This document shows, piece by piece, positions 1 through 64,000 of a stretch of 64,000 nucleotides of DNA. A program made the translations under genes and the position numbers. The number at the start of each line of letters is the position of its first letter. Position 1 is the stretch's first letter. Under the pieces are notes generated by a model that saw only the letters and a list, made by a program, of their open reading frames with translations, did not search any database and was not told the origin of the DNA. This stretch comes from an uncultured Pelagibacteraceae bacterium (GTDB lineage Bacteria; Pseudomonadota; Alphaproteobacteria; Pelagibacterales; Pelagibacteraceae), in the NCBI GenBank assembly GCA_902571015.1, contig CACGAC010000006.1, positions 3,941 to 67,940 of the forward strand, given 5' to 3'.

Positions 1-327
1 TTGTTTTGAAAAATCTATATTTGAGTAAGTTGCCTTTTTTGATTTATATTTTAAATTATTCAAATTAATATCGATAGAAAGTATCTTGGCATTTGGACAA
101 GTTTTTTCTATTAACCATGTTGATTGTCCTTTGTAAACTCCACTCTCAACGACAAATTTTGGATTGATTTTTTTTAAGAAGTAGTAAGTTGCAAACATAT
201 GGGGATATTGCATGCCACCAATATTAGACTTAATTGGCCTTTTTTTATACAATTCGTCAAATTCTTTTAGATATTTAAGAATATCTTTTGTTTTAAACTT
301 AGCCGAATTTTTTGCAAAAGCTTTCAC
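1..327 (-). CDS. Partial (runs off the window start) class I SAM-dependent methyltransferase-like protein; paralogue of 40362..41198
   Basis: Not in the ORF track. My translation from GTG at 327 is open to base 1: VKAFAKNSAKFKTKDILKYLKEFDELYKKRPIKSNIGGMQYPHMFATYYFLKKINPKFVVESGVYKGQSTWLIEKTCPNAKILSIDINL... ESGVYKGQS resembles SAM-binding motif I. Confidence 0.7.
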   Translation of the reverse strand, partial: MKAFAKNSAKFKTKDILKYLKEFDELYKKRPIKSNIGGMQYPHMFATYYFLKKINPKFVVESGVYKGQSTWLIEKTCPNAKILSIDINLNNLKYKSKKATYSNIDFSKQ

Positions 328-335
328 AGGATAAT

Positions 336-734
336 TTAAGTTAAAGCTTTATCTAAATATTTTTGATCAAGTTTACAATCTTTGTATCCGCGCTTAACCA
401 CGTTTAAGTATCTTTCAGTTGGAAATCTAAAACTGGTTTTTTGAACCATTGTATAAGTCATCACTCTCTTTCCATAATGTAAAAAATAATACTTTTTATA
501 TAAAATTGGATAATCTTCGTAAATATCAAGTTTTTTTTCATCACTCTTAGAAATTTCAAATAAACCACCTGGCACTATAGAATTTTTTTTTGGTTCAATA
601 TCGGCTGCTCTGTATTTACTTCTAAAAGTTAATCTAAAATTCTTAAGATTAATTTTTTTGATAAAAGCACTATCTTTACATCTTCTTTTCATCTGAAAAT
701 GGTTAAGATTACTTCCGTAAGCAAAATAAAGCAT
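336..734 (-). CDS. Gamma-glutamylcyclotransferase (AIG2/GGCT-like) family protein
   Basis: N-terminal YFAYGSNL signature; LDIYEDYP segment. Confidence 0.85.
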   Translation of the reverse strand: MLYFAYGSNLNHFQMKRRCKDSAFIKKINLKNFRLTFRSKYRAADIEPKKNSIVPGGLFEISKSDEKKLDIYEDYPILYKKYYFLHYGKRVMTYTMVQKTSFRFPTERYLNVVKRGYKDCKLDQKYLDKALT

Positions 735-1484
735 TTATCTATCTACAAATTCTATTTTTTTATCATTAACAAATTTTAATATTTGAGAATTACATTGATC
801 AATTTTAGATTGATTCTCTGAACGAAGCACTATTGAAACTCCAAGTTTCCCAGCATGGAAGAATGGATAACTTCCTATCTCAACATCTTGATTTTGCTCT
901 TGTACTTTTGTTAAAGAGTTTGCAATTTCACTTTCTACTGTTTTTAAACTTATGGTGTGACTTAAAATAGGATCACCCCCAACAATCTTGTTTTTTAATC
1001 CACCCAACATTGATTTCATAATTGATGGAACTCCTGGTAAACAAAAAACATTTTCCACACTAAAACCAGGGGCTCCGCTTGTTGGATTAAGAATTAAATC
1101 TGCATTTTCTGGCATCCAAACCATTTTTTGTCTTCCTTCATTAAACTCACCTGGCTGGTAATAAGCTTCTAATATTTTATATCCTTCTTTATGGAGCTCA
1201 TATTTAAGACCAAAAGCTTTTGCTACTGATTGAGCAGTTATATCATCGTGTGTGGGGCCAATACCACCAGTTGTGAAAACATAATTGTTAGATTTCCTCA
1301 AAAGGTTTAGTGTCTCTATGATTATATCTTCTTGATCTGGAATTATTCTTACTTCATTTACTTTTACACCAATGGAATTTAACCATGTTGCTAATGTGCT
1401 TGTGTTAGTGTCTTGAGTTCGACCAGAAAGAATTTCGTTACCAATGATTAATATTGCAGCATTTACTTTTGTGTTTTTACTCAT
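735..1484 (-). CDS. CinA-like molybdopterin-binding domain protein (stand-alone, no PncC domain)
   Basis: IIGNEILSGRTQDTN, TTGGIGPTHDDIT and LPGVP motifs; 249 aa. Confidence 0.85.
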   Translation of the reverse strand: MSKNTKVNAAILIIGNEILSGRTQDTNTSTLATWLNSIGVKVNEVRIIPDQEDIIIETLNLLRKSNNYVFTTGGIGPTHDDITAQSVAKAFGLKYELHKEGYKILEAYYQPGEFNEGRQKMVWMPENADLILNPTSGAPGFSVENVFCLPGVPSIMKSMLGGLKNKIVGGDPILSHTISLKTVESEIANSLTKVQEQNQDVEIGSYPFFHAGKLGVSIVLRSENQSKIDQCNSQILKFVNDKKIEFVDR

Positions 1485-1504
1485 TTTATATGTATAATTC
1501 GAAT

Positions 1505-2203
1505 ATGGAATTTACCAAGTCTTTATTAAAAGGCAAATTAATCAAAAGATATAAGCGTTTTTTTGTTGATGTAAATCTAAATAAAGAAATTGTCACTGCA
1601 CATTGTCCAAATACTGGATCTATGAAAGGTTTGCTAGATGAAGGGAATGAAGTGCATTTATTCAAGCATGATGATCCAAAAAGAAAGTTAAAATATGGTC
1701 TAGAAATTATTAAGGCCAAAAAAAACTTTGTCGGAATAAATACTCATAGAGCGAATAAAATTGTACACCACGGATTAAATAATAACCTCATCAAGGAATT
1801 CAAAAATAACGATAAGATTAATTCAGAAGTTTTTTTTAATAAAGAAACTAGATTTGATTTTTTAATTGAAAAAAAAGGTCAAAAAAGTTTTCTAGAAGTG
1901 AAGAATGTTACTCTTTTTAGAGATGAAAAAACAGCTGAGTTTCCAGATGCTATTACTGCTAGAGGATCAAAACATTTACTTACTCTTATTGATGCCATAA
2001 AGAAAGGCTATAAGTCTTACTTAATATTTTTAGTACAAATACAAAATATGGAGTATTTTAAAATAGCAAAGGATATTGATATTAAGTATTATGAAAATTA
2101 TTTGATAGCTAAAAAAGCTGGGGTAAATTTTTTGGCTTATAGATGCAAAATTAGTTCTAAAAAAATTTATATAGATAAAAAAATAAAAATTATTGATGAG
2201 TAA
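1505..2203 (+). CDS. sfsA: DNA/RNA nuclease SfsA
   Basis: RYKRF, AHCPNTGSM, EVKNVTL, FPDAITARGSKHL. Start moved to ATG 1505 to avoid overlap with the divergent gene. Confidence 0.9.
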   Translation: MEFTKSLLKGKLIKRYKRFFVDVNLNKEIVTAHCPNTGSMKGLLDEGNEVHLFKHDDPKRKLKYGLEIIKAKKNFVGINTHRANKIVHHGLNNNLIKEFKNNDKINSEVFFNKETRFDFLIEKKGQKSFLEVKNVTLFRDEKTAEFPDAITARGSKHLLTLIDAIKKGYKSYLIFLVQIQNMEYFKIAKDIDIKYYENYLIAKKAGVNFLAYRCKISSKKIYIDKKIKIIDE

Positions 2204-2969
2204 TTACACTGAAAAATTTGAAAAAATGAGAATAGCTGGAAAGTTAGCTTCACAAACTTTAGACATGTTAACAGAAAATATTAAAGAAGGTGTTTCAACA
2301 GCTTACATAGATAAGCTTGGCTATGAGTTTATAAGGGATAATGGTGGCCACTCTGCCCCACTTTACTATCGTGGTTTTACTAAATCTTTATGTACATCTC
2401 TTAATCATGTTGTATGTCATGGTGTCCCCTCTGAGGATAGAGTTTTAGTTGAAGGAGACGCCCTTAATGTAGATGTAACTGCTATCATTAATGAACATTA
2501 TGGAGATACAAGTAGAATGTTTTGTATTGGAAAAACCTCGGTAAAATTAAATAATCTAATTGATGCAACTTATCAGTCTATGATGAAAGCAATTAAAATC
2601 TTAAAACCTGGTATTAAGCTTGGAGATATAGGACATGAAATACAATCTTATATTGAAGAGAAAGGATTTTCTGTAGTTAAGGATTTTTGTGGTCATGGGA
2701 TAGGGACATCATTTCATGAACCACCAAACATTTTACATTACGGAACAAAGAATACAGGCATGGAATTAAAACCTGGGATGACATTTACAATAGAACCAAT
2801 GATTAATGCTGGTAAATTTAATGTAAAAATGCTTAATGATGGGTGGACTGCAGTTACAAAAGACAAATCTTTATCTGCACAATTTGAGCATACTGTTGGA
2901 ATTACTGAAAATGGTTATGAAATATTTACAGAATCTGCTAAAGGTTATTCAAAGCCTCCATACTTATAA
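2196..2969 (+). CDS. map: Type I methionine aminopeptidase
   Basis: CTSLNHVVCHGVP, DVT, GDTSRMF, FCGHGIG..FHEPP, FTIEPMIN, SAQFEHT. Confidence 0.97.
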   Translation: MSNYTEKFEKMRIAGKLASQTLDMLTENIKEGVSTAYIDKLGYEFIRDNGGHSAPLYYRGFTKSLCTSLNHVVCHGVPSEDRVLVEGDALNVDVTAIINEHYGDTSRMFCIGKTSVKLNNLIDATYQSMMKAIKILKPGIKLGDIGHEIQSYIEEKGFSVVKDFCGHGIGTSFHEPPNILHYGTKNTGMELKPGMTFTIEPMINAGKFNVKMLNDGWTAVTKDKSLSAQFEHTVGITENGYEIFTESAKGYSKPPYL

Positions 2970-2972
2970 TTA

Positions 2973-4265
2973 ATGATTAAAAGATACTCTCGAAAAGAAT
3001 TAACAGATATTTGGTCTGAGGAAAATAAATACAAAATATGGTTGGATGTTGAAATTGCTGCAGCTCAAGCAATGGAAAAACTTGGTCAAATTCCAAAAGG
3101 TGTCTCGTCAATAGTTAGGAAAAAAGCTAAAATAAATGTAAAAAGAATTCATCAAATTGAAAGTAAAGTTAAACATGATGTAATTGCTTTTTTAACTTCC
3201 ATAACAGAAAAGGCAGGAATTAAAGCTAGATACCTCCATCTTGGCATGACTTCATCTGATGTAGTAGATACAAGTTTTAATATTCAATTAGTTCAATCAG
3301 GAAAAATTATCTTAAAAGACATAGATCAAATTTTAAAAGTATTAAAAAAACAAGCTAGAAAATATAAATTTACTCCTTGCATAGGTCGTAGTCATGGAAT
3401 TCATGCTGAGCCAATAACATTTGGATTAAAATTAGCTTCCTTTTATGAAGAGTTTAAAAGAAATAGAGAAAGATTAGTTTACGCTATAGATCAAATATCA
3501 ACTTGTGCAATTTCTGGAGCTGTTGGAACATTTGCAAATGTAAACCCTAATGTCGAAAAACATGTTGCAAAAAAACTTGGATTAAAAGTTGAACCAATCT
3601 CTACTCAAATAATCCCAAGAGATCGTCATGCATTTTATTTTTCAGTATTAGGAATTATCGCAGGAAGTATAGAAAGAGTGGCTATAGAAATAAGACATTT
3701 ACAAAGATCTGAAGTTTACGAATTACAAGAATATTTTTCTAAAAGTCAAAAGGGTTCATCTGCAATGCCCCATAAAAAAAATCCAATTTTAAGTGAAAAT
3801 TTAACAGGACTAGCTAGAATGGTAAGAAGTTCTGTTGTTCCAGCGCTAGAAAATATTGCACTTTGGCATGAAAGAGATATTTCACATTCAAGCGTAGAGA
3901 GAAATATTGGTCCTGATGCAAATATTACTCTAGACTTTGCACTTGTAAGATTAGCAGGTGTTTTAGATAATATGATTGTTTATCCAAAAAAAATGCTAGA
4001 AAATCTTAATCTTACTAAAGGGCTAATTTTTTCTCAAGAAGTGATGCTAGAACTGACAAAAACTGGTATCACAAGAGAAAAATCCTATAAGTTAGTACAA
4101 GGATATGCAAAAAAATGTTTTGCTGAAAATTTAGATTTGTTTAATGTTATTCAGTCTGACAAGTTAATAATGAGTAAAATTTCAATCAAAAAATTAAAGT
4201 CTATCTTTAATTATTCTAAACACTTTAAAAATGTAAATCTAATATTTAGGCGGGTTTTCAAATAA
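2973..4265 (+). CDS. purB: Adenylosuccinate lyase
   Basis: [28 protein letters not shown]. Confidence 0.97.
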
Positions 4266-5050
4266 TGAAAAAAGGTAAAAAACTTTACGAGGGAAAAGCC
4301 AAGATAATTTATTCAACCTCAGATAAAAATTTAGTAATCCAATACTTTAAAGATGATGCTACAGCATTTAATAATGAAAAAAGAACTACTATTGAGGGTA
4401 AAGGAGTTTTAAATAATAGAATTTCTGAACATATTCTTACAAATTTATCTCAAATTGGTATTGAAAATCATTTAGTCAAACGACTAAATATGAGAGAACA
4501 ATTAATTAAATTTGTAGAAATAATTCCAATTGAATTTGTTATTCGGAATGTTGCGACAGGATCTTTGACTAAAAGACTTGGAATAGAAGACGGAACTGTA
4601 CTAAAAGAACCTTTAATTGAATACTGTTTGAAAGATGACAAACTTGGCGATCCATTAATTTCAGAGGATCATATTTACGCGTTTGATTGGGCAAATAAAA
4701 AAGAAATCGAAAAGATAAAAAAAACTATTTTTAGAATTAATGATTTTATGATTGGGATGTTTAGAGGAGTGGGAATAAAATTAATTGATTTTAAATTAGA
4801 ATTTGGGCGAACTAAAATTGATGGTAGAAAAGAAATAATTTTGGCTGATGAAATAAGCCCTGATACTTGTAGATTGTGGGACTCTGCAACTGACAAAAAA
4901 CTTGATAAAGATAGATTTAGAAAAGATTTAGGAGATTTATTACCTGCGTATACCGAAGTTGCCAAAAGACTTGGAATTCTACATGAGCAATCAAACGTTT
5001 CTGCAGTGAATGTAACTAAACTATCCTCAATTAAAAAGAAGCGAAAATGA
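4265..5050 (+). CDS. purC: SAICAR synthase
   Basis: [37 protein letters not shown]. Confidence 0.97.
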
Positions 5051-5289
5051 AAGTTTCTGCCGTAATAACTCTTAAAAAGGATGTTTTAGATCCACAAGGA
5101 AAAGTAATCCATGAAACATTAGATGGTATGGGTTTTAATTCTGTCAATGAAGTTAGACAAGGAAAATATTTTGAAATTGATGTTAAAGAAAATGATCCAA
5201 AAAAAGCTAAAGATCTTGTGGAAGATATGTGTAAAAAACTTTTAGCTAATCTTGTTATTGAAAACTACAAAATTATTGAGACACAATAA
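5047..5289 (+). CDS. purS: FGAM synthase subunit PurS
   Basis: [21 protein letters not shown]; lies between purC and purQ. Confidence 0.96.
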
Positions 5290-5292
5290 TTA

Positions 5293-5976
5293 ATGAAATC
5301 ATCGGTTATAACCTTTCCTGGTTCAAATTGTGATCGAGACATGGATGTAGCTCTTACAAAATTTGGATTTAAAAACAAAATGGTTTGGCATAATGATCAA
5401 GAATTGCCCAAAAGTGATTTAATTGTTTTGCCTGGTGGTTTCTCTTACGGTGACTATTTACGTTGTGGCAGCATGGCCTCAAAATCAAAAATAATGAATT
5501 CAGTAATTAATTTTGCAAAATCTGGTGGATTGGTAATGGGAATTTGTAATGGTTTTCAAATTTTGGTTGAGGCTGGATTAGTACCAGGGGTATTATTAAG
5601 AAATAAATATCTTCAGTTTATTTGTAAAAATGTCCACGTAAAAGTAGATAATAAAGAAAACACCTTTTTCAAAAATCTTGATAAAAAAGTTTTGGAGTTT
5701 CACATAGCCCATAATGAAGGTAATTATTTTTGCACCAACGATCAACTCAAAGAGATTGAAGATAATAATCAAATAGCAATTTATTATTGTGATCAAAATG
5801 GCAATACAAATGATCAAATAAATCCTAATGGTTCAATAAAAAATATTGCAGGTATTTTTAACAAAGAAAAAAACGTTTTAGGAATGATGCCTCATCCTGA
5901 GAGAATGATAGATGAAAGTTTATCTGGGGAAGATGGATCCATCTTTTTTAAAAATCTTTTAAATAATATTAAATAA
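5293..5976 (+). CDS. purQ: FGAM synthase glutaminase subunit PurQ
   Basis: [32 protein letters not shown]. Confidence 0.97.
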
Positions 5977-8165
5977 TGTTGGTTAACGAAAAAATTGCAA
6001 TTGAGCATGGTTTAAAATCAGATGAGTATAAAAAGATTTGTAAATTATTAAAAAGAACACCTAATATTACTGAGTTAGGTATATTTTCTGCAATGTGGAA
6101 TGAACATTGCTCCTATAAATCTTCACGAATTCATTTAAAAAAATTACATACTAAAGGAAAAAAAGTAATTCAAGGGCCAGGAGAAAATGCTGGTGTTATT
6201 GATATTGAGGATGGAGATGCAATAGTTTTTAAAATCGAGAGTCATAATCACCCATCATTTATTGAGCCTTATCAGGGAGCCGCTACAGGAGTTGGTGGAA
6301 TTATGCGAGATGTTTTTACAATGGGTGCAAGACCCATTGCTAACTTAAATTCAATACATTTTGGTTCAACCCAAAATAAAAAAACAAAAAATTTATTAAG
6401 AGGTGTTGTTCATGGAATTGGTGGTTATGGAAACTGTATGGGAGTACCTACCATAGCAGGACAAACATCTTTTGATAGATCATATAATGGAAATATCTTA
6501 GTGAATGCTATGACTTTAGGATTAGTTAAAAAAGATAAGATATTTTACTCAAAAGCAGCTGGTTTGAATAAACCAGTTATATATGTTGGATCAAAAACCG
6601 GTAGAGATGGAATTCATGGAGCAAGTATGGCTTCCGCAAGTTTTGATGAAAAGATAGAAGAAAAAAAACCAACTGTGCAAGTTGGAGATCCTTTTACTGA
6701 AAAACTTTTATTAGAGGCGTGCTTAGAATTAATGTCAGGAGACTCAATTATTGCAATTCAAGATATGGGAGCTGCAGGACTAACCTCTTCAAGTATTGAA
6801 ATGGCATCAAAAGGAAATTTAGGTATCGAAATTAACTTAAACAAAGTTCCATGTAGAGAAACCAAAATGACTCCTTACGAAATTATGTTATCTGAAAGCC
6901 AAGAACGAATGCTTATAGTTCTTGAGAGTGGCAAAGAGCAAATAGCCAAAAAAATATTTGATAAATGGAATTTAGACTTCGCTGTAATTGGAAAAACGAC
7001 CAATACAAAGAATATTGAATTATTTTTTGACAACGAACAAGTGGCTAATATTCCAGTAAATACATTGGTTGAAAACTCACCGATGTATGATCGAAAATGG
7101 AAAAAATCAAAATTACCAAAAAAAAATAAAATAAATAAAACAATATTTAAAAGTCTAAAAATCAAAGATACGTTAAAAAAAATCTTATCTAGCCCTAATG
7201 TTTGTAGCAAAGAATGGATTTGGCAACAATATGATCACACCGTAATGGGTGATACTATACAAAAACCTGGCGGAGACTCTGGTGTAGTAAGAGTTCATAA
7301 AACAGATAAAGCTATAGCTGCTACAGTTGACTCATCTGCAACTTATTGTTGGGCACATCCACTCACAGGGGGAAAGCAAGTCGTTTGTGAAACTTGGAGA
7401 AATTTAATCTCAGTAGGTGCTAAACCTATAGCAGTTACGAATTGTTTAAATTTTGGAAGCCCAGAGAAAGAAGAAAATATGGGTGAGTTTGTAGAATGTG
7501 TTCAAGGTATAAGTGAAGCATGTAAATATTTGGATTATCCTGTTGTTTCAGGAAATGTATCTTTTTACAACGAAACTAAAGACATTGGAATTAAACCAAC
7601 TCCTACGATAGGAGGTGTGGGTTTAATTAAAGATTACAAAAAAATGATTACAATGGATTTTAAGGAAATCGACAACATCATATTAGTGATTGGTAAAACT
7701 GAGGGTCATATAGATCAAAGTTTATTATCAAGAATAATATTAAATGAAAATAATGGACCGCCACCTGAGGTTAATTTATTTAATGAAAAAAATAATGGAT
7801 TGACTCTTCTTAATTTAATAGAGAAAAATTTCATTAAAAGTGCCCATGATGTGTCTCTCGGTGGAATAATCACAGCAATCAGCAAAATGTGTATAAAAGG
7901 TGATAAAGGTATACAAATCAAAAAGCCAAAATTTTTGATTAATGAAATTGAATACTTTTTTGCTGAAGATCAAGGAAGATATTTGATTGAAATAAATCCA
8001 AAAGATTTAAAAGAAGTCTCTAAGATTTTAGATAAAAATTCAGTACATTATGATGAGATAGGTAAAATAATCGATAAAGAGATGATAATTGATCAAAAGA
8101 CGAAACTAACAATTGACGAATTGAAATCATATAATACTAATTGGCTTAAGAGTTACATGGTTTGA
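5976..8165 (+). CDS. purL: FGAM synthase subunit PurL (small type)
   Basis: [42 protein letters not shown]. Confidence 0.98.
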
Positions 8166-8167
8166 TT

Positions 8168-8398
8168 ATGGCAATGGATTTAAAAGAGATTGAGAAATTT
8201 ATTAAAGAAGCAATGCCAGATGCTTCAATAGAAATACAAGATTTAGCTGGAGATGGTAATCATTATTCTGCTACAGTTACATCATCTCAATTTGCTGGAA
8301 AAAGTAAAATTGAACAACACAAAATGGTTTATAATTCATTAAAAGGTAGAATGGGGAATGAATTACATGCCTTAGCTATTAAAACAAAGGAACAATAA
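8168..8398 (+). CDS. BolA/IbaG family protein
   Basis: DLAGDGNHY, QHKMVY, LHALAI; precedes grxD. Confidence 0.9.
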   Translation: MAMDLKEIEKFIKEAMPDASIEIQDLAGDGNHYSATVTSSQFAGKSKIEQHKMVYNSLKGRMGNELHALAIKTKEQ

Positions 8399-8730
8399 TG
8401 GATGATAAAACAAAAAATATAATTCAAAATCATATCGACACTAATGATGTATGTTTATTCATGAAGGGAACTCCAGATGCTCCTCAGTGCGGATTCTCAA
8501 TGGCAGTTTCAAACATGCTGAAAATTTTAGAGGTAAATTTTAAAAGTGTAAATGTTCTTGAAGACCAATCAATAAGAGAGGGAATTAAAATTTTTAGTGA
8601 TTGGCCTACTATTCCTCAACTTTACGTAAAAAAAGAATTTGTTGGTGGGTGTGATATCGTAAAAGAAATGTACGAAAGTGGTGAATTAAAAAAAGTTTTT
8701 TCTGATAAAGGAATTAATTTTAAAAAATAA
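8398..8730 (+). CDS. grxD: Monothiol glutaredoxin Grx4
   Basis: FMKGTP..PQCGFS, WPTIPQLY, FVGGCDI. Confidence 0.96.
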   Translation: MDDKTKNIIQNHIDTNDVCLFMKGTPDAPQCGFSMAVSNMLKILEVNFKSVNVLEDQSIREGIKIFSDWPTIPQLYVKKEFVGGCDIVKEMYESGELKKVFSDKGINFKK

Positions 8731-8733
8731 TTA

Positions 8734-9351
8734 TTATCTTGAGTAATATTCAATTACCAAGTTTGGCTCCATTACTACAGGATAAGGAACTTCTTCAAAT
8801 TTTGGAATTCTGACAAACTTAAATTTTTTGTTTTTTTGATCTAATTGAATATATTCAGGTGCTTCTCTCTCTTTACTTGCTAAAGCTATATCAATGATTG
8901 CAAGTTGTTTGGATTTATCTCTTATTTCAATGCTGTCTTCTTCTTTGACTAAGTAACTAGAAATATTCACTTTTTTTCCATTAACTTTAACATGTCCGTG
9001 GTTGATTAACTGTCTAGCAGAAAAAATTGTTGTAGCAAACTTAGCTCTATAAATCACTGCATCTAGTCTTCTCTCTAAAAGACCAATTAAATTTTCACTG
9101 GTATCTCCTTTAAGCATAGAAGCCTTTTTATAAATATTTCTAAACTGTCTTTCATTAATGTTTCCATAATAAGCTTTAAGTTTTTGTTTTGCTTGTAATT
9201 GAATACCATAATCTGAAGGTTTGCCTTGTTTAGTTTGACCATGCTGACCTGGTCCGTAAGCTCTTTTATTGAATGGGCTTTTAGGTCTACCCCACAGGTT
9301 AACTTTTAGTCTTCTATCAACTTTATGTTTAGAGTTAATTCTTTTTGTCAT
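8734..9351 (-). CDS. rpsD: 30S ribosomal protein S4
   Basis: [38 protein letters not shown]. Confidence 0.98.
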
Positions 9352-9391
9352 TTGATATTGGGTTTTATAAACTTACCCTATTGTTTGTCAA

Positions 9392-10105
9392 TCAACGTTT
9401 TTTACCTAAACTTGCGAATACGCCTGATAATATACGAGTTTCTTTATCAGATAACTCCATTTTATAAAAAATATTTCTGAGGTTCTCTAGCATTTTGGGT
9501 TTCTTTTCCTTGGGTCTAAAAAAATTTATTTCATCTAAATTTTTAATACAAAGACTTAACATTGATTGAATTTCTTTTTTAGTAGCTGATTTGATTTTTT
9601 TTGATCTTTTAAATTGAGTATTTTTTAGTTTGATGAGGCTAGATACGTATTGAGCAATAATAATCAAACTATGGGATAAATTCAAAGATTTAAAATCAGG
9701 GTTACTAGGTATTTGTAAAGTATAATTGGCATAACTGATTTCATCATTTGATAAACCTGACGCCTCCGAACCAAATAAAAAACCAATTTTCTTTTTAAAA
9801 TTTATCTTTTTTAAATCGTCTAAGTTTATGTGTTTGACATTTTTATTTCTAAATCTCGCAGAAGTAGCAATAACAATATCAATTTTGCTTATTGCATCCT
9901 CTAAATTATCATAATTTTTGCTTTGTTTGATAATATCTTTAGCTCCAACTGATGTAGCTAATATTTTATCATTTGGAAAAGTAGGTTTTGGTTTTACCAA
10001 AATCAATTTATTAAAATCAAAGTTTTTTATTGCTCTGGCACAGGCACCAATATTTTCTGATAATTGAGGTTTATGAAGTATAAATGAGATATTATTTTCA
10101 CTCAT
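9392..10105 (-). CDS. SPOUT tRNA/rRNA methyltransferase, TrmJ/LasT family
   Basis: PQLSENIGACARA, FGSEASGLSN, SLNLSHS. Confidence 0.85.
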   Translation of the reverse strand: MSENNISFILHKPQLSENIGACARAIKNFDFNKLILVKPKPTFPNDKILATSVGAKDIIKQSKNYDNLEDAISKIDIVIATSARFRNKNVKHINLDDLKKINFKKKIGFLFGSEASGLSNDEISYANYTLQIPSNPDFKSLNLSHSLIIIAQYVSSLIKLKNTQFKRSKKIKSATKKEIQSMLSLCIKNLDEINFFRPKEKKPKMLENLRNIFYKMELSDKETRILSGVFASLGKKR

Positions 10106-11707
10106 TTATTTACTTGCAGGCGCATTATCTTTAAATAATTTATAATCCAAACTATCAATTAATGCTTTGAACGAAGCTTCGATAATGTTTGTTGAGACAC
10201 CAATAGTAAACCAATTTTTTCCTTGAGAGTCAGTGCTTTCAATTGAAACTCTTGTAACAGCCTCAGTTCCTGTATTTAAAATTCTTACCTTATAGTCAAC
10301 CAGTTTTAAGTCTTTTAAATATTTCGAGTATTTTGCCAATCTATCAACGTTTTGTCTGATAGCATTATCTAAAGCATTTACTGGACCATTCCCTTCTCCT
10401 TCACACATAATCTTTTCTCCATCAACTTCTAATTGAGCTTTTGCAGAAGAAACTATTTCACCAGAATTATTTTTTTTTACTGATACGTCATATTCATTAA
10501 TAGATATATATCTTGGTATTTCTCCAATTATTCTTCTTGCTAATAATTCAAATGATGCATCAGCACCATCATAACTATAACCAATGAATTCTCTGTCTTT
10601 TACTTCATCTAATAATTTTTTAATTTTTGGATCATTTTCTTGAATATCAATTTTGATACTTTTTAATCTAGAGATAATATTTGACTTCCCTGATTGATCA
10701 GAAACAACAATATTTCTTGTGTTACCAACTTCCTCAGGATTGATGTGTTCATAAGTTTTTGGATCTTTTTGTACAGCAGATACATGCAATCCTCCTTTGT
10801 GTGAAAAAGCTGCTGCGCCCACATATGGTAAATGTTGGTTAGGTTTTCTATTTAAAATTTCATCTAAAAGTCTTGAACAATCGGTTAGATTTTTAATATT
10901 TTTTGGTTTTATTCCAATTTCAAATTGCGATGAAAAATCTTTCTTTAAAAAAAATGTTGGTATTAACGACATTAAATTTGCATTTCCACATCTTTCACCT
11001 AACCCATTTATTGTACCTTGAATTTGTCGAACACCAGAGAATACTGCTGCTAATGAATTTGCAACCGCATTACCGGTATCATTATGTGCGTGTATTCCCA
11101 AGTTTTTTCCTGGAATTACTTTCGTAACCTCACTAACTATCTGTGTAACTTCATGTGGAAGTGTACCTCCATTCGTATCACATAGTATCACCCACCTAGC
11201 ACCTTGGTCATAGGCAGCTTTAATACATGAGAGTGCATATTTTGGATTTGCTTTATAACCATCAAAAAAATGTTCTGCATCGAACATGAATTCTTTTTTT
11301 GCTTTAACAAAATGTTTTGCACTCTCAGAAATATTATCTAAATTTTCTTCATTCGTAATACCTAAGGCAACATCGACATGAAAATCCCAAGACTTACCAA
11401 CTAAACATACTGCAGAGGTATTAGAGTTCATGAGTGCAGATAAACCAGTATCATTTTCTACACTTCGTCCAGACCTTTTCGTCATTCCAAAAGATGTTAG
11501 TTTTGAATTTTTAAAATCGTGTTTCTTTTGAAAAAATTCTGTGTCGGTTGGATTAGCCCCGGGCCAACCTGCTTCAATGTAATCCACACCCAAGTTGTCT
11601 AAAGCTAAAGCAATTTTTTCTTTGTCTTCCAAAGAAAAATCGACTCCCTGCGTTTGAGCTCCATCTCTTAGAGTTGTATCAAATATGTATAATCTTTCTT
11701 TGCTCAT
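10106..11707 (-). CDS. cimA: Citramalate synthase
   Basis: DTTLRDGAQ, GKSWDFHV, AEHFFDGYK, LCDTNGG, HAHND; follows cysS, a common alphaproteobacterial arrangement. Confidence 0.9.
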   Translation of the reverse strand: MSKERLYIFDTTLRDGAQTQGVDFSLEDKEKIALALDNLGVDYIEAGWPGANPTDTEFFQKKHDFKNSKLTSFGMTKRSGRSVENDTGLSALMNSNTSAVCLVGKSWDFHVDVALGITNEENLDNISESAKHFVKAKKEFMFDAEHFFDGYKANPKYALSCIKAAYDQGARWVILCDTNGGTLPHEVTQIVSEVTKVIPGKNLGIHAHNDTGNAVANSLAAVFSGVRQIQGTINGLGERCGNANLMSLIPTFFLKKDFSSQFEIGIKPKNIKNLTDCSRLLDEILNRKPNQHLPYVGAAAFSHKGGLHVSAVQKDPKTYEHINPEEVGNTRNIVVSDQSGKSNIISRLKSIKIDIQENDPKIKKLLDEVKDREFIGYSYDGADASFELLARRIIGEIPRYISINEYDVSVKKNNSGEIVSSAKAQLEVDGEKIMCEGEGNGPVNALDNAIRQNVDRLAKYSKYLKDLKLVDYKVRILNTGTEAVTRVSIESTDSQGKNWFTIGVSTNIIEASFKALIDSLDYKLFKDNAPASK

Positions 11708-13047
11708 TTAAATTTCCAGAGTGTTTTACCATCTTTATCTTCTATTAAAACACCTTTGTCCAAGAGCTCATCTCTAATTCTATCAGCTTCTTTATAGTTC
11801 TTATTTTCTCTAGCTTTGTCTCTTAAACTAAGCATATTTTCAATTTCAGACTCGGTTAAAGATACTCTTTTCTTTTTAAATTCATTCCATTGCTCACCAG
11901 TCTCATTCATCAAACCAATAAATTTGCATGCCGAAACAAATAAGTCTGTGTTTTCACCTTTGTTAGCTTTTTCGAATAACTTATGAAGGTTGGCGATATA
12001 TCCAGGTGTATTTAAATCCTCATAAAGTGGTTTTAGAATTTCATCTGAAACTTTGACAGATTTAAGATCAGATGAATATACTTTATACCACTTATCTAGA
12101 GTGCTTTCACAATCACTTAATAATTTGTCGTTCCAATCTAATGGTTGCTTATAATGTGCACTCATTAAAGCCAATCTGATTATTTGTCCACTAATCTTAT
12201 TTCTAAAATCTTTTATTTTTAGAATGTTACCTTGTGACTTAGCCATTTTTTCATTAGACATAGTGATAAAGGCATTATGCACCCAGTAATTTGCAAAAAC
12301 TTTTGTATCATTAGCACATCTGGATTGGGCTATTTCATTTTCATGATGAGGAAAAATAAGATCAATACCTCCACCATGAATATCAAATTCATTGCCTAAA
12401 AATTTTTTTGACATAGCTGAACACTCTAAATGCCATCCTGGTCTACCTTTGCCCCAGGGTGAATCCCAAGCAGGTTCATCATTATTTGATGGTTTCCACA
12501 GAACAAAATCCTCAGAATTTTTTTTATTTTCACTGATTTCTACTCTAGATCCAGCAATTAAATCCTCTAAATTTTTATTTGATAATTTTCCATAATCAGG
12601 AAATTTTTTGACCTCAAAATAAACATGCTTTTTATTTTCATACGCAAATCCTTTTTTAATTAAATCATTTATCATTTCAATCATTAGCTCAATATGTTCT
12701 GTCGCTTTTGGCTGATGAGTAGGATTTTCACAATTTAAAAATTCACAATCTTTAAAAAAACTTGAAGTTATTTTTTCTGTGAGTTCTTTAGTAGAAATTT
12801 TTTGCTCTTGTGAGGATTTAATTATTTTATCATCAATGTCGGTTATATTTCTTACATATGTTACTGAGGGAAATTCATTTTTTAATAATTTAAATAAAAT
12901 ATCAAAAATTACTAAGGGTCTTGCGTTCCCTATATGAGGATTATCATAAACTGTTGGTCCGCAAACGTACATTCCAACATTTTTTTTTTCTTTTGGAACA
13001 AAGTGCTCTTTTTTATTACTCAAATTATTTGTTAAAAAAATATCCAT
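11704..13047 (-). CDS. cysS: Cysteine--tRNA ligase
   Basis: YVCGPTVYD, HIGN, GRPGWHLECSAM, KMAKS. Confidence 0.98.
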   Translation of the reverse strand: MDIFLTNNLSNKKEHFVPKEKKNVGMYVCGPTVYDNPHIGNARPLVIFDILFKLLKNEFPSVTYVRNITDIDDKIIKSSQEQKISTKELTEKITSSFFKDCEFLNCENPTHQPKATEHIELMIEMINDLIKKGFAYENKKHVYFEVKKFPDYGKLSNKNLEDLIAGSRVEISENKKNSEDFVLWKPSNNDEPAWDSPWGKGRPGWHLECSAMSKKFLGNEFDIHGGGIDLIFPHHENEIAQSRCANDTKVFANYWVHNAFITMSNEKMAKSQGNILKIKDFRNKISGQIIRLALMSAHYKQPLDWNDKLLSDCESTLDKWYKVYSSDLKSVKVSDEILKPLYEDLNTPGYIANLHKLFEKANKGENTDLFVSACKFIGLMNETGEQWNEFKKKRVSLTESEIENMLSLRDKARENKNYKEADRIRDELLDKGVLIEDKDGKTLWKFK

Positions 13048-13098
13048 ATCAGCTGATTAAGAAATATACCTTATTTAATGATTTGTTAATCTAATTGA

Positions 13099-13836
13099 TT
13101 AACTAGGAATCTTGCAAACTGGAATTGGCTCCATTTTATGCAAGTTTTGATTTCGAATTTTTTCGTATTGTTCTCTGTGAGGCGAATTTGGGTTGCCCAT
13201 TGCGTCTTCAAGTTCTGAATAATTGAATCCTAACTGACCTTCATCTGTTCTTCCATCATCCCATAATCCGTCGGTTGGTGGAGCATCAATAATTTCTTTT
13301 AATATACCTAATTCTTTGCCAAGTTCCCATACTTCGGTTTTATTACAATCTGCTATAGGAGATATATCAACACCACCATCTCCATATTTAGTATAAAAAC
13401 CTACTCCAAAATCCTCTACTTTATTTCCTGTTCCAACTACAATGCCTTTATTTGCTGCTGCAACTTGATAAAGAGTAGTCATTCTAAGTCTAGCTCTAGA
13501 GTTAGCAAAACCATGTTCATTATCAAATTTATTTAGGGTTGTTGAAAATGTTTCAAAAAGTTTGTCTAAACTTAAAGTATGCGCTTCAACATTTTTAAAA
13601 TTTTTTACCAGCCATTGTTGATGCTTCAAACTAAGATCATGTTGATTTTCTTTTTGTTTAATCGGCATTGTTAAAACAATAGTTTTTATCCCAGTCATCG
13701 CACTCAGAGTGCTTGAAACTGATGAATCTATACCACCAGATATTCCAATGACTAATGATTGTGCCTTGTTTGGCATTTGATCAACGTATTTTTTGATCCA
13801 ATTAGAGATAAATTTTACTTTTTCTGATGGTAGCAT
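13099..13836 (-). CDS. nadE: NH3-dependent NAD+ synthetase
   Basis: GISGGIDSS, NSRARLRM, GTGNKVE, TKYGDGG, PTDGLW; no glutaminase domain. Confidence 0.93.
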   Translation of the reverse strand: MLPSEKVKFISNWIKKYVDQMPNKAQSLVIGISGGIDSSVSSTLSAMTGIKTIVLTMPIKQKENQHDLSLKHQQWLVKNFKNVEAHTLSLDKLFETFSTTLNKFDNEHGFANSRARLRMTTLYQVAAANKGIVVGTGNKVEDFGVGFYTKYGDGGVDISPIADCNKTEVWELGKELGILKEIIDAPPTDGLWDDGRTDEGQLGFNYSELEDAMGNPNSPHREQYEKIRNQNLHKMEPIPVCKIPS

Positions 13837-13874
13837 ATCAAATATCTAACTATCTTAAAATTTTATGCAATAGC

Positions 13875-15254
13875 TTAAGATGCCGCTTGAATAGCATTTT
13901 TAGAATAGCTGCTATTCTTTTTAATCTCATCAGAAATTAAAAAGGCTAATTCTAAAGCCTGATCTGAATTCAATCTTGGGTCACAATGAGTGTGATATCT
14001 ACTTGATAAATCAGCATCAGATATTTTTCTAGCTCCACCTGTACACTCTGTCACATCTTGGCCAGTCATTTCAACATGTAAACCACCTGCGTATGATCCC
14101 TCAGACTGATGGACGCCAAAAACATTTTTGACCTCATTAACTACATTGTTAAATGGTCTCGTTTTAAAACCAGTAGTTGATACAATTGTATTCCCATGCA
14201 TTGGATCACATGACCAAATAACATTAAGACCCTCTTTTTTAATTCGTCTAATTAACTTTGGTAAAAACTTTTCTACATTTTGATGACCAAATCTTGAAAT
14301 TAAAGTTATTTTGCCTTTTTCATTTTTTGGATTTAATACTTCACAAATTTTTGCAATCTCCTCAGGTTTAGAAGTAGGACCACACTTTATTCCAATAGGA
14401 TTTTCTATTCCTCTACAAAATTCAACATGTCCACCATCTAACTGTCTTGTTCTATCACCAATCCAGACAAAATGAGCAGATGTATCGTGATACTCACCAG
14501 TAGTAGAGTCTACTCTAGTCATACTTTCCTCAAAGGGTAAGTGCAACGCTTCATGTGATGTCCAGAAATTTACAGTGTATAATCTATTATTAAAGTCTGA
14601 AGTTATTCCACATGCTTCCATAAAAGCTAGTGCATCAGCAATTTTGTCCTCTAGGTCTTTAAATTTTTTCGCTTGAGGACTTTTTTTAATGTAATCTAAA
14701 TTCCATAAATGAACTTTATTCAAATCTGCAAAACCACCTTTTGAAAATGCTCTAAGTAAATTAAGCGTTGAAGCTGATTGAGAATACGCTTTGTACATTC
14801 TTTTTGGATCAGGTCTTCTAGCTTTTTCGTTAAAGTCTATTGCATTAATGTTATCACCTAAATAACTTGGTAATTCTACATCACCTTGTTTTTCTGTTGG
14901 AGCACTTCTTGGTTTAGAAAACTGTCCAGCAATCCTTCCAAGTTTTACAATAGGTAAAGACGCAGAATATGTCATCACCAAGGCCATTTGAAGAATCACT
15001 TTAAAAGTATCTCTTATATTGTCAGGATGAAATTCTGCAAAACTTTCGGCACAGTCACCGCCTTGCAATAAAAAAGCTTTGCCATCAACTACTTTAGATA
15101 ATTGATCTTTTAAATGCCTTGTCTCACCTGCAAATACAAGTGGTGGAAATGTTTTTAATTTATTTAAAACACTATTAAGCTCCTTCTCATCACCATACGT
15201 TGGTATGTGTTTGACAGGATACTTTCTCCAGCTATTTACTTTCCAATTTTTCAT
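13875..15254 (-). CDS. Class II DAHP synthase
   Basis: LLQGGDCAESF, GRIAGQFSKPRS, WIGDRTRQ, CDPMHGNT, CDPRLN. Confidence 0.95.
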   Translation of the reverse strand: MKNWKVNSWRKYPVKHIPTYGDEKELNSVLNKLKTFPPLVFAGETRHLKDQLSKVVDGKAFLLQGGDCAESFAEFHPDNIRDTFKVILQMALVMTYSASLPIVKLGRIAGQFSKPRSAPTEKQGDVELPSYLGDNINAIDFNEKARRPDPKRMYKAYSQSASTLNLLRAFSKGGFADLNKVHLWNLDYIKKSPQAKKFKDLEDKIADALAFMEACGITSDFNNRLYTVNFWTSHEALHLPFEESMTRVDSTTGEYHDTSAHFVWIGDRTRQLDGGHVEFCRGIENPIGIKCGPTSKPEEIAKICEVLNPKNEKGKITLISRFGHQNVEKFLPKLIRRIKKEGLNVIWSCDPMHGNTIVSTTGFKTRPFNNVVNEVKNVFGVHQSEGSYAGGLHVEMTGQDVTECTGGARKISDADLSSRYHTHCDPRLNSDQALELAFLISDEIKKNSSYSKNAIQAAS

Positions 15255-15289
15255 GTTCAACTCAGGATTGTTGTATCAGAGTTTTTCTA

Positions 15290-17110
15290 TTATTCAACGG
15301 TTACTGATTTAGCTAAATTTCTAGGCTTATCTATATCAAATCCTTTTTTTAGAGCAGAATAATAGGCTAATTTTTGTAAAGGAATAGTTAAAAGAAAGGG
15401 CAAAAGATCCTCATTAGCACTTTCAACTTCTATTTTTTCCCAAATATTTTCCGAAACCACTTCATCACTACTTTTATTTGTTACTAACAAAACTTTTGCT
15501 CCTCTTGCAATAACTTCCTGCATATTAGAAATAGTTTTTTTATAATAATTGTCTCTTGGTGCTAATACAACAACTGGCATTCCTTCTTCAATAAGAGCAA
15601 GCGGTCCATGTTTCATTTCACCAGCTGGATAGCCTTCAGCATGGATATAAGATAGTTCTTTTAATTTTAATGCACCTTCTAATGCTATTGGGAAAGAAAA
15701 ACCTCTTCCTAAAAACATTGAACCTTTAGCATCATTAAACGTATTAGATATTGTCTGTATCTTATTATCGGTCAACAAAGTCTTTTCTGCTAATTTAGGA
15801 AGAGATTTAAGGTCTTTAAGTTTTTCATTAAATAACTCTTTTTTTAAATCTTTTCTTAAAAATCCTAGTTTTAAAGCTAAAATGTATAATATAAGGATTT
15901 GACCCAGAAAGGCTTTGGTAGATGCAACACCTATCTCAGTCCCACAATGTATTGGTAAAACAAATTTAGAGTCTCTAGCAATCGAACTTTCAATTACATT
16001 TACAACCGCACATGTTTTCATATCATTTTGATTACATAAATCTAATGCTGCATAAGTATCTGCAGTTTCACCAGATTGAGATACAAATATATATAAAGTT
16101 TCTTTTTTAAATCTGTTTTTTCTGTATCTAAACTCTGACGCAATATCTACATTAACATCTAATGAGGTTAACTCTTCGAACCAGTATTTTGCAAGTAGAC
16201 AAGAATGATAAGCTGTTCCACAACCAATTAGAGTTACTGAAGAAATTTCATTTGTTTTCCAAGGAAAATTATAAATATTAATATCATTATTTAATGTATC
16301 TACATATTCATTAATTCCATTTTTTAACGTTGTCGGTTGTTCCTCTATTTCTTTAGCCATGAAATGTTTATAATCACCTTTGTCATATTTTTCATCTTCA
16401 AGAGATAATTCTAAAACTTTTTTATTTATCTTATCTCCATCCTCATTAAAAAATTCAACATGATCTTTTCTTACAATACAGAATTCACCATCATTTAAAT
16501 AAGTAATCTTATTCGTCATTGCTTTAAGTGCATATGAGTCTGAACCTAAATAATTTTCATTTGGACCATACCCCACAGCTAATGGAGATCCTCTTCTTGC
16601 ACCAACAATCAAATCAGGTTGATCTTTAAATATTATACCTAGCGCAAAACTACCATGGAGAGATTTGAGAGTTTTTTTTATTGAATTAACAATATTTTCA
16701 GTTTTTAAATTTTCTGTAATCAAATGTACAATCACTTCAGTATCAGTTTGTGACTTAAATTTATGACCCTTGCTTACCAAAAATTTTTTTAATAAAGTAG
16801 AATTTTCAATTATTCCATTATGAACTACAGAAACATTTTGTGAAGAGTGAGGATGAGCATTAATACTATTTGGCAATCCATGGGTAGCCCAACGAACATG
16901 TCCTATACCAATGGTTCCCTCCATTTTTTGAACTAATAGATTATTTTCAAGATTATCAACTCTGCCTTCAGATTTAACTTCGTTAATTTCATTGTTTGAA
17001 AGCGTTGCTATACCTGCTGAATCATATCCTCTGTATTCTAATTTTTTTAAAGAACTGATAATTGTTGATGAAACAGGTCTATTACTATTTATTCCTATAA
17101 TGCCACACAT
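15290..17110 (-). CDS. glmS: Glutamine--fructose-6-phosphate aminotransferase
   Basis: MCGI start, LEYRGYDSAG, GHVRWATHG, SQSGETADT, PRNLAKSVTVE. Confidence 0.98.
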   Translation of the reverse strand: MCGIIGINSNRPVSSTIISSLKKLEYRGYDSAGIATLSNNEINEVKSEGRVDNLENNLLVQKMEGTIGIGHVRWATHGLPNSINAHPHSSQNVSVVHNGIIENSTLLKKFLVSKGHKFKSQTDTEVIVHLITENLKTENIVNSIKKTLKSLHGSFALGIIFKDQPDLIVGARRGSPLAVGYGPNENYLGSDSYALKAMTNKITYLNDGEFCIVRKDHVEFFNEDGDKINKKVLELSLEDEKYDKGDYKHFMAKEIEEQPTTLKNGINEYVDTLNNDINIYNFPWKTNEISSVTLIGCGTAYHSCLLAKYWFEELTSLDVNVDIASEFRYRKNRFKKETLYIFVSQSGETADTYAALDLCNQNDMKTCAVVNVIESSIARDSKFVLPIHCGTEIGVASTKAFLGQILILYILALKLGFLRKDLKKELFNEKLKDLKSLPKLAEKTLLTDNKIQTISNTFNDAKGSMFLGRGFSFPIALEGALKLKELSYIHAEGYPAGEMKHGPLALIEEGMPVVVLAPRDNYYKKTISNMQEVIARGAKVLLVTNKSSDEVVSENIWEKIEVESANEDLLPFLLTIPLQKLAYYSALKKGFDIDKPRNLAKSVTVE

Positions 17111-17112
17111 AA

Positions 17113-17736
17113 TTATTTAGATTTTCTTTTATAATTTTTTACCTCTAGTTGTTGGCTTCTAGTGAGCGCTAGAGATTTTTTACTTACATTCCTGGTAATT
17201 ACTGATCCTGCTCCAACTATACTATTTTCTGCAAGTGTAATTGGGGCTACTAAAGAAGAGTTAGAGCCAATAAAAACATTATCTTTTATTCTAGTTTTAT
17301 ATTTTTTAATTCCATCATAGTTGCACGTAATTGTCCCCGCTCCAACGTTAACTGATTTACCAATTGAAGTGTCGCCAATATAAGTTAAATGATTTACCTT
17401 AGATTTTTTTCCAAGAGTGCTTTTTTTAATTTCAACAAAATTCCCAATCTTAGACCCCTCTTTTAAAGTAGTGCCAGGTCTTATTCTTGCATATGGACCT
17501 ATTTCAACTTTATTTTCAATTTTACATTTCTCTAAATGACTGAAGGATTTAATAGTAACATTGTTTCCAATTATCACTTTTGATCCAATAACTACATATG
17601 GTTCTATGGTCACATTTTTTCCAATTTTCGTATCTTTAGAAAAATAGATTGTTTCTGGAGCAATCATATTTACTTTAGATTTTAAGAATTTTATTCTCAG
17701 TGAATTTTGAAGTTTATTTATATTTAACTGTTTCAT
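17113..17736 (-). CDS. glmU: Stand-alone GlmU C-terminal domain (glucosamine-1-phosphate N-acetyltransferase); uridyltransferase domain absent
   Basis: Hexapeptide repeats with [35 protein letters not shown]; only 207 aa; upstream of glmS. Confidence 0.85.
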
Positions 17737-17807
17737 ATAGAAAATTACTTACATTAAGTATATATCTTTCTTAATTCACAAAATATTTCTTAAAAATACT
17801 TTTAATT

Positions 17808-18491
17808 ATGAAACAAATTTTTACAATTCTTTTTGATTTGGATGGCACTTTAGTGGATACAGCTCCTGACTTAATGAGAGCCCACAATCATGTTATGAGT
17901 AAATTTGGATATCCAACCAAGTCTACTGAGGAAATAAGAAACTTGGTGGGCCAAGGTGCTGGTGCAATGCTTGGTCGATCTATATGGGGTCAGGCAAAAA
18001 AAGAATTTGGAAAAGTCCAAGATGAAAAAATTAAAAAAGAAATGGTCAAGGAATTTGTAGAGTATTACGGAAATAATATTGTAAATGAAAGTAAATTAAT
18101 TGATGGAGTTAAAGATTTTTTAATATGGTCAAAAGAAAAAAAGATTTCAATGGGTGTTTGCACAAACAAACAAGAACATCTAGCAATTGATCTTTTAAAA
18201 AAAATTGGAATTTATGATTTTTTTGAATATGTGGCGGGTCACAATACATTTGATTATTGTAAACCTGATCCAAGACACTTAACGTCTGTAGTTGAAATTT
18301 TAGATGGGGATCTTAAAAAAACTTTAATGATTGGCGATAGTGAAACAGATGCTAATGCCGCAAAAGCTGCTGGAATTCCAGTTATTTTACTTGAGGATGG
18401 TTATACGGAAAAAAATACAACTGAAATTTACCATAATCACTTAATAAAAGACTTCATTGGTATTGAAAAAATCGTAACAAAATATCTTTAA
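17808..18491 (+). CDS. gph: HAD-IA hydrolase, phosphoglycolate phosphatase-like
   Basis: FDLDGTLVDT, CTNK, KPDP, MIGDSETD. Confidence 0.8.
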   Translation: MKQIFTILFDLDGTLVDTAPDLMRAHNHVMSKFGYPTKSTEEIRNLVGQGAGAMLGRSIWGQAKKEFGKVQDEKIKKEMVKEFVEYYGNNIVNESKLIDGVKDFLIWSKEKKISMGVCTNKQEHLAIDLLKKIGIYDFFEYVAGHNTFDYCKPDPRHLTSVVEILDGDLKKTLMIGDSETDANAAKAAGIPVILLEDGYTEKNTTEIYHNHLIKDFIGIEKIVTKYL

Positions 18492-18542
18492 TATTGATTA
18501 TTTTTTTTTAACTATTAGAACAGTTTTCAATTAGGAGTTATT

Positions 18543-20045
18543 TTGATCATACATAACGTAAAAGTTTTCCCATCTAAAGTTCATTTACCCAAAAAAAAAC
18601 AGCTGGCTTGGAAAATTGCAGAGATTGCAAGTGATAATGCAAAGTTAGATAAAGAAGCAATAGAAATGGTGATTAATAGAATTATTGATAATGCTTCAGT
18701 TGCAATAGCTTCTTTAAATAGACTTCCAGTTATTTCATCCCGAGAGATGGCCCTAAAGCATTTAAGAAAAAATGGTGCAACATTATTTGGAGTTGATAAT
18801 AAATTAAAATTTGATTGTGAATGGGCGGCATGGAGCAACGGAACAGCTGTAAGAGAACTTGATTTTCATGACACATTTTTAGCAGCTGATTACAGTCATC
18901 CTGGTGATAATATTCCTCCCCTTATAAGTGTTGCACAACAAAATAAAAAAAGCGGGTTAGATCTTTTAAGAGGGATAATTACTGCTTATGAAGTGCAAGT
19001 TAATTTAGTTAAAGGAATTTGTTTACATAAACATAAAGTAGACCACATCGCTCACTTAGGACCAAGTGTTGCCGCTGGAATAGGATCGATGTTAAGACTA
19101 AATACAGAAACAATCTATCAAGCTGTTCAACAAGCTCTGCACACAACTATTTCAACAAGACAGTCTAGAAAAGGAGAAATCTCTAGTTGGAAAGCTTATG
19201 CCCCAGCGCATGCTGGTAAACTTGCAATCGAGGCTGTGGATAGAGTTATGCGTGGCGAAGGTGCTCCAAGTCCAATTTATGAAGGTGAAGATAGTGTTAT
19301 CGCACGAATCTTGGATGGAAAAAAAGCTCTATATAGAGTTCCACTTCCAAAAAAAAACGAGACTAAGAAAGCTATTCTTGAAACTTACACAAAAGAATAT
19401 TCTGCCGAATATCAATCTCAAGCATTAATTGATCTTGCAAAAAAACTTAAAAATAAAATATCAAATCTAAATCATATAAAAAAAATTGATATTTATACCA
19501 GTCATCATACTCATTATGTAATTGGTACAGGTGCAAACGATCCTCAAAAAATGGATCCAAATGCAAGTAGAGAAACGTTAGATCATTCAATAATGTATAT
19601 ATTTGCTGTAGCTTTAGAAGATGGTAGTTGGCATCATGTAAAATCTTATTCGAAAGCCAGAGCAAAAAGAAAAAGTACAATTAAGATATGGAGATCAATC
19701 AAAACCCATGAGGATAGAAAATGGACCAAAAGATATCATGACCCAAACCCCAGAAAAAAAGCTTTTGGTGCAAAAGTCATAATTACCCTTAAAAATGGAA
19801 AAAAAATTACCGAAGAACAAGGAGTTGCAGATGCTCATCCTTATGGCTCAAGACCATTCAAGAGAAAAAATTATATAAACAAATTTTTAACACTTACCGA
19901 GAATATTTTAGATAAAAAAGAAATAGAAAGATTTTTAAAAACAGTGCAAAACTTAAGAAAACTAAAGTCAGGTCAATTAGATAGATTGAATATTGTTGTT
20001 AAAAAGAGCAAAATTAAACGAAATTTAAAAAAAGGAATTTTTTAA
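18543..20045 (+). CDS. prpD: 2-methylcitrate dehydratase, MmgE/PrpD family
   Basis: [32 protein letters not shown]; TTG start with AGGAG Shine-Dalgarno. Confidence 0.9.
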
Positions 20046-20941
20046 TGCATTTTGTCGAAAAAGAACCAATACAAAAAAGAAAAGATTTTACGGATAAATT
20101 AAAATCTAAGAAAATATTAAGAGTTCCTGGTGCTTATAATCCTTTAACAGCAAAATTAATTGAGGAGATTGGTTATGATGCTGTTTATGTTTCAGGGGGT
20201 GTTATGGCAAATGATCTTGGATTTCCTGATATTGGATTAACCACACTGCAAGATGTTAGTACGCGGTCGTACTTAATTTCTAGAGTTACAAATCTTCCTA
20301 CAATTGTAGATATAGATACAGGGTTTAAATCATGTAAAGAAACTATAGAAACTTTTGAAGAGTTTGGAATTACTGGAGTTCATTTAGAAGATCAAATTGA
20401 AAGAAAAAGATGTGGACACCTAGATAATAAAGAATTGATATCCACAGATGCAATGGTGAAAAAAATTAAAGAATGTGTTTCCGCAAAAAAAGATGAAAAT
20501 TTTAAAATTATTGCAAGATCCGATGCAAAAAGTGTAGAGGGAATTGATAAAATGATCGAGAGATGTAAGGCTTATATCGATGCCGGAGCAGAAATTATTT
20601 TTCCTGAGGCGCTTCATGATGAAAAGGATTTTGAAAAAGTTAGAAAAGAATTATCGTGTTATTTGTTAGCGAATATGACTGAGTTTGGAAAAACTAAATT
20701 ATTAAATTATAAACAATTAGAAGAAATGGGTTACAACATCGTTATTTATCCTGTTACAACTCAAAGGTTAGCAATGAAAAACGTTGAGGATGGTTTGAGG
20801 GACATTTATGCAAATGGACACCAAAACAACATTATTGATAAAATGCAAACTAGAAAACGTTTATATGATCTTGTGGATTACGAGAAATATAATAGTTTAG
20901 ACGAAAAAATTTATAACTTTAACACCGATGGTCACGAATAA
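20045..20941 (+). CDS. prpB: Methylisocitrate lyase
   Basis: PGAYN, DIGLTT, DIDTG, LEDQ..RKRCGH, LANMTEFGKT. Confidence 0.92.
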   Translation: MHFVEKEPIQKRKDFTDKLKSKKILRVPGAYNPLTAKLIEEIGYDAVYVSGGVMANDLGFPDIGLTTLQDVSTRSYLISRVTNLPTIVDIDTGFKSCKETIETFEEFGITGVHLEDQIERKRCGHLDNKELISTDAMVKKIKECVSAKKDENFKIIARSDAKSVEGIDKMIERCKAYIDAGAEIIFPEALHDEKDFEKVRKELSCYLLANMTEFGKTKLLNYKQLEEMGYNIVIYPVTTQRLAMKNVEDGLRDIYANGHQNNIIDKMQTRKRLYDLVDYEKYNSLDEKIYNFNTDGHE

Positions 20942-22065
20942 TGAGTGATGATATTAAAAAAGGCTTATTAGGAATTGTTGTAGACGAAACAGAAGTCTCA
21001 AAAGTAATGCCTGAAATTAACTCTCTAACTTATAGAGGTTATGCTGCTCAAGATCTTTGTGAATATTGTAGATTTGAGGAAGTGGCTTATCTAATTTTAA
21101 ATAAAGATTTACCGAATACTATTCAGCTTAGAAAATTTGAAAAGGAAGAGAAAAATAATAGAGAATTATCTAAAGATTTATACTCGGTTATAAAAAAAAT
21201 GCCTAAAAAATCTCATCCTATGGATGTGGCCAGAACTGCTGTGAGTATTATGGGTTTAGAGGATAAAGAAACAACTGACTCCTCTCCTGAAGCAAATATG
21301 AGAAAAGCGGTTAGAATTCTTGCAAAAACTCCTACTGCATTAGCTGCCTTCTACAGAATTAGAAAAGGTAAAAAAATTATCAAACCCAAAAAAAATTTAA
21401 ATATAGCAGAAAACTTCTTTTACATGTGTTTTGGAAAAGTACCTCAAAAAGAAATAGTAAAAGCTTTTGATGTGTCTTTAATATTATATGCAGAGCATAG
21501 CTTTAACGTTTCAACTTTTACTGCAAGAACTATTACCAGTAGCTTGTCTGATATTCACGGTGCAATTACTGGGGCGATAGCAAGTTTAAAAGGTCCATTA
21601 CATGGCGGAGCTAATGAGGAAGTAATGCATATGATGAACAAAATTAAGGATCCTAAAAACGCTCTTAAATGGATAAATGATGCCTTAGATAACAAAGAGG
21701 TTGTTATGGGTTTTGGCCATAGAGTTTACAAAAGTGGAGATTCAAGAGTTCCTACAATGAGAAAATATTTCTCTAAAGTAGCAAAAATTAAAAAAGATAA
21801 AAAATTTGAAAAAATTTACGACATTGTTGAAAAAGTAATGATTGAGAGAAAAAACATCCATCCAAACGTGGATTATCCAACTGGACCTACTTATCACTTG
21901 ATGGGTTTTGATACAGATTTCTTTACACCAATATTCGTTATTTCAAGAATAACTGGTTGGTCAGCACATATAATGGAGCAACATGCTGCAAATAAACTGA
22001 TCAGACCTCTTGCAAGTTACAAAGGTAACAAGCACAGAAAAGTTTTACAATTAAATCAAAGATAA
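20941..22065 (+). CDS. prpC: 2-methylcitrate synthase
   Basis: LYAEHSFNVSTF, GPLHGGANE, MGFGHRVY, PNVDY; third gene of a prpD-prpB-prpC run. Confidence 0.9.
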   Translation: MSDDIKKGLLGIVVDETEVSKVMPEINSLTYRGYAAQDLCEYCRFEEVAYLILNKDLPNTIQLRKFEKEEKNNRELSKDLYSVIKKMPKKSHPMDVARTAVSIMGLEDKETTDSSPEANMRKAVRILAKTPTALAAFYRIRKGKKIIKPKKNLNIAENFFYMCFGKVPQKEIVKAFDVSLILYAEHSFNVSTFTARTITSSLSDIHGAITGAIASLKGPLHGGANEEVMHMMNKIKDPKNALKWINDALDNKEVVMGFGHRVYKSGDSRVPTMRKYFSKVAKIKKDKKFEKIYDIVEKVMIERKNIHPNVDYPTGPTYHLMGFDTDFFTPIFVISRITGWSAHIMEQHAANKLIRPLASYKGNKHRKVLQLNQR

Positions 22066-23082
22066 TTAACTAAAAGCTTCGACCCAAGTCCCTTGTGTAG
22101 ATGCTTTAGAATACTCTGTTGCACGACCCTCAAAGAAGTTCATGTGCTCAACTGCATTTAACATTGTATCTAACCATCCAAGAGGATTTTTTTGTACATC
22201 GTAAATTGGTTCCAAGCCTAGTTGAACTAGTCTTCTATTACCAATAAATCTAATATAGTCTTTTACTTCTTTTGCAGTTAATCCTTCCATTGGACCCATT
22301 TCAAAAGCTAAATCTATAAAGGCATCCTCATGTTCAATAATAGTTCTGCAAGCTTCATATAATTCTTTTTTTAATTTTGGTGTCCAGATTTCTGGATTCT
22401 CTTTGATGAATTCTTTAAAAATTCTAATCATAGAATTGCAGTGAAGAGTTTCATCTCTTACAGACCAAGTAACTATTTGGCCCATTCCTTTCATCTTGTT
22501 GTGTCTTGGGAAATTTAAAAGGATCGCAAAACTTGCAAATAATTGTAGACCCTCAGTGAAAGCACTAAAGACTGCAACAGTTTTAGCAATGTCCTCTTTT
22601 GAATTAACATTAAATCCTTGCATATAATCATATTTGTCTTTCATTTCTTTATACTTCATAAATGCAGAATATTCTGACTCTGGCATTCCAATAGTATCTA
22701 ATAAATGAGAATAAGCAGCGACATGAACTGTTTCCATTGCAGCAAAAGCTGTCATCATCATTAAAACTTCAGTTGGTTTAAAAACAGTTGTGTAATGTCT
22801 TAAATAACAGTTATTAACTTCAACATCAGCTTGAGTAAAAAATCTAAAAATTTGAGTTAAAAGATTTTTTTCAGGTTGTGATAAATTTTTCTGCCAATCT
22901 CTAACATCATCACCAAGTGGTACCTCCTCAGGTAACCAATGAATTCTTTGTTGCGTTAACCAAGCGTCATAACACCAAGGGTATCTAAATGGTTTGTAAA
23001 CTGGATTTTCTACTAAAAGACCCATCTTTTTAGGTTGGATAATTTCTTTTTTTTCTACTTTGATTTTCTCTGCTACTGACAT
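22066..23082 (-). CDS. nrdB: Class Ia ribonucleotide reductase beta subunit
   Basis: FFTQAD, ETVH..AY (radical Tyr), FTEG, RDETLH. ATG 23082 has GAGGAG 8 nt upstream. Confidence 0.96.
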   Translation of the reverse strand: MSVAEKIKVEKKEIIQPKKMGLLVENPVYKPFRYPWCYDAWLTQQRIHWLPEEVPLGDDVRDWQKNLSQPEKNLLTQIFRFFTQADVEVNNCYLRHYTTVFKPTEVLMMMTAFAAMETVHVAAYSHLLDTIGMPESEYSAFMKYKEMKDKYDYMQGFNVNSKEDIAKTVAVFSAFTEGLQLFASFAILLNFPRHNKMKGMGQIVTWSVRDETLHCNSMIRIFKEFIKENPEIWTPKLKKELYEACRTIIEHEDAFIDLAFEMGPMEGLTAKEVKDYIRFIGNRRLVQLGLEPIYDVQKNPLGWLDTMLNAVEHMNFFEGRATEYSKASTQGTWVEAFS

Positions 23083-25013
23083 GATAAACACTCCTCGTAT
23101 TCTGGTTCTTCGTTAGTTTGTTGATTTTTAGATTTATATACATTGGCTGTAATATCAGTTGATTGAGCATTATTGATATTTTCAGCTCTTTGAATTGATT
23201 TTGATCTACAGTAATAAAGGCTTTTCAAACCTTTTTTCCATGCATCAAAATGAATTCTATGTAATTCTTTTTTGTGAACGTCTGCTGGTAAAAACAAATT
23301 GACTGATTGTGCTTGAGAAATAAATGGTGTCCTATCACCACTCAACTCAACAATCCATTTTTGATTTAATTCAAAAGCAGTTTTAAAAACATCTTTTTCT
23401 AAATCAGTTAAAAAATCTAAATGCGAAACTGAACCTTGATTAGTAGTTATTGTTGACCATGTTTCATCATCATTCTTGCCGTGACTTTCCAAAATTTCCT
23501 CAAGATATCTATTTCTTACATTGAAGGATCCTGACAAAGTTTTGTGAGTATAACTGTTAGCTGCAATAGGTTCCACTCCTGGTGATGCGCCTCCGCAGAT
23601 TATTGAAATAGATGCAGTTGGTGCTATTGCGGTCTTATTTGAAAATCTCTCTTTAAAACCATATTCTGCAGCATCTGGACATGCACCTCTTTCTTCAGCT
23701 AAATCTTTTGAGGCTTGGTTTACCTTTTCATGAATATTTTTAAAAATCTTTTTATTCCATGACTTTGCCATAACAGACTCGAGTGGAATTCTTTTTTTCT
23801 GCAAGAAAGAATGGAAACCCATCACTCCTAATCCAACACTTCTTTCTCTCTCAGCAGAGTATTTAGCATCTTTAAATTGCTCAGGGGCTTTGTTAATAAA
23901 ATCAGATAAAACATTATCTAAAAATCTCATTACATCTCCAATCATATCTGGATCATCTTTCCACTCATCATACTTTTCTAAATTTAATGAAGACAAACAA
24001 CAAACAGCTGTTCTATCTCTTCCATCTTTATCGATACCAGTAGGTAAAGTTATTTCACTGCAAAGGTTTGAAGTTTTAACTGTAAGGTTTGCAAGCTTAT
24101 GATGTTGCGGTATTTGTCTATTAACAGTATCGATGTAAATAATGTAAGGTTCGCCTGTTTCAATTCTCGCTGTTAATAATCTAATCCATAAATTTCTTGC
24201 GGATATAGTTTGTTGAATAGTTCCGTCAGCAGGACTCTTTAGCGCCCATTGCTCATCATTTTCTACAGCTCGCATAAATGCATCTGAAACTAAAACACCG
24301 TGGTGTAAATTTAATGCTTTTCTGTTCGGATCACCACCAGTTGGTCTTCTCATTTCCATAAACTCTTCTATTTCAGGATGGTCAATTGGAAGATAACATG
24401 CTGCAGATCCTCTTCTTAATGAACCTTGGCTGATTGCCATAGTTAGTGAGTCCATCACTTTTATAAATGGAATGATCCCAGAAGTTTTTCCAACTTTACC
24501 AATCTTCTCACCTATTGATCTCAAATTTCCCCAATAACTTCCAATACCTCCACCTTTTGCGGCTAACCAAACATTTTCACTCCAAAGATCTAGAATGCCA
24601 CCTAAGCTATCTGATGCTTCATTTAAAAAACATGAAATTGGTAATCCTCTTTTAGTTCCACCATTAGACAAAACAGGTGTAGCTGGCATAAACCAGAGGT
24701 TGCTTATATAATTATAAATTCTTTGTGCATGCAAATTGTCATCTGCATATGTACTAGCTACTCTCGCAAATAAATCTTGAAAAGACTCATTGTGACCAAG
24801 GTATCTGTCTTTTAGAGTTGCCTTACCAAAATCAGTTAGGTTTGCATCTTTTGATCGGTCAATTTTAATTATTATGCCCTTATCATTTTGAAACAGCTCA
24901 GTTTCATTGTTTAGAGAGAATAAATCTGGTCTATTGCTTTTTTGGACTTCTTTAACCTCAGGGCTATATTCAGAGACAGCTTTCTTTAATGCCTGCGATA
25001 GTATTTTATTCAT
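23073..25013 (-). CDS. nrdA: Class Ia ribonucleotide reductase alpha subunit, short form without ATP-cone
   Basis: PATPVLSN, LPISCF, SNLCSEI, TAIAPTASIS, C-terminal CLSC. Confidence 0.96.
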   Translation of the reverse strand: MNKILSQALKKAVSEYSPEVKEVQKSNRPDLFSLNNETELFQNDKGIIIKIDRSKDANLTDFGKATLKDRYLGHNESFQDLFARVASTYADDNLHAQRIYNYISNLWFMPATPVLSNGGTKRGLPISCFLNEASDSLGGILDLWSENVWLAAKGGGIGSYWGNLRSIGEKIGKVGKTSGIIPFIKVMDSLTMAISQGSLRRGSAACYLPIDHPEIEEFMEMRRPTGGDPNRKALNLHHGVLVSDAFMRAVENDEQWALKSPADGTIQQTISARNLWIRLLTARIETGEPYIIYIDTVNRQIPQHHKLANLTVKTSNLCSEITLPTGIDKDGRDRTAVCCLSSLNLEKYDEWKDDPDMIGDVMRFLDNVLSDFINKAPEQFKDAKYSAERERSVGLGVMGFHSFLQKKRIPLESVMAKSWNKKIFKNIHEKVNQASKDLAEERGACPDAAEYGFKERFSNKTAIAPTASISIICGGASPGVEPIAANSYTHKTLSGSFNVRNRYLEEILESHGKNDDETWSTITTNQGSVSHLDFLTDLEKDVFKTAFELNQKWIVELSGDRTPFISQAQSVNLFLPADVHKKELHRIHFDAWKKGLKSLYYCRSKSIQRAENINNAQSTDITANVYKSKNQQTNEEPEYEECLSCQ

Positions 25014-25047
25014 TTTTTGTTAATATATCTTGTTAATATAGCGAAAA

Positions 25048-25094
25048 CAACTATATGTTGTGTGCGCTTGGTGTTAATATACTAAATATTATGT
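25048..25094 (-). promoter_or_regulatory. Tandem NrdR boxes upstream of nrdA
   Basis: Minus strand acacaacatatagttg (25063-25048) and acataatatttagtat (25094-25079) resemble acaCwAtATaTwGtgt. They are offset by 31 bp, the usual NrdR tandem spacing. Confidence 0.8.
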
Positions 25095-25171
25095 AAATCA
25101 ACAGAACATTTATAGAACAGTGAAAAAAAAATTCAACTATAAAAATGAAAAAAATGTAAGTAATTAACAGC

Positions 25172-26626
25172 ATGTCTCAATCAATAAAAATAGACCCCTT
25201 CGGCTTTAGAGAATATGACGCAAGATGGATTTACGAAAAAGACATTAATGAGCCTGGAATCACGAATCTTGGAAAAGGTCTGGGCACCCAAATTAAAGAA
25301 CATACTAAAAAAGAAAATCCAAGAGTAATAGTCGGACATGATTACAGATCCTACAGCGAAAAAATAAAGTCAGCTTTAAAAAAGGGTTTGCTATCAACTG
25401 GATGTTTTATTGAAGATGTTGGTTTATCTCTATCACCAATGGTTTATTTCGCACAATTTAATTTAGATGCTGATGCAGTTGCCATGGTAACAGCTAGTCA
25501 CAATGAAAACGGCTGGACGGGAGTAAAAATGGGAATCAAAAAAGGATTAACGCATGCGCCCGAGGAAATGAAAGAATTAAAAGAAATTACCTTAAATCAA
25601 AATTTTATTAAAGGTAACGGTAATGAAAAACAAATTAAAGATTTTGATAAAGTTTATAAAGAAGATTTAATAAATAAAAATAAATTAAAAAAGAAAATAA
25701 AAGCTGTTGTTGCTTGTGGTAACGGTACAGCAGGAATTTTTGCTCCAGATATACTAAGAGGAATTGGATGTGAAGTAGTAGAATTAGACTGTAATTTAGA
25801 TTGGAATTTTCCAAAATATAATCCAAACCCTGAAGATTTAGAAATGCTCCATGCAATTGTTAAATCAGTAAAAGAAAACAATGCTGATATTGGTTTTGGT
25901 TTTGATGGAGATGGTGATCGCGTTGGTGTAATTGATAATGAGGGAAACGAAATTTTTTCTGATAAAATAGGCTTGTTGATTGCTAGAAATTTATCTAATT
26001 CACATAAAAATTCAAAGTTTATTGTCGATGTAAAATCGACTGGTCTTTACTCAACTGATAAAATTTTGAATAAAAATAAATGTGAAACTTTATATTGGAA
26101 AACAGGTCATTCTCACATCAAAAGAAAAGTGCACAATGAAAAAGCTTTAGCCGGATTTGAAAAAAGTGGGCACTTTTTTTTCAACCAACCATTGGGTTAC
26201 GGTTATGACGATGGAATTAATTCAGCAATTCAAGTTTGTCACTTATTAAATAATCAAGATAAAAAAATGAGTGAAATAATTAAAGAACTTCCAACTACTT
26301 ATCAATCACCAACAATGGCACCTTTTTGTAAAGATGAGGAAAAATACAAAGTGGTTGACGAAATGGTAATGGAATTTAAAAAAATAAAAGACCAAAAAAT
26401 AAAAATAGATAATCAAGAAATAAAAGAGATTATAACTGTAAATGGAGTTAGATTCTCTTTTGAAGATGGTTCTTGGGGTTTAATCCGAGCATCCTCTAAT
26501 AAACCCTCATTAGTTGTAGTAACTGAAAGCCCTACTTCTGATGAAAGAAAGTTAAATATTTTTAAATTCATTGATAAAACATTAATGAAAACTGGCAAGA
26601 TTGGTGAGTACGATCAAAAAATTTAA
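25172..26626 (+). CDS. Phosphomannomutase/phosphoglucomutase
   Basis: FREYDAR, VTASHN, FDGDGDR, GFEKSGH, IRASSN. Confidence 0.92.
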   Translation: MSQSIKIDPFGFREYDARWIYEKDINEPGITNLGKGLGTQIKEHTKKENPRVIVGHDYRSYSEKIKSALKKGLLSTGCFIEDVGLSLSPMVYFAQFNLDADAVAMVTASHNENGWTGVKMGIKKGLTHAPEEMKELKEITLNQNFIKGNGNEKQIKDFDKVYKEDLINKNKLKKKIKAVVACGNGTAGIFAPDILRGIGCEVVELDCNLDWNFPKYNPNPEDLEMLHAIVKSVKENNADIGFGFDGDGDRVGVIDNEGNEIFSDKIGLLIARNLSNSHKNSKFIVDVKSTGLYSTDKILNKNKCETLYWKTGHSHIKRKVHNEKALAGFEKSGHFFFNQPLGYGYDDGINSAIQVCHLLNNQDKKMSEIIKELPTTYQSPTMAPFCKDEEKYKVVDEMVMEFKKIKDQKIKIDNQEIKEIITVNGVRFSFEDGSWGLIRASSNKPSLVVVTESPTSDERKLNIFKFIDKTLMKTGKIGEYDQKI

Positions 26627-26690
26627 TAACGGAAAGATTCAACTAAAAAGTGTTCATAAAACTGTAAAGAATCATTTATTCTAAATCCGT

Positions 26691-26729
26691 GAGGTGATGG
26701 AGGGAGACTGAAATCACCTCTTTTTTTTT
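26691..26729 (+). terminator. Intrinsic terminator-like hairpin directly abutting the next ATG
   Basis: GAGGTGAT (26691-98) / ATCACCTC (26713-20), 14-nt loop, followed by T9 and then ATG at 26730. Confidence 0.65.
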
Positions 26730-26930
26730 ATGGCAGATAAAAAAATTAGATCAATAGCTAAAACTTTTTCTTGGAGATTTATCATTTTTGTTTATTGGGT
26801 AATTTTTGGATACATTTACACTGGAACATTTACAGGTGCAGGGATACTCGGTGTTGGATCAATAGTTCCACTTTTTTTTTACTATTTTCATGAGAGAATT
26901 TGGAACAAGGTTAAGTGGGGAACTGGTTAA
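26730..26930 (+). CDS. Small membrane protein, DUF2061-like
   Basis: RSIAKTFSWR ... YYFHERIWNKVKWG pattern with two hydrophobic segments. Confidence 0.7.
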   Translation: MADKKIRSIAKTFSWRFIIFVYWVIFGYIYTGTFTGAGILGVGSIVPLFFYYFHERIWNKVKWGTG

Positions 26931-26932
26931 TA

Positions 26933-27769
26933 TTAATTTATTGATAAGTATTCAAAAAAAGATCTAATCGATACAATAATTAAGAATATCCCAAAGATCT
27001 TGCTCAATATATTTTTATCTATTTTATAAACTGCTTTTGCGCCTACTCTAGCCATTATCATTGTTACCGGCACAAAAACTAGAAATCCAAGTAAATTCAC
27101 ATATCCAAGACTGTAGGGTGTATTAATGTTATCTACAATTTTACCTCCAGTAATCATTGTCACTGTACCAAATACAGCAATCAGAAAACCAACTCCTGCT
27201 GCAGTTCCTATTGATCTCCTAATATCATATCCAAAAGTTCTCATAAAAGGGACCATTAATGAACCACCACCTATCCCCAATAATACAGATATAAAACCTA
27301 TAATAACTCCTGAAATATTTTTAGCTGAATCGGAAATCATTTTTGGATTTTTTAAAAGCTGTTCTCTAAAAAAGATAAAGAATAAACCAACTATAAAAGC
27401 CATAATGGAAAAGAATAAAACAAAAGCTGGTGTTTTTAAGTTTACTGCTAAAAATGTTCCCCCAATAACTCCAAATAAAATAAATATGCCAAAGGATTTT
27501 ATGAGTTTAAAATCAACCGCATCATACTCCATATGAGTTTTTGTTGATATGATAGAAGTTGGAATTATAATCGCTAATGAAGTACCAACTGAAAGATGCA
27601 TTCTTGTTGCAATATCAAAATCTAAAACAGTAAAAGCATAATAAAGAGCAGGTACTATTATAATACCACCACCAACTCCTAATAAACCCGCCATAAAACC
27701 AGCAACAGATGCTGCTAAAGATAAAACAAATAAAAGATTTATAATTTCATTTATGTCTAAAGTTTCCAT
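26933..27769 (-). CDS. Sulfite exporter TauE/SafE (TSUP) family membrane protein
   Basis: GLLGVGGGIIIVP, GTSLA, repeated LLGIGGGSLMVP. Confidence 0.88.
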   Translation of the reverse strand: METLDINEIINLLFVLSLAASVAGFMAGLLGVGGGIIIVPALYYAFTVLDFDIATRMHLSVGTSLAIIIPTSIISTKTHMEYDAVDFKLIKSFGIFILFGVIGGTFLAVNLKTPAFVLFFSIMAFIVGLFFIFFREQLLKNPKMISDSAKNISGVIIGFISVLLGIGGGSLMVPFMRTFGYDIRRSIGTAAGVGFLIAVFGTVTMITGGKIVDNINTPYSLGYVNLLGFLVFVPVTMIMARVGAKAVYKIDKNILSKIFGIFLIIVSIRSFFEYLSIN

Positions 27770-28773
27770 TATGAGTTGGCCTGAATTGCCTTTTCATTAT
27801 TCTGAACAATAGTCATAATATGTTTAGCTTTTTGAAAATCAGAGTCTCTTGCCATCATGTTATCACTTAAATATCTTTTCCATTCTTTTGAGCCAACTTG
27901 TCCGTGATATAAACCTACTGTATGTCTCATGATATGATTTATTTTTGTTCCTAATTTTACTTCTCTATCAGCATACTCTAAAAGTTTTTCTACAACTTGT
28001 TCCCTTGTAGGACTAATCTTTGTTTTGAATATTTCTTTTTCAATTTCAATTAAAGAATACGGATTTTGATATATTGATCTTCCTATCATTACTCCATCAC
28101 AATTCTTTAAATGATTATTTATCTCTTCAACTTTTGTTATTCCTCCATTTATAATTATTTCTAAATTAGGATTTTCTTTTTTGATGTCATAAACCATTTT
28201 ATAATTTAGTTTTGGTATATTTAAATTTTGTTTTGGAGATAAACCTGTCAAGATTGCTTTCCTTGCGTGCAATATAAATGTTTTTGAACCAGCATCTCTC
28301 ATCTTATGAATAAAATTATTTAAATAATCGAACTCTTCTGTATCATCGAAACCAATTCTTGTCTTAGCTGTAACAGGAATTTTACATGCATTTACCATTG
28401 AATTAATACATTCAGCAACCAAGTCAGGTTCTTTAATTAAACATGCGCCAAATTTATTTTTTTGAACTTTTTTGCTAGGACAACCAAGATTAATATTAAT
28501 TTCATCATAACCCAAATCCTCTGCAATTTTAGCTACTTCTGCTAACTCCTCTTTATTAGATCCACCCACTTGTAGAGCTAATGGTTTTTCTTCAGGACTA
28601 AAAGATAAAATTTTTTTTCTATCGCCATGAATTGCAGATTTTGTTGCAACCATCTCAGTATAGAGCATTACATTTTTGCTCATTAGTCTTAAAAAGAAAC
28701 GATCATGCCTATCAGTACAATCCATCATTGGGGCAACTGATATTTTTCTGTTTATTTTTTTTTTAGAATCCAA
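27769..28773 (-). CDS. dusA: tRNA-dihydrouridine(20/20a) synthase
   Basis: SVAPMMDCTDRH, YTEMV, NINLGCPS, FILHARKA, INGGI. Confidence 0.9.
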   Translation of the reverse strand: MDSKKKINRKISVAPMMDCTDRHDRFFLRLMSKNVMLYTEMVATKSAIHGDRKKILSFSPEEKPLALQVGGSNKEELAEVAKIAEDLGYDEININLGCPSKKVQKNKFGACLIKEPDLVAECINSMVNACKIPVTAKTRIGFDDTEEFDYLNNFIHKMRDAGSKTFILHARKAILTGLSPKQNLNIPKLNYKMVYDIKKENPNLEIIINGGITKVEEINNHLKNCDGVMIGRSIYQNPYSLIEIEKEIFKTKISPTREQVVEKLLEYADREVKLGTKINHIMRHTVGLYHGQVGSKEWKRYLSDNMMARDSDFQKAKHIMTIVQNNEKAIQANS

Positions 28774-30094
28774 GGTCTTTACCCATTATTTTATCAGGTA
28801 ACCATGTTACAATCTCAGGAAAAATACATAAAATTACTATAGCTAAAGCCATAATTATCATAAACGGTATAGATCCTTTTAAAATTTCTGACAAACTAAC
28901 GTCTGGGGTAATTCCTTTTATAATATAAAGATTTAATCCAACTGGTGGTGTAATTAAGCCAATCTCCATATTGATTGTAAATACTATTGCAAACCAATAT
29001 GGGTCAAAACCTAAAGTAGTAATAACTGGCAATAAAATTGCTGAAGTCATTACAATAACTGCAACTGGCGGTAAAAAGAAACCAGCTATTAAAAGAAATA
29101 TGTTTATTAAAATGAACACAACCCATTTGTTAGAGCTTAATTCGACCATGCTCTGCGCTAATGACTGAGTTACATACAGTTGTGAAAGAGTGAATGCAAA
29201 AAGATATGAGGCAGCGATAATGAACATTATCATTACACTTTCTTTCATAGAAACTTTAACAATGTTCCAAATCTTTTTTGGCTGATAAATTTTGTACACA
29301 ACAGCTATTAATACAAAAACTAAGAATGCCCCTACTCCAGATGCCTCGGATGGTGTTGCCACTCCTCCATAAAGTACATAGAGAACTCCTGCTATAATTG
29401 CTAAGAAAGGAAGAATTCTTGGTAAAACTTCAAGTTTTTCTTTTAGAGTTGGTCTTACTCTATTTCTTAAAGCTTTTGCTGCATCTTTATCAATAAAATA
29501 ACTGTGTATTAGAGCCCATATCGCAAACATACCTGCCAACATAAAACCTGGCACAAGACCACATAAAAATAATCTTCCAATAGATGTACCCGTTGCAATT
29601 CCATAAACTATCAAAACAATACTAGGTGGAATTAAAACTCCTAAAGTTCCACCTGCTGCAATGGTTCCTGTTGCGATTTGATCGGAATAACCTCTTTTTC
29701 TCATTTCAGGTATTCCCATTGTTCCAATTGCAGCACAAGTTGCAGGACTAGATCCACTTAAAGCTGCAAAAATTGAACAAGCGCCAATATTTGAAATTAC
29801 CAATCCACCTGGTACTCTCCAAAGCCATCTATCTAATCCTGTATATAAATCTTTTCCAGCAGGAGAGTTAGCAACAGCCATTCCCATTAAAATAAACATT
29901 GGTATAGAAAGTAAAACAAATGAATTCAATCCTGCAAAAAATGTTTCAGCAAATACATCAAGCATTTGAAAACCTTCAAATGTAACCAAAAGAGCTATCG
30001 AAACAAAACTCAAACCAAATGCAATTGGAATTCCAGAAAAAAGTACCAATAAAGTAAAAACTGCAACAATTAATGCTATAATCAGTGGATCCAT
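28763..30094 (-). CDS. TRAP transporter large permease (DctM family)
   Basis: SGSSPAT, GTLGVLIPPS, EIGLITPPVGLNL. Confidence 0.95.
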   Translation of the reverse strand: MDPLIIALIVAVFTLLVLFSGIPIAFGLSFVSIALLVTFEGFQMLDVFAETFFAGLNSFVLLSIPMFILMGMAVANSPAGKDLYTGLDRWLWRVPGGLVISNIGACSIFAALSGSSPATCAAIGTMGIPEMRKRGYSDQIATGTIAAGGTLGVLIPPSIVLIVYGIATGTSIGRLFLCGLVPGFMLAGMFAIWALIHSYFIDKDAAKALRNRVRPTLKEKLEVLPRILPFLAIIAGVLYVLYGGVATPSEASGVGAFLVFVLIAVVYKIYQPKKIWNIVKVSMKESVMIMFIIAASYLFAFTLSQLYVTQSLAQSMVELSSNKWVVFILINIFLLIAGFFLPPVAVIVMTSAILLPVITTLGFDPYWFAIVFTINMEIGLITPPVGLNLYIIKGITPDVSLSEILKGSIPFMIIMALAIVILCIFPEIVTWLPDKIMGKDLGF

Positions 30095-30589
30095 TTACTT
30101 AAAATCCTTTTCATCAGTTAATTTTATAATTTCTGCGATATACTGTAATATCATCAATAAAGCCCCTAACATCATTGATGAATATGGTATCCATAGTGGT
30201 GGATCCCACACAGTTCCTGTTGAATAATTTTTGGTAAATGCTTCCTCGAACATTAAAAATCCAAAATAAAATAAAATTAGGAAAAATAATAAACTAATAG
30301 AAGATGTAAAAATTTTTAATCTAATTATATTTTTTTTGGATAAAAAATCGTAAATCCATTCCATGCTCACATGAGCTTTTTCACTTAGAACGTATACACT
30401 TCCTATAAAAGTTGAAGCAACTAACAGCATAGTTACGAGTTCTGTTTGCCATGTAATAGCTCTTTGAAAAAAATATCTTTCAAAAACAAGTTCAACGATT
30501 ACTAAGATTGATAAGAGTAATGCTAATACAGCGAAAGCACCACATGCTTTAGCGATAAGATCACAAAATTGAAGATACTTTTTTTTCAT
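30095..30589 (-). CDS. TRAP transporter small permease (DctQ family)
   Basis: Four hydrophobic segments, WQTEL and HVSMEW, located between DctP and DctM. Confidence 0.9.
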   Translation of the reverse strand: MKKKYLQFCDLIAKACGAFAVLALLLSILVIVELVFERYFFQRAITWQTELVTMLLVASTFIGSVYVLSEKAHVSMEWIYDFLSKKNIIRLKIFTSSISLLFFLILFYFGFLMFEEAFTKNYSTGTVWDPPLWIPYSSMMLGALLMILQYIAEIIKLTDEKDFK

Positions 30590-30626
30590 AAAAAAAACCC
30601 CTATTTAATAAGAATAAATAGGGGTT
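30590..30626 (-). terminator. Intercistronic hairpin with U-tract between dctP and dctQ
   Basis: 12-bp perfect inverted repeat AACCCCTATTTA (30596-607) / TAAATAGGGGTT (30615-626). On the minus strand it is followed by a T-run and then the dctQ ATG. Confidence 0.75.
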
Positions 30627-30640
30627 CTTTATATATTATT

Positions 30641-31651
30641 TTATTTAACTGCTAAAGCCATTTCCATTAGCTTATCGCCACCTGGAACTTTATCAGCAAA
30701 TGCCTTATGAGAAGATTTTTTCGCAATCTCTACCCATGCAGCATGGTCTTTTGCATCCATGTATACTAATTTTACACCTGCAGCTTTATAAGCATCTTCA
30801 AACTTTTTATCTAAGTTTTCTACTTGAGCTGTCATGTATTTCTCAGCAACTTTTCCAGCCTTCATTAAAGCTTTTTGTTGCTTAGAATTTAAAGCATCAA
30901 AAGACTTTTTTGACATCAAAATTGGCTCATACATAAACCATAGACCAAATTTTCCTGGAGGAGTAGCACATGAAACCTGTTCGTAAATTTTGTAACTTAC
31001 AAAACTTCCTGAACTTGTGTTAGCACCTGTTAATACACCAGTTTGTAAACCTGTGTAAATTTCAGATGAAGGCATACTTTGTATACCTGCTCCAGCTGCT
31101 TCTAACATTTGGTTAAATGCTTTTCCAGCAGCTCTCATAACTTGACCTTTTGCGTCGCTAGGATTTTTAATACATTTTGTTTTTGAAGCAAAACCACCAC
31201 CTAACCAAGCATCAGATAAAACTACAACACCTGCATCATTAATAATCTTTTTAATTTCAGTCATCATTGGACCTTTATTAAATCTTAATGCGTGGTCATG
31301 ATTTTTCACTGTTCCAGGCATTAAAGTTGCATCAAATTCTGGATGGAATTTAGAAGCATATGCTAATGGAAAAGCAGAAATATCTAATTGACCAGTTGTC
31401 ATTGGTTTCCACTGTTCTTTTGGTTTGTATAATGATTTAGCTGGGTAAATTCTAATATCTACTCCAACATTTGCTTTTTTAACCTCGTCAGCAATGATTT
31501 GAACCATTTCATGACGTGGGTCATAAGATCCATCAGCTCTTGGTGTACCAGGCCATTGGTGACTTGCTTTTAGCGTAACTGCATAAGCAGAACCAATAGT
31601 AGTAAAAACAAAAACTAATGAAGTTAAATATAAAGATATCTTTTTTAACAT
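30641..31651 (-). CDS. TRAP substrate-binding protein (DctP family)
   Basis: Signal peptide, LKASHQWP, conserved Arg in MRAAG, EIYTGLQTGV. Confidence 0.93.
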   Translation of the reverse strand: MLKKISLYLTSLVFVFTTIGSAYAVTLKASHQWPGTPRADGSYDPRHEMVQIIADEVKKANVGVDIRIYPAKSLYKPKEQWKPMTTGQLDISAFPLAYASKFHPEFDATLMPGTVKNHDHALRFNKGPMMTEIKKIINDAGVVVLSDAWLGGGFASKTKCIKNPSDAKGQVMRAAGKAFNQMLEAAGAGIQSMPSSEIYTGLQTGVLTGANTSSGSFVSYKIYEQVSCATPPGKFGLWFMYEPILMSKKSFDALNSKQQKALMKAGKVAEKYMTAQVENLDKKFEDAYKAAGVKLVYMDAKDHAAWVEIAKKSSHKAFADKVPGGDKLMEMALAVK

Positions 31652-31746
31652 TATTTTTTCCCTCTATTGTTATTTTTAATAATTGAATTAAAGTGAACTT
31701 ATTAATAAGAGTCAAGTCGACAAAAACTCATGATATACGTAATTAT

Positions 31747-32889
31747 ATGGATGGACCTTTAAAAAACCTTCTAGTTGTTGATCTAACAAGGGTATTGGTA
31801 GGTCCTTACTGCACAATGATACTATCAGATCTTGGTGCAAGAGTAATTAAAGTTGAGGCACCAGAAATAGGAGATGACTCAAGAAAATTTGGACCATTCA
31901 TAAAAGATTACTCAGCTTATTTTATGTCTTTGAATAGAGGTAAAGAGAGTATTGCATTGAATTTAAAGAACAGTGAGGATAAAAAAATTTTTGATAAAAT
32001 TTTATCTAAAGCAGATATCTTAGTTGAAAATTTTAAACCAGGTACTTTGGAAAAGTGGGGTTATGGTTGGAAAGATATAAATAAAAAATATCCTAAATTA
32101 ATTTATGCTTCTGCATCTGGATTTGGACAAACCGGTCCTCTCAAAGAATTACCTGCTTACGATATGGTTGTTCAAGGAATGGGTGGATTAATGAGTGTAA
32201 CTGGACAGCCTAATTCTGAACCAACTAGAGTTGGGACATCAATTGGTGACATCACTGCTGGTTTGTTTACAGCAATTGGAATTAATGCAGCTCTTTATGA
32301 TAGACAAAAAACAGGTAAAGGAATGTACATAGATGTTTCAATGCTAGATTGTCAAATAGCAATTTTAGAAAATGCTATAGCTCGTTACTTAGCAAAAAAT
32401 GAGATACCAAAACCAATGGGGTCGCGTCATCCGTCAATTGCACCGTTCGAAGCTTTTAAAACAAAAGATAGTTACATTATTATTGCTGCTGGAAACGATA
32501 GATTATTTGAAAAACTTTGTGACCTTTTAGCAATGCCTGAAATAAGTAAAGATTCTAAATTTTCTGATAATTCATCTAGATCTAAAAATATGGATGAACT
32601 TAAAAATATACTTGAGAAAAAATTAGTTTCTAGGTCCACTAGTGAATGGGTTAAAGATATGGAAAAAGAAAAAATTCCATGTGGTCCAATATTCAATATT
32701 AAAGAAGCAGTAGAAAATCCTCAAGTAGAAGCAAGAAACATGATTGTTAAAGCTTTTCATAAAGAAATTGGAGATTTCAAATTAGCTGGTAATCCAATTA
32801 AAATGTCTACTTATAAAGATGAAAAAACTAGGGGTGATATCCCTGATTTAGACGAACATAGAGAAAAAATTTTAAAAGAATTTACTTAA
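31747..32889 (+). CDS. Class III CoA-transferase (CaiB/BaiF family)
   Basis: [43 protein letters not shown]. Start moved to ATG 31747. Confidence 0.92.
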
Positions 32890-33419
32890 TTATTCTCAGC
32901 TTCGTTTGAAGTGTCTTGCTCAGTAGCTTGATTTTCTGTTTCAGTTACTTCATCCAATGAGACATCGCCTTGCTCATCGCCTGTTTCATCTGTAGCTGCA
33001 GTATCGATATCTGGTTTAGCAGTTTGAGATAATTCTGCTAAATCCTCGTTGGAAACTTGAATTTTCTCTGGAGTTTTTCTTGCTCTCTTAGATGGCAGAA
33101 TAGGAGTTCCACTTTTTGAAATTTCACCTTTATATAAACTTTCAAAGTCATCACCTACATCCTCATCATCCTCTGCACCATCATCAACTTGCTCTACATG
33201 CTTTCTTAATTTGTAAACTGCACTTTCGGTAAGTTCATTTACTTTAATATTTTCCTCTGCAATTTCTCTTAGAGCTATAACTGTATTTTTGTCGTTATCT
33301 CTATCTAAAGTTGGTTCTATTCCAGTGTTTAATTGAGTTGCTCTTTCTTTAGCAACTAAAACTAACTCATAAGGACTCTCTACTTTATCGATACAATCTT
33401 CTACTGTTACTCTAGCCAT
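32886..33419 (-). CDS. rpoZ: RNA polymerase omega subunit with long acidic C-terminal tail
   Basis: [28 protein letters not shown]. Confidence 0.95.
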
Positions 33420-33462
33420 GCGGAATATCTATACAGTGATCTTTAAAAAATCAAGGAGAATT

Positions 33463-34668
33463 TTATAAATATTGAGGATTCAGCTTGTTTCTAACAAAAA
33501 ATAATAAGACAGCAGCTAAAGCAATATAAATAAATGATACGAGAGCAACCTGTTCTATTGAAAACCCTTTATCAATTAAAAGACCAAACAATGCAGTGCC
33601 AAATGCTGTTGAAAAAACCATTAACGCTGTGGTAAGTGCTTTTATGGAGCCAATGTATCTAACACCATAAATTTCTGCCCAAGTTGAGGAACCCAGTACG
33701 TTTGCAAGTCCATTTGATATTCCAATTAAGCCTAAAAATAAGAAAGCTGAAAATGAAATATCAAAATACATTAAAACTATAGTCGAAATTAATAATGGAA
33801 TATTCATGAAAATAAGTAGTTTTCTGCTAGTAAATTTATCAATCAAAAAACCTGCAACTAGCAAAGTTATTACTGATAAAACTGAATAAACCATAAATGA
33901 TTGGGCGATTACATAAGTACCCCACCCTTTTGATTCTGTAATAAAAGATTGGTAAACAAATACACCTGTTGCAATCCATGGCATAGCTAACATATTCAAA
34001 CAAACGATATAAAATCGATAATCTTTAAGAACTTCAATTCTTTTCCACTGTTTTATTTTTTGATTAAATTCTTCTTGGTTTGTCTCTTCCCTAGATTCAA
34101 AGTTTAAGTTTTTAACTAAAAGAAAAGAGGTAATCGGAAGAAGTATCAAAACTAATATTGAAATATATATCCATAAATTTTGCCAAGAGGTAATGGTAAG
34201 CAAATATACAATCAATACAGGTAATATAAACTCAGCTGTAGAAAGACCAAACCAGCTTGTACTTAGAGCCTTTCCTCTAGATTTCGTAAAATATCTAGAG
34301 ATTGTTGTTGTTGCAGTATGAGACATCATACCTTGACCTGAAAATCTCATGAGAAAAATTGAAATAAATAAAAAAATTATTGAAGAAATTTTTGAAAAGA
34401 AAAAACACGAAAAAGATAAAAGTATTGTCACAAAAAATGCAAATTTAAATATATTGATATCATCTATTTTTTTTCCAACCCAAATTAATAAAAAACTACT
34501 CAACAAAGTTGCAGATGCATAAATTGTTCCAAATTGTCCCTGGGTGATAGATAATGCTTCTCGTATGCTAGAATTAAAAAGACCAAGAAAAAAACTCTGT
34601 CCAAAACTAGAAAAAAATGTAAATATAAAACCAAATATAATTACTTTTAAACTTAAACTTTTAAACAT
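33463..34668 (-). CDS. MFS transporter
   Basis: About 12 hydrophobic segments; GKKIDD, RFSGQG and GFLIDKF loop motifs. Confidence 0.85.
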   Translation of the reverse strand: MFKSLSLKVIIFGFIFTFFSSFGQSFFLGLFNSSIREALSITQGQFGTIYASATLLSSFLLIWVGKKIDDINIFKFAFFVTILLSFSCFFFSKISSIIFLFISIFLMRFSGQGMMSHTATTTISRYFTKSRGKALSTSWFGLSTAEFILPVLIVYLLTITSWQNLWIYISILVLILLPITSFLLVKNLNFESREETNQEEFNQKIKQWKRIEVLKDYRFYIVCLNMLAMPWIATGVFVYQSFITESKGWGTYVIAQSFMVYSVLSVITLLVAGFLIDKFTSRKLLIFMNIPLLISTIVLMYFDISFSAFLFLGLIGISNGLANVLGSSTWAEIYGVRYIGSIKALTTALMVFSTAFGTALFGLLIDKGFSIEQVALVSFIYIALAAVLLFFVRNKLNPQYL

Positions 34669-34679
34669 ATTAATTAGTT

Positions 34680-35549
34680 ATGAGCTGTAATGTTGCTTTC
34701 ATAGGTCTTGGTGTCATGGGTTATCCAATGGCTGGTTATATATCAAAAGGCGGACACAATGTAACTGTTTTTAATAGAACGAAATCCAAAGCTGAAAAAT
34801 GGATAAAAGAATACAAAGGTAAAATGGCAGATACTCCAGCTGAAGCTGCAAAAGATGCTGAATACATTTTTACATGTGTTGGAAATGATAATGATTTAAG
34901 AGAAGTAACTTTTGGAGACAACGGTGCATTTAAAACGATTAAAAAAGGTGCTGTTTATATTGATAACACGACTGCCTCTGCAACAATTGCAAGAGAGATA
35001 CATGAATATGCAAAAAAAAATGGTTTTGGTTCATTAGATGCGCCAGTATCAGGAGGACAAGCTGGTGCAGAGAATGGCGCGTTAACAGTAATGATTGGTG
35101 GAGATCAAGCTGACTTTGATAAAGCAAAAGATAAAATAGATTGTTACAGCAAAAAAATGAAATTACTTGGTGGACCAGGAAATGGACAGCTAGCTAAAAT
35201 GGTCAATCAAATTTGCATTGCTGGTTTAGTTCAAGGCTTATCTGAAGCTATAAATTTTGGAATGAAAGCTGGATTGAATATGGAAGATGTAATTGAGGTT
35301 ATTTCAAAAGGTGCAGCCCAATCTTGGCAAATGGAAAATAGATATAAAACAATGATTGATGATAAGTTTGATTTTGGTTTTGCAGTGGATTGGATGAGAA
35401 AAGACTTAAAGATTGCAATGGAAGAAGCTAAAAATAATGGATCATTGTTACCTGTTACTGAGCTTGTTGATAAATATTATGGTGAAGTACAAAGCATGGG
35501 TGGCAATCGTTGGGATACTTCAAGCTTAATAAAAAGATTTAGAAAGTAA
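34680..35549 (+). CDS. NAD(P)-dependent beta-hydroxyacid dehydrogenase (3-hydroxyisobutyrate dehydrogenase family)
   Basis: FIGLGVMGYPMA, LDAPVSGGQAGA, AKMVNQ. Confidence 0.88.
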   Translation: MSCNVAFIGLGVMGYPMAGYISKGGHNVTVFNRTKSKAEKWIKEYKGKMADTPAEAAKDAEYIFTCVGNDNDLREVTFGDNGAFKTIKKGAVYIDNTTASATIAREIHEYAKKNGFGSLDAPVSGGQAGAENGALTVMIGGDQADFDKAKDKIDCYSKKMKLLGGPGNGQLAKMVNQICIAGLVQGLSEAINFGMKAGLNMEDVIEVISKGAAQSWQMENRYKTMIDDKFDFGFAVDWMRKDLKIAMEEAKNNGSLLPVTELVDKYYGEVQSMGGNRWDTSSLIKRFRK

Positions 35550-35552
35550 AGT

Positions 35553-36152
35553 ATGCACCCAGCATACTATGAAGATTTTGCGGAAATTCAAAATAAGTAT
35601 TGGTCTATGTTAGATGATGCTGTGACTAACAGGGGTTCACCATTTAGAATTCCAGTTTTTATTTGCGCTCATCAAAATGAAGTTGATGGTAGAATAGTTG
35701 TCTTACGTAAATCAGATAAAAAAAATAATCTGTTACAGTTTCATACTGATTTAAGATCCCCAAAAGTAGATATACTTAAAAAAAATAAGAATGCCTCTTT
35801 AGTTTTCTACGATAAAGAAGAAAAGATACAATTAAGAGTAAAAGTAGAATGTGAAGTAAATAATCAAAATTCTACAACCGAAGAGTCTTGGAAAAAAACT
35901 CGTCATATAAGCAGACGTTGTTATTTGACCGACAGTCCTCCTGGAACTTCATCAGAAAATCCAACATCTGGTATGATATCAAAATTAGAGGAATTTGATT
36001 ATACAATGGAACAAAGTGAACAAGGTTATAAAAATTTTACTGTGATCAAGTGTAAAATTAAATCAATTGAATGGCTTTATCTTGCCGCTAAAGGTCATCG
36101 AAGGGCAAAGTTTGATTTAGAAAATGACAAAAATGAATGGTTAGTTCCTTAG
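35553..36152 (+). CDS. Pyridoxamine 5'-phosphate oxidase-like FMN-binding protein
   Basis: RIVVLR, FHTDLRSPK, LVFYD..EKIQLR, HRRA. Confidence 0.75.
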   Translation: MHPAYYEDFAEIQNKYWSMLDDAVTNRGSPFRIPVFICAHQNEVDGRIVVLRKSDKKNNLLQFHTDLRSPKVDILKKNKNASLVFYDKEEKIQLRVKVECEVNNQNSTTEESWKKTRHISRRCYLTDSPPGTSSENPTSGMISKLEEFDYTMEQSEQGYKNFTVIKCKIKSIEWLYLAAKGHRRAKFDLENDKNEWLVP

Positions 36153-36184
36153 TAACCCATTATTAAGTAAACCAATTTTAGAAG

Positions 36185-36820
36185 CTATTTCTTTAAATAA
36201 TTAGTAATACTTTTTTTTATTGTATCAGAAATAACTAATACTCCTTTTTCATTAGGGTGTATTCCATCATCCTGATTAAAATATGGGTTAAGAGCAACAC
36301 CTTTTAAAAGAAATGGAATTAATTCTAATTCAAATTTTTTTGATAATTCAGGATAAATTTTATCAAATTTTTTTTTATAACTTAATCCGTTTTTAGGTGA
36401 AGCAACCATACCAGCGAGAATTACCTGAATGTTATTATCTTGTATGATTTTAATAATTTCATTTAAATTTTGCTTAGTTTTATTTGGATTAACTCTTCTA
36501 AACATGTCATTTGCTCCAAGACCAATAATTATCAAATCGTAACTTTCATTCGATAACTCATCTTCAATCCTATCTAAACCGTCTGAAGATGTGTCTCCAG
36601 GAATACTGCCATTAAAAACTTGAACTTTATATCCCTCATATTTTAAACTTTTTTCTAAAACAACAGATAAATGGTTATCTTTAGTTAAACCATAGCCTGA
36701 CATCAGGCTGTCACCAAATAATAATATTTTTTCTATTTTAATTTGTGATTTTTTTTCGTTGCAACTTATTAATAAGATAGAAGTTAAACTTAGGATAATA
36801 ATCCCTAAAAGTTTTTTCAT
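36185..36820 (-). CDS. SGNH/GDSL arylesterase (TesA-like), predicted lipoprotein
   Basis: FGDSLMSGYG, GANDMFR, DGIHPN; lipobox LISC at the end of a hydrophobic leader. Confidence 0.88.
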   Translation of the reverse strand: MKKLLGIIILSLTSILLISCNEKKSQIKIEKILLFGDSLMSGYGLTKDNHLSVVLEKSLKYEGYKVQVFNGSIPGDTSSDGLDRIEDELSNESYDLIIIGLGANDMFRRVNPNKTKQNLNEIIKIIQDNNIQVILAGMVASPKNGLSYKKKFDKIYPELSKKFELELIPFLLKGVALNPYFNQDDGIHPNEKGVLVISDTIKKSITNYLKK

Positions 36821-36826
36821 AAGTTA

Positions 36827-37339
36827 CTAAAAAATTGATTTAGAATATTTTTTCCAATTATCTTGGTAATGTTTTGTGTTTTCAATAATAGCTTTTTTTT
36901 CGTCTTCAGTAATTTCTCTTACAACTTTTCCAGGTGAGCCAATAACTAAGGAGTTGTCTGGAATTTCTTTGTTTTCTGTAATTAATGCTTTTGCACCGAC
37001 TAAACAGTTCTTTCCAATTTTTGCATTATTTAAAATTACTGCTCCAATACCAATTAAACTATTATCTCCTATCGTACATCCATGAAGCATAACCATATGT
37101 CCAACGGTAACATTCTTTCCAACTTTTAATGGATAACCAGGATCTGTATGTAAAACACTTCCGTCTTGAATATTAGAACCTTCACCAATATGAATATTTT
37201 CTACATCACCTCTTAAAGTTGCATTGAACCAAATGCTAGAATTTTTTTCTAAAGTAACATCACCTATTATAGTTGCATTAGGTGCTACCCAATTTTCGCC
37301 AGAGTTTTTTGGTTTTTTATCTTTTAAATCATAAAACAT
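36827..37339 (-). CDS. Gamma carbonic anhydrase family protein
   Basis: IIGDV, LRGD, NIQDGSVLH, VGHMVMLHGC (three His Zn ligands). Confidence 0.9.
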   Translation of the reverse strand: MFYDLKDKKPKNSGENWVAPNATIIGDVTLEKNSSIWFNATLRGDVENIHIGEGSNIQDGSVLHTDPGYPLKVGKNVTVGHMVMLHGCTIGDNSLIGIGAVILNNAKIGKNCLVGAKALITENKEIPDNSLVIGSPGKVVREITEDEKKAIIENTKHYQDNWKKYSKSIF

Positions 37340-37359
37340 AATCTATATATTATTACATT

Positions 37360-37914
37360 ATGCCCATACAAACTCCAATATGTGATTTTGGTCAAAAAGC
37401 TCATGACTTTAAGCTTAAATCAACAGAGGGTAAAATTCTTTCCTTGGCAGATATCAAAGGTGAAAAAGGAACACTTATTATGTTTATCTGTAATCACTGT
37501 CCATATGTTAAAGCAGTAACGAAAGACATTGTTGAAGATTGTAAAAAATTAAAAGATGTCGGTATCAATTCAGTAGCTATTTGCGCTAATGATGCTGAAA
37601 ATTATCCTGAAGACTCATTTGAAAATATGATTAAATTTTCAAAAGAAAACCAATTTGGTTTCCCTTATTTAGTTGATGAAACTCAAGAAATTGCAAAAAC
37701 TTATGATGCAGTGTGTACACCAGATTTTTTTGGTTATAATAAAGATTTGGAACTTCAATATAGAGGAAGAGTGAGAGAACTAAAAAAATTGGTACCGGTA
37801 AGAGATGGGGACAGTGATCTATTAAAAGCAATGATACAAATTGCTGAAACTAATAAAGGACCTGAGAACCAAATTCCTAGTGCTGGATGTGGTATTAAGT
37901 GGAAAACTAATTAA
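37360..37914 (+). CDS. Thioredoxin-fold AhpC/TSA-like protein
   Basis: FICNHCPYV, AVCTPDFF, GCGIKW. Confidence 0.88.
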   Translation: MPIQTPICDFGQKAHDFKLKSTEGKILSLADIKGEKGTLIMFICNHCPYVKAVTKDIVEDCKKLKDVGINSVAICANDAENYPEDSFENMIKFSKENQFGFPYLVDETQEIAKTYDAVCTPDFFGYNKDLELQYRGRVRELKKLVPVRDGDSDLLKAMIQIAETNKGPENQIPSAGCGIKWKTN

Positions 37915-38996
37915 TGTATATTATTGTTACAAGAACTTTTCCACCAGAATTGGGTGGAATGCAAAGTTTGATGTGGGGTTTATCCCGTGAAATGTCCAAA
38001 AATTTTATGATCAAAGTTTTTGCAGATTATTATGAAAATCATAAAAATTTTGATGAACAAGCAAGTTTTTCAATTGAAAGAGTTGGTGGAATAAAATTTT
38101 TAAGAAAAATAAGAAAAGCTCAGCTAATAAATGAATTTATAAAAGAAAATAAAGTTGAAGGTATTATTGCTGATCATTGGAAAAGTTTAGAGTTAATAAA
38201 AACTAATAAAAAAAAATATTGTTTAATCCATGGTAAAGAGATCAACCATCCATTAGGAAGCTCATTAAATAAAAGAGTTACAAAAGTTCTTAATAATGTA
38301 GAGAGAGTAATAGCGAATTCTGCGTACACAAAAAATTTAGCAATTAATAATGGTGTAAAACAAGATAAAGTTATAGTTATAAACCCTGGAGCTGACCCAG
38401 CTAAAATATTGAATAAAAAATCTCTAGAAAAAGTTGAAAGTTTATTAAAAGTGAAAACACCAAGACTAATTACTGTTTCCAGATTTGATAAAAGAAAAAA
38501 TCATGAAAAAATAATTATGGCACTAAGAAATTTAAAACAATTATACCCTGATATTGTTTATATTTGTATTGGTTATGGTGATGAAGAAGAAAATATAAAA
38601 AAATTAGTTGAAGAGTTAGATCTAACCTCACAAGTAATGTTCTTTAAAGACATAAGTACTGATTTAAAAAATGCTTTAGTGGCAAAATCAAATATCTTTG
38701 TCATGCCATCTATAATTCACAAAACCTCCGTAGAGGGTTTTGGAATAGCATATGTTGAAGCTGCACAATATGGAATTCCTTCGATAGGAGGAAAGGATGG
38801 TGGTGCATCAGATGCCATTGACCACGATAGAACTGGATTAATTTGTGACGGTAACAATCTAAATGAAATTTATTCGTCATTAGATTCAATGATTAAAAAT
38901 AAAAGATATATCGAGCTTGGAAAAAATGCTAAAGAGTATGTTTCAAAATTTCAATGGGATAAAACTTTTGAAGAATACAAAAAAATTCTTAATTAA
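37914..38996 (+). CDS. Glycosyltransferase family 4
   Basis: FPPELGG, RFDKRKNH, EGFGIAYVEA. Confidence 0.9.
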   Translation: MYIIVTRTFPPELGGMQSLMWGLSREMSKNFMIKVFADYYENHKNFDEQASFSIERVGGIKFLRKIRKAQLINEFIKENKVEGIIADHWKSLELIKTNKKKYCLIHGKEINHPLGSSLNKRVTKVLNNVERVIANSAYTKNLAINNGVKQDKVIVINPGADPAKILNKKSLEKVESLLKVKTPRLITVSRFDKRKNHEKIIMALRNLKQLYPDIVYICIGYGDEEENIKKLVEELDLTSQVMFFKDISTDLKNALVAKSNIFVMPSIIHKTSVEGFGIAYVEAAQYGIPSIGGKDGGASDAIDHDRTGLICDGNNLNEIYSSLDSMIKNKRYIELGKNAKEYVSKFQWDKTFEEYKKILN

Positions 38997-39934
38997 TTTA
39001 AAGAATTAACTAATCTCTCAAAAACTTTTTCTGCACTCAAATTGTTTAAGTCTGTTACCTCAATCGCTTTAAAATTATCTCTTTCAATACTGACCTTATA
39101 TGCAGTAGTATGTTTTCCAAATAAAGTTAAACCTTTAGCTCCAACATGAGCTGCAATATGAGCAGGTCCCGTATCATTAGCAATAATAAAAGAGCTATCT
39201 TTAATTAAAGAAGTTAATTGTGAAATATCAAGCGCTTTTCCATTATTTAATAAAACTTCAGCATTTATTTCTTTTGCATCATTTATCTCGGACGGGCCTG
39301 GAGCTAAAACAATTTTATATTCATTACCAAATTTATCTAAAATAAGTTTTATAAGATCATTATAATAAGGCCATTTTTTAATATGTAAGTGGGGTGAGCA
39401 AAAAGGAAATAATAAAATAAATTTATTTAATTCAAAGTTATTTTTAATTTCGCTTATATCAGAACCAGCCCAACTAAAATTAGGATTTAAAGTATGAGAT
39501 GTTTTTAGTCCTGAGGTTTGTAATTGATGATTAAATCTGTCTAGAACAGAATGTTTATCAAATTCCTTTTTATCTATTACCTCTGGCAAAGTTGTAATTG
39601 AGCTTGACCAGGTTTCTTTTTTTGATTTTGGAAAAAGAATATTTTTATAAAAATTTGTTCTTGAAGAGTTTTGAAGATCAAAAACTTTTAAAAAGCTATG
39701 TTTCTTAAGTTCTCTCATTAAGAAATACAAGTAAATAAGATTATATCTGGGTAGTCTTTTATCTAAAATTACCTCATGAATGAATGGACACTTTTTAAAA
39801 ACTTCTAAATAAGCTTTTGTTGTAAGTAAATAAATACGATCATTTTTGTGATTTTCATATATGTCTTGAATTGCACCACTCGCTTGCGCTATATCTCCTA
39901 ATGACCCGTGTTTAATAATTAAAATATTAGACAT
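38993..39934 (-). CDS. Glycosyltransferase family 9 (heptosyltransferase-like)
   Basis: IIKHGSLGD, FDLQ, KKWP, IANDTGPAHIAA. Confidence 0.9.
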   Translation of the reverse strand: MSNILIIKHGSLGDIAQASGAIQDIYENHKNDRIYLLTTKAYLEVFKKCPFIHEVILDKRLPRYNLIYLYFLMRELKKHSFLKVFDLQNSSRTNFYKNILFPKSKKETWSSSITTLPEVIDKKEFDKHSVLDRFNHQLQTSGLKTSHTLNPNFSWAGSDISEIKNNFELNKFILLFPFCSPHLHIKKWPYYNDLIKLILDKFGNEYKIVLAPGPSEINDAKEINAEVLLNNGKALDISQLTSLIKDSSFIIANDTGPAHIAAHVGAKGLTLFGKHTTAYKVSIERDNFKAIEVTDLNNLSAEKVFERLVNSLN

Positions 39935-39966
39935 ATTTAAAACAAGATAGCACAGTATTAAATTTT

Positions 39967-40356
39967 ATGAATAAAATTATAGTGGAAGTCTCAATTGGCG
40001 AACTTTTAGATAAAATTTCTATTTTAGAAATCAAACAAGGAAAAATTAAAGATGTTGAAAAACTCAAGTTTATAAATGATGAACATTCTATTTTGAAAAA
40101 ACAATTAGAAAAAAATATTAAGTCTGATGATAAACTTGATAATCTTTTTCAGTCTTTAAAAGAGATAAATAATAAACTTTGGATTATAGAAGATAATAAA
40201 AGACAATGTGAAAAAGATAAAGATTTTGGAGAAAAATTTATAAAGCTTTCAAGAGATGTTCATTTTTTGAATGATGATAGAGCAAAAATAAAATTGGAGA
40301 TTAATAATCATACAGGATCAAGTATTAAAGAGATAAAAGAATACACAAATTACTAA
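39967..40356 (+). CDS. DUF6165-like hypothetical protein
   Basis: VSIGELLDKISILEIK ... LWIIED ... NDDRAKIK..IN ... EIKEY pattern, which I recall as common near GT9 genes. Confidence 0.7.
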   Translation: MNKIIVEVSIGELLDKISILEIKQGKIKDVEKLKFINDEHSILKKQLEKNIKSDDKLDNLFQSLKEINNKLWIIEDNKRQCEKDKDFGEKFIKLSRDVHFLNDDRAKIKLEINNHTGSSIKEIKEYTNY

Positions 40357-40361
40357 AAAAG

Positions 40362-41198
40362 ATGCATTCAAATATTCTTGAGAAAAATATTCCTCCTTGG
40401 TCAGATAAACACCTAGATTTTTTAAATGAATTTTCCTCACTTTATAAGACGAGACCAATAAAAAATAACAAAGGTGGGATGCTATTTACTCACATGTTTT
40501 ATTTTTATTTAATACTTAAAAATTTAAAACCTGAATTAATTATCGAAAGTGGAGTATATAAGGGTCAATCTACCTGGTTAATAGAAAACACTCTCCCAAA
40601 TTCGAAAATAATTTCAATTGATATAGATTTAAATAAAAGAGAATATATTTCAAAAAAGTCTGAATATAGATCATTGGACTTCAAATTTAATGAATTTAAG
40701 AATTTGCCAAATAACACATTGGTTTTTTTTGATGATCACGTAAACCATGTAGAAAGGATAAAACAATCAAATTTTTTTGGTATTAAAAATATTGTTTTAG
40801 AAGATAATTACCCAACTAGCGAAGGGGACTTTCAAACTTTAAAACAAATCTCTAATAATTTAAATTTTAATCACAAACCAGGATTTTTAAGTTTAATTAA
40901 AACTTATTATCAATTTACTAACATTATAATTAAAAAAATATTTTTATCTAAATATAACTCCGATATTGATCTTAATAATATAAATCAAAGAATAAGAGAT
41001 GCTTTTTATAATAAAGAAACTTCACGTTATCTCAATGATTTGTTTGAAACCTATTATGAGTTTCCACCACTAATAAATAATAATCATAATAATGAGATGT
41101 GTAAGAAACCTATATTACAAGAGACTCCTGAGAATATTCTTGAATTTTCAAATGAACTTTTGGATTATAACTTTATCACTTATATAAAATTAAAATAA
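40362..41198 (+). CDS. Hypothetical class I SAM-dependent methyltransferase-like protein
   Basis: IIESGVYKGQSTW, ISIDI, VFFDDH, VLEDNY. Confidence 0.6.
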   Translation: MHSNILEKNIPPWSDKHLDFLNEFSSLYKTRPIKNNKGGMLFTHMFYFYLILKNLKPELIIESGVYKGQSTWLIENTLPNSKIISIDIDLNKREYISKKSEYRSLDFKFNEFKNLPNNTLVFFDDHVNHVERIKQSNFFGIKNIVLEDNYPTSEGDFQTLKQISNNLNFNHKPGFLSLIKTYYQFTNIIIKKIFLSKYNSDIDLNNINQRIRDAFYNKETSRYLNDLFETYYEFPPLINNNHNNEMCKKPILQETPENILEFSNELLDYNFITYIKLK

Positions 41199-41215
41199 TA
41201 TTTTAGGGTAACAAA

Positions 41216-42367
41216 ATGGCTTTACATTTTTCAAAAGAAGAGTTTTCCTATAGAAAAAGTAAAGTATTAGACTCTATGCAAGAGCAAAATCTTGATGCTC
41301 TTTTGATGTTTAGACAAGAGTCCATGTATTGGTTGACTGGTTATGACACATTTGGTTATGTTTTTTTTCAATCATTAATTTTAGATAAAAGTGGAAATAT
41401 AGTATTACTGACAAGAGCCCCTGATTTAAGACAAGCTCAAAATACATCAAATATAAAGGATATCAGAATTTGGGTTGATAAAGATGGATCAAATCCAACA
41501 GATGATCTTAAAGCTATTTTGAATGAATTAAATCTTAAAGGAAAAAAGTTAGGAATTGAATATGAAGCTTATGGTCTAACTGGTCGTAATGCTCTTCGAT
41601 TAAATAAATCTTTAGAAAATTATTGTTCTCTTAAAGATAAATCAGACTTAATAACAAAATTACGAGTTGTAAAATCTAAAGAAGAAATTGTTTATGTCAA
41701 AAAAGCTGCTGAGCTTGCAGATAAAGCCTTGGACGAAGTATGGAAACATGCAAAATCTGGTGTTAGTGAATCTAAGATATTAGCAGAGATGAACAGAGTT
41801 ATATTTGAGGGTGGTGGAGATTTTCCTGCAAATGAATTTATAATTGGTTCTGGTAAAAACGCACTGCTTTGTCGTTATCAAGCAGAAAAACAAATTTTAA
41901 ACAAACAAGATCAATTAACTATTGAATGGGCCGGCACTTATAGACATTACCATTCTGCTATGTTTAGAACTATTCCTATTGGTAAAGCAGATCCTAAACA
42001 TCATAAAATGCATGAAGCATGTGTTGAAGCTCTCAAAAATTGTGAAAGTAAATTAAAACCTGGGAATAAAGTTGGAGAAGTTTTTGATATTCATGCAAAA
42101 ACATTTGATGAACTTGGTTTTAAAAAAGCACGAATGAACGCTTGTGGTTACTCATTAGGAAATACTTTTTCTCCAAACTGGATGGATTGGCCAATGCTTT
42201 ACACTAATAATCCTTATGTAATTCAGCCCGGAAATATATTTTTTATGCACATGATATTGATGGACTCTGAACACCAGTTAGCAATGAATTTAGGTGAAAC
42301 TTATTTAGTTACAGAAAATGGTAATGAAAGACTCGGTAAACAAAAGTTAGATTTGGTAGTACTTTAA
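41216..42367 (+). CDS. M24 (pita-bread) family hydrolase of the creatinase / ectoine hydrolase (EutD/DoeA)-like type
   Basis: Creatinase N-domain (MYWLTGY) plus M24 domain; canonical prolidase metal ligands are replaced. Confidence 0.8.
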   Translation: MALHFSKEEFSYRKSKVLDSMQEQNLDALLMFRQESMYWLTGYDTFGYVFFQSLILDKSGNIVLLTRAPDLRQAQNTSNIKDIRIWVDKDGSNPTDDLKAILNELNLKGKKLGIEYEAYGLTGRNALRLNKSLENYCSLKDKSDLITKLRVVKSKEEIVYVKKAAELADKALDEVWKHAKSGVSESKILAEMNRVIFEGGGDFPANEFIIGSGKNALLCRYQAEKQILNKQDQLTIEWAGTYRHYHSAMFRTIPIGKADPKHHKMHEACVEALKNCESKLKPGNKVGEVFDIHAKTFDELGFKKARMNACGYSLGNTFSPNWMDWPMLYTNNPYVIQPGNIFFMHMILMDSEHQLAMNLGETYLVTENGNERLGKQKLDLVVL

Positions 42368-43038
42368 TTAAAACTATATTTTTTTTCCAAAAATTTTATT
42401 ACGTTGTGGATAATAAAAGTCATAAATAGATAAATTCCACCAGCAACTATAAATACCTCAATGGGCTTAAAAGTCGTTGAGATTATATATTTTGCAACAC
42501 CTGTAAGATCCATAATTGTAACTGTACTCGCTAAAGAAGTTCCTTTCATCATCAAGATAATTTCATTTCCATAAGCTGGTAAAGATTGTCTGATAGCGAT
42601 AGGTATCTGAATTTTATAAAAGATTACTTTATTCGATATGCCCAAACTTTTACCTGCCTCTATTATTCCAGGTTTAATTGTTTGAAATGCTGATCTTAAT
42701 ATCTCTGAAGTGTAAGCACCCGTGTTTAGAGCAAAAGCAATAATTGCACACCAGTATGGTTCTTTTAAAATTGCCCATAAAACTGTCGATCTTAAGTATT
42801 CAATCTGACCCAATCCAAAATAAATTATAAAAATTTGTACTAAAAGTGGAGTACCTCTAAAAACATACGAATATCCATAAGCAAATCTATTAATAAATAT
42901 ATTTTTATTTAATCTGAGAATTGCAAAAAATAAGCCAATGAATAATCCAATTATTAAAGAAACTGAAAGAAGTTTTAAAGTTATTAAAGCAGCATTAAGT
43001 AACTTTGGGAAACTATTAATCATCAATTCAAGATCCAT
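42364..43038 (-). CDS. Polar amino-acid ABC permease (HisM/OccM-like)
   Basis: FRGTPLLVQ, AYTSEILR, LMMKGTSLAS. Confidence 0.92.
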   Translation of the reverse strand: MDLELMINSFPKLLNAALITLKLLSVSLIIGLFIGLFFAILRLNKNIFINRFAYGYSYVFRGTPLLVQIFIIYFGLGQIEYLRSTVLWAILKEPYWCAIIAFALNTGAYTSEILRSAFQTIKPGIIEAGKSLGISNKVIFYKIQIPIAIRQSLPAYGNEIILMMKGTSLASTVTIMDLTGVAKYIISTTFKPIEVFIVAGGIYLFMTFIIHNVIKFLEKKYSFN

Positions 43039-43730
43039 CAATACCCCCTACTATATTTGACTTCTAATCTATTGATCAATTTCATGCTCACAAAAGTAAG
43101 TAATAAATACAAAACTGCAGCAAATGAATAAAAGAATAATGGATCTCTCGTTGATCCAGCAGCAATATAAGATTGTCTCATGATTTCAACTAAGCCTGTA
43201 ACTGAAATTAGAGAAGTGTCTTTGAGCGTTATTTGCCAAACATTACTTAGATTTGGAATAGCTAACCTTAATGTTTGAGGTAAAATAATTTTAAAAAATT
43301 TTCCATATTTATTTAGACCCAACACATTGGCAGCTTCGAACTGACCCTTATCAATTGATTGTATTGCCCCTCTAAAAACCTCTGTTGAATAAGCGCCAGA
43401 GATTATCCCAATTGCAAAAGCACCAGTAATAAATGCATTTATTTCAATATATTCATTATAACCAAATATTGATGCAACAAACATAACTGCACCTGTTCCA
43501 CCAAAAAAGAAAAGATAAATTACTAATAATTCCGGAACACCTCTTATTATAGTTGTGTAAGAGTTGGCGATAAAATTTAAAAACTTATTTTTAGATAATT
43601 TTAATGGAGTGAAGATTAATGCAAAAAGAAAACCTATAAACATTGCTGTTATTGAAACAGCTATGGTCATCAGGGTTGCATAAAATAATTCATCACCCCA
43701 ACCAGTATCTCCAAATGCTAGAAGTTCCAT
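43038..43730 (-). CDS. Polar amino-acid ABC permease (HisQ/OccQ-like)
   Basis: IRGVPELL, AYSTEVFRGA, GQFEAA, LKDTSLIS. Confidence 0.92.
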   Translation of the reverse strand: MELLAFGDTGWGDELFYATLMTIAVSITAMFIGFLFALIFTPLKLSKNKFLNFIANSYTTIIRGVPELLVIYLFFFGGTGAVMFVASIFGYNEYIEINAFITGAFAIGIISGAYSTEVFRGAIQSIDKGQFEAANVLGLNKYGKFFKIILPQTLRLAIPNLSNVWQITLKDTSLISVTGLVEIMRQSYIAAGSTRDPLFFYSFAAVLYLLLTFVSMKLINRLEVKYSRGY

Positions 43731-43732
43731 AC

Positions 43733-43766
43733 AGATTGGCGACTATACATGATAGTCGCCAAATCT
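43733..43766 (-). other. Intercistronic stem-loop between binding-protein and permease genes (no U-tract)
   Basis: TTGGCGACTAT (43736-46) / ATAGTCGCCAA (43752-62), 5-nt loop, extendable by AGA/TCT across one bulge. Confidence 0.7.
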
Positions 43767-43775
43767 AAAATTTAA

Positions 43776-44603
43776 TTACATAGAAGCGTCGAAACCAAAC
43801 CACTTAGTAGCAATTCTACTAATGTCTCCGTTTTTTCTCGCTTTATTGATAGCGGCGTTAAACTTTTTTAAAAGTTCAGTATCATCTTTTCTAATACCTA
43901 CCCCAACACCATTTCCAAATGCACCACCAGAGAAAGTTGGTCCAGTTAGAACAACTGGCTTACCAGATTTTTCTGCATAATCACTGAATGCAACAGCAGC
44001 AGCTAATGCAGCATCACATCTTCCAGATGCTAAATCTAGGTTAACTTCATCCTGTGTTTTATAAGTTCTTACATTTACTTTTCCTACATCACCAGAGTCT
44101 AAAAAGTTTTGGTGAATTGTAGCAGTTTGCACACATACAGTTTTACCTGCTAATGCAGCAGTAAGTGTTTTAAGATCTTTTTTAGCTGCAGCATTTGGTT
44201 TAGTAAGATTTATCCCTGCAGATGTATCTAAACCTTCTAGGCTAGATCCTTTCATGACTGCTAAAGATGCAACCTCATCTGCATATCCTTGAGAAAAGCT
44301 AATAGCTTTTTGTCTTTCTGCAGTAATTGACATACCTGCCATTATTGCATCAAACTTTCTCATGATTAGAGCTGGAATCATTCCGTCCCAATCTTGCTCA
44401 ACTATTACACATTGCTGTCCAATGTATCTACATAGCGTGTAAGCTAATTCAACTTCAAAACCGATTAACTTACCTGCTTCATTTTTTGAGTTCCATGGAG
44501 GATAAGCACCCTCTGTTCCAATTCTTATTTTATCAGCATTAACATTCCCCATTACCAATAAAGAGAGTAAAACTGAAAAAATAGTTTTCTTGAATATATT
44601 CAT
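43776..44603 (-). CDS. Polar amino-acid (Lys/Arg/Orn/opine-type) ABC substrate-binding protein
   Basis: IGTEGAYPPWN, WDGMIPAL, SITAERQK, VQTATIH. Confidence 0.9.
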   Translation of the reverse strand: MNIFKKTIFSVLLSLLVMGNVNADKIRIGTEGAYPPWNSKNEAGKLIGFEVELAYTLCRYIGQQCVIVEQDWDGMIPALIMRKFDAIMAGMSITAERQKAISFSQGYADEVASLAVMKGSSLEGLDTSAGINLTKPNAAAKKDLKTLTAALAGKTVCVQTATIHQNFLDSGDVGKVNVRTYKTQDEVNLDLASGRCDAALAAAVAFSDYAEKSGKPVVLTGPTFSGGAFGNGVGVGIRKDDTELLKKFNAAINKARKNGDISRIATKWFGFDASM

Positions 44604-44664
44604 TGTTATCTCCTTTAATAAAAAAAATAGTATTTCACAGATTGTTGATATTAAAAAGAAAAAA

Positions 44665-45705
44665 TTAATGATTTATCGATGAAGAAAAATTCCAAGAACA
44701 ATCAAAGCTAGGTATGTAAACCCTGGATAAATTAGTGTTTCCAAAATGATGGTTAAATACATTTGACCAATTTTCAACTTGAAGAGGTTTTTTATCTTGG
44801 CTACCAACTTGAGCAGTTATAACTCCTTTAGGTTTAAGTATTCTCACTAAGGAGTCCATATTTTTAGCAGCAAGATCTATACAAAACTGATCATCATTTA
44901 AATCAACAAAAATATGATCGTAGGTATCTTCATTTACTGTTTTTATACTTTCGAACGCATCACCCCACACACATTTTACAGAATTCTTTTCTGTAGATTT
45001 TTTTCCTATATCACCAAGATGTTTATTACAAACTTCTACAACTTCTGGATCTAATTCGTACCAATCTATAAAATTAAACTTCTTTGAAATACATTCTCTT
45101 GCAACACCACCATCGCCACCACCAATTATTGCTGCTCTTTCATTTTTTTTATTTAATTTCAGACCTGCTCCAACAAAAGTTGAGCTATACAAATGTTCAT
45201 CCGAAGCAGCAACTTGTATTTCACCATCAATAAATAAAGATTTTCCAAATTGTTCTAACTCTAAAATTTCAATGTGTTGTCCAACTTTAGATTTAAAATC
45301 TTCTAAAACGTCATTTACAACATATGATTTTTGTAATCCAGGTGAACTATAAATATCATGGTAAAGAGATCTGGTATCTCTATTAAATTCTTTTTTAACA
45401 ATTCTTTTATGTTCAAATTCTTTTTTAACAATATCGATTGCTACCGATGGACTTATTTTTCCACAGGTAAAAAAATCAAAACTTATTATTCCATTTTCTG
45501 GAAATGTATGAAAACTGATATGACTTTCGGCCAATAAAGCTAAAATAGTAAAACCCTGAGGTTCAAATTTATATTTAGAAATATTTAAAATAGTTACATT
45601 GGCTGCTTTAGCTATTTTATGTATTACTTTTTCAAAAACTGTAGGATCGTACTCTTTTGTAGTACCTATAATATCTAAAGTAATATGCTCCCCAACTTTA
45701 ATCAT
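44665..45705 (-). CDS. S-adenosylmethionine decarboxylase / spermidine synthase fusion (SpeD-SpeE)
   Basis: N-domain LLAESHISFHTFPE with pyruvoyl self-cleavage site and DFFTCG. C-domain LFIDGEIQ, IGGGDGG, ELDPEVV, GDA. Confidence 0.9.
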   Translation of the reverse strand: MIKVGEHITLDIIGTTKEYDPTVFEKVIHKIAKAANVTILNISKYKFEPQGFTILALLAESHISFHTFPENGIISFDFFTCGKISPSVAIDIVKKEFEHKRIVKKEFNRDTRSLYHDIYSSPGLQKSYVVNDVLEDFKSKVGQHIEILELEQFGKSLFIDGEIQVAASDEHLYSSTFVGAGLKLNKKNERAAIIGGGDGGVARECISKKFNFIDWYELDPEVVEVCNKHLGDIGKKSTEKNSVKCVWGDAFESIKTVNEDTYDHIFVDLNDDQFCIDLAAKNMDSLVRILKPKGVITAQVGSQDKKPLQVENWSNVFNHHFGNTNLSRVYIPSFDCSWNFSSSINH

Positions 45706-45706
45706 C

Positions 45707-46360
45707 TTACCCTTTTTTATAGTTTTTAGCCTTATCTAAAACTTTTTTCATTTCTTCAAATGAAAGTATTTTAGGTTGCCCTAATTTTAAAGCAATAGTG
45801 TATTGATGACAAATATTTTCTATCTCTTGTGCGAGTTCAAATGCATCCTCTAAATTATTTCCAAAAGCAACCTGCCCGTGATTAGACATTAAGCAAGCAT
45901 TTCTATTCTCTAAGGCTTTAATTACATTTTTAGACAACTCTTCAGTTCCAAAAGTCGCGTATTCAGCACATTTAATGTCATCTCCTCCTGCAAGAGCAAT
46001 CATGTAATGAAAAGGTGGAATGGGTTTTCCATGTGAAGATACAGCCGTTGCGTGTGGAGAATGAGCATGAACAATGGCATGTGCCTCTTTTTTATTTCTA
46101 TAAATATCTCGATGAAATCTCCATTCAGACGATGGTTTTTTAGTTTGGTCGTTTTTTTCATCTTCATTTAAACCCATAAAAACAATGTCTTCAGGTTTTA
46201 ATGTTTCATATTTTTTCCCTGATGGGGTAATTAAGTATCCCTCTATATCATTCTCCATTCCTCTTAATGATATATTGCCAGATCTAAGAGGTGAGAGATT
46301 TGTAGAATTTAATTTTAGTGAATATTCAATAATTTGATTTCTTTGATCTAAATTCTTCAT
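45707..46360 (-). CDS. Class II aldolase (FucA/Ald2-like), likely 5-methylthioribulose/5-deoxyribulose-1-phosphate aldolase
   Basis: GNIS, ITPSG, PSSEWRFH, HAHS, FHYMIALAGG, YATFGT, NHG. Confidence 0.8.
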   Translation of the reverse strand: MKNLDQRNQIIEYSLKLNSTNLSPLRSGNISLRGMENDIEGYLITPSGKKYETLKPEDIVFMGLNEDEKNDQTKKPSSEWRFHRDIYRNKKEAHAIVHAHSPHATAVSSHGKPIPPFHYMIALAGGDDIKCAEYATFGTEELSKNVIKALENRNACLMSNHGQVAFGNNLEDAFELAQEIENICHQYTIALKLGQPKILSFEEMKKVLDKAKNYKKG

Positions 46361-47427
46361 TTAAATAACTCTTTAAGTCCTTTTTCCGATGCTTCGCACA
46401 CACCTTTTTCAGTAATTAATCCCGTAACATATTTTGCAGGAGTTACATCAAAAGCTAAATTCATAGCTTTACTTTTTTTTGGATATATTTGAATCTTTTT
46501 AATATCTCCTTTTTCATCTAAACCTTCCATATGAGATAATTCATCTGAATTTCTCTCTTCAATTGGAATATCTTTATGATCTTTTATATTCCAATCAATT
46601 GTTGAACTTGGAAGTGCAACATAAAAAGGAATCTTGTTATCATAAGCTGCTAGTGCTTTAAGATAAGTTCCAACTTTATTACAAACATCTCCATTGGCTA
46701 AAGTTCTGTCTGTTCCAACAATACACATGTCAACTTCACCTCTTTGCATTAGTATGCCACCTGTATTATCTGCAATAATTGTGTTTTTAATTCCTTCTTC
46801 ATTTAATTCATAAGATGTAAGATTTGCTCCTTGATTTCTTGGTCTAGTTTCATCTGCCCACACATGAACAGGAATTCCTTTTTTATGTGCATGATAGATC
46901 GGAGAAGTTGCGGTCCCCCAATTTATTGTTGCAAGCCATCCTGCATTACAATGGGTTAATATATTAACTGTATCTTTTTTTTTATTATAGATTTCTTCAA
47001 CAATTTTTAGTCCATTTAATCCTATATTTTCACAAAATTTTATATCCTCTTCACATATATCTTTTGCTTCATTCAAGGCTATTTCTAAAATTTTATCACT
47101 ATTAACACCTGATAATTTCTTCATCATTCTATCAACGGCCCACTTTAAATTGATTGCTGTTGGTCTTGAACTAATTAAATCCCCTGCGGATTTCTTTAAA
47201 AATGACTGTTCATTATTTTCAATAATAGCTAAAACCATTCCATAAGCTGCCGTAGCTCCTATTAAAGGTGCACCTCTTACTTCCATTACTTTAATCGCAT
47301 TAATTGAGTCCTTAACCGTTTTAAGATCTTTTATTACGAATTGGTGTGGAAGTTTTGTCTGATCAATAATCTTCACAACATTATTTTCAAACCAAATAGT
47401 ACGATATTCTTTTCCCTCTATTCTCAT
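46357..47427 (-). CDS. mtnA: S-methyl-5-thioribose-1-phosphate isomerase
   Basis: DQTKLP, VRGAPLIG, RPTAINL, LTHCNAGWLAT, ETRP..QG, NKVGTY. Confidence 0.95.
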   Translation of the reverse strand: MRIEGKEYRTIWFENNVVKIIDQTKLPHQFVIKDLKTVKDSINAIKVMEVRGAPLIGATAAYGMVLAIIENNEQSFLKKSAGDLISSRPTAINLKWAVDRMMKKLSGVNSDKILEIALNEAKDICEEDIKFCENIGLNGLKIVEEIYNKKKDTVNILTHCNAGWLATINWGTATSPIYHAHKKGIPVHVWADETRPRNQGANLTSYELNEEGIKNTIIADNTGGILMQRGEVDMCIVGTDRTLANGDVCNKVGTYLKALAAYDNKIPFYVALPSSTIDWNIKDHKDIPIEERNSDELSHMEGLDEKGDIKKIQIYPKKSKAMNLAFDVTPAKYVTGLITEKGVCEASEKGLKELFK

Positions 47428-48296
47428 TTATTTAAAACTCTACCAGCAACAGTTTTAAGTTTTTCTATTGTCTTTTTTGTTCTTTTTTCAGGTGCTGTGA
47501 TAATAGCTACATCCAAACAATTATTAGTTGGATCATTAGGATCAATGTGATCTTCAAAATTTTCAATTAAATTTTTAATCATGTTTTTTGCTTTAGCAGC
47601 ATTACCTAATAAAACTTTTACTACTTGCTGAACGTCAACGTTTTCATGATCAGGATGCCAACAATCATAGTCTGTGACCATCGAAACAGATGCATATCTT
47701 ATCTCTGCCTCTCTAGCTAATTTTGCCTCTGGCATATTAGTCATTCCGATTACATCTGCTTTCCAAGATCTATATAAGTTTGACTCTGCTAATGTTGAAA
47801 ATTGAGGACCTTCCATTACTACATATGTGCCATTTCTCTGATATTCAATTTTTTCTTTTTTTATTGCCTCTTCACATGCATTCATCAAACCATTGGATGT
47901 AGGATGAGCCATAGAAACGTGAGCAACAATTTCATCATCAAAAAATGTCTTCTCTCTTGCAAATGTCCGATCAATGAATTGGTCTACAATAACAAATTTT
48001 CCTGGAGGCAAATCTTCTTTTAAAGATCCAACTGCTGATACTGATACAATGTCCGTTACACCCAATTGTTTAAGAGCATCAATATTTGCTTTAAAATTTA
48101 TTTTTGAGGGAGAAATAAAATGACCTCTTCCGTGTCTTGGTAAGAAATAAACTTCTTTATTATTATAGTTGGTTTTTAAAATTTGGTCTGAGGGTTTTCC
48201 CCAAGGACTATCTAAATCTAAAAATTCTCTATTTTTGAACTCTTCAACATCATATAAACCGCTGCCACCAATAATTGCTAATTTACTTATTGTCAT
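47424..48296 (-). CDS. mtnP: S-methyl-5'-thioadenosine phosphorylase
   Basis: IIGGSGLY, LPRHG, GPQFST.AES, VIGMT..PEAKLAREAEI, VTDYDCWH. Confidence 0.95.
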   Translation of the reverse strand: MTISKLAIIGGSGLYDVEEFKNREFLDLDSPWGKPSDQILKTNYNNKEVYFLPRHGRGHFISPSKINFKANIDALKQLGVTDIVSVSAVGSLKEDLPPGKFVIVDQFIDRTFAREKTFFDDEIVAHVSMAHPTSNGLMNACEEAIKKEKIEYQRNGTYVVMEGPQFSTLAESNLYRSWKADVIGMTNMPEAKLAREAEIRYASVSMVTDYDCWHPDHENVDVQQVVKVLLGNAAKAKNMIKNLIENFEDHIDPNDPTNNCLDVAIITAPEKRTKKTIEKLKTVAGRVLNK

Positions 48297-48337
48297 ATTA
48301 TAAAATTAATTTATTTATACTTTTATAAATTACTCTT

Positions 48338-48865
48338 ATGAATTTAAAAGACTTTATTAGATCTATTCCAGATTATCCAAAAAAAGGTATTTTATTTAGA
48401 GATATCACAACTCTAATTAAAAATGAAAAAGCTTTTTCAGAAACAATTGATCAAATCATAGAAAGATCAGAAAAAACGAAATTTAATAAGATAGCTGCAA
48501 TTGAGTCTAGAGGATTTGTATTTGCTTCGGCAGTTTCTTATATTTTAAAAAAACCCTTTATAATGTTTAGAAAGAAAGACAAGTTGCCAGCAGACGTGCA
48601 TTCAGTTGACTTTGAACTTGAATACGGAAAAGCTACCATCGAGGTTCACAAAGACTCGATTAATGAGGGAGACTCTATTTTGATTATTGATGATCTAATT
48701 GCAACTGGTGGCACAGCAAATGCTGCGGCTAAACTTGTAGAAATTTCTAATGGAAAAGTTGCTGGATTTATTTTTGTTATAAATCTATTTGATCTTAATG
48801 GTTCAGACAATTTAATTAAAAAAGGATACCAAGTAGAAAACTTAATTGATTTCCCTGGTCATTAG
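48338..48865 (+). CDS. apt: Adenine phosphoribosyltransferase
   Basis: IPDYPKKGILFRDIT, ESRGF, LEYG, IDDLIATGGT. Confidence 0.97.
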   Translation: MNLKDFIRSIPDYPKKGILFRDITTLIKNEKAFSETIDQIIERSEKTKFNKIAAIESRGFVFASAVSYILKKPFIMFRKKDKLPADVHSVDFELEYGKATIEVHKDSINEGDSILIIDDLIATGGTANAAAKLVEISNGKVAGFIFVINLFDLNGSDNLIKKGYQVENLIDFPGH

Positions 48866-48870
48866 ATTTT

Positions 48871-49734
48871 TTAAAATTTAGGTCTATAATAAGAATTTTT
48901 TCCCATCATAGAACTAATTAGTCCTAATAATCTCATTCCATATATTTTTCTTTTAAAGGTATTCAAAGTAATTAAATAATAAAAATATTTTATTTTTGCT
49001 GAAATCAGGTTTTTAAAAACCTTTAATAAAGCAATTGAATAACCATAATGTTTCTTATTAAAATAGAATTTTGACCACATCCAATGCCAATTTCTTAAAT
49101 ATTCAATTTCACTTTGATACTTTGGATCTACAGCTTTTCCTCCTAAATGATGGATTTTTGATTTTGGTACCACATAAATGTTCTCACCATTATCCTTCAG
49201 TCGCTTACACAAATCCTCATTTTCAAGATATAAAAAAAAATTTTCATCGAAAAAATCAAAATCAATTAATTTTTTTAAATTTAATAGCATTGCATATCCA
49301 TCAACACTTTTTACTGCGAAAGGCTTAGTTGAATCAAATTTATAACCCTTTCCTAGAACATAATTTGGGTATTCAATTTTGCTTGAAATAGGAGCAATTA
49401 TTCCAAAGTCATCAATTTCTTTTGAGACTGCAAATATCTCATCAAGAGTATCATTTTCTAAAGTAACATCTGGGTTTAATATAAGCACAAAATCTTTATT
49501 AACATTTTTGATGCCTAAATTATTTCCTGCACCCATACCTAAATTTTCTTTTGATAAAATGCATTTAACATTATTATATCTTGTTTCAATTTTTTTTTTA
49601 AAATCTTCACTGTTTGAATTATCAATAACAATTATTTCAATCCTACTATCAATTGAATTAATACAATTTTCAATAACATGCTCACTTTTATAACTAACGA
49701 TTATCACAGAAAGATTTTGCCTAGTTATTGACAT
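48871..49734 (-). CDS. Glycosyltransferase family 2 (possible rhamnosyltransferase-like)
   Basis: VIIVSY, VIDN, NLGMGAGNN, LNPD, FDENFFLY. Start moved to ATG 49734. Confidence 0.88.
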   Translation of the reverse strand: MSITRQNLSVIIVSYKSEHVIENCINSIDSRIEIIVIDNSNSEDFKKKIETRYNNVKCILSKENLGMGAGNNLGIKNVNKDFVLILNPDVTLENDTLDEIFAVSKEIDDFGIIAPISSKIEYPNYVLGKGYKFDSTKPFAVKSVDGYAMLLNLKKLIDFDFFDENFFLYLENEDLCKRLKDNGENIYVVPKSKIHHLGGKAVDPKYQSEIEYLRNWHWMWSKFYFNKKHYGYSIALLKVFKNLISAKIKYFYYLITLNTFKRKIYGMRLLGLISSMMGKNSYYRPKF

Positions 49735-49788
49735 AATATATATATACTCGAGTATACTAAAATTTGTTTTTAATGTAAAAATCAAAAA

Positions 49789-50802
49789 ATGAAAAAAATC
49801 ATAGTTACTGGTGGTTTAGGATTTATAGGAAGTAATCTAATAGAGCTATTATTAAAAAAAAATTTTTTTGTTATTAATATTGATAAATGTACTTATTCAT
49901 CAAATTTCTATAACACTAAAGACTTCATTAAATCTAGAAAATATAAGTTTTTGAAGCTAGATATCGCTAGCAATAAAATTTGTAAAGTATTTGCAAATTA
50001 TAAACCAGTAGGTATTTTTAATTTAGCTGCTGAAACTCATGTAGATAGATCAATAGATAGTCCAGATGATTTTATCAAAAGCAATATTGTGGGTGTATAC
50101 AATTTGCTAGAATGTTTTAAAAATTTTTCAAAAAAAAATAGATCTAAATTAATTCATATTTCTACTGATGAAGTTTATGGTGATATTTCTAAAGGGAGAA
50201 CTGATGAGAAATATGCTTATCAACCAAGCTCACCATATGCTGCTTCTAAAGCTGCCTCTGATCATCTGGTAAGCTCATATATAAGAACTTATAATTTACC
50301 TGCTATGGTAACGAATTGTTCAAATAATTATGGACCAAAGCAACATCCTGAAAAATTAATTCCAAAACTTATTTATAATATTATGAATAATAGACCTCTT
50401 CCAATATACGGCAATGGAACTCATTCTAGAGAATGGATTTACGTAAAAGATCATTGTGAAGCATTAATTAAAGTTTTTCTAAAAGGTAAAGTTGGAAATT
50501 TTTATAATATCGGATCTAACAAAAACTTAAATAATCTTCAAGTTGCTCAAAAACTTTTAAATAATTCAAAAAAAATAATTAAATTGGGTAAAAAGGTAAA
50601 GATCCAGTTTATTAAAGACCGTCCTGGCCATGATATTAGGTACGCATTAAACAGTAACAAAATTAAAAGAGAGCTTAAATGGTATCCAAAAATAAATTTT
50701 TCAAAGGGACTTCAATTAACACTTGATTGGTATTTTGAAAATAAATCATATTATAAATCTCTTTCAAAAAAAGATATTTTAAATAGATTGGGTAAAAAAT
50801 GA
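49789..50802 (+). CDS. rfbB: dTDP-glucose 4,6-dehydratase
   Basis: VTGGLGFIGS, LAAETHVDRSI, STDEVYG, YAASKA, NNYGP, DRPGHDIRY. Confidence 0.96.
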   Translation: MKKIIVTGGLGFIGSNLIELLLKKNFFVINIDKCTYSSNFYNTKDFIKSRKYKFLKLDIASNKICKVFANYKPVGIFNLAAETHVDRSIDSPDDFIKSNIVGVYNLLECFKNFSKKNRSKLIHISTDEVYGDISKGRTDEKYAYQPSSPYAASKAASDHLVSSYIRTYNLPAMVTNCSNNYGPKQHPEKLIPKLIYNIMNNRPLPIYGNGTHSREWIYVKDHCEALIKVFLKGKVGNFYNIGSNKNLNNLQVAQKLLNNSKKIIKLGKKVKIQFIKDRPGHDIRYALNSNKIKRELKWYPKINFSKGLQLTLDWYFENKSYYKSLSKKDILNRLGKK

Positions 50803-51668
50803 TTAAAAAAGGAATTATTTTAGCGGGTGGAATGGGCACTAGAATGAGCCCACTAACTAAGGCAGTAAACAAACAACTATTACCAATATATGATAAGCCT
50901 CTTATTTACTATCCTTTATCAATATTAATGTTAGCAAAAATAAAAGATGTCTTAATTATTGTTAATAAAGGTCAACTAAACCAGTACAAAAAGTTATTTC
51001 CTAATAAGAAAAACTTTGGAGTAAATATTACTTTTAAGGAACAAAGCCAACCTAGAGGTTTGCCAGATGCATTTTTAATAGGAAAAGATTTCATTAAAAA
51101 TTCAGGTGTTGCAATGATTTTGGGGGATAATTTTTTTTATGGACAAAATTTATCTGGACTTCTAGCTAATTGTGTAAAATTAAGAAATGGAGCAAAAATA
51201 GTTCTTCATAGTGTAAAAAATCCGGAGGCATTTGGTGTTGCTAAAATAAATATTAAAAATAAAAAAATCATAAAAATAAAGGAGAAACCAAAAAAATTTA
51301 TATCAAATTATGCAATCACAGGTCTTTATTTTTTTGATAAGAATGTCATAAATTATGCAAAAAACTTAAAACCTTCAAAACGAGGAGAACTTGAAATCAT
51401 TGACTTGATAAATCAATATAAACTTAAGAACAAACTTTCAGCTGAATTTCTTGGAAGAGGTGGTGCTTGGTTAGATACAGGTTCGATAAGTGATTATTAC
51501 AAAACATCAACATTTGTTCAAGCGGTAGAAAATAGACAAGGTTTTAAAATTGCATGTCTCGAGGAAATAGCATTATTAAATAATTGGATTAATAATAAGG
51601 ATATACAAAATGCAATAACGTTTTATGGAAATTGTGAATACTCATCATACCTTAAGAAATTAATCTAA
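50799..51668 (+). CDS. rfbA: Glucose-1-phosphate thymidylyltransferase
   Basis: GIILAGGMGTR, KQLLPIYDKP, LGDNFF, RGELEI, AWLDTG. Confidence 0.95.
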   Translation: MIKKGIILAGGMGTRMSPLTKAVNKQLLPIYDKPLIYYPLSILMLAKIKDVLIIVNKGQLNQYKKLFPNKKNFGVNITFKEQSQPRGLPDAFLIGKDFIKNSGVAMILGDNFFYGQNLSGLLANCVKLRNGAKIVLHSVKNPEAFGVAKINIKNKKIIKIKEKPKKFISNYAITGLYFFDKNVINYAKNLKPSKRGELEIIDLINQYKLKNKLSAEFLGRGGAWLDTGSISDYYKTSTFVQAVENRQGFKIACLEEIALLNNWINNKDIQNAITFYGNCEYSSYLKKLI

Positions 51669-52186
51669 TGATTAAAAAATCAAAATTTAAAGATCTTGTA
51701 ATTATAAGTAATACTTCATTTAAAGACAAAAGAGGTTATTTTAAAGAATTACTAAAAGAAAAAAAACTAAAAAAAAGGTTTCCATTTCTAGTAATGTCAT
51801 TTTCAAAAAAAAATGTAATTCGAGGTCTTCATTTACAAAAAAAAAATTCTCAAGGAAAATTTATAAGTGTCATAAAGGGTAAAATTTTTGATGTTGTGGT
51901 TGATTTGAGAAAAAATTCTAAAACTTATGGTAAATATTTATCTACAATATTAAGCGAGAAGAATTCAAAATCTATTTTTATACCACCTGGCTTTGCTCAT
52001 GGTTTTTGTGCATTATCAAAGGAAAATTATGTAGTTTATAGTTGTACAAAATATAGAGATGAAAAAAGCGAAATAGGTATTAAGTTTAATGATCAGGATC
52101 TCAAAATTAATTGGCCAATAAAAAAACCTATCATTTCAAATAAAGATAAAAATAACATAAGTCTTAGAGAATTTAAAAAAACCTAG
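51668..52186 (+). CDS. rfbC: dTDP-4-dehydrorhamnose 3,5-epimerase
   Basis: DKRGYF, RGLH, QGKFISV, DLRKNSKTYG, PPGFAHGF. Confidence 0.94.
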   Translation: MIKKSKFKDLVIISNTSFKDKRGYFKELLKEKKLKKRFPFLVMSFSKKNVIRGLHLQKKNSQGKFISVIKGKIFDVVVDLRKNSKTYGKYLSTILSEKNSKSIFIPPGFAHGFCALSKENYVVYSCTKYRDEKSEIGIKFNDQDLKINWPIKKPIISNKDKNNISLREFKKT

Positions 52187-53195
52187 AAAAGATTTTTAAA
52201 ATATTGAAAATTTTTAAACTTGGTTTCTTATCAGAGCCAGACTTTATATTGTTGGTATTTTTTAAATTTTTAACATAATAATTATAATTTTCTAGTAATA
52301 TATCTTTGCTAGATTTATCAGAGCCCATTTTGAATGTATTGAAAATTTTTTTTGTATTTAAAACAATATTTTTTGTGAGTAACGCCTTATGATAATAGTT
52401 CAAATCAACTAACTTAAAAAAAATCAATATATTTAAAGCAAAATTACCGAAGTAATAATTTACATTAAAAATTTTAGACTTAGATTTAGATTTTTCTATT
52501 ATGTGAGATAAATTTTCCCTGAATGTGAAAGATTTTTTTGTACCAACATTAAATGTATTACTTTTTTTTAGACTTAAACATTTTTTTATAATTAAACACA
52601 AATCATCTACTTGAATAAATTGTATCTTGTTATTTCCATCACCAATCAAAAATAATGGAAAATTATTTCGAATCATTTCAAAAAGAATTCCCATTCTGTG
52701 ACTTCTAGATTTGCCAACGACTATAGGCACTCTAAGAATTGTGTAATTTTTTAATTTGGATTTTTTCAATATTGTCTCTACTTTATATTTGGATTTACCA
52801 TATGAATTTTTAGCACTAGGAGTTTCATTTTCTAATATTGGTTTGATATAATTCTTCTCATAAATCGAGAAAGTTGATGTAAATATAAAATTCTTGATTT
52901 TATACCTCTCTCCCATCAAAATTAAGTTTCTTGATGATGTTACGTTAAAATTATAAACATTTTTATCATCATCAAATATTTCTGATGCCAGATGTATTAT
53001 TGTTGATATTTTGTTTTTTTTAAATATTTTCTCAAGATTTTCTCGATTTAATAAATTTATTCTATGAAAATTATTTTGGTTTGAAAAATTTTTTTTTTTA
53101 TCAATTAGTATCAATTTATTACTATTTTTAAATTCATTGACCAAAATTTTTCCAATAAATCCTTGAGATCCAGTAATTAAAATTTTTGATTTCAT
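52173..53195 (-). CDS. NAD-dependent epimerase/dehydratase/reductase (extended SDR)
   Basis: ITGSQGFIG, IHLAS, FTST, YGKSK. Start moved to ATG 53195. Confidence 0.85.
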   Translation of the reverse strand: MKSKILITGSQGFIGKILVNEFKNSNKLILIDKKKNFSNQNNFHRINLLNRENLEKIFKKNKISTIIHLASEIFDDDKNVYNFNVTSSRNLILMGERYKIKNFIFTSTFSIYEKNYIKPILENETPSAKNSYGKSKYKVETILKKSKLKNYTILRVPIVVGKSRSHRMGILFEMIRNNFPLFLIGDGNNKIQFIQVDDLCLIIKKCLSLKKSNTFNVGTKKSFTFRENLSHIIEKSKSKSKIFNVNYYFGNFALNILIFFKLVDLNYYHKALLTKNIVLNTKKIFNTFKMGSDKSSKDILLENYNYYVKNLKNTNNIKSGSDKKPSLKIFNILKIFSRFF

Positions 53196-53225
53196 AATTC
53201 TATTATCTGTATTAAACAAATTATA

Positions 53226-54662
53226 ATGAATAAGATTAATATAAATTTTTTATATTATTCAGTACTTATATTTATAACAATTCTCTTCAGGTTATATAAC
53301 ATAAATTATGATGATTTTTGGATAGATGAAATTATAAGCTTTTACATATCTGATCCATCGATAACTTTAAATGAATTTTACCACAGACATAAAACTTTAG
53401 AAAATTCTCCTTTTTTATTTAATTTTATTTTAAGAAATTATTTTGAAATATTTGGATATAATACTTTAATAGCAAGATATCTTCCATCCATTTTAAATTC
53501 TTTATCAATCTTTTTTTTAATATATTTTTATAAAAAAGTATTAAGAGGAAAATCGTCATTAGTACTTTTTATCCTCCTTGCTTTCAATATTTACTTAATA
53601 AAATATTCTCAAGAACTTAGATTATATTCTTGGTATTTATTTATTTTTATAATTAATATCTATTATTTCTATAAAATAATTAATTCTGAAAATATTGAAT
53701 CGCATTCAAATTTTTTTTTATTTTTTTTGACAAGTATTTTTTTAGTAATTACTCATCCTTTTGCTTTGATTATTATTTTTTCATATTCAGCATTTTTAAT
53801 ATATAAAAACTTTTCGAAAAAGGTTTTTGAAATGAAACTTTTTAAACTTCTAATCTTAATTAATTGTTTTTCAGCTATATTTATTATTTTTTTTATCTTA
53901 AATACAACACATCAACCAATCTGGATTGAAAATATAGACTGGAAATTTTTTACAAATTTTTTCTTTTCAAAATTTTTTGGGTCAAGATTAATTGGTGGAA
54001 TTTATCTTTTAATATTAATTTATTTAATTGTTAAATATATAAAAAATATCTTATTTGAATCGAACTTTGAAATTTTTTTATTAATTACAATTTTCTTTTC
54101 CTATTCAGTACCAATAGTATATTCTTATATTTTTAATCCAGCTGTTGTTGATAGATATTTGATATACTTAGTTTTGATAATAGTTTTGTTAATGACGATG
54201 TTAATTGATAAAATTGAGTCAAAAAAACTTAGATTATTTTTTTGCGGTATTTTAATAATTTCTACAATTGGAAATTTTTTTACTGAAACAACATTCAAAC
54301 AATTTTTTAAAGAAAGAACTGTACATAAACCAGATTTAAAGTCTGTATTGCTTGAAATAAAAAAGTCATCAAATTTTAATGTCACCCTAAATTTAGAAAA
54401 AACGTATCTATCGAAAAGTGAAATTTCAAATGCATTTGAGAACTATTTAAAAAATTATTCGAAAGTTGATGATTTAAAAATAGAATTTTTTAATTATTTA
54501 GTAATAGATAAAGAAAAATATTCTAAAAAAATTTGGATAATTTGTTTAAATGATTTAAATGGTGATAATTGTGAAATACCAACAATATTTACTAAATTTA
54601 AAACAATTAAAGAAAGTTCATTTAATAGTATTAATGTTAAGTTGATCGAAAAAGTGATTTGA
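53226..54662 (+). CDS. Polytopic GT-C glycosyltransferase (PMT/ArnT-like)
   Basis: FWIDE first-loop motif, SPFLF, ARY, YSQELRLYS; many TM segments and a soluble C-terminus; very AT-rich. Confidence 0.72.
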   Translation: MNKININFLYYSVLIFITILFRLYNINYDDFWIDEIISFYISDPSITLNEFYHRHKTLENSPFLFNFILRNYFEIFGYNTLIARYLPSILNSLSIFFLIYFYKKVLRGKSSLVLFILLAFNIYLIKYSQELRLYSWYLFIFIINIYYFYKIINSENIESHSNFFLFFLTSIFLVITHPFALIIIFSYSAFLIYKNFSKKVFEMKLFKLLILINCFSAIFIIFFILNTTHQPIWIENIDWKFFTNFFFSKFFGSRLIGGIYLLILIYLIVKYIKNILFESNFEIFLLITIFFSYSVPIVYSYIFNPAVVDRYLIYLVLIIVLLMTMLIDKIESKKLRLFFCGILIISTIGNFFTETTFKQFFKERTVHKPDLKSVLLEIKKSSNFNVTLNLEKTYLSKSEISNAFENYLKNYSKVDDLKIEFFNYLVIDKEKYSKKIWIICLNDLNGDNCEIPTIFTKFKTIKESSFNSINVKLIEKVI

Positions 54663-54663
54663 T

Positions 54664-54740
54664 TGGTAGCGGGAAGTGGGATCGAACCACTGACCTCGGG
54701 CTTATGAGTCCCGCGCTCTAACCAACTGAGCTACCCCGCC
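54664..54740 (-). tRNA. tRNA-Met(CAT), probably elongator
   Basis: 77 nt: GGCGGGG TA GCTC AGTTGGTTA GAGC G CGGGA CTCATAA GCCCG AGGTC AGTGG TTCGATC CCACT TCCCGCT A CCA. It lacks the initiator C1:A72 pair; CCA is encoded. Confidence 0.93.
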
Positions 54741-54831
54741 TTTTAACATTGTTGATTTATAATATTTATAAAATTTGATTCAATAATAATTAATCATTAA
54801 ATTTATGTAAATTTTAGGTAATTATGTAAAT

Positions 54832-55041
54832 TTAGCTAAAAACTATAAGCCCAAATAAAATTAAACCCGTCGAGGCTGCAGCAGAAAAATAAAACTTTTT
54901 TCTAATCTCTTGTTTCTTGTCAGATTTTACTCTGTTTAAAAGAACATTTATATCTGTACCTCTAGAAGTAGTTTGTGGAGTGTGAGAAACTGTATATTTT
55001 GAAGTAAGTTTTTGTTTAAGAGTGTCAGTTAGATTTTTCAT
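54832..55041 (-). CDS. Small hypothetical protein with C-terminal TM helix (DINVL family, copy 2)
   Basis: 69 aa from ATG 55041; aligns with 55083..55313. Confidence 0.75.
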   Translation of the reverse strand: MKNLTDTLKQKLTSKYTVSHTPQTTSRGTDINVLLNRVKSDKKQEIRKKFYFSAAASTGLILFGLIVFS

Positions 55042-55082
55042 TTGTGTAATTAACCATCCTTTGGATTTATTAGCAAATAAAA

Positions 55083-55313
55083 TTATAAAGAGAGAAATAT
55101 TCCAATTGATCCTAATAGAAGAACACAAAATGAAAAAATAAAAATATTTTTCCTAAACTCTTTGCCTTGCTCAGCATCTAATTTTGATTTTAAAACATTT
55201 ATATCAACTCTACCGGAGCTAATTTTATTAGGATTTAAAGGCTTTTCAGCTACATTAATATCATTTGGGGTCTCGATATTATTAGTATTCTCTGTAAAGC
55301 CTTTAGATGTCAT
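55083..55313 (-). CDS. Small hypothetical protein with C-terminal TM helix (DINVL family, copy 1)
   Basis: 76 aa; DINVL..E.RK followed by a 21-aa hydrophobic tail. Confidence 0.75.
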   Translation of the reverse strand: MTSKGFTENTNNIETPNDINVAEKPLNPNKISSGRVDINVLKSKLDAEQGKEFRKNIFIFSFCVLLLGSIGIFLSL

Positions 55314-55366
55314 AAATCTATTAAACCATAATATTTAAAAAAAACAATTTTCTTGGAAGTTCAAAC

Positions 55367-55404
55367 TGGGTCAATAATGAATTGACACATGTCCAATTTG
55401 GGTC
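55367..55404. promoter_or_regulatory. Candidate operator region between divergent genes
   Basis: Inverted repeat GTCAAT-N5-ATTGAC (55370-86) containing TTGACA; TGGGTC repeated at 55367 and 55399. Confidence 0.4.
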
Positions 55405-55426
55405 TTAACTGCCACTTTTATAATTT

Positions 55427-56404
55427 ATGAGCATTCAAGAAGTAGATTTTTCCAAAACTCTTTCAGACGAGCAGGTCTATGAGTCCATTATGTCTCACTA
55501 TTCTATTCTTAGTAAAGATTGGATATCACATCAATGGAATTGGATGAACGGTGTTTATAGGCCATTTAATGATCACTATAAATATTTGATAATAATTTCT
55601 TTAATTGAAAAAACTCTTCAATTTTACACCCAGATGAATATTCAATACTCTTATGATGAATACTACTCGAAATCATATCTTCAAATTGATAAGTTTAGTA
55701 TTACTGAACTTTGTGAAAAATTAGATTTACCTAAAGAAACAATTAGAAGAAAAGTTATAGAACTTGAAAATGAAGGTGTAATAACTCGTAATAAAAAAAA
55801 AATTGTAATTGATAGAAAAGCATTCGACTTTATTAAGCCAGCACAACAAATAAAATTTTCAGCAAAATATATATATTTAGTTTCTAAAGCTTTAAATAAA
55901 GATAAGGTTTATTCTAAAAAACCTGATCAAAAAATTATTGAAAATATTATAAAAAAAAGATTTTCATTATCATGGAGTTGGTTTTACAGAATGCAAATAC
56001 CATCAATTATTGGTTACCATAAATTTTTTAAAGATTTAACTACGTTTCATATTTGGGGAACAATTTGCATGAACCAAGTCTTAAACGTAACCGATCAATT
56101 AAATTCTTATAAAAATAAACCCTCATTAGATTACTTTGCTACTAATAATATTGTTATAGAAAATCTTGGAGCAGAAACTGGTATAAGTGCAATGTCAATT
56201 TCTGATATGACAAAAATCCCCAGAGCAACAATTATTAGAAAATGTAAATATTTAATTGGGGAAAACTTAATTAAGCTAAACCAAAAAAAACAATATTTGC
56301 TAACCAGTATGAATTTTAGAAAAATTTTACCTTATCAAACACAAATTTTTAAATACAAGGCAAAGTTTATTCGTAAAATTTTAAATCTTCTTGTAATTTC
56401 TTAA
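55427..56404 (+). CDS. Hypothetical protein with two tandem winged-HTH-like repeats (putative regulator)
   Basis: SITELCEKLDLPKETIRRKVIEL (aa 91-113) and SAMSISDMTKIPRATIIRKCKYL (aa 254-276). Confidence 0.7.
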   Translation: MSIQEVDFSKTLSDEQVYESIMSHYSILSKDWISHQWNWMNGVYRPFNDHYKYLIIISLIEKTLQFYTQMNIQYSYDEYYSKSYLQIDKFSITELCEKLDLPKETIRRKVIELENEGVITRNKKKIVIDRKAFDFIKPAQQIKFSAKYIYLVSKALNKDKVYSKKPDQKIIENIIKKRFSLSWSWFYRMQIPSIIGYHKFFKDLTTFHIWGTICMNQVLNVTDQLNSYKNKPSLDYFATNNIVIENLGAETGISAMSISDMTKIPRATIIRKCKYLIGENLIKLNQKKQYLLTSMNFRKILPYQTQIFKYKAKFIRKILNLLVIS

Positions 56405-56444
56405 ATCTTCAATAAATTCTTCTCGAATATTACACAGAGGGGTC

Positions 56445-57296
56445 ATGGGTATAGTAACAACAATAGCGCCGTTTGCGCTAGCTCTTATAATGTTAGGGCT
56501 TGGGGCGTCATTAACAGTAAAAGATTTCACAAGAGTATTTCAGCATCCAAAAGAATTTTTTGTTGGTTTAATTTGTCAATTAGTTGTTCTTCCAATTATT
56601 GGTTATCTGTTAATAATTATTTTAAAAACTCCAATAGAGCTAGCTTTAGGGGTAATGTTGATTGCAGCTGCACCTGGTGGAGTAACATCAAATGTGCTTA
56701 CTAAATTTGCAGATGGAGATGTTGCACTTTCTATATCTCTTACAGCTTTTACTAGTTTAATAAGTATTGTTTCAGTTCCCTATATAGTTTTTTTATCAAT
56801 TGATTTATTTAATATTACTTATGTTGAAAAAGAAGTTTCGATGCTTGGTATATCCTTAAAGATGTTTTTTGTAGTTACTGTGCCTGTGATAATTGGAATG
56901 ATTATTAGAAAATTTTTTAGTGATTTTATAGAAAATAATATCAAAATTATTGAGAAAGCATCCATAGGATTATTTTCAATTGTTTTCATTGCTATCTACA
57001 TTCAAGAATGGGATAGTATTATAATGTTCCTAACGACAGCAGGAACTATTGCTTTGGTTCTTAATATTTCCATGATGGTTATAGGCTTTTACGTAGCTAA
57101 ACTTTTTGCATCAGGTGTTGCTCAACAAAGATGTATATCTATTGAATGTGGATTACAAAATGGAACGTTAGCTGTTTTTGTAGGAACGCAGTTGTTTGGG
57201 CAAAACATGACTTACATGGTTCCAACAGCAGCTTATGCTTTGATTATGATGATGACTTCTGTTCTTTTTGTGTTTTTCTTAAGAAATAGAACTTAA
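56445..57296 (+). CDS. Bile acid:sodium symporter (BASS) family transporter
   Basis: IMLGLG, QLVVLP, APGGVTSN, GDVALS, ECGLQNG. Confidence 0.9.
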   Translation: MGIVTTIAPFALALIMLGLGASLTVKDFTRVFQHPKEFFVGLICQLVVLPIIGYLLIIILKTPIELALGVMLIAAAPGGVTSNVLTKFADGDVALSISLTAFTSLISIVSVPYIVFLSIDLFNITYVEKEVSMLGISLKMFFVVTVPVIIGMIIRKFFSDFIENNIKIIEKASIGLFSIVFIAIYIQEWDSIIMFLTTAGTIALVLNISMMVIGFYVAKLFASGVAQQRCISIECGLQNGTLAVFVGTQLFGQNMTYMVPTAAYALIMMMTSVLFVFFLRNRT

Positions 57297-59737
57297 TTAT
57301 TTTTAAAATTAGTTTGTTTTAAAGGTTTGATAATTATTTCTATTGGATACTTTTTTTTCTCTACTTCAATGAATAGATCTTTTTTGTTAAGTTCGTCATT
57401 TGAAATATCGTTATTGATATAACCAAATGTTAAATTTTTCCTAAAATTAAAAGAATAATTGCCAGATGTTGATCTACCTATAATTTTATTTTCTAAATAA
57501 ATAGGCTCATCATGAAGCAATAATGGCTCACCTGGTTTGCTATCTTTTAAAGTAAACATTGCAAATCTACGTTTAATTTTTTCCTTTTTAATTTTTTCTA
57601 AAGCTTTTTTGCCAATAAATTCATGCTCCTTTTTAGAGCTTATTGTGAAAGATAAACCTGCTTGGTATTGATTTTCTTCTGGTGAAATATCATGTCCCCA
57701 ATGTAAAAATCCACTCTCCATTCGCATAATATCCATAGCGTGCATACCACAATTCGAAAGGTTAAAATCTTTTCCTTTATTAACCAATAATTCATAAATT
57801 TTTTTAGCATCTTCAGATTTAACATATAATTCATAACCTAATTCACCAACATATGACAATCTTTGAGTCCAAATTTTAATACCTTCAATTGAAATATATT
57901 TTGCTGTACCAAATCTAAATTCATCATTTTCGAAATTGTCTTTTGAAATTGATTTCATTAAAGCTCTACTCTTTGGTCCAAACACACCAAATACACAAAA
58001 ATCATCTGTAACGTCTTTTAACTCTAAATCTTTTGCGAGGTATTTTTTTATGTGAAATTTATCTCTCTCCCTTGTGGCTGCAGAGCTTATTATTCTAAAA
58101 TGATCTTTTTCGATACAAACAACTGTTAAATCTGTTTCAATACCACCGTCGGGATTTAACATATGTGTATAAACACATTTGCCAACTTCATTTTTAATAT
58201 TTGCCGTACAAATTTTTTGCAATTCCGTATAAGCTTTATCAGATTTAATCTCAAATTTAGAAAAAGGAGTTAAATCAAATAATCCAACATTTTTGATGGT
58301 ATTATTCGTTTCATATTCTGCTGAAGGGTACCAGTTTTGGTAATTATAACTGTATTCGTATTCCGTTTTTTCTCCATCTAGAGCAAACCACATAGGTCTT
58401 TCATATCCACCTGATGCACCAAAACAAGCGCCAAAGCTTTTTAATTCATCATGATATGGAAGAGTTTTTATATTCCTTGAGGTTTTATGTTGTTTAAAAG
58501 GCCAATGCATTCCATATAAATCTCCTAAAGATTCCGTAATCCTTTTTTTAATAAAACTTAGATCAGAATGAAATTTTTGAAATCTTTTGATGTCATAACA
58601 AAAAATATCTTCATTAATATGTCCATTGATTAACCATTCAGCGGTAACTTTACCTACACCGCCACCACTTCCAATTCCAATACTATTTAAACCACAACAT
58701 ACAAAAAAGTTTTTTATTTCAGGCACTTCTCCTAGTAATGTATTTGTATCTGGAGTAAATGACTCTGGGCCTGAAAAAAATTTTCTAATTCCTGCTGTTT
58801 CTAAAACTGGAAATCTTTTTATTGCAGTGGCTAAATAAGGTTCAAAATGTTCAAAATTTTCTTGAAATTCTCCAAACGAAAAATCCTCTGGAACTTTATT
58901 AGTTTTATCCCAGGCTGGTATAGACTGAGACTCAAATATACCAACTAATATTTTTCCAGCGTCTTCTTTAATATAAGTCCTATTATCAAAATCTCTTATC
59001 ACTGGTAAAGTTTTAGAAAGATTTTCAATTGGCTCTGTAATAATATAAAAATGTTCTGCTGGGTAAAGAGGAATACTTACTCCAGCTTTTTCTCCAATTT
59101 GGCGTGACCACATTCCTGATGCTAAAACTATATACTCACAATCAATTTTTTGACCATTTACTTTTACACCTGAAATTTTTCTATTTTTAGTTATGATCTC
59201 ATCAACGGGAGATTTTTCAAAAATCTTTGCCCCTTCCATTCTTGCTGCTTTTGCTAACATATGTGTTACTCCCGATGGATCTGCAGCACCATCTCCTGGC
59301 ATTAAAATTCCTCCTAAAACTTCATCAGTATTTACAATTGGATAATCTTTTTTAATTTGTTCTTTATCTAAAATTCTAACATCAACATCAAAAAGCTGTG
59401 CGGTTGTCGCTTGTCTTTGAAGCTCTTGCCATCTACCTTTATTTTCAGCAATTGAAAGTGCACCGTTCAATCTTAATCCAGCTGAATGATCAACTTTCTT
59501 TTCAAGTTCTTTATATAGGTCTAAAGTATATTTTCTTATTTTAGTAATTGCTGCAGATGGACCTAGTTGACTTACTAATCCAGCTGCATGCCAAGTCGTA
59601 CCTGATGTTAACTGATCTCTTTCTAAAAGGATTGTATCTTTCCAACCAAATTTAGCCAAATGATAAGCAACTGAACAACCAACTACTCCACCTCCGATAA
59701 CAACAACTTTGGTGCTACTTGGAAGTTTTTTTTCCAT
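57293..59737 (-). CDS. FAD-dependent GcvT-family oxidoreductase (dimethylglycine/sarcosine dehydrogenase-like)
   Basis: VIGGGVVG, SGTTWHAAG (covalent FAD His), GPESFTPD, RLSYVGELGYE, RMESGF. Confidence 0.9.
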   Translation of the reverse strand: MEKKLPSSTKVVVIGGGVVGCSVAYHLAKFGWKDTILLERDQLTSGTTWHAAGLVSQLGPSAAITKIRKYTLDLYKELEKKVDHSAGLRLNGALSIAENKGRWQELQRQATTAQLFDVDVRILDKEQIKKDYPIVNTDEVLGGILMPGDGAADPSGVTHMLAKAARMEGAKIFEKSPVDEIITKNRKISGVKVNGQKIDCEYIVLASGMWSRQIGEKAGVSIPLYPAEHFYIITEPIENLSKTLPVIRDFDNRTYIKEDAGKILVGIFESQSIPAWDKTNKVPEDFSFGEFQENFEHFEPYLATAIKRFPVLETAGIRKFFSGPESFTPDTNTLLGEVPEIKNFFVCCGLNSIGIGSGGGVGKVTAEWLINGHINEDIFCYDIKRFQKFHSDLSFIKKRITESLGDLYGMHWPFKQHKTSRNIKTLPYHDELKSFGACFGASGGYERPMWFALDGEKTEYEYSYNYQNWYPSAEYETNNTIKNVGLFDLTPFSKFEIKSDKAYTELQKICTANIKNEVGKCVYTHMLNPDGGIETDLTVVCIEKDHFRIISSAATRERDKFHIKKYLAKDLELKDVTDDFCVFGVFGPKSRALMKSISKDNFENDEFRFGTAKYISIEGIKIWTQRLSYVGELGYELYVKSEDAKKIYELLVNKGKDFNLSNCGMHAMDIMRMESGFLHWGHDISPEENQYQAGLSFTISSKKEHEFIGKKALEKIKKEKIKRRFAMFTLKDSKPGEPLLLHDEPIYLENKIIGRSTSGNYSFNFRKNLTFGYINNDISNDELNKKDLFIEVEKKKYPIEIIIKPLKQTNFKNN

Positions 59738-59741
59738 TTAA

Positions 59742-60860
59742 TTAATTTTTGATTGCATCTCCTGGGTTAACATATTCATGTCCAAATACATCTGCAACAG
59801 CTTTATAAGTCACATGACCCTTATGAACATTTAATCCTGCTAAAAAGTTTTTATCTTCACTAAGAGCTTTTTGATAACCTCTATTGGCTAATTTAACTAA
59901 ATAAGGAAGTGTTGCTTTGTTTAATGCGATAGTTGATGTTCTAGGAACCCCTCCTGGCATGTTAGCTACACAATAATGAACAACGTTATCAACTATAAAA
60001 GTTGGATCATTAAAAGTTGTCGGTTTACTTGTTTCTACACAACCACCTTGATCAATTGCAACGTCAACAATAACAGAGCCTCTTTTCATCAATTTTAACA
60101 TATCTTTAGTGACTAATTTAGGCGCCTCTGCTCCGGGGATTAAAACTCCTCCTACTATTAAGTCTGCTTCAGCTACTAACTTTTTTAAATCTATCTTATC
60201 ACTTTGTTCTGGGATAATTTTATCTCCAAACATTTCAACTAATTGTTTTAGTCTTGCTTCTGATTTATCTACAACATGAACTTTTGCCTTCATACCAGTT
60301 GCTATAGTTGCAGCATTTTCTCCCACTACACCTCCACCTAAAATTAAAACATTCGCTGGTTCACCACCAGGAGCTCCACCCAATAATACTCCTCTGCCTT
60401 TTTGGTTTTTTTCTAAACAATGTGCTCCAGCTTGAACTGACATACGTCCTGCTACAGCACTCATAGGTGCAAGTAAAGGAAGCCTTCCATTATCATCAGT
60501 AATGGTTTCATAAGCTATATTAATACTTTTTGATTTTACCAAACCCTCTGTCAATTCTTTTGCAGCAGCTAGATGTAAATAGGTGTATACGATTTGATTT
60601 TCTTTAATCATTTCAACCTCAACTTTTTGAGGTTCTTTAACTTTAACAATTATTTCAGCGTCATTAAAAATATCAGTGGCTTTTTCAATAATTTTAGCTC
60701 CAGCATTTTTGTACTGATCATTGTCGAAACCTGCTTCAAAGCCTCCATTGTTTTCTACTAATACTTCATGTCCCTCAGAGACAAGAGTTTTTACACTATC
60801 TGGTGTTAGGCCTATTCTATTTTCTTGAGGTTTAATTTCTTTAGGTACGCCAATTCTCAT
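59742..60860 (-). CDS. ald: Alanine dehydrogenase
   Basis: IGVPKEIK.QENR, VKVKEP, LPLLAPMSAVAGR, VDVAIDQGG, VANMPG. Confidence 0.97.
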   Translation of the reverse strand: MRIGVPKEIKPQENRIGLTPDSVKTLVSEGHEVLVENNGGFEAGFDNDQYKNAGAKIIEKATDIFNDAEIIVKVKEPQKVEVEMIKENQIVYTYLHLAAAKELTEGLVKSKSINIAYETITDDNGRLPLLAPMSAVAGRMSVQAGAHCLEKNQKGRGVLLGGAPGGEPANVLILGGGVVGENAATIATGMKAKVHVVDKSEARLKQLVEMFGDKIIPEQSDKIDLKKLVAEADLIVGGVLIPGAEAPKLVTKDMLKLMKRGSVIVDVAIDQGGCVETSKPTTFNDPTFIVDNVVHYCVANMPGGVPRTSTIALNKATLPYLVKLANRGYQKALSEDKNFLAGLNVHKGHVTYKAVADVFGHEYVNPGDAIKN

Positions 60861-60869
60861 TAACGAAAT

Positions 60870-62216
60870 TTAATTCTTTTTACTTTTTGCGTAATTAGTT
60901 ATTCCGGTTCTTAATTTTTCAATAATTTCATCAATATGTTTTTTTTCACAAATAAACATCGGTGCTATAATTAAACAATCACCTGTGGCTTTGAAATTTA
61001 CTCCAGCATCATAACAGTGTTTAAAAGTAGCTAAGCCTGCTTTACCAGGTCTACCATCAGTTTTAATATCTATACCACCCATCATTCCATAGCCTCTAAT
61101 GTTATCGACTACATCAATATCTTTTAGTGAAAATAGTCCTTCTTGGAAGTAAGGAGCAAGTTCTTTTGCTCTATTGAAAATATCCTCTTTTTCAAAAATA
61201 TCTTGAACAGCTAATGCTGCTGCAACAGAAACTGGTATTCCTGAATAAGTGTAACCATGAAATAATTCTATCGCACCTTTTGGAGAATTATCCATAACTG
61301 CATCATAAATTTCTTCTTTACAAGCAACCACACCAAATGGAACTATTCCATTAGTTGTTGCTTTTGCCATAGTCATTATGTCAGGTGTCACGCCAAACTC
61401 TTGAGCTCCAAAAGCTGAACCGGTTCTTCCCCATCCAGTAATAACTTCATCGAAAATCAAAAGTATTTTATGTTTGTCACAAAGTTCTCTTAATCTTTGT
61501 AAATATCCAACTGGTGGAACTAAAGTTCCTGTCGAACCAGCAATCGGCTCAACAATACAAGCTGCAATATTTTCTGAACCAAAATTAGTACAAATTCTTT
61601 CTAAATCATTTGCAATTTCAGCACCTGTTTCAGGTTGACCTGATATAAATTTATGTTCATCTAAATGTGTATGTCTCATATGAACAACACCTGGCATCAA
61701 CACACTTGCATAAGCTTTCACATTATTAATCATACCACCTACTGATGTTGCTCCAATATTCATCCCATGATATGCACGTTCTCTTCCAACAAATCTAAAT
61801 CTTTGTCCTTCACCTCTTGCTTTATGGTAGGCAATACTAATCTTGATCGCTGTTTCAACTGCAGTAGATCCACAAATTGTATAAAAAATTTTATTTAAAT
61901 TTCCTGGAGTATGTTTTGAAATTCTAGTCGCTAATTCAAAAGATCCACCAAATCCTTGTTGGAAGGGTTGACAATAATCTAAAGTTTGTAATTGATTTGT
62001 TATTGCTTCAATAATTTCTTTTCTACCGTGTCCTAAAGGATTACAAAATAATCCTGAGCTTGCATCAATTTGAGTTTTACCTTGGTGATTTTTTAAATAT
62101 ACACCTTTTGCCTCCACTATAAGTTTTGGATTTTCTTTAAAATCTTTATTAGATGTAAATGGCATCCAATGTTCATTTAAAGAATTAGGTACTGATGTTC
62201 TTTTTTCTGAGCTCAT
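60870..62216 (-). CDS. Class III PLP aminotransferase, omega-amino acid:pyruvate type
   Basis: WMPFT, AYHG, VEPIAGS, FDEVITGWGRTG, TMAK, HGYTYSG. Confidence 0.88.
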   Translation of the reverse strand: MSSEKRTSVPNSLNEHWMPFTSNKDFKENPKLIVEAKGVYLKNHQGKTQIDASSGLFCNPLGHGRKEIIEAITNQLQTLDYCQPFQQGFGGSFELATRISKHTPGNLNKIFYTICGSTAVETAIKISIAYHKARGEGQRFRFVGRERAYHGMNIGATSVGGMINNVKAYASVLMPGVVHMRHTHLDEHKFISGQPETGAEIANDLERICTNFGSENIAACIVEPIAGSTGTLVPPVGYLQRLRELCDKHKILLIFDEVITGWGRTGSAFGAQEFGVTPDIMTMAKATTNGIVPFGVVACKEEIYDAVMDNSPKGAIELFHGYTYSGIPVSVAAALAVQDIFEKEDIFNRAKELAPYFQEGLFSLKDIDVVDNIRGYGMMGGIDIKTDGRPGKAGLATFKHCYDAGVNFKATGDCLIIAPMFICEKKHIDEIIEKLRTGITNYAKSKKN

Positions 62217-62289
62217 ATTAAAATTTCATAAATGATTAATTAATGAATCCTTAGACTAATTAAGTCCAATAAACCACCAAAATAATTGT

Positions 62290-62306
62290 CACAACTTAAA
62301 GTTGTG
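62290..62306. promoter_or_regulatory. Perfect 17-bp palindrome in the divergent promoter (candidate operator)
   Basis: CACAACTT-A-AAGTTGTG. Confidence 0.55.
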
Positions 62307-62392
62307 TAACTAGAATGAGCATTTTTTTGTTTTACATATAGGCCAATTTAATCTTAAAATTGAAACTTATAAATAAACAAGGAAGAGGAAAA

Positions 62393-63334
62393 ATGAAAAA
62401 AATAATTAGTTTTATTCTTGGATGTTTTGTAGCTCTTAATCTTTCAATTTCAGTTGCTAATTCAGCAGCTAATGAAGTTAGAGTTGCATACTTCTTAGAG
62501 TGGCCAAGCCCGAATCTAGAGGATATGATGAAGAAAAACTTCGCTAAAGCTTTAGGGGTTCCTGTTAAGTGGACAAACTTTACTAATGGTGGTGCAATGA
62601 CTGATGCTATGTTAGCGGGAGATATTGATATCTCTTACTCTCAAGGTTTAGTTCCATTCATTAATGCTGTTAAATCAAAAGCTCCTATCAAACTTGTAGA
62701 TATTGCTATGGAATACGGAATGGGTGGTACAACATGTGTAACATCTAATGCATCAGGTATAACAAAAGCTAACGCTACAGAACTTGAGGGTAAAAAAGTT
62801 GCTGTTCCACTAGGTACAATGGCTGAATACGTTTTTGATGAAAGTATGAAAGTTGTTGGTGCGGACAGAAAAAAAATGGATATCATTCAAATGGACCCTG
62901 AAGAAGGCGCTGCTGCTTTAGTAAGTGGTGATGTTGTAATGGCATGTTTATTTGGTGGTAACTCAATTAAAGCTGCAACTGCAGTTGGATCTAGATTACT
63001 TACAGTTCAAGAAGCTAGAGACGCAGGTATCTTAGGTATTGATATCACTTCAGTAACTACTAAGTTTATGAAGGAAAATCCAGGTATGCTAAGAACTTTT
63101 ATTGAAGTAACTCATGAGGCTAATGCAAGATATAGAGCTGGTAAAAGCGATATGAACTCAATGTCAAAAGCTTCTGAAATGAAAGTTGCTGATATGAAAG
63201 AAACTTTAAGTGGCTTTAAATTTCTAACACCAGAGGAAACTAAACAATCTATGGAAAGTGGAAATCTTGATGCATTCTTAAAAGGAATGGGAACACCAAG
63301 AGGAAACGTAGATACTAGTTTCTTACCTTTATAA
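62393..63334 (+). CDS. tauA: Taurine/sulfonate-type ABC substrate-binding protein (TauA-like)
   Basis: Signal peptide, VAYFLEWP, W..F..G..M..AM..GDIDI, GKKVAVPLGT. ATG 62393 follows AAGGAAGAGGA. Confidence 0.75.
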   Translation: MKKIISFILGCFVALNLSISVANSAANEVRVAYFLEWPSPNLEDMMKKNFAKALGVPVKWTNFTNGGAMTDAMLAGDIDISYSQGLVPFINAVKSKAPIKLVDIAMEYGMGGTTCVTSNASGITKANATELEGKKVAVPLGTMAEYVFDESMKVVGADRKKMDIIQMDPEEGAAALVSGDVVMACLFGGNSIKAATAVGSRLLTVQEARDAGILGIDITSVTTKFMKENPGMLRTFIEVTHEANARYRAGKSDMNSMSKASEMKVADMKETLSGFKFLTPEETKQSMESGNLDAFLKGMGTPRGNVDTSFLPL

Positions 63335-63355
63335 TCTAAGGGTAATTTAAATTTT

Positions 63356-63394
63356 AATAGGCGCCAATTGTAATAAATTGGTGCCTATTTTTTT
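63356..63394 (+). terminator. Intercistronic hairpin with U-tract after the binding-protein gene
   Basis: AATAGGCGCCAATT / AATTGGTGCCTATT (one G-U pair), 6-nt loop, then a T-run. Confidence 0.75.
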
Positions 63395-63422
63395 ATTAAA
63401 AATTCAAATATAAAGTCTCTTT

Positions 63423-64000
63423 ATGAGTGATTTAATTTCACAAAATCTAAACATGATTTTTAAAACTCCTAAAGGAGAAACTGTTCACGCTTTAAAAGAT
63501 TTAAATTTTACTCTCAAAAAAGGAGAGCTTCTTACTGTTCTTGGGCCGTCTGGTTGCGGAAAGACTACATTGCTTAACATTACTGCAGGATTTATTAGAC
63601 CAACTTCAGGAAGTATTACTCTTAATAATAAAGAAATAGATGGACCAGGAGTTGAAAGGGGTATGGTTTTTCAACAAGGTGCTTTATTTGAATGGCTAAC
63701 AGTTGCTGAAAATGTCAACTTTGGATTAAGAATGAAAAAAGAAGATCCAATTGAAACTCAAAAAAAAGTTGATGAATGGTTAGAGATTGTTGGATTAAAA
63801 GGTTTTGGAAACACTCCAACTTATCAATTATCTGGAGGAATGCAGCAGAGAGTTGCCCTTGCAAGATGTCTAATCAACAACCCAGATTTGATTTTAATGG
63901 ATGAACCATTAGGAGCCCTTGATGCTCTTACAAGAGAAAAAATGCAGTCCCTAGTTTTAAAAATTTGGAAAGAAACTGGTAAAACAATTATTCTTATTAC
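63423..64000 (+). CDS. tauB: Partial ABC ATPase, TauB/SsuB/NrtD-like (runs off the window end)
   Basis: My translation: MSDLISQNLNMIFKTPKGETVHALKDLNF...GPSGCGKTT...VFQ...LSGGMQQRVALAR...LMDEPLGALD. Confidence 0.8.
   Translation, partial: MSDLISQNLNMIFKTPKGETVHALKDLNFTLKKGELLTVLGPSGCGKTTLLNITAGFIRPTSGSITLNNKEIDGPGVERGMVFQQGALFEWLTVAENVNFGLRMKKEDPIETQKKVDEWLEIVGLKGFGNTPTYQLSGGMQQRVALARCLINNPDLILMDEPLGALDALTREKMQSLVLKIWKETGKTIILI

Follow-up and report, generated by a model that had tools for sequence, protein, structure and literature searches.

GlmU is regarded as a bifunctional enzyme that is universal and essential in bacteria, and as an antibiotic target; UDP-GlcNAc feeds both peptidoglycan and lipid A, with MurA, MurG and LpxA all needing it. 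The window that we analyzed, a 64,000-nucleotide stretch from an uncultured member of the Pelagibacteraceae, a Pelagibacter of the SAR11 group (G000:C6:3941-67940; the whole assembly, G000, comprises 1.12 Mb in 22 contigs and is 92.75% complete), carries an ORF that resembles only the second half of this enzyme. This raises the question of whether such a gene is genuine and, if so, of how UDP-GlcNAc is made in this organism.

The ORF (17113..17736, minus strand) starts with an ATG codon and encodes a 207 amino acid protein made up of a left-handed beta-helix and part of the linker helix, that is, a stand-alone GlmU acetyltransferase domain according to Pfam, NCBIfam and structure alignments. 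Pfam analysis of the protein returned hexapeptide-repeat families only, with no NTP_transferase match, and 11 NCBIfam GlmU models match it, each by its C-terminal part only. The best of these models, NF010933 for alphaproteobacterial GlmU, is matched over positions 241-435 of 453 (E 3.5e-90), and TIGR01173 over positions 251-450 of 452. Scores fall below the curated cut-offs, with 302.8 bits against an equivalog cut-off of 505 for NF010933 and 242.8 bits against 366.85 for a second GlmU model. In solved GlmU structures, residues 269-452 align with the short protein (E 1.5e-51), and both the NHLTYIGD and the CNYDG motifs are present. The structure alignment also revealed that all 12 acetyltransferase-site residues are kept: R86, E102, K104, H116, Y119 and N130 of the short protein correspond to R333, E349, K351, H363, Y366 and N377 in E. 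coli numbering, and A133, N139, K145, S158, A176 and R193 to A380, N386, K392, S405, A423 and R440. From the structural literature on GlmU, we take these 12 positions to form the acetyl-CoA and GlcN-1-P site. The initial annotation, which had described an acetyltransferase domain alone, starting at the linker helix and with intact motifs, is borne out by these alignments. Identical or near-identical proteins are named "DapH/DapD/GlmU-related protein" by NCBI and bifunctional GlmU by JGI. Three longer database proteins (P0003, P0004 and P0005), of 267-333 aa and encoded on contigs of 1.6-2.7 kb, score 447-530 bits against 428 for the self-match of the query and seem to be assembly products in which short GlmU was duplicated or made chimeric.

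Compared with bifunctional GlmU (1hv9 of E. coli, 2v0h of H. influenzae and 3fww of Y. pestis), the SAR11 protein retains the C-terminal beta-helix and its site residues but lacks the N-terminal uridyltransferase domain of ~230 aa with its LxxGxGTxM loop. In an alignment with full-length relatives, the short proteins start partway along the helical linker arm that joins both domains of GlmU. Two engineered constructs containing only the C-terminal part of E. coli GlmU (4aa7, 231 aa, and 3twd, 222 aa) align with the short protein over the full length and have nearly the same size and boundary. The truncation in SAR11, in contrast, arose in nature, is old and has become fixed, and no N-terminal fragment to match it was found. 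Such C-terminal E. coli constructs fold and reportedly keep acetyltransferase activity (truncation studies of Pompeo et al., 2001), and both GlmU activities can be supplied on separate polypeptides. The 207 amino acid protein is predicted to be a monofunctional glucosamine-1-phosphate N-acetyltransferase.

The genomic neighborhood leaves no place for a second half. Downstream, after a gap of 2 nt, lies glmS (15290..17110, minus strand), encoding a 606 amino acid glutamine-fructose-6-phosphate aminotransferase with a GATase and two SIS domains. The two genes are probably co-transcribed, and the glmU-glmS junction measures between -1 and +3 nt in every lineage examined. Upstream, a divergent intergenic region of 71 nt (17737..17807), too small for a remnant of the GlmU N-terminal domain, separates short glmU from its conserved divergent neighbor, which encodes a 227 amino acid Gph-like HAD phosphatase (17808..18491, plus strand); the earlier statement that only about 70 nt lie between the two genes, with no room for a hidden N-terminal half, agrees with this. 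Designating the genus of the window as g1, other genera of the same family (f1) as g5-g10 and the sister family as f2, we found an identical order of gph (divergent), glmU, glmS and DAHP synthase in lineages with short and with full-length GlmU, the first three genes being common to 21 loci from 10 genera. At most loci ~70 nt separate gph from glmU; the spacer is longer in g6 (131-145 nt) and shorter in g10 (24 nt), and the full-length lineages have 39-80 nt.

The phosphatase itself finds its best NCBIfam match in phosphoglycolate phosphatase (169 bits; cut-off 225) and scores 82.6 bits on the MupP model. It occupies the same position beside glmU as a predicted MupP of Caulobacter, where CCNA_02390 adjoins the GlmU gene CCNA_02389 (PMC13046382). 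We dropped its designation as a proven MupP, for which the support consists of this position and a weak model score. On the far side of the phosphatase gene, the window and loci L046-L054 show a further difference between genera: in g1, prpD (18543-20045 in the window) separates the gph-like gene from prpB, whereas in the g5, g7, g8 and g9 loci prpB comes next after gph, the gap is too short for prpD and no match to it was found.

The distribution of the two forms was determined in 301 genomes of Pelagibacterales with at least 85% completeness. A GlmU profile search of G000 (92.75% complete) returned the short C-terminal match together with weak matches to other nucleotidyltransferases and beta-helix proteins, and found neither a full-length glmU nor a separate N-terminal half; the same two forms were looked for in the closed genomes of g1 and not found. 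All 209 matching g1 genomes, out of 231 searched, have the short form only (one match each, E ~1e-62 to 1e-95), 38 of them being single-contig genomes by hand count of the distribution table, and the same applies to all matching genomes of g6, g8, g9 and g10. Proteins above the GlmU family cut-off occur only in g5, g7 and f2 (27 genomes; a further one, G200, has a gene with an apparent frameshift at L048 4360-4640). The short genes encode 201-216 aa (240 aa in one g8 genome if counted from the first start), against 431-448 aa for the full-length genes, and no split N-terminal half was found in g6, g8 or g9. The tally includes two unpublished genomes, G099 (g1) and G294 (g6), of which G099 also enters the MurU-like, GalU-like and RmlA tallies below, and a third, G355, is the source of one sequence each in the class-level GalU set and in the MurU set, both of 30 (L201 and L228); without them counts drop by one (e.g., 29/29) and conclusions are unaffected.

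One candidate for a split GlmU half, a 190 amino acid protein with a weak match to positions 4-131 (E ~1e-17) in some g1 genomes, was rejected. Such weak "GlmU N-terminal" matches in g1 are in fact MocA proteins, encoded next to cox and xdhC genes. A MocA-type molybdenum-cofactor cytidylyltransferase is encoded behind coxSLM-like and xdhC genes in G013 (L036 4874-5443) and was not found in G000. Outside Pelagibacterales, most of the top 150 cluster representatives measure 430-470 aa, and the stand-alone forms among them lie on contigs of at most 1.6 kb or belong to clusters that also contain full-length members. The only short match on a long contig (P0214) is of sphingomonad origin, a group in which 77 of 80 loci encode a full-length protein. 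The short forms that we checked outside SAR11 are fragments or miscalls. No publication on GlmU in SAR11 bacteria, and none mentioning a GlmU truncation there, turned up in our literature search.

These data bear on whether a faulty assembly, recent pseudogenization or a miscalled start could account for the short gene. Its unusual length is the one feature that would fit such an origin; five genera and the 38 single-contig genomes nonetheless share its synteny, its 60-95% sequence identity across lineages points to purifying selection, and the upstream space is limited to 71 nt, so that an artefact is extremely improbable. Neither of the two observations that the initial annotation had named as able to overturn its proposal was made: close relatives carry the short form, and no full-length glmU was found elsewhere in G000 or in the closed genomes of the genus.

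By position, short glmU is orthologous to the full-length glmU of g5, g7 and f2, which holds the same gph/glmU/glmS synteny, and the uridyltransferase-coding part of the gene was therefore deleted in place, once or twice. Some 230 N-terminal codons would have been lost in this way in an ancestor of most SAR11 lineages. In a tree built from the GlmU C-domain and Gph, g1 groups with g8, g9 and g10 (support 88/92) and the placement of g6, g5 and g7 is left open; the best tree implies two losses, and the AU test does not reject one loss only (p = 0.145).

Since the uridyltransferase half is missing from GlmU, another enzyme must make UDP-GlcNAc. The preceding step appears to be in place: GlmM is encoded in the same genome (G000:C7:5892-7199), so that short GlmU can receive GlcN-1-P and should make GlcNAc-1-P. 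To find a partner, we carried out the genome search for NTP_transferase proteins that had been suggested for this locus, which identified eight proteins of the nucleotidyltransferase fold in G000: RmlA, ManC, GalU-like, RfbF-like, MurU-like, KdsB, IspDF and NeuA-like. Closed relatives have the same small set, and no further universal protein of the NTP_transferase fold was found in the closed genomes. Among genomes of the order with at least 95% completeness, profile searches detected the MurU-like protein in 121 of 121 and the GalU-like protein in 113 of 116 genomes of f1 and in none of four from f2, while RmlA occurs in 51 of the 96 genomes of g1. The four f2 genomes (G025-G028), with full-length GlmU, have no GalU match at E <= 1e-20 and all have RmlA. 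The core sugar-1-phosphate nucleotidyltransferases of these genomes are the MurU-like and GalU-like proteins only.

RmlA, a glucose-1-phosphate thymidylyltransferase encoded within the window (50799..51665, plus strand; TIGR01207, 345.8 bits), has the required fold and had been put forward by the initial annotation as the type of enzyme that could substitute. Its promiscuity is known, and an engineered RmlA produced dTDP-GlcNAc (PMC12773781). However, RmlA was not found in 45 of the 96 g1 genomes, many of which are single-contig, and an essential step cannot generally depend on an enzyme missing from about half of complete Pelagibacter genomes. With RmlA set aside as a general substitute by this patchy distribution, the MurU-like and GalU-like proteins remain; that RmlA or an accessory nucleotidyltransferase of the surface-glycan islands (ManC, RfbF or NeuA-like) supplies the activity is very improbable.

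A different solution would be an enzyme of another fold that has escaped recognition, or a reversed order of reactions in which GlcN-1-P is uridylylated first and UDP-GlcN is then acetylated. In favor of either, use of GlcNAc-1-P by both core nucleotidyltransferases is putative, and the GalU signature described below is absent from g6. On the other hand, a eukaryote-type UAP (PF01704) was not found in the window's own genome, the closed genomes offered no additional universal candidate, and the retention of all phosphate-binding and catalytic residues for GlcN-1-P acetylation argues against a change of acceptor. We consider these two solutions together improbable, though less so than a role for RmlA. 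With no full-length or N-terminal glmU found and the short gene present in close relatives, the split pathway proposed initially, in which a uridyltransferase of the same fold would act in trans, is the most economical reading of the sequence data. Uridylyl transfer to UDP-GlcNAc would then fall to one of the two core nucleotidyltransferases.

The first of these is the MurU-like protein (G000:C1:95446-96135), whose best family and structure matches are to MurU, although it reaches 99.1 bits on NF045761 against a cut-off of 250; other alphaproteobacterial homologues likewise stay below this cut-off. The start of its gene is overlapped by the gene of a 312 amino acid AmgK-like kinase, with tsaE alongside. 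The adjacent pair recalls the AmgK-MurU shunt of Pseudomonas and of Caulobacter, where the neighboring AmgK and MurU genes CCNA_03649/50 belong to a MurU shunt that has been shown to work (PMC13046382), but the scores of the SAR11 proteins fall well short of the equivalog cut-offs for MurU and AmgK. The AmgK of Pseudomonas phosphorylates both MurNAc and GlcNAc at C1 (PMC5371407). AnmK (PF03702) is encoded in four closed relatives (e.g., G013:C1:309933-311030) and was not found in G000 (92.75% complete).

It is conceivable that the MurU-like protein uridylylates GlcNAc-1-P as well as MurNAc-1-P, which would make the GlmU N-domain dispensable. MurNAc-1-P is 3-O-lactyl-GlcNAc-1-P, so a MurU-like enzyme would already have an acetamido pocket; the protein is present throughout the order, adjoins the AmgK-like kinase and would account for all lineages at once, including g6, whose GalU-like protein lacks the signature. 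Against this, it is equally present where GlmU is full-length, where nothing sets it apart from its counterparts in the short lineages: no short-lineage-specific change was found at the positions that do not vary among 30 other alphaproteobacterial families, and a comparison of its conservation, and of that of the GalU-like protein, between short and long GlmU lineages gave no clear shift. It also evolves fast, with identities of 48-97% within the genus and of 59% between G000 and G013, compared with 77-81% for GlmU-C, the GalU-like protein and GlmS, and shows no tightening in short lineages. The AnmK and the phosphatase at the MupP position in relatives mean that an ordinary recycling role explains its presence. 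Furthermore, P. putida MurU is said not to use GlcNAc-1-P, and we know of no description of a role for MurU in de novo UDP-GlcNAc synthesis. Taken over all, we regard this solution as rather unlikely.

The second core enzyme is the GalU-like protein (G000:C2:19530-20342; TIGR01099), which scores 255.7 bits against a cut-off of 326.8, compared with 279-364 bits for 47 other alphaproteobacterial families. It shares with GalU (TIGR01099, and the UGP enzymes of K. pneumoniae and P. aeruginosa, PMC11796359) the fold, the catalytic residues and the galU-ugd gene pair. Alignments with solved GalU structures show that the catalytic core is kept (the G-x-G-T-R loop, K25/E26, Q103, D131 and E189-K190), and ugd lies directly downstream in 21 of 21 loci examined, a constant pairing that fits an ordinary UDP-glucose role.

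What distinguishes it from GalU, besides the score under the cut-off, are six substituted residues, all at sites with little or no variation among 30 other alphaproteobacterial families. Five replace a residue found in 30 of 30 families, namely G32 (D, motif VVDKP), T109 (L) and D111 (H, both in motif GLGHA), W168 (Y, motif RYG) and H228 (Q, motif EIQLTD); at the sixth, Y252, 28 of 30 families have R (motif R[FY]DCG). In a profile alignment, the GTGDA of the GalU-like protein lies opposite LGTG[DH]A of GlmU, so T109 corresponds to the Thr that is invariant in eight full-length SAR11 GlmUs (Thr82 in E. coli numbering), which lies at the GlcNAc site. At the equivalent position of RmlA, Leu89 has been used, together with the ExxxTD loop, to change sugar specificity. 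In K. pneumoniae UGP, the backbones of G114 and G179 bind uracil and glucose, respectively (PMC11796359), and by motif these residues would be equivalent to G108 and G169 of the GalU-like protein, next to T109 and W168. A T-G-G sequence also occurs in the RfbF-like protein of the same genome, and Thr at the position of Thr82 is thus not exclusive to acetamido-sugar enzymes.

The substitutions G32, T109, W168 and H228 are confined to the clade formed by g1, g8, g9 and g10. In g5, whose GlmU is full-length, the GalU-like protein retains L, H, Q and Y, and in g7 (full-length GlmU) and g6 (short GlmU) it retains L, Q and Y. As g6 combines a short GlmU with a GalU-like protein without the signature, the signature, striking as it is and shared by the main truncated clade, tracks the truncation imperfectly; it amounts to a single phylogenetic event, and its coincidence with the truncation may be fortuitous. 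Several apparent frameshifts were noted in these families (L040 1380-1390; L041 1520-1535; L042; L043): in GalU of G078, G097, G128 and G004 and in the MurU-like protein of G123 and G177. Long A runs (A8, A10) stand at the GalU frame breaks in the two loci that were read (G078 and G097), in otherwise complete genomes. The apparent frameshifts in GalU, MurU-like and GlmU are probably sequencing errors, with slippage at A runs possible, and so cannot be used as evidence from natural knock-outs.

Weighing both proteins, we tentatively favor the GalU-like over the MurU-like protein as the candidate UDP-GlcNAc-forming enzyme on account of its pocket-loop substitutions, including the GlmU-like Thr; it would serve both Glc-1-P and GlcNAc-1-P. 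A little more cautiously still, we suggest that in the main SAR11 clade, comprising Pelagibacter and three related genera, the remodeled GalU-like protein could be a dual UDP-glucose/UDP-GlcNAc pyrophosphorylase that replaces the uridyltransferase domain of GlmU. That the uridyltransferase is something other than the GalU-like or the MurU-like protein alone, or is both of them, we hold to be unlikely. The explanation as a whole has in our estimate a probability of about 0.7: GlmU would have lost a domain in place, the remaining acetyltransferase, transcribed with glmS, would make GlcNAc-1-P together with GlmM, and a core nucleotidyltransferase would uridylylate this product in trans.

Few organisms in the ocean are as abundant as SAR11 bacteria. 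If the uridyltransferase half of GlmU is missing from most of them, metabolic reconstructions that name this gene "bifunctional GlmU", as JGI does, are wrong by one reaction, and one essential SAR11 enzyme is still to be assigned. Our inventory narrows the search for this uridyltransferase to two small proteins, and the substitutions in the GalU-like protein provide a concrete hypothesis for sugar specificity in this fold. If the GalU-like protein does make UDP-GlcNAc, this would represent the paralogous displacement of an essential, drug-targeted domain in the most abundant bacteria of the ocean, and would single out a few exchanges that switch sugar specificity, namely Leu to Thr in GLGHA, Tyr to Trp, Gln to His and Asp to Gly.

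What the first reader, a model, noticed from the sequence alone, without database searches (positions are those of the whole stretch)
54832..55313. Tandem pair of tiny tail-anchored paralogues with a conserved DINVL...E.RK motif
Seen: 76-aa and 69-aa ORFs align without gaps over their last 40 aa: DINVLKSKLDAEQGKEFRKNIFIFSFCVLLLGSIGIFLSL versus DINVLLNRVKSDKKQEIRKKFYFSAAASTGLILFGLIVFS. Spacing is identical, each has exactly 21 residues after RK, and L and G are at the same positions in the TM tail. The N-termini are unrelated and polar, and copy 1 has a second DINV. I recognise no family. Inference: a lineage-specific family of C-terminally anchored membrane micro-proteins with a short amphipathic interaction helix. 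They could be membrane adaptors or anti-regulators for the divergent HTH protein, or envelope/phage-exclusion factors.
Basis: partly seen in the sequence, partly recalled or inferred. Interest (0 to 1): 0.7.

Follow-up and report, generated by a model that had tools for sequence, protein, structure and literature searches.

The report
SAR11 tail-anchored micro-protein pair
Two tiny neighbouring genes of the ocean bacterium Pelagibacter (SAR11) encode real, strongly conserved membrane-anchored mini-proteins of an undescribed SAR11-only family that sits under the control site of a neighbouring SAR11-only DNA-binding regulator; what they do there is still unknown.

Summary
Window 55083-55313(-) (A, 76 aa) and 54832-55041(-) (B, 69 aa) are paralogues of one family: a variable polar N-terminus, then [KR]-V-D-I-N-x-L-[LKM]-x-[RK]-[VLI], a K/E-rich stretch ending in Asn, and a 20-residue hydrophobic tail that ends the protein. 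The Asp lies exactly 40 residues from the C-terminus in 126 of the 150 top-scoring cluster representatives.

Both genes are under purifying selection (dN/dS 0.20 and 0.13; 0.055 on the A helix). They have more than 1,000 50%-identity clusters in metagenomes. They occur in 149 of 161 Pelagibacter genomes and several sister genera, but in no other alphaproteobacteria or phages. No Pfam, NCBIfam, PHROG, PADLOC or PDB relative was found.

The gene lies next to the double winged-helix regulator gene in three different gene orders. A 14-bp box (GTYCAnnnTGGGTY, only two copies in the genome) stays in front of the micro-gene in all of them.

Best reading, with the mechanism inferred: regulon members that act as membrane-tethered partners of the regulator/BASS-transporter module.

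New here: the first 27 codons of A fold into a covariation-supported RNA hairpin.

The parts
55083..55313 (-). micro-gene A, 76 aa (operator-proximal paralogue, 'LK' lineage)
   Evidence: orthologues intact in 22 close relatives; dN/dS 0.20
54832..55041 (-). micro-gene B, 69 aa ('LLNRV' lineage), 41 nt downstream of A, probably co-transcribed
   Evidence: dN/dS 0.13; no terminator-like site between A and B
55146..55208 (-). A residues 36-56: VDINVLKSKL...KEFRKN, the cytosolic juxtamembrane helix with the invariant cap
   Evidence: dN/dS 0.055; V, D, I, N and L nearly invariant in 126 cluster representatives; helix starts at residue 38 in AF2
55086..55145 (-). A residues 57-76: C-terminal transmembrane tail with conserved Gly and Ser near the end
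   Evidence: 1 charged residue in 2,394 tail positions; G in 117/126, S in 113/126; pLDDT 87-94
54895..54957 (-). B residues 29-49: TDINVLLNRVK...EIRKK cytosolic helix
54835..54894 (-). B residues 50-69: C-terminal transmembrane tail
   Evidence: (dN/dS 0.06)
55236..55305 (-). conserved RNA hairpin inside codons 3-26 of A: outer stem UAAAGGCUUU/AAAGCCUUUA, inner stem 55274-55280/55257-55263, loop AGACCCCAAA 55264-55273
   Evidence: 95% of cells paired against 36-56% in slid controls; 9 pairs with compensatory change, 0/500 shuffles; one copy per genome, only at gene A; not in Rfam
55359..55372 (+). operator box 1 GTTCAAACTGGGTC; on the micro-gene strand it overlaps a promoter-like site (TTGACC 55374-55369, 16 nt, GAAAAT 55352-55347)
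   Evidence: a box stays in front of the micro-gene in other gene orders and genera
55391..55404 (+). operator box 2 GTCCAATTTGGGTC, 32 bp from box 1, in the spacer after TTGACA (55382-55387) of the regulator gene's likely promoter
   Evidence: the only two matches in the 1.12-Mb genome
55427..56404 (+). double winged-helix regulator gene (325 aa), divergent from A
56445..57296 (+). BASS-type sodium symporter gene, 40 nt after the regulator gene; third member of the conserved neighbourhood
54664..54740 (-). tRNA-Met(CAT) downstream of B; boundary to the glycan gene block, not part of the module

Best explanation
A and B are translated, N-in/C-out tail-anchored inner-membrane micro-proteins. 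They represent two old paralogue lineages of a Pelagibacteraceae-only family. Each is a disordered polar N-terminus followed by one long helix. An invariant cap (V-D-I-N-x-L) sits about 20 residues, roughly 30 Å, above the membrane on a Lys/Glu-rich stalk. An Asn marks the interface, and a 20-residue anchor carries a conserved Gly and Ser near the outer end.

The genes belong to the small local regulon of the neighbouring double winged-helix protein. That protein's 14-bp box overlaps the promoter region of the A-B unit, and a second box 32 bp away overlaps the promoter of the regulator-BASS unit. Both units would therefore switch together.

My preferred mechanism is inferred, not shown. Once made, the micro-proteins use the conserved cytosolic cap to bind the cytosolic regulator and hold or modulate it at the membrane. 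This would close a feedback loop on the regulator/transporter module, as MgrB does for PhoQ or SdpI for SdpR. In the window's lineage, synthesis of A is additionally tuned by an RNA hairpin that starts 8 nt after its start codon.
For: Shown:
- Real coding genes. dN/dS is 0.09-0.24 pairwise. Pooled values are 0.20 (A) and 0.13 (B), with 0.055 on the A helix. The other five frames carry stops in all orthologues, except one antisense frame of A that is open in 14 of 22.
- Abundant family. There are 1,738 and 2,777 90%-identity clusters and 1,150 50%-identity clusters, nearly all 55-100 aa with the module at the extreme C-terminus.
- Fixed geometry and invariant cap.
- One continuous helix from the Asp to the end.
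- Restricted distribution: 171 of 251 Pelagibacterales genomes, and only 2 marginal, non-credible hits in 300 other alphaproteobacterial genomes.
- Linkage. The regulator gene is adjacent in 44 of 52 loci, in three gene orders, and also in other genera without a BASS gene nearby.
- Co-occurrence within Pelagibacter: 144 genomes have both, 10 have neither, 5 have only the micro-gene and 2 only the regulator (Fisher p=8e-11, not phylogeny-corrected).
- The box is invariant across regulators down to 30% identity and occurs only twice in the genome. A box stays about 55-70 nt upstream of the micro-gene when the gene is convergent with the regulator gene and in genus g9.
- The most conserved part is the cytosolic cap, not the anchor. 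This points to a cytosolic partner.

Inferred: that the regulator binds the box, and that the cap binds the regulator.
Against: - There is no expression, localisation or interaction data.
- Five of 161 Pelagibacter genomes keep a micro-gene without the regulator. In G076 the regulator and the boxes are deleted, leaving B next to the BASS gene.
- 'Type C' copies downstream of the DMGDH-like gene have no box. The protein must therefore have, or have acquired, a role that does not need the regulator.
- SAR11 synteny is generally conservative, so adjacency alone is weaker evidence than in other bacteria.
- No conserved helix face was detectable.
Confidence: 0.4

Rival explanations
1. The micro-proteins are accessory or regulatory subunits of the neighbouring BASS-type sodium symporter, in the manner of AcrZ-AcrB, KdpF-KdpABC or MgtS-MgtA. 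They share the regulator's control because they work with the transporter.
For: - The BASS gene lies beside the regulator and micro-gene in three gene orders in Pelagibacter and in genus g8.
- In G076 the regulator is lost, but B and the BASS gene remain divergent neighbours about 95 nt apart.
- The tail has conserved Gly and Ser, typical of helix packing in membranes.
Against: - The strongest constraint is on the cytosolic cap about 20 residues from the membrane, not on the anchor.
- In g9 genomes the micro-gene and regulator have no BASS gene nearby. G257 has none detected at all (92% complete).
- The BASS gene occurs alone in genomes lacking both other genes (G146, G004).
Confidence: 0.2
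2. They are membrane tethers or modulators for some other cytosolic machinery. One example would be membrane-tethered ribosome inactivation, as with the C-tail-anchored YqjD/ElaB/YgaM proteins. Another would be a general envelope or stress role. In either case they would merely be co-regulated with the transporter.
For: - The architecture matches: a C-tail anchor, Gly in the anchor, a cytosolic N-terminal part, and paralogues within one genome (10.1101/2024.08.16.608256).
- Copies persist without the regulator and without the box.
- The family is near-universal in a streamlined genome.
Against: - There is no DUF883 match, no Pro-Trp before the anchor and no C-terminal Arg-Arg.
- The N-termini are the least conserved part here, whereas YqjD works through its N-terminus.
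- The tight, rearrangement-proof linkage to the regulator and its box is left unexplained.
Confidence: 0.25
3. They are defence, phage-exclusion, toxin (type I-like) or holin-like peptides.
For: They are small hydrophobic-tailed peptides next to a tRNA gene and a variable glycan block.
Against: - No match in PADLOC, PHROGs, phage genomes or IMG/VR.
- The genes are core, syntenic and near-universal, with one fixed locus per genome.
- Purifying selection is strongest on a cytosolic motif.
Confidence: 0.05
4. The ORFs are not translated, and the conservation reflects RNA or DNA elements only.
For: The 5' third of A is constrained at the nucleotide level by an RNA hairpin. No expression data were obtained.
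Against: - Synonymous sites outside the hairpin are near saturation while amino acids are kept (dS 0.8-1.4, dN/dS 0.05-0.16).
- The protein-level motif is kept across 1,150 clusters with fully diverged DNA.
- The distance of 40 residues to the stop codon is fixed.
Confidence: 0.02

Closest known systems
MgrB (47-aa membrane peptide of the PhoQ/PhoP regulon; PMC2789325)
   Same: A very small single-pass membrane protein whose gene is controlled by the regulator of the pathway it feeds back on. This is the logic proposed here.
   Different: MgrB has an N-terminal anchor and a periplasmic functional part, and it acts on a histidine kinase. Here the anchor is C-terminal, the conserved part is cytosolic and the regulator is a one-component winged-helix protein. 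There is no sequence relation.
SdpI-SdpR of Bacillus subtilis (PMC2910880)
   Same: A membrane protein encoded next to a winged-helix autorepressor that sequesters the repressor at the membrane. This is the physical mechanism proposed here.
   Different: SdpI is polytopic (3-12 TM segments) and responds to the SdpC toxin, and SdpR is a single ArsR-type domain. Here there is one TM segment in 62-76 aa and a duplicated winged-helix regulator. Sequestration was not tested.
YqjD/ElaB/YgaM (DUF883) C-tail-anchored proteins of E. coli (10.1101/2024.08.16.608256; PMC6389858)
   Same: C-tail anchor without a signal peptide, Gly residues in the anchor, a cytosolic part that binds a cytosolic partner, and several paralogues per genome.
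   Different: There is no DUF883 match. There is no helix-breaking Pro-Trp before the anchor (an Asn and an unbroken helix instead), and no C-terminal Arg-Arg. The proteins are 30-40% shorter. The functional conservation lies in the juxtamembrane helix cap rather than in the N-terminus.
Small transporter-bound peptides (AcrZ, KdpF, MgtS; from my own knowledge)
   Same: Micro-proteins co-regulated with, and encoded near, a transporter.
   Different: Those act mainly through the membrane helix. Here the cytosolic cap is the most constrained part, and the link to the regulator is deeper than the link to the transporter.

Membership tests
YqjD/ElaB/YgaM (Pfam DUF883) | Match to the DUF883 profile | tested here: not met
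   No DUF883 hit for A, B or 20 family members, even at E<=1 to 10
YqjD/ElaB/YgaM (Pfam DUF883) | Conserved helix-breaking Pro (followed by Trp) just before the TM, and C-terminal RR/RK (10.1101/2024.08.16.608256) | tested here: not met
   The position before the tail is Asn in 111/126. There is no Pro or Trp, the proteins end in S-[LFI], and AF2 gives an unbroken helix
YqjD/ElaB/YgaM (Pfam DUF883) | C-terminal single TM anchor, no signal peptide | tested here: met
   A 20-residue charge-free tail ends the protein, preceded by a basic stretch. This is a prediction only.
YqjD/ElaB/YgaM (Pfam DUF883) | Binds and inactivates ribosomes through the N-terminus | not testable with these tools
   The N-termini here are the least conserved part
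MgrB-type feedback peptides | Sequence membership (Pfam MgrB) | tested here: not met
   No Pfam or NCBIfam hit of any kind above noise
MgrB-type feedback peptides | The gene is part of the regulon of the regulator it acts on | tested here: inconclusive
   A conserved box lies in the promoter region of the micro-gene and of the regulator gene in all gene orders. Binding by the regulator is inferred, not shown.
MgrB-type feedback peptides | Physically inhibits or modulates the regulator or sensor | not testable with these tools
   No multimer modelling or experimental data were available
SdpI/SdpR-type membrane sequestration | Polytopic SdpI-family membrane protein | tested here: not met
   Single TM, 62-76 aa; no Pfam hit
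SdpI/SdpR-type membrane sequestration | Adjacent winged-helix autorepressor | tested here: met
   The adjacent gene has two winged-helix modules (DeoR-like HTH, E=2.5e-6). A box lies in its own promoter region. The 'auto' part is inferred.
Transporter-accessory micro-proteins (AcrZ/KdpF/MgtS-like) | Consistent co-occurrence with the transporter gene | tested here: inconclusive
   The BASS gene is adjacent in Pelagibacter and g8. It is absent or remote in g9, and it occurs alone in genomes lacking the micro-gene.
Known anti-phage defence or phage proteins | Match to PADLOC or PHROG models, or presence in phage genomes | tested here: not met

The most novel reading that the evidence does not exclude
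Pelagibacteraceae possess a private one-component signalling module. It would comprise a duplicated winged-helix repressor that reads asymmetric 14-bp boxes, a sodium symporter, and one or two tail-anchored micro-proteins. The invariant VDIN helix cap would capture the repressor at the membrane, coupling gene expression to transporter or membrane status. In one subclade an RNA hairpin written into the first 27 codons of micro-gene A would add a translational control layer. This would be a new kind of membrane-sequestration switch in the most abundant and most regulator-poor free-living bacteria.
Probability: 0.2. Interest if true: 0.7.

Novelty: new variant of a known kind. Interest (0 to 1): 0.55.

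Why it matters
SAR11 cells are the most abundant heterotrophs in the sea. By my own knowledge they are noted for having very few regulators and almost no 'spare' genes.

A micro-protein family kept in about 93% of Pelagibacter genomes is therefore unlikely to be decorative. It is often duplicated and is wired to a lineage-specific regulator and a transporter next to a DMGDH-like (dimethylglycine-dehydrogenase-like) gene. The family is annotated only as 'hypothetical' where it is named at all, for example HIMB5_00003980/3990 and WP_075482521.1.

The family gives a concrete and cheap entry point into how streamlined cells regulate uptake or catabolism: three small genes and a 14-bp box, all testable in E. 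coli. It also gives an example of an RNA structure overlapping the coding sequence of a micro-protein, which can mislead motif-based reading of such genes.

Tried and rejected
- BLASTP of A against B gave no alignment. It was replaced by a cross-trained HMM test.
- Pfam, NCBIfam, PHROGs, PADLOC and a PDB sequence search gave only noise. The best PDB hit was Ska3, E=0.35, 13 residues.
- Conserved helix face or coiled-coil stripe: the Fourier test of per-position conservation was not significant (258-1,149 of 2,000 shuffles as high). The idea was dropped.
- A third operator box inside gene A (GACCCCAAATGA): only 8 of 11 specified bases fit. The nucleotide conservation there is better explained as the loop of the RNA hairpin. 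The likeness of the loop to the box is left open.
- The RNA hairpin as a dispersed motif: a covariance model finds exactly one copy per genome, always at gene A.
- Phage origin: none found.
- The search for related loci with the core alignment failed because no stretch was conserved enough.
- Literature: no paper mentions the locus tags or the family.
- A resemblance of D-I-N-x-L-L-x-R to the FtsZ C-terminal peptide (D-I-P-x-F-L-R, from memory) was considered. It was not tested and is not relied on.

Full report
**1. What is there**

On the minus strand lie two small ORFs. A is window 55083-55313 (76 aa). B is window 54832-55041 (69 aa). They are 41 nt apart. A tRNA-Met(CAT) follows at 54664-54740. 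Upstream and divergent lies a 325-aa protein with two winged-helix modules (55427-56404; DeoR-like HTH, E=2.5e-6). Forty nt after it comes a BASS-type symporter gene, which is convergent with an 814-aa DMGDH-like gene.

**2. Are they genes, and are they paralogues?**

Orthologues of both are intact in all 22-23 close relatives fetched. Their start codons are conserved and stop codons lie just upstream.

Pairwise dN/dS is 0.09-0.24. The pooled values are:

| Region | A | B |
|---|---|---|
| Whole gene | 0.20 | 0.13 |
| Helix | 0.055 | 0.11 |
| Tail | 0.16 | 0.06 |

The other frames are closed in all orthologues, except one antisense frame of A that is open in only 14 of 22.

An HMM trained only on B-type and single-type orthologues retrieves the window's A as the second-best of 6,884 six-frame ORFs of the whole genome (E=3.3e-5; next 0.13). 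The reverse test gives B as second-best (E=0.046). The genome holds just these two copies.

**3. The family**

A 44-position core profile (A1) finds 1,150 50%-identity clusters among 1.8 billion proteins. Of these, 179 have E<=1e-10. Almost all are 55-100 aa with the module at the very C-terminus. Single-sequence searches give 1,738 and 2,777 90% clusters. All are unnamed or 'hypothetical', and where labelled they come from Candidatus Pelagibacter.

In the 150 best-scoring cluster representatives, the Asp is 40 residues from the C-terminus in 126 and 39 residues in 15. The following positions are nearly invariant (numbering from the Asp as 1):
- [RK] at -1, V at 0, D at 1, I at 2, N at 3, L at 5
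- [RK] at 8, K at 15, E at 16, N at 20
- G at 35, S at 39

The last 19 residues carry 1 charged residue in 2,394 positions.

AlphaFold2 gives a disordered N-terminus for A (B has a weak helix at residues 2-16). It then gives one unbroken helix from the Asp to the end (A residues 38-75, B residues 31-68; pLDDT 83-94 there). With the basic stretch before the tail, the expected topology is N-in, C-out, that is, tail-anchored.

No Pfam, NCBIfam, PHROG, PADLOC or PDB relative exists above noise.

**4. Distribution**

The window's assembly is a 1.12-Mb Pelagibacteraceae genome. The complete relative G013 is strain HIMB5. There the genes are HIMB5_00003970 (regulator), _3980 (A) and _3990 (B), all annotated 'hypothetical'.

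The core profile hits 171 of 251 Pelagibacterales genomes:
- 149 of 161 genomes of the window's genus, with 1-3 copies each.
- Sister genera g8-g10, with a single copy each.
- Only marginal hits in the second family of the order.

It gives only two marginal, non-credible hits in 300 other alphaproteobacterial genomes. It gives nothing in phage genomes or IMG/VR.

A tree of the core is weakly resolved but separates two lineages:
- An 'LK' lineage. This holds A and the single copies that are divergent from the regulator.
- An 'LL/LM' lineage. This holds B, the single copies convergent with the regulator, and the 'type C' copies after the DMGDH-like gene.

Genomes keep one lineage, the other, or both.

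**5. Link to the regulator and the transporter**

The regulator gene is adjacent in 44 of 52 loci. Three gene orders occur in Pelagibacter:

| Order | Arrangement | Where seen |
|---|---|---|
| I | micro <- -> regulator -> BASS | window, HIMB5, others |
| II | <- BASS -> regulator <- micro <- DMGDH, with stop codons touching | G156, G188, G223, G241 |
| III | BASS -> <- regulator micro -> | G101, G087 |

In genus g9 the regulator and micro-gene are convergent, with no BASS gene nearby.

Within Pelagibacter, 144 genomes have both genes, 10 have neither, 5 have only the micro-gene and 2 only the regulator. Fisher p is 8e-11, not corrected for phylogeny. One of the two 'regulator only' cases turned out to hold a divergent micro-gene.

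**6. The shared box**

The A-regulator spacer contains a direct repeat, GTTCAAACTGGGTC (55359-55372) and GTCCAATTTGGGTC (55391-55404), 32 bp apart. These are the only two matches to GTYCAnnnTGGGTY in the 1.12-Mb genome. They are invariant in alignments that span regulators down to about 30% identity.

Box 2 lies in the spacer after a TTGACA (55382-55387) facing the regulator gene. Box 1 overlaps a promoter-like site facing A (TTGACC, 16 nt, GAAAAT).

When the micro-gene is not divergent from the regulator (order II and genus g9), a box still sits about 55-70 nt upstream of its start codon. Another box lies upstream of the regulator gene.

This independently agrees with an earlier agent's note on the regulator (e1-5267483). 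That the regulator binds these boxes remains an inference.

Two kinds of copy fall outside this pattern:
- 'Type C' copies have no box.
- In G076 the regulator and boxes are deleted, leaving B and the BASS gene as neighbours.

**7. An RNA element hidden in gene A**

Synonymous variation in codons 1-30 of A is 0.09-0.17. Elsewhere in A and B it is 0.24-0.50. Rare GC-ending codons (GGC, AAG, ACC) are fixed there.

The region folds into a hairpin at 55236-55305 (minus strand):
- A 10-bp outer stem, UAAAGGCUUU (Ser-Lys-Gly-Phe codons) with AAAGCCUUUA (Glu-Lys-Pro-Leu codons).
- Two further pairs.
- A 7-bp inner stem.
- A 10-nt loop, AGACCCCAAA.

On 20 orthologues, 95% of cells pair, against 36-56% with slid partners. 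Nine pairs show compensatory changes, against 2.2 ± 1.1 in shuffles (0 of 500 as high). The covariation score is 0.206, against 0.04-0.08 in the slid controls.

A covariance model finds one copy per genome, always at gene A. It is found only in the subclade whose A has the KGF...EKPL motifs; HIMB5 lacks it. It is not in Rfam.

The stem begins 8 nt after the AUG, so I infer that it limits or times translation of A.

**8. Mechanism**

Shown:
- A conserved, selected, lineage-specific family of micro-proteins predicted to be tail-anchored.
- Rearrangement-proof linkage to the regulator.
- A shared, genome-unique box.

Inferred:
- The box is the regulator's operator.
- A and B are co-repressed with the regulator-BASS unit.

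Preferred functional model (confidence 0.4): the cytosolic VDINxL cap, the most constrained part, binds the cytosolic regulator and modulates or sequesters it at the membrane. This is the logic of MgrB (PMC2789325) and of SdpI/SdpR (PMC2910880).

Rivals:
- BASS accessory subunit (0.2).
- Tether for another cytosolic machine, as with YqjD/ElaB/YgaM, or a general membrane role (0.25; 10.1101/2024.08.16.608256).
- Defence or toxin (0.05).
- Not translated (0.02).

Copies that survive without the regulator or the box are the main argument against the preferred model.

**9. Limits**

No multimer modelling was possible. The co-occurrence statistics are not phylogeny-corrected. The promoter assignments are consensus matches only.

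Noticed in passing
window 55236-55305 (-): A covariation-supported RNA hairpin lies inside codons 3-26 of micro-gene A, with loop AGACCCCAAA. The loop resembles the operator box read on the same strand (GACCCAAAT). Whether this is coincidence is unknown.
   Followed up: yes
L005 (G008:C6 ~37845-38021): In genome G008 the A orthologue loses its transmembrane tail through a frameshift (…KKNIFIFIVADNWCGVLWNL…), while B is intact. This is either a sequencing error or a pseudogene.
   Followed up: no
L007 (G002:C14 ~24530-24754): In G002 the A orthologue has an in-frame TGA near its 5' end. It restarts at MSETPN and so lacks the 5' arm of the outer RNA stem.
   Followed up: no
P0251, P0286, P0392: Metagenomic variants were seen. 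One has two DIN helices in tandem before a single anchor (P0251). Others are A/B chimeras: A N-terminus with B C-terminus (P0286) and the reverse (P0392). These are either recombination between paralogues or assembly chimeras.
   Followed up: no
L060 (G156:C2 8305-8440), L068 (G257:C2): In the convergent gene order the stop codons of the regulator gene and the micro-gene touch or lie 3 nt apart. The two transcripts must therefore overlap or terminate inside each other.
   Followed up: no
L096 (G076:C1 808000-817000): A clean deletion of the regulator gene and both boxes leaves micro-gene B divergent from the BASS gene at about 95 nt. This is a natural 'regulator knockout' strain for comparison.
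   Followed up: partly
L064, L066 (G101, G087): In gene order III the micro-gene, regulator and BASS trio lies a few kb from a second, 32%-identical DMGDH-like paralogue. A box-less 'type C' micro-gene follows the main DMGDH-like gene 24 kb away.
   Followed up: partly
window 55162-55338 (+): A 58-aa antisense ORF lies across gene A. It is open in only 14 of 22 orthologues and is judged a shadow of the coding frame.
   Followed up: yes

What the first reader, a model, noticed from the sequence alone, without database searches (positions are those of the whole stretch)
57293..64000. Nitrogen-harvesting amine locus: TauAB-like uptake, omega-amine:pyruvate transaminase, Ald and a GcvT-family dehydrogenase
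Seen: aminotransferase-ald-dehydrogenase are co-oriented with gaps of 9 and 4 nt, divergent from the ABC genes, with a BASS symporter convergent. Knowledge: amine:pyruvate transaminase plus Ald is a catalytic pyruvate/alanine cycle that yields NH4+ and NADH, as in taurine, hypotaurine and beta-alanine catabolism. The transaminase looks like the BauA/omega type rather than canonical Tpa, and no xsc/pta is in the window. Inference: the substrate range may include hypotaurine or beta-alanine, and the dehydrogenase may demethylate an N-methylated analogue (for example N-methyltaurine) before transamination. That would be an undescribed route.
Basis: partly seen in the sequence, partly recalled or inferred. 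Interest (0 to 1): 0.55.

Follow-up and report, generated by a model that had tools for sequence, protein, structure and literature searches.

The report
SAR11 taurine operon with appended demethylase
This is the taurine uptake and deamination locus of the ocean bacterium Pelagibacter (SAR11), mostly a known pathway, but a distinct folate-dependent N-demethylase is attached to the operon in many SAR11 lineages and probably feeds methylated relatives of taurine or beta-alanine into it, which nobody has yet tested.

Summary
**Observation: confirmed.** The layout is tauA-tauB(-tauC), divergent from aminotransferase, 9 nt, ald, 4 nt, then an 814-aa DMGDH-family gene. A BASS gene lies convergent to the last gene.

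**The known part:**
- The genome is Pelagibacter, 96% identical to strain RS39 at this protein.
- Xsc and a Pta-family gene lie on other contigs, so the Tpa-Ald-Xsc-Pta taurine route is complete.

**The interesting part, the third gene:**
- It keeps the covalent-FAD His and the His/Tyr dyad.
- It is not the genome's DMGDH. That role belongs to a 33%-identical paralog in an etfBA/ETF-QO operon.
- Its orthologs (52-96% identity) follow ald in about 20 of 25 SAR11 loci.
- Among 41 high-quality genomes they occur in 13, all within the 17 that hold TauA, Ald and Xsc.
- Rhizobiaceae plasmids pair a homolog (43% identity) with an AptA-type aminotransferase.

**Reading:** most likely (about 0.5) it demethylates an N-methylated omega-amine such as N-methyltaurine before transamination. 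The substrate is unproven, and a sarcosine-type role remains possible.

**Seen before:** the scan noted the same arrangement in another genome (e1-5225535), without follow-up.

The parts
62393..63334 (+). TauA-type periplasmic binding protein of the ABC importer (313 aa; a TTG at 62360 would give 324 aa)
   Evidence: NMT1/OpuAC/SsuA-like domains. It scores below the E. coli-type TauA equivalog cut-off (85 bits against 304). Its 90% cluster holds proteins that JGI names 'taurine transport system substrate-binding protein' and Ca. P. ubique entries. The HTCC1062 counterpart SAR11_0807 was shown to bind taurine (PMC11485210). The ribosome-binding site and ATG were read.
63356..63389 (+). 14-bp hairpin plus U-run between tauA and tauB (intra-operon attenuator or terminator)
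   Evidence: Found by the terminator scan. Fold energy -21.7 kcal/mol, z = -4.2, and 0 of 200 shuffles fold as well.
63423..64000 (+). TauB-type ABC ATPase, 5' part. The gene ends 220 nt beyond the window and is followed by a long tauC.
   Evidence: ABC_tran domain. The nearest NCBIfam model is the taurine ATPase PRK11248, at 272 bits for the whole protein, below its cut-off of 357. TauC is 641 aa in relatives, with a single C-terminal BPD_transp_1 domain.
62217..62392 (.). Shared divergent control region. It holds a palindrome CACAACTTAAAGTTGTG (62290-62306), a TAGACTA box and a TTTTTGTTTTAC box.
   Evidence: Sequence read. All three elements recur in the same order in the tauA/AT spacers of other SAR11 genera. 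The palindrome is a unique exact match in the window. The only other exact intergenic copy in the genome lies upstream of nrdA.
60870..62216 (-). AptA/BauA-type omega-amino acid:pyruvate aminotransferase, the inferred taurine:pyruvate aminotransferase of this genome
   Evidence: Aminotran_3 domain; NF052567 AptA equivalog 566 bits against a cut-off of 500. Best solved relatives are 4b98, 4uhm and 3a8u. JGI name is beta-alanine--pyruvate transaminase. The only other class-III aminotransferase in the genome is ArgD.
59742..60860 (-). NAD-dependent alanine dehydrogenase, which regenerates pyruvate and releases NH4+
   Evidence: TIGR00518 equivalog 483 bits against a cut-off of 392. It starts 9 nt after the aminotransferase stop. 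It occurs in the same 17 high-quality genomes as TauA and Xsc.
57293..59737 (-). DMGDH-family flavoprotein (FAD domain + folate-binding GcvT domain), a distinct paralog; the inferred THF-linked N-demethylase of an N-methylated omega-amine
   Evidence: Domains. His50 (TWHAAGL), His229 and Tyr254 align with DMGO His48, His225 and Tyr259. It is 33% identical to the in-genome DMGDH. It scores 465 bits against mammalian DMGDH, where that paralog scores 650-660. It forms a separate clade. It starts 4 nt after the ald stop. Synteny is; phyletic pattern.
56445..57296 (+). BASS-family Na+ symporter, a convergent neighbour; its membership in the system is uncertain
   Evidence: SBF domain. It stays next to the DMGDH-like gene in genus g1, even in G058 where AT-ald lie elsewhere. 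It was not seen in the other genera.

Best explanation
**Shown or well supported.** The locus is the SAR11 taurine-type uptake and deamination module.
- TauABC imports taurine.
- An AptA/BauA-type omega-aminotransferase passes the amino group to pyruvate and gives sulfoacetaldehyde.
- Ald turns the alanine back into pyruvate and yields NH4+ and NADH.
- Xsc and a Pta-family enzyme, encoded on other contigs, convert sulfoacetaldehyde to acetyl phosphate plus sulfite and then to acetyl-CoA.

**Inferred.**
- The third gene of the operon is a catalytically intact, THF-dependent N-methyl-amine dehydrogenase. It belongs to a subfamily distinct from the genome's real DMGDH.
- It removes the methyl group (as 5,10-methylene-THF) from an N-methylated omega-amino compound.
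- The candidates are N-methyltaurine first, then N-methyl-beta-alanine or 4-methylaminobutyrate.
- The primary amine produced becomes a substrate of the neighbouring aminotransferase.
- It is therefore an optional front end that widens the substrate range of the module and adds a C1 unit to the yield.
For: **The taurine module:**
- Family assignments.
- Xsc at 966 bits against a cut-off of 676. It lies beside a UxaA-family dehydratase pair read here as SuyAB-like, and a YeiH-family putative exporter.
- A PTA_PTB gene.
- Only one candidate aminotransferase in the genome.
- Taurine binding by SAR11_0807 and taurine uptake and growth in HTCC1062 (PMC11485210, PMC3090418).
- TauA, Ald and Xsc occur in the same 17 of 41 high-quality SAR11-family genomes.

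**Coupling of the demethylase to the module:**
- A 4-nt gap to ald, with no terminator-like site between the two genes.
- Orthologs at 52-96% identity follow ald in about 20 of 25 loci from at least five genera.
- Orthologs occur in 13 high-quality genomes, all inside the 17 with the taurine module and none of the other 24. The canonical DMGDH also occurs in genus g2, where the module was not found.
- The canonical DMGDH is a different gene, in a DMGDH-etfB-etfA-ETF:QO operon.
- Catalytic residues are conserved.
- On A. vitis and R. leguminosarum plasmids, a 43%-identical member of the sister clade sits in an operon: PotD/F-type ABC importer, etfBA, DMGDH-family gene 1, the homolog, then an AptA-type aminotransferase (714 bits, 46% identical to the SAR11 enzyme).
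- JGI's automatic name for the orthologs is 4-methylaminobutanoate oxidase, the one family member known to act on an N-methyl omega-amino acid.
Against: - No result identifies the substrate.
- The gene is dispensable. G057, G031, G079 and G028 keep TauA (broken by stop codons in G079), AT, Ald and Xsc without it. G057's TauA is 100% identical to that of G040, which has the gene, so the importer shows no adaptation to it.
- The linkage is broken in several genomes:
  - G058, where it sits beside BASS and the wHTH gene.
  - G073, where an opposite-strand epimerase gene is inserted.
  - Three g4 genomes, where the ortholog sits in an EamA-DMGDHL-HIBADH-like-ALDH-IMPase-like operon beside betaine-type genes.
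- Outside SAR11 the sister clade sits in mixed methylamine contexts: MttB, hydantoinase, IMPase + ABC, and other DMGDH paralogs.
- The phyletic nesting is largely at clade level, and related genomes are not independent.
- In HTCC1062, Ald protein did not rise under nitrogen limitation although TauA did (PMC3870248).
Confidence: 0.5

Rival explanations
1. The DMGDH-like protein is a sarcosine-type (or other N-methylglycine-type) dehydrogenase of betaine, creatine or one-carbon metabolism. It lies after ald only because SAR11 packs genes tightly, and it has no metabolic link to the aminotransferase. The rest of the locus is the ordinary taurine module.
For: - Sarcosine and DMG are the classical substrates of this architecture, and the catalytic residues are the same.
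- Sun et al. predicted both a 'sardh' and a 'dmgdh' in HTCC1062 (PMC3160333).
- In three g4 genomes the ortholog lies in a betaine-type island with TmpA/BBOX-like dioxygenases, an aldehyde dehydrogenase and a ProV-like ATPase.
- On Roseobacter plasmids a homolog follows hydantoinase A/B genes, a possible sarcosine-generating context.
- The gene is unlinked from ald in G058 and absent from some genomes with the taurine module.
Against: - The genome already has other sarcosine-oxidising candidates: two SoxA-like and two SoxB-like genes and a 367-aa DAO-family gene.
- A pure betaine-pathway enzyme would be expected to follow the canonical DMGDH. That gene occurs in genus g2 without this one, whereas this gene was found only in genomes with TauA, Ald and Xsc.
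- Linkage to ald is kept down to 52% identity.
- The Rhizobiaceae operons end in an AptA-type aminotransferase. A glycine-producing pathway does not need one.
Confidence: 0.3
2. The enzyme demethylates N-methyl-L-alanine (or another N-methyl alpha-amino acid) to L-alanine. The adjacent Ald then deaminates it, so the functional pair is ald plus the demethylase rather than the aminotransferase plus the demethylase.
For: - The gene directly follows ald at 4 nt.
- Where the linkage is kept, it is always ald that is the neighbour.
Against: - No importer or source for N-methylalanine is evident.
- The Rhizobiaceae parallel pairs the homolog with the aminotransferase and has no Ald.
- To my knowledge N-methylalanine is not a noted marine solute.
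Confidence: 0.07
3. The module's main physiological substrates are beta-alanine, hypotaurine or other omega-amino acids rather than taurine, and taurine is a side substrate.
For: - The aminotransferase is AptA/BauA-type and is named beta-alanine--pyruvate transaminase.
- Orthologs at 66% identity or more exist in SAR11 genomes where TauA, Ald and Xsc were not found, such as g2, g8 and g17.
- TauA scores far below the E. coli-type TauA equivalog cut-off.
Against: - The HTCC1062 TauA counterpart binds taurine with high affinity, and cells take up and grow on taurine.
- TauA and Ald co-occur exactly with Xsc, which is specific for sulfoacetaldehyde.
Confidence: 0.1

Closest known systems
Taurine dissimilation through TauABC, Tpa, Ald, Xsc and Pta (Cook/Denger pathway; Ruegeria pomeroyi, Paracoccus, Rhodococcus, Bilophila)
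   Same: - ABC uptake divergent from an aminotransferase-ald pair.
- Pyruvate/alanine cycling by Ald.
- Xsc well over its equivalog cut-off, and a Pta-family gene in the same genome.
- Taurine binding and use shown for the SAR11 type strain.
   Different: - The aminotransferase is of the AptA/BauA (beta-alanine or omega-amino acid:pyruvate) subfamily and is not annotated as Tpa.
- xsc and pta are on other contigs.
- No TauR-type regulator was seen.
- TauC is a 641-aa protein with a long N-terminal extension.
- A DMGDH-family gene is appended to the operon.
Dimethylglycine dehydrogenase / dimethylglycine oxidase (mammalian DMGDH 5L46 and 4PAA; Arthrobacter DMGO 1PJ5)
   Same: - Same four-domain architecture.
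- Covalent-FAD histidine in a TWHAAGL motif.
- His/Tyr catalytic dyad.
- Folate-binding GcvT domain.
   Different: - Only 33% identical to the genome's own DMGDH ortholog, which scores 650-660 bits against mammalian DMGDH compared with 465 for this protein.
- Separate, fully supported clade.
- Not next to etfBA.
- Linked to ald and the aminotransferase instead.
4-methylaminobutanoate oxidase MABO of Arthrobacter nicotinovorans pAO1 (from my own knowledge: a DMGDH-family enzyme that demethylates an N-methyl omega-amino acid to GABA)
   Same: - The proposed logic is the same: demethylate an N-methyl omega-amino compound to the primary amine for further catabolism.
- JGI's automatic annotation gives this name to the SAR11 orthologs.
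   Different: - No direct sequence comparison was possible, because pAO1 was not retrievable.
- MABO works as an oxidase in nicotine catabolism of an actinobacterium.
- The SAR11 substrate is unknown.
Rhizobiaceae plasmid operon: PotD/F-type ABC importer, etfBA, two DMGDH-family genes, AptA-type aminotransferase, DUF3422 (A. vitis CP146243, R. leguminosarum CP050082). I found no description of its function.
   Same: It pairs a member of the sister clade of the SAR11 enzyme (43% identical) with an AptA-type aminotransferase (46% identical to the SAR11 one) and an amine-type importer.
   Different: - It has two demethylases and its own ETF.
- It has no Ald.
- The importer type differs.
- It is plasmid-borne.

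Membership tests
Tpa-Ald-Xsc-Pta taurine pathway | Taurine-specific uptake system next to the catabolic genes | tested here: inconclusive
   The TauA/SsuA-like binding protein and TauB-like ATPase are adjacent. Both fall below the NCBIfam taurine equivalog cut-offs (85 against 304, and 272 against 357). Taurine binding is shown only for the HTCC1062 counterpart (PMC11485210), and I could not measure its identity to this protein directly.
Tpa-Ald-Xsc-Pta taurine pathway | Pyruvate-dependent class-III aminotransferase acting on taurine | not testable with these tools
   The class-III fold and the AptA equivalog are met. It is the only non-ArgD class-III aminotransferase in the genome. Activity on taurine is inferred, and no characterised Tpa sequence was available for comparison.
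Tpa-Ald-Xsc-Pta taurine pathway | Alanine dehydrogenase partner | tested here: met
   TIGR00518 483 bits against a cut-off of 392, starting 9 nt after the aminotransferase.
Tpa-Ald-Xsc-Pta taurine pathway | Sulfoacetaldehyde acetyltransferase Xsc in the genome | tested here: met
   TIGR03457 965.6 bits against a cut-off of 676.4, at C4:2756-4483. It co-occurs with TauA and Ald in the same 17 high-quality genomes.
Tpa-Ald-Xsc-Pta taurine pathway | Phosphate acetyltransferase for acetyl phosphate | tested here: met
   PF01515 250 bits at C1:262437-263390. This is a family-level match only. No acetate kinase was found.
Dimethylglycine dehydrogenase (EC 1.5.8.4) | DAO + FAO_M + GCV_T + GCV_T_C architecture with the covalent-FAD His and catalytic His/Tyr | tested here: met
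Dimethylglycine dehydrogenase (EC 1.5.8.4) | Orthology to characterised DMGDH (closest in-genome relative of mammalian DMGDH) | tested here: not met
   The C4 paralog scores 650-660 bits against 4P9S and 5L46, while this protein scores 465. The two are 33% identical and fall in separate clades. JGI names the other one DMGDH.
Dimethylglycine dehydrogenase (EC 1.5.8.4) | Association with the ETF / ETF-QO electron acceptors | tested here: not met
   etfB, etfA and ETF-QO follow the C4 paralog, not this gene. The enzyme may still use that ETF in trans.
AptA/BauA omega-amino acid:pyruvate aminotransferases | Score over the NCBIfam AptA equivalog cut-off and closest solved relatives of that type | tested here: met
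   NF052567 566 bits against a cut-off of 500. 4b98, 4uhm and 3a8u are the top hits, at E about 1e-110.
4-methylaminobutanoate oxidase (MABO) | Closer to characterised MABO than to DMGDH or SARDH | not testable with these tools
   There is only JGI's automatic label. pAO1 records were not found.

The most novel reading that the evidence does not exclude
The SAR11 enzyme and its sister clade define a 'demethylate, then transaminate' module for N-methylated omega-amino compounds in Alphaproteobacteria. In SAR11 it would be a THF-dependent N-methyltaurine (or N-methyl-beta-alanine) demethylase that yields taurine and methylene-THF. That reaction differs from the known N-methyltaurine dehydrogenase route, which releases methylamine. 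It would give the ocean's most abundant heterotroph access to methylated sulfonate or amino-acid osmolytes.
Probability: 0.35. Interest if true: 0.65.

Novelty: new variant of a known kind. Interest (0 to 1): 0.45.

Why it matters
SAR11 accounts for a large share of taurine turnover in the sea. TauA is among its most highly expressed proteins.

Showing that Xsc, a Pta-family gene and the sole candidate aminotransferase are all present settles how this genome handles taurine.

The appended demethylase is a concrete, cheap-to-test lead. A purified-enzyme assay with five or six N-methyl compounds would show whether SAR11 uses methylated taurine or beta-alanine derivatives. It would also assign a function to one of the several unassigned DMGDH-family paralogs that SAR11 keeps despite its tiny genome.

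The Rhizobiaceae plasmid operons offer a genetically tractable second system for the same question.

Tried and rejected
- **Regulon from the palindrome.** The only other exact intergenic copy in the genome lies upstream of nrdA and looks like an NrdR box, so it defines no taurine regulon.
- **Xsc next to the DMGDH-like gene** (lead from note e1-3947522). It was not found in any of the loci I held.
- **Direct comparison with MABO.** Two guessed pAO1 accessions were not in the plasmid collection.
- **Substrate-pocket reading.** The DMGO structure paper was not held, and the human DMGDH paper names only the FAD histidine and the dyad. No specificity residues could be mapped.
- **Promoter scan.** The number of promoter-like sites did not exceed the shuffled expectation (30 against 33.9), so it gives no evidence for or against an internal promoter.
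- **Rfam scan of 55000-64000.** No hits at E up to 0.1.
- **Literature.** Seven searches found no paper on N-methyltaurine or related demethylation in SAR11. None discussed the DMGDH-like gene that follows ald.
- **Context of the closest non-SAR11 relative** (G288, 59% identity). ECH_2 hydrolase, the enzyme, then an AEC transporter; this is uninformative.
- **Mapping onto HTCC1062 tags.** I could not tell which HTCC1062 locus tag (SAR11_1221 'sardh', SAR11_1253 'dmgdh', or another) is the ortholog of this gene.

Full report
**What is there.** The window lies on contig C6 of a 1.12-Mb, 29% G+C genome.
- Public names of near-identical proteins place it in Candidatus Pelagibacter, next to strain RS39. 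That strain is handle G023 and is 96% identical at the 814-aa protein.
- On the minus strand lie a class-III aminotransferase (60870-62216), alanine dehydrogenase (59742-60860) and an 814-aa DAO/FAO_M/GCV_T/GCV_T_C protein (57293-59737).
- The gaps between them are 9 nt and 4 nt.
- On the plus strand lie a TauA/SsuA-like binding protein, a strong hairpin (z = -4.2) and a TauB-like ATPase.
- Beyond the window lies a long TauC, 641 aa in relatives.
- A BASS symporter converges on the 814-aa gene with a 4-nt overlap.

**The known part.**
It is on contig C4, at 966 bits against a cut-off of 676. It lies beside a UxaA-family dehydratase pair that I read as SuyAB-like, and a YeiH-family putative exporter.
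- A PTA_PTB gene is on C1.
- The genome holds only two class-III aminotransferases. The other is ArgD, so this enzyme is the only candidate for taurine transamination.
- It is of the AptA/BauA type:
  - It passes the NCBIfam AptA equivalog.
  - Its best solved relatives are beta-alanine:pyruvate and omega-amino-acid:pyruvate transaminases.
  - JGI calls it beta-alanine--pyruvate transaminase.
- In HTCC1062 the counterpart of TauA (SAR11_0807) binds taurine. Cells take up labelled taurine, and that paper cites earlier work showing that HTCC1062 uses taurine for growth. TauA rises under nitrogen limitation, while Ald (SAR11_0809) does not (PMC11485210, PMC3090418, PMC3870248).
- I compared 81 SAR11-family genomes, 41 of them of high quality:
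  - TauA, Ald and Xsc occur in exactly the same 17 high-quality genomes.
  - A homolog of the aminotransferase is in all 41. It is at least 66% identical in 28 and 42-44% identical in 13.
  - One of the 28, G068, is flagged as unpublished. Only that tally rests on it.
- This is therefore the Tpa-Ald-Xsc-Pta type pathway, with an AptA-type enzyme in the Tpa role and the later steps encoded elsewhere.

**The third gene is not the DMGDH.**
- It keeps the covalent-FAD histidine (His50, in TWHAAGL) and the His/Tyr dyad of dimethylglycine oxidase, so it should be active.
- The genome's DMGDH ortholog is another gene, C4:54321-56753:
  - It heads a DMGDH-etfB-etfA-ETF:QO operon.
  - It scores 650-660 bits against mammalian DMGDH, where the protein here scores 465.
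  - It is 33% identical to the protein here.
  - JGI names it dimethylglycine dehydrogenase, while it names orthologs of the protein here 4-methylaminobutanoate oxidase.
- In a 51-sequence tree (short search, SH-aLRT support):
  - The SAR11 proteins plus one small-genome relative (G288) form a clade with 100% support.
  - That clade is sister to a large alphaproteobacterial group.
  - Both are well separated from the canonical DMGDH, from two further SAR11 paralog types, and from a second Rhizobiaceae type.

**Is it tied to the taurine module?** Four observations say yes.
1. Orthologs at 52-96% identity lie directly after ald in about 20 of 25 loci. These are spread over genera g1, g4, g5, g9 and g13 and beyond. 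In most of these loci the aminotransferase, or its 3' end within the fetched flank, lies next to ald. TauABC lies divergent wherever a larger region was fetched.
2. Among high-quality genomes the ortholog is in 13, all within the 17 that have TauA, Ald and Xsc, and in none of the other 24. The canonical DMGDH is also present in genus g2, where the module was not found.
3. The spacer between tauA and the aminotransferase carries three sequence elements conserved across genera. The two divergent operons therefore probably share their control region.
4. On A. vitis and R. leguminosarum plasmids, a 43%-identical member of the sister clade sits in an operon. Its order is: PotD/F-type ABC importer, etfBA, a DMGDH-family gene of another type, the homolog, then an aminotransferase.
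   - That aminotransferase passes the same AptA equivalog (714 bits) and is 46% identical to the SAR11 one.
   - The same two subfamilies are thus paired in two distant lineages. This is what a 'demethylate, then transaminate' route for a methylated amine would predict.

**What speaks against it.**
- The gene is optional. In genus g5, G057 has a TauA 100% identical and an aminotransferase 97% identical to those of G040, and conserved flanks, but lacks the gene at the exact spot where G040 and G004 carry it.
- G031, G079 and G028 also lack it.
- Because the g5 copies are deeply divergent, ancestral presence with later losses is the simplest history.
- The linkage is broken in several genomes:
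  - In G058 the gene stays beside BASS and the wHTH gene.
  - In G073 an opposite-strand epimerase gene is inserted.
  - In three g4 genomes the ortholog sits in an EamA-DMGDHL-HIBADH-like-ALDH-IMPase-like operon. That operon lies next to two TmpA/butyrobetaine-dioxygenase-like genes and a ProV-like ATPase.
- Outside SAR11 the neighbours of the sister clade are mixed:
  - Among 28 genome loci: other DMGDH paralogs, MttB, aldehyde dehydrogenase and FTHFS.
  - On Roseobacter plasmids: hydantoinase A/B.
  - On the P. denitrificans plasmid: IMPase plus an ABC importer.
- Class-III aminotransferase-like ORFs lie next to 3 of the 28 genome loci.
- Related genomes are not independent, so the phyletic nesting is suggestive only.
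- Nothing here identifies the substrate.

**Verdict.**
The locus is mostly a known pathway in a well-studied organism. Its aminotransferase subtype differs from the textbook one.
- The appended demethylase is a real, conserved and undescribed feature.
- I put about 0.5 on functional coupling to the aminotransferase/Ald module through an N-methylated omega-amine, with N-methyltaurine the leading candidate.
- I put about 0.3 on an unrelated sarcosine-type role.
- The remainder goes to other readings.
- Seven literature searches found no description of such a route in SAR11.
- An earlier first-stage note reports the same arrangement in another genome, without follow-up (e1-5225535).

Noticed in passing
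window 62217-62392, and the tauA/AT spacers of L076-L091: The divergent spacer carries three elements conserved across SAR11 genera. They are a TAGACTA box near the aminotransferase start, a palindrome ACAAC(C)-N5-GTTGT, and TTTTTGTTTTAC just upstream of tauA. This looks like a shared operator and promoter for an unidentified regulator. No TauR-type gene was seen nearby.
   Followed up: partly
window 25046-25062: AACAACTATATGTTGTG lies upstream of the ribonucleotide reductase alpha gene (23073-25013, minus strand). It looks like an NrdR-box-type palindrome, and it is the only other exact ACAAC-N5-GTTGT intergenic site in the genome.
   Followed up: partly
window 63356-63389: A 14-bp hairpin with a U-run lies between tauA and tauB (z = -4.2). 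It probably sets a high ratio of binding protein to membrane components.
   Followed up: yes
L001:3362-4615 (beyond the window); L090:14943-16868: TauC is 641 aa in relatives and has one BPD_transp_1 domain at residues 465-628. About 450 N-terminal residues have no Pfam match, which is far longer than usual for a TauC.
   Followed up: partly
L015 (G000:C4:1-12000): xsc (2705-4489, minus strand) is flanked by a split UxaA-family dehydratase pair (94 aa + 389 aa), read here as SuyAB-like, and by a YeiH-family putative sulfate or sulfite exporter. This is a second sulfonate hub, away from the tau locus.
   Followed up: partly
L078 (G021:C4), L079 (G064:C2), L088 (G071:C1): In three genus-g4 genomes the ortholog sits in an EamA-DMGDHL-HIBADH-like-ALDH-IMPase-like operon. 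That operon lies beside two TmpA/gamma-butyrobetaine-dioxygenase-like genes, a ProV-like ATPase and another DMGDH paralog. It is an unassigned methylated-amine island, and an IMPase-family gene also lies near the P. denitrificans homolog (L126).
   Followed up: partly
L128 (A. vitis CP146243) and L129 (R. leguminosarum CP050082): A conserved plasmid operon: SBP_bac_8 ABC importer, etfB, etfA, two DMGDH-family genes of different clades, an AptA-type aminotransferase, and (in L129) DUF3422. I found no functional annotation for it.
   Followed up: partly
G079:C5:10802-11734: The tauA match in this genome carries five in-frame stops (1 TGA, 1 TAG, 3 TAA), while AT, Ald and Xsc are intact. The importer gene may be decaying.
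   Followed up: no
L087:10227-11228 (G073) and L080:10967-11395 (G003): Small insertions sit between ald and the DMGDH-like gene. In G073 it is an opposite-strand GalE-like epimerase gene. In several g4/g9 genomes it is a same-strand 142-aa SET-domain gene.
   Followed up: no
window 56445-57296: The BASS symporter stays beside the DMGDH-like gene in genus g1, even where AT-ald are elsewhere (G058). BASS-family members include plastid pyruvate and glycolate carriers, so a pyruvate or organic-acid role near a pyruvate-dependent module is conceivable. This was not tested.
   Followed up: no
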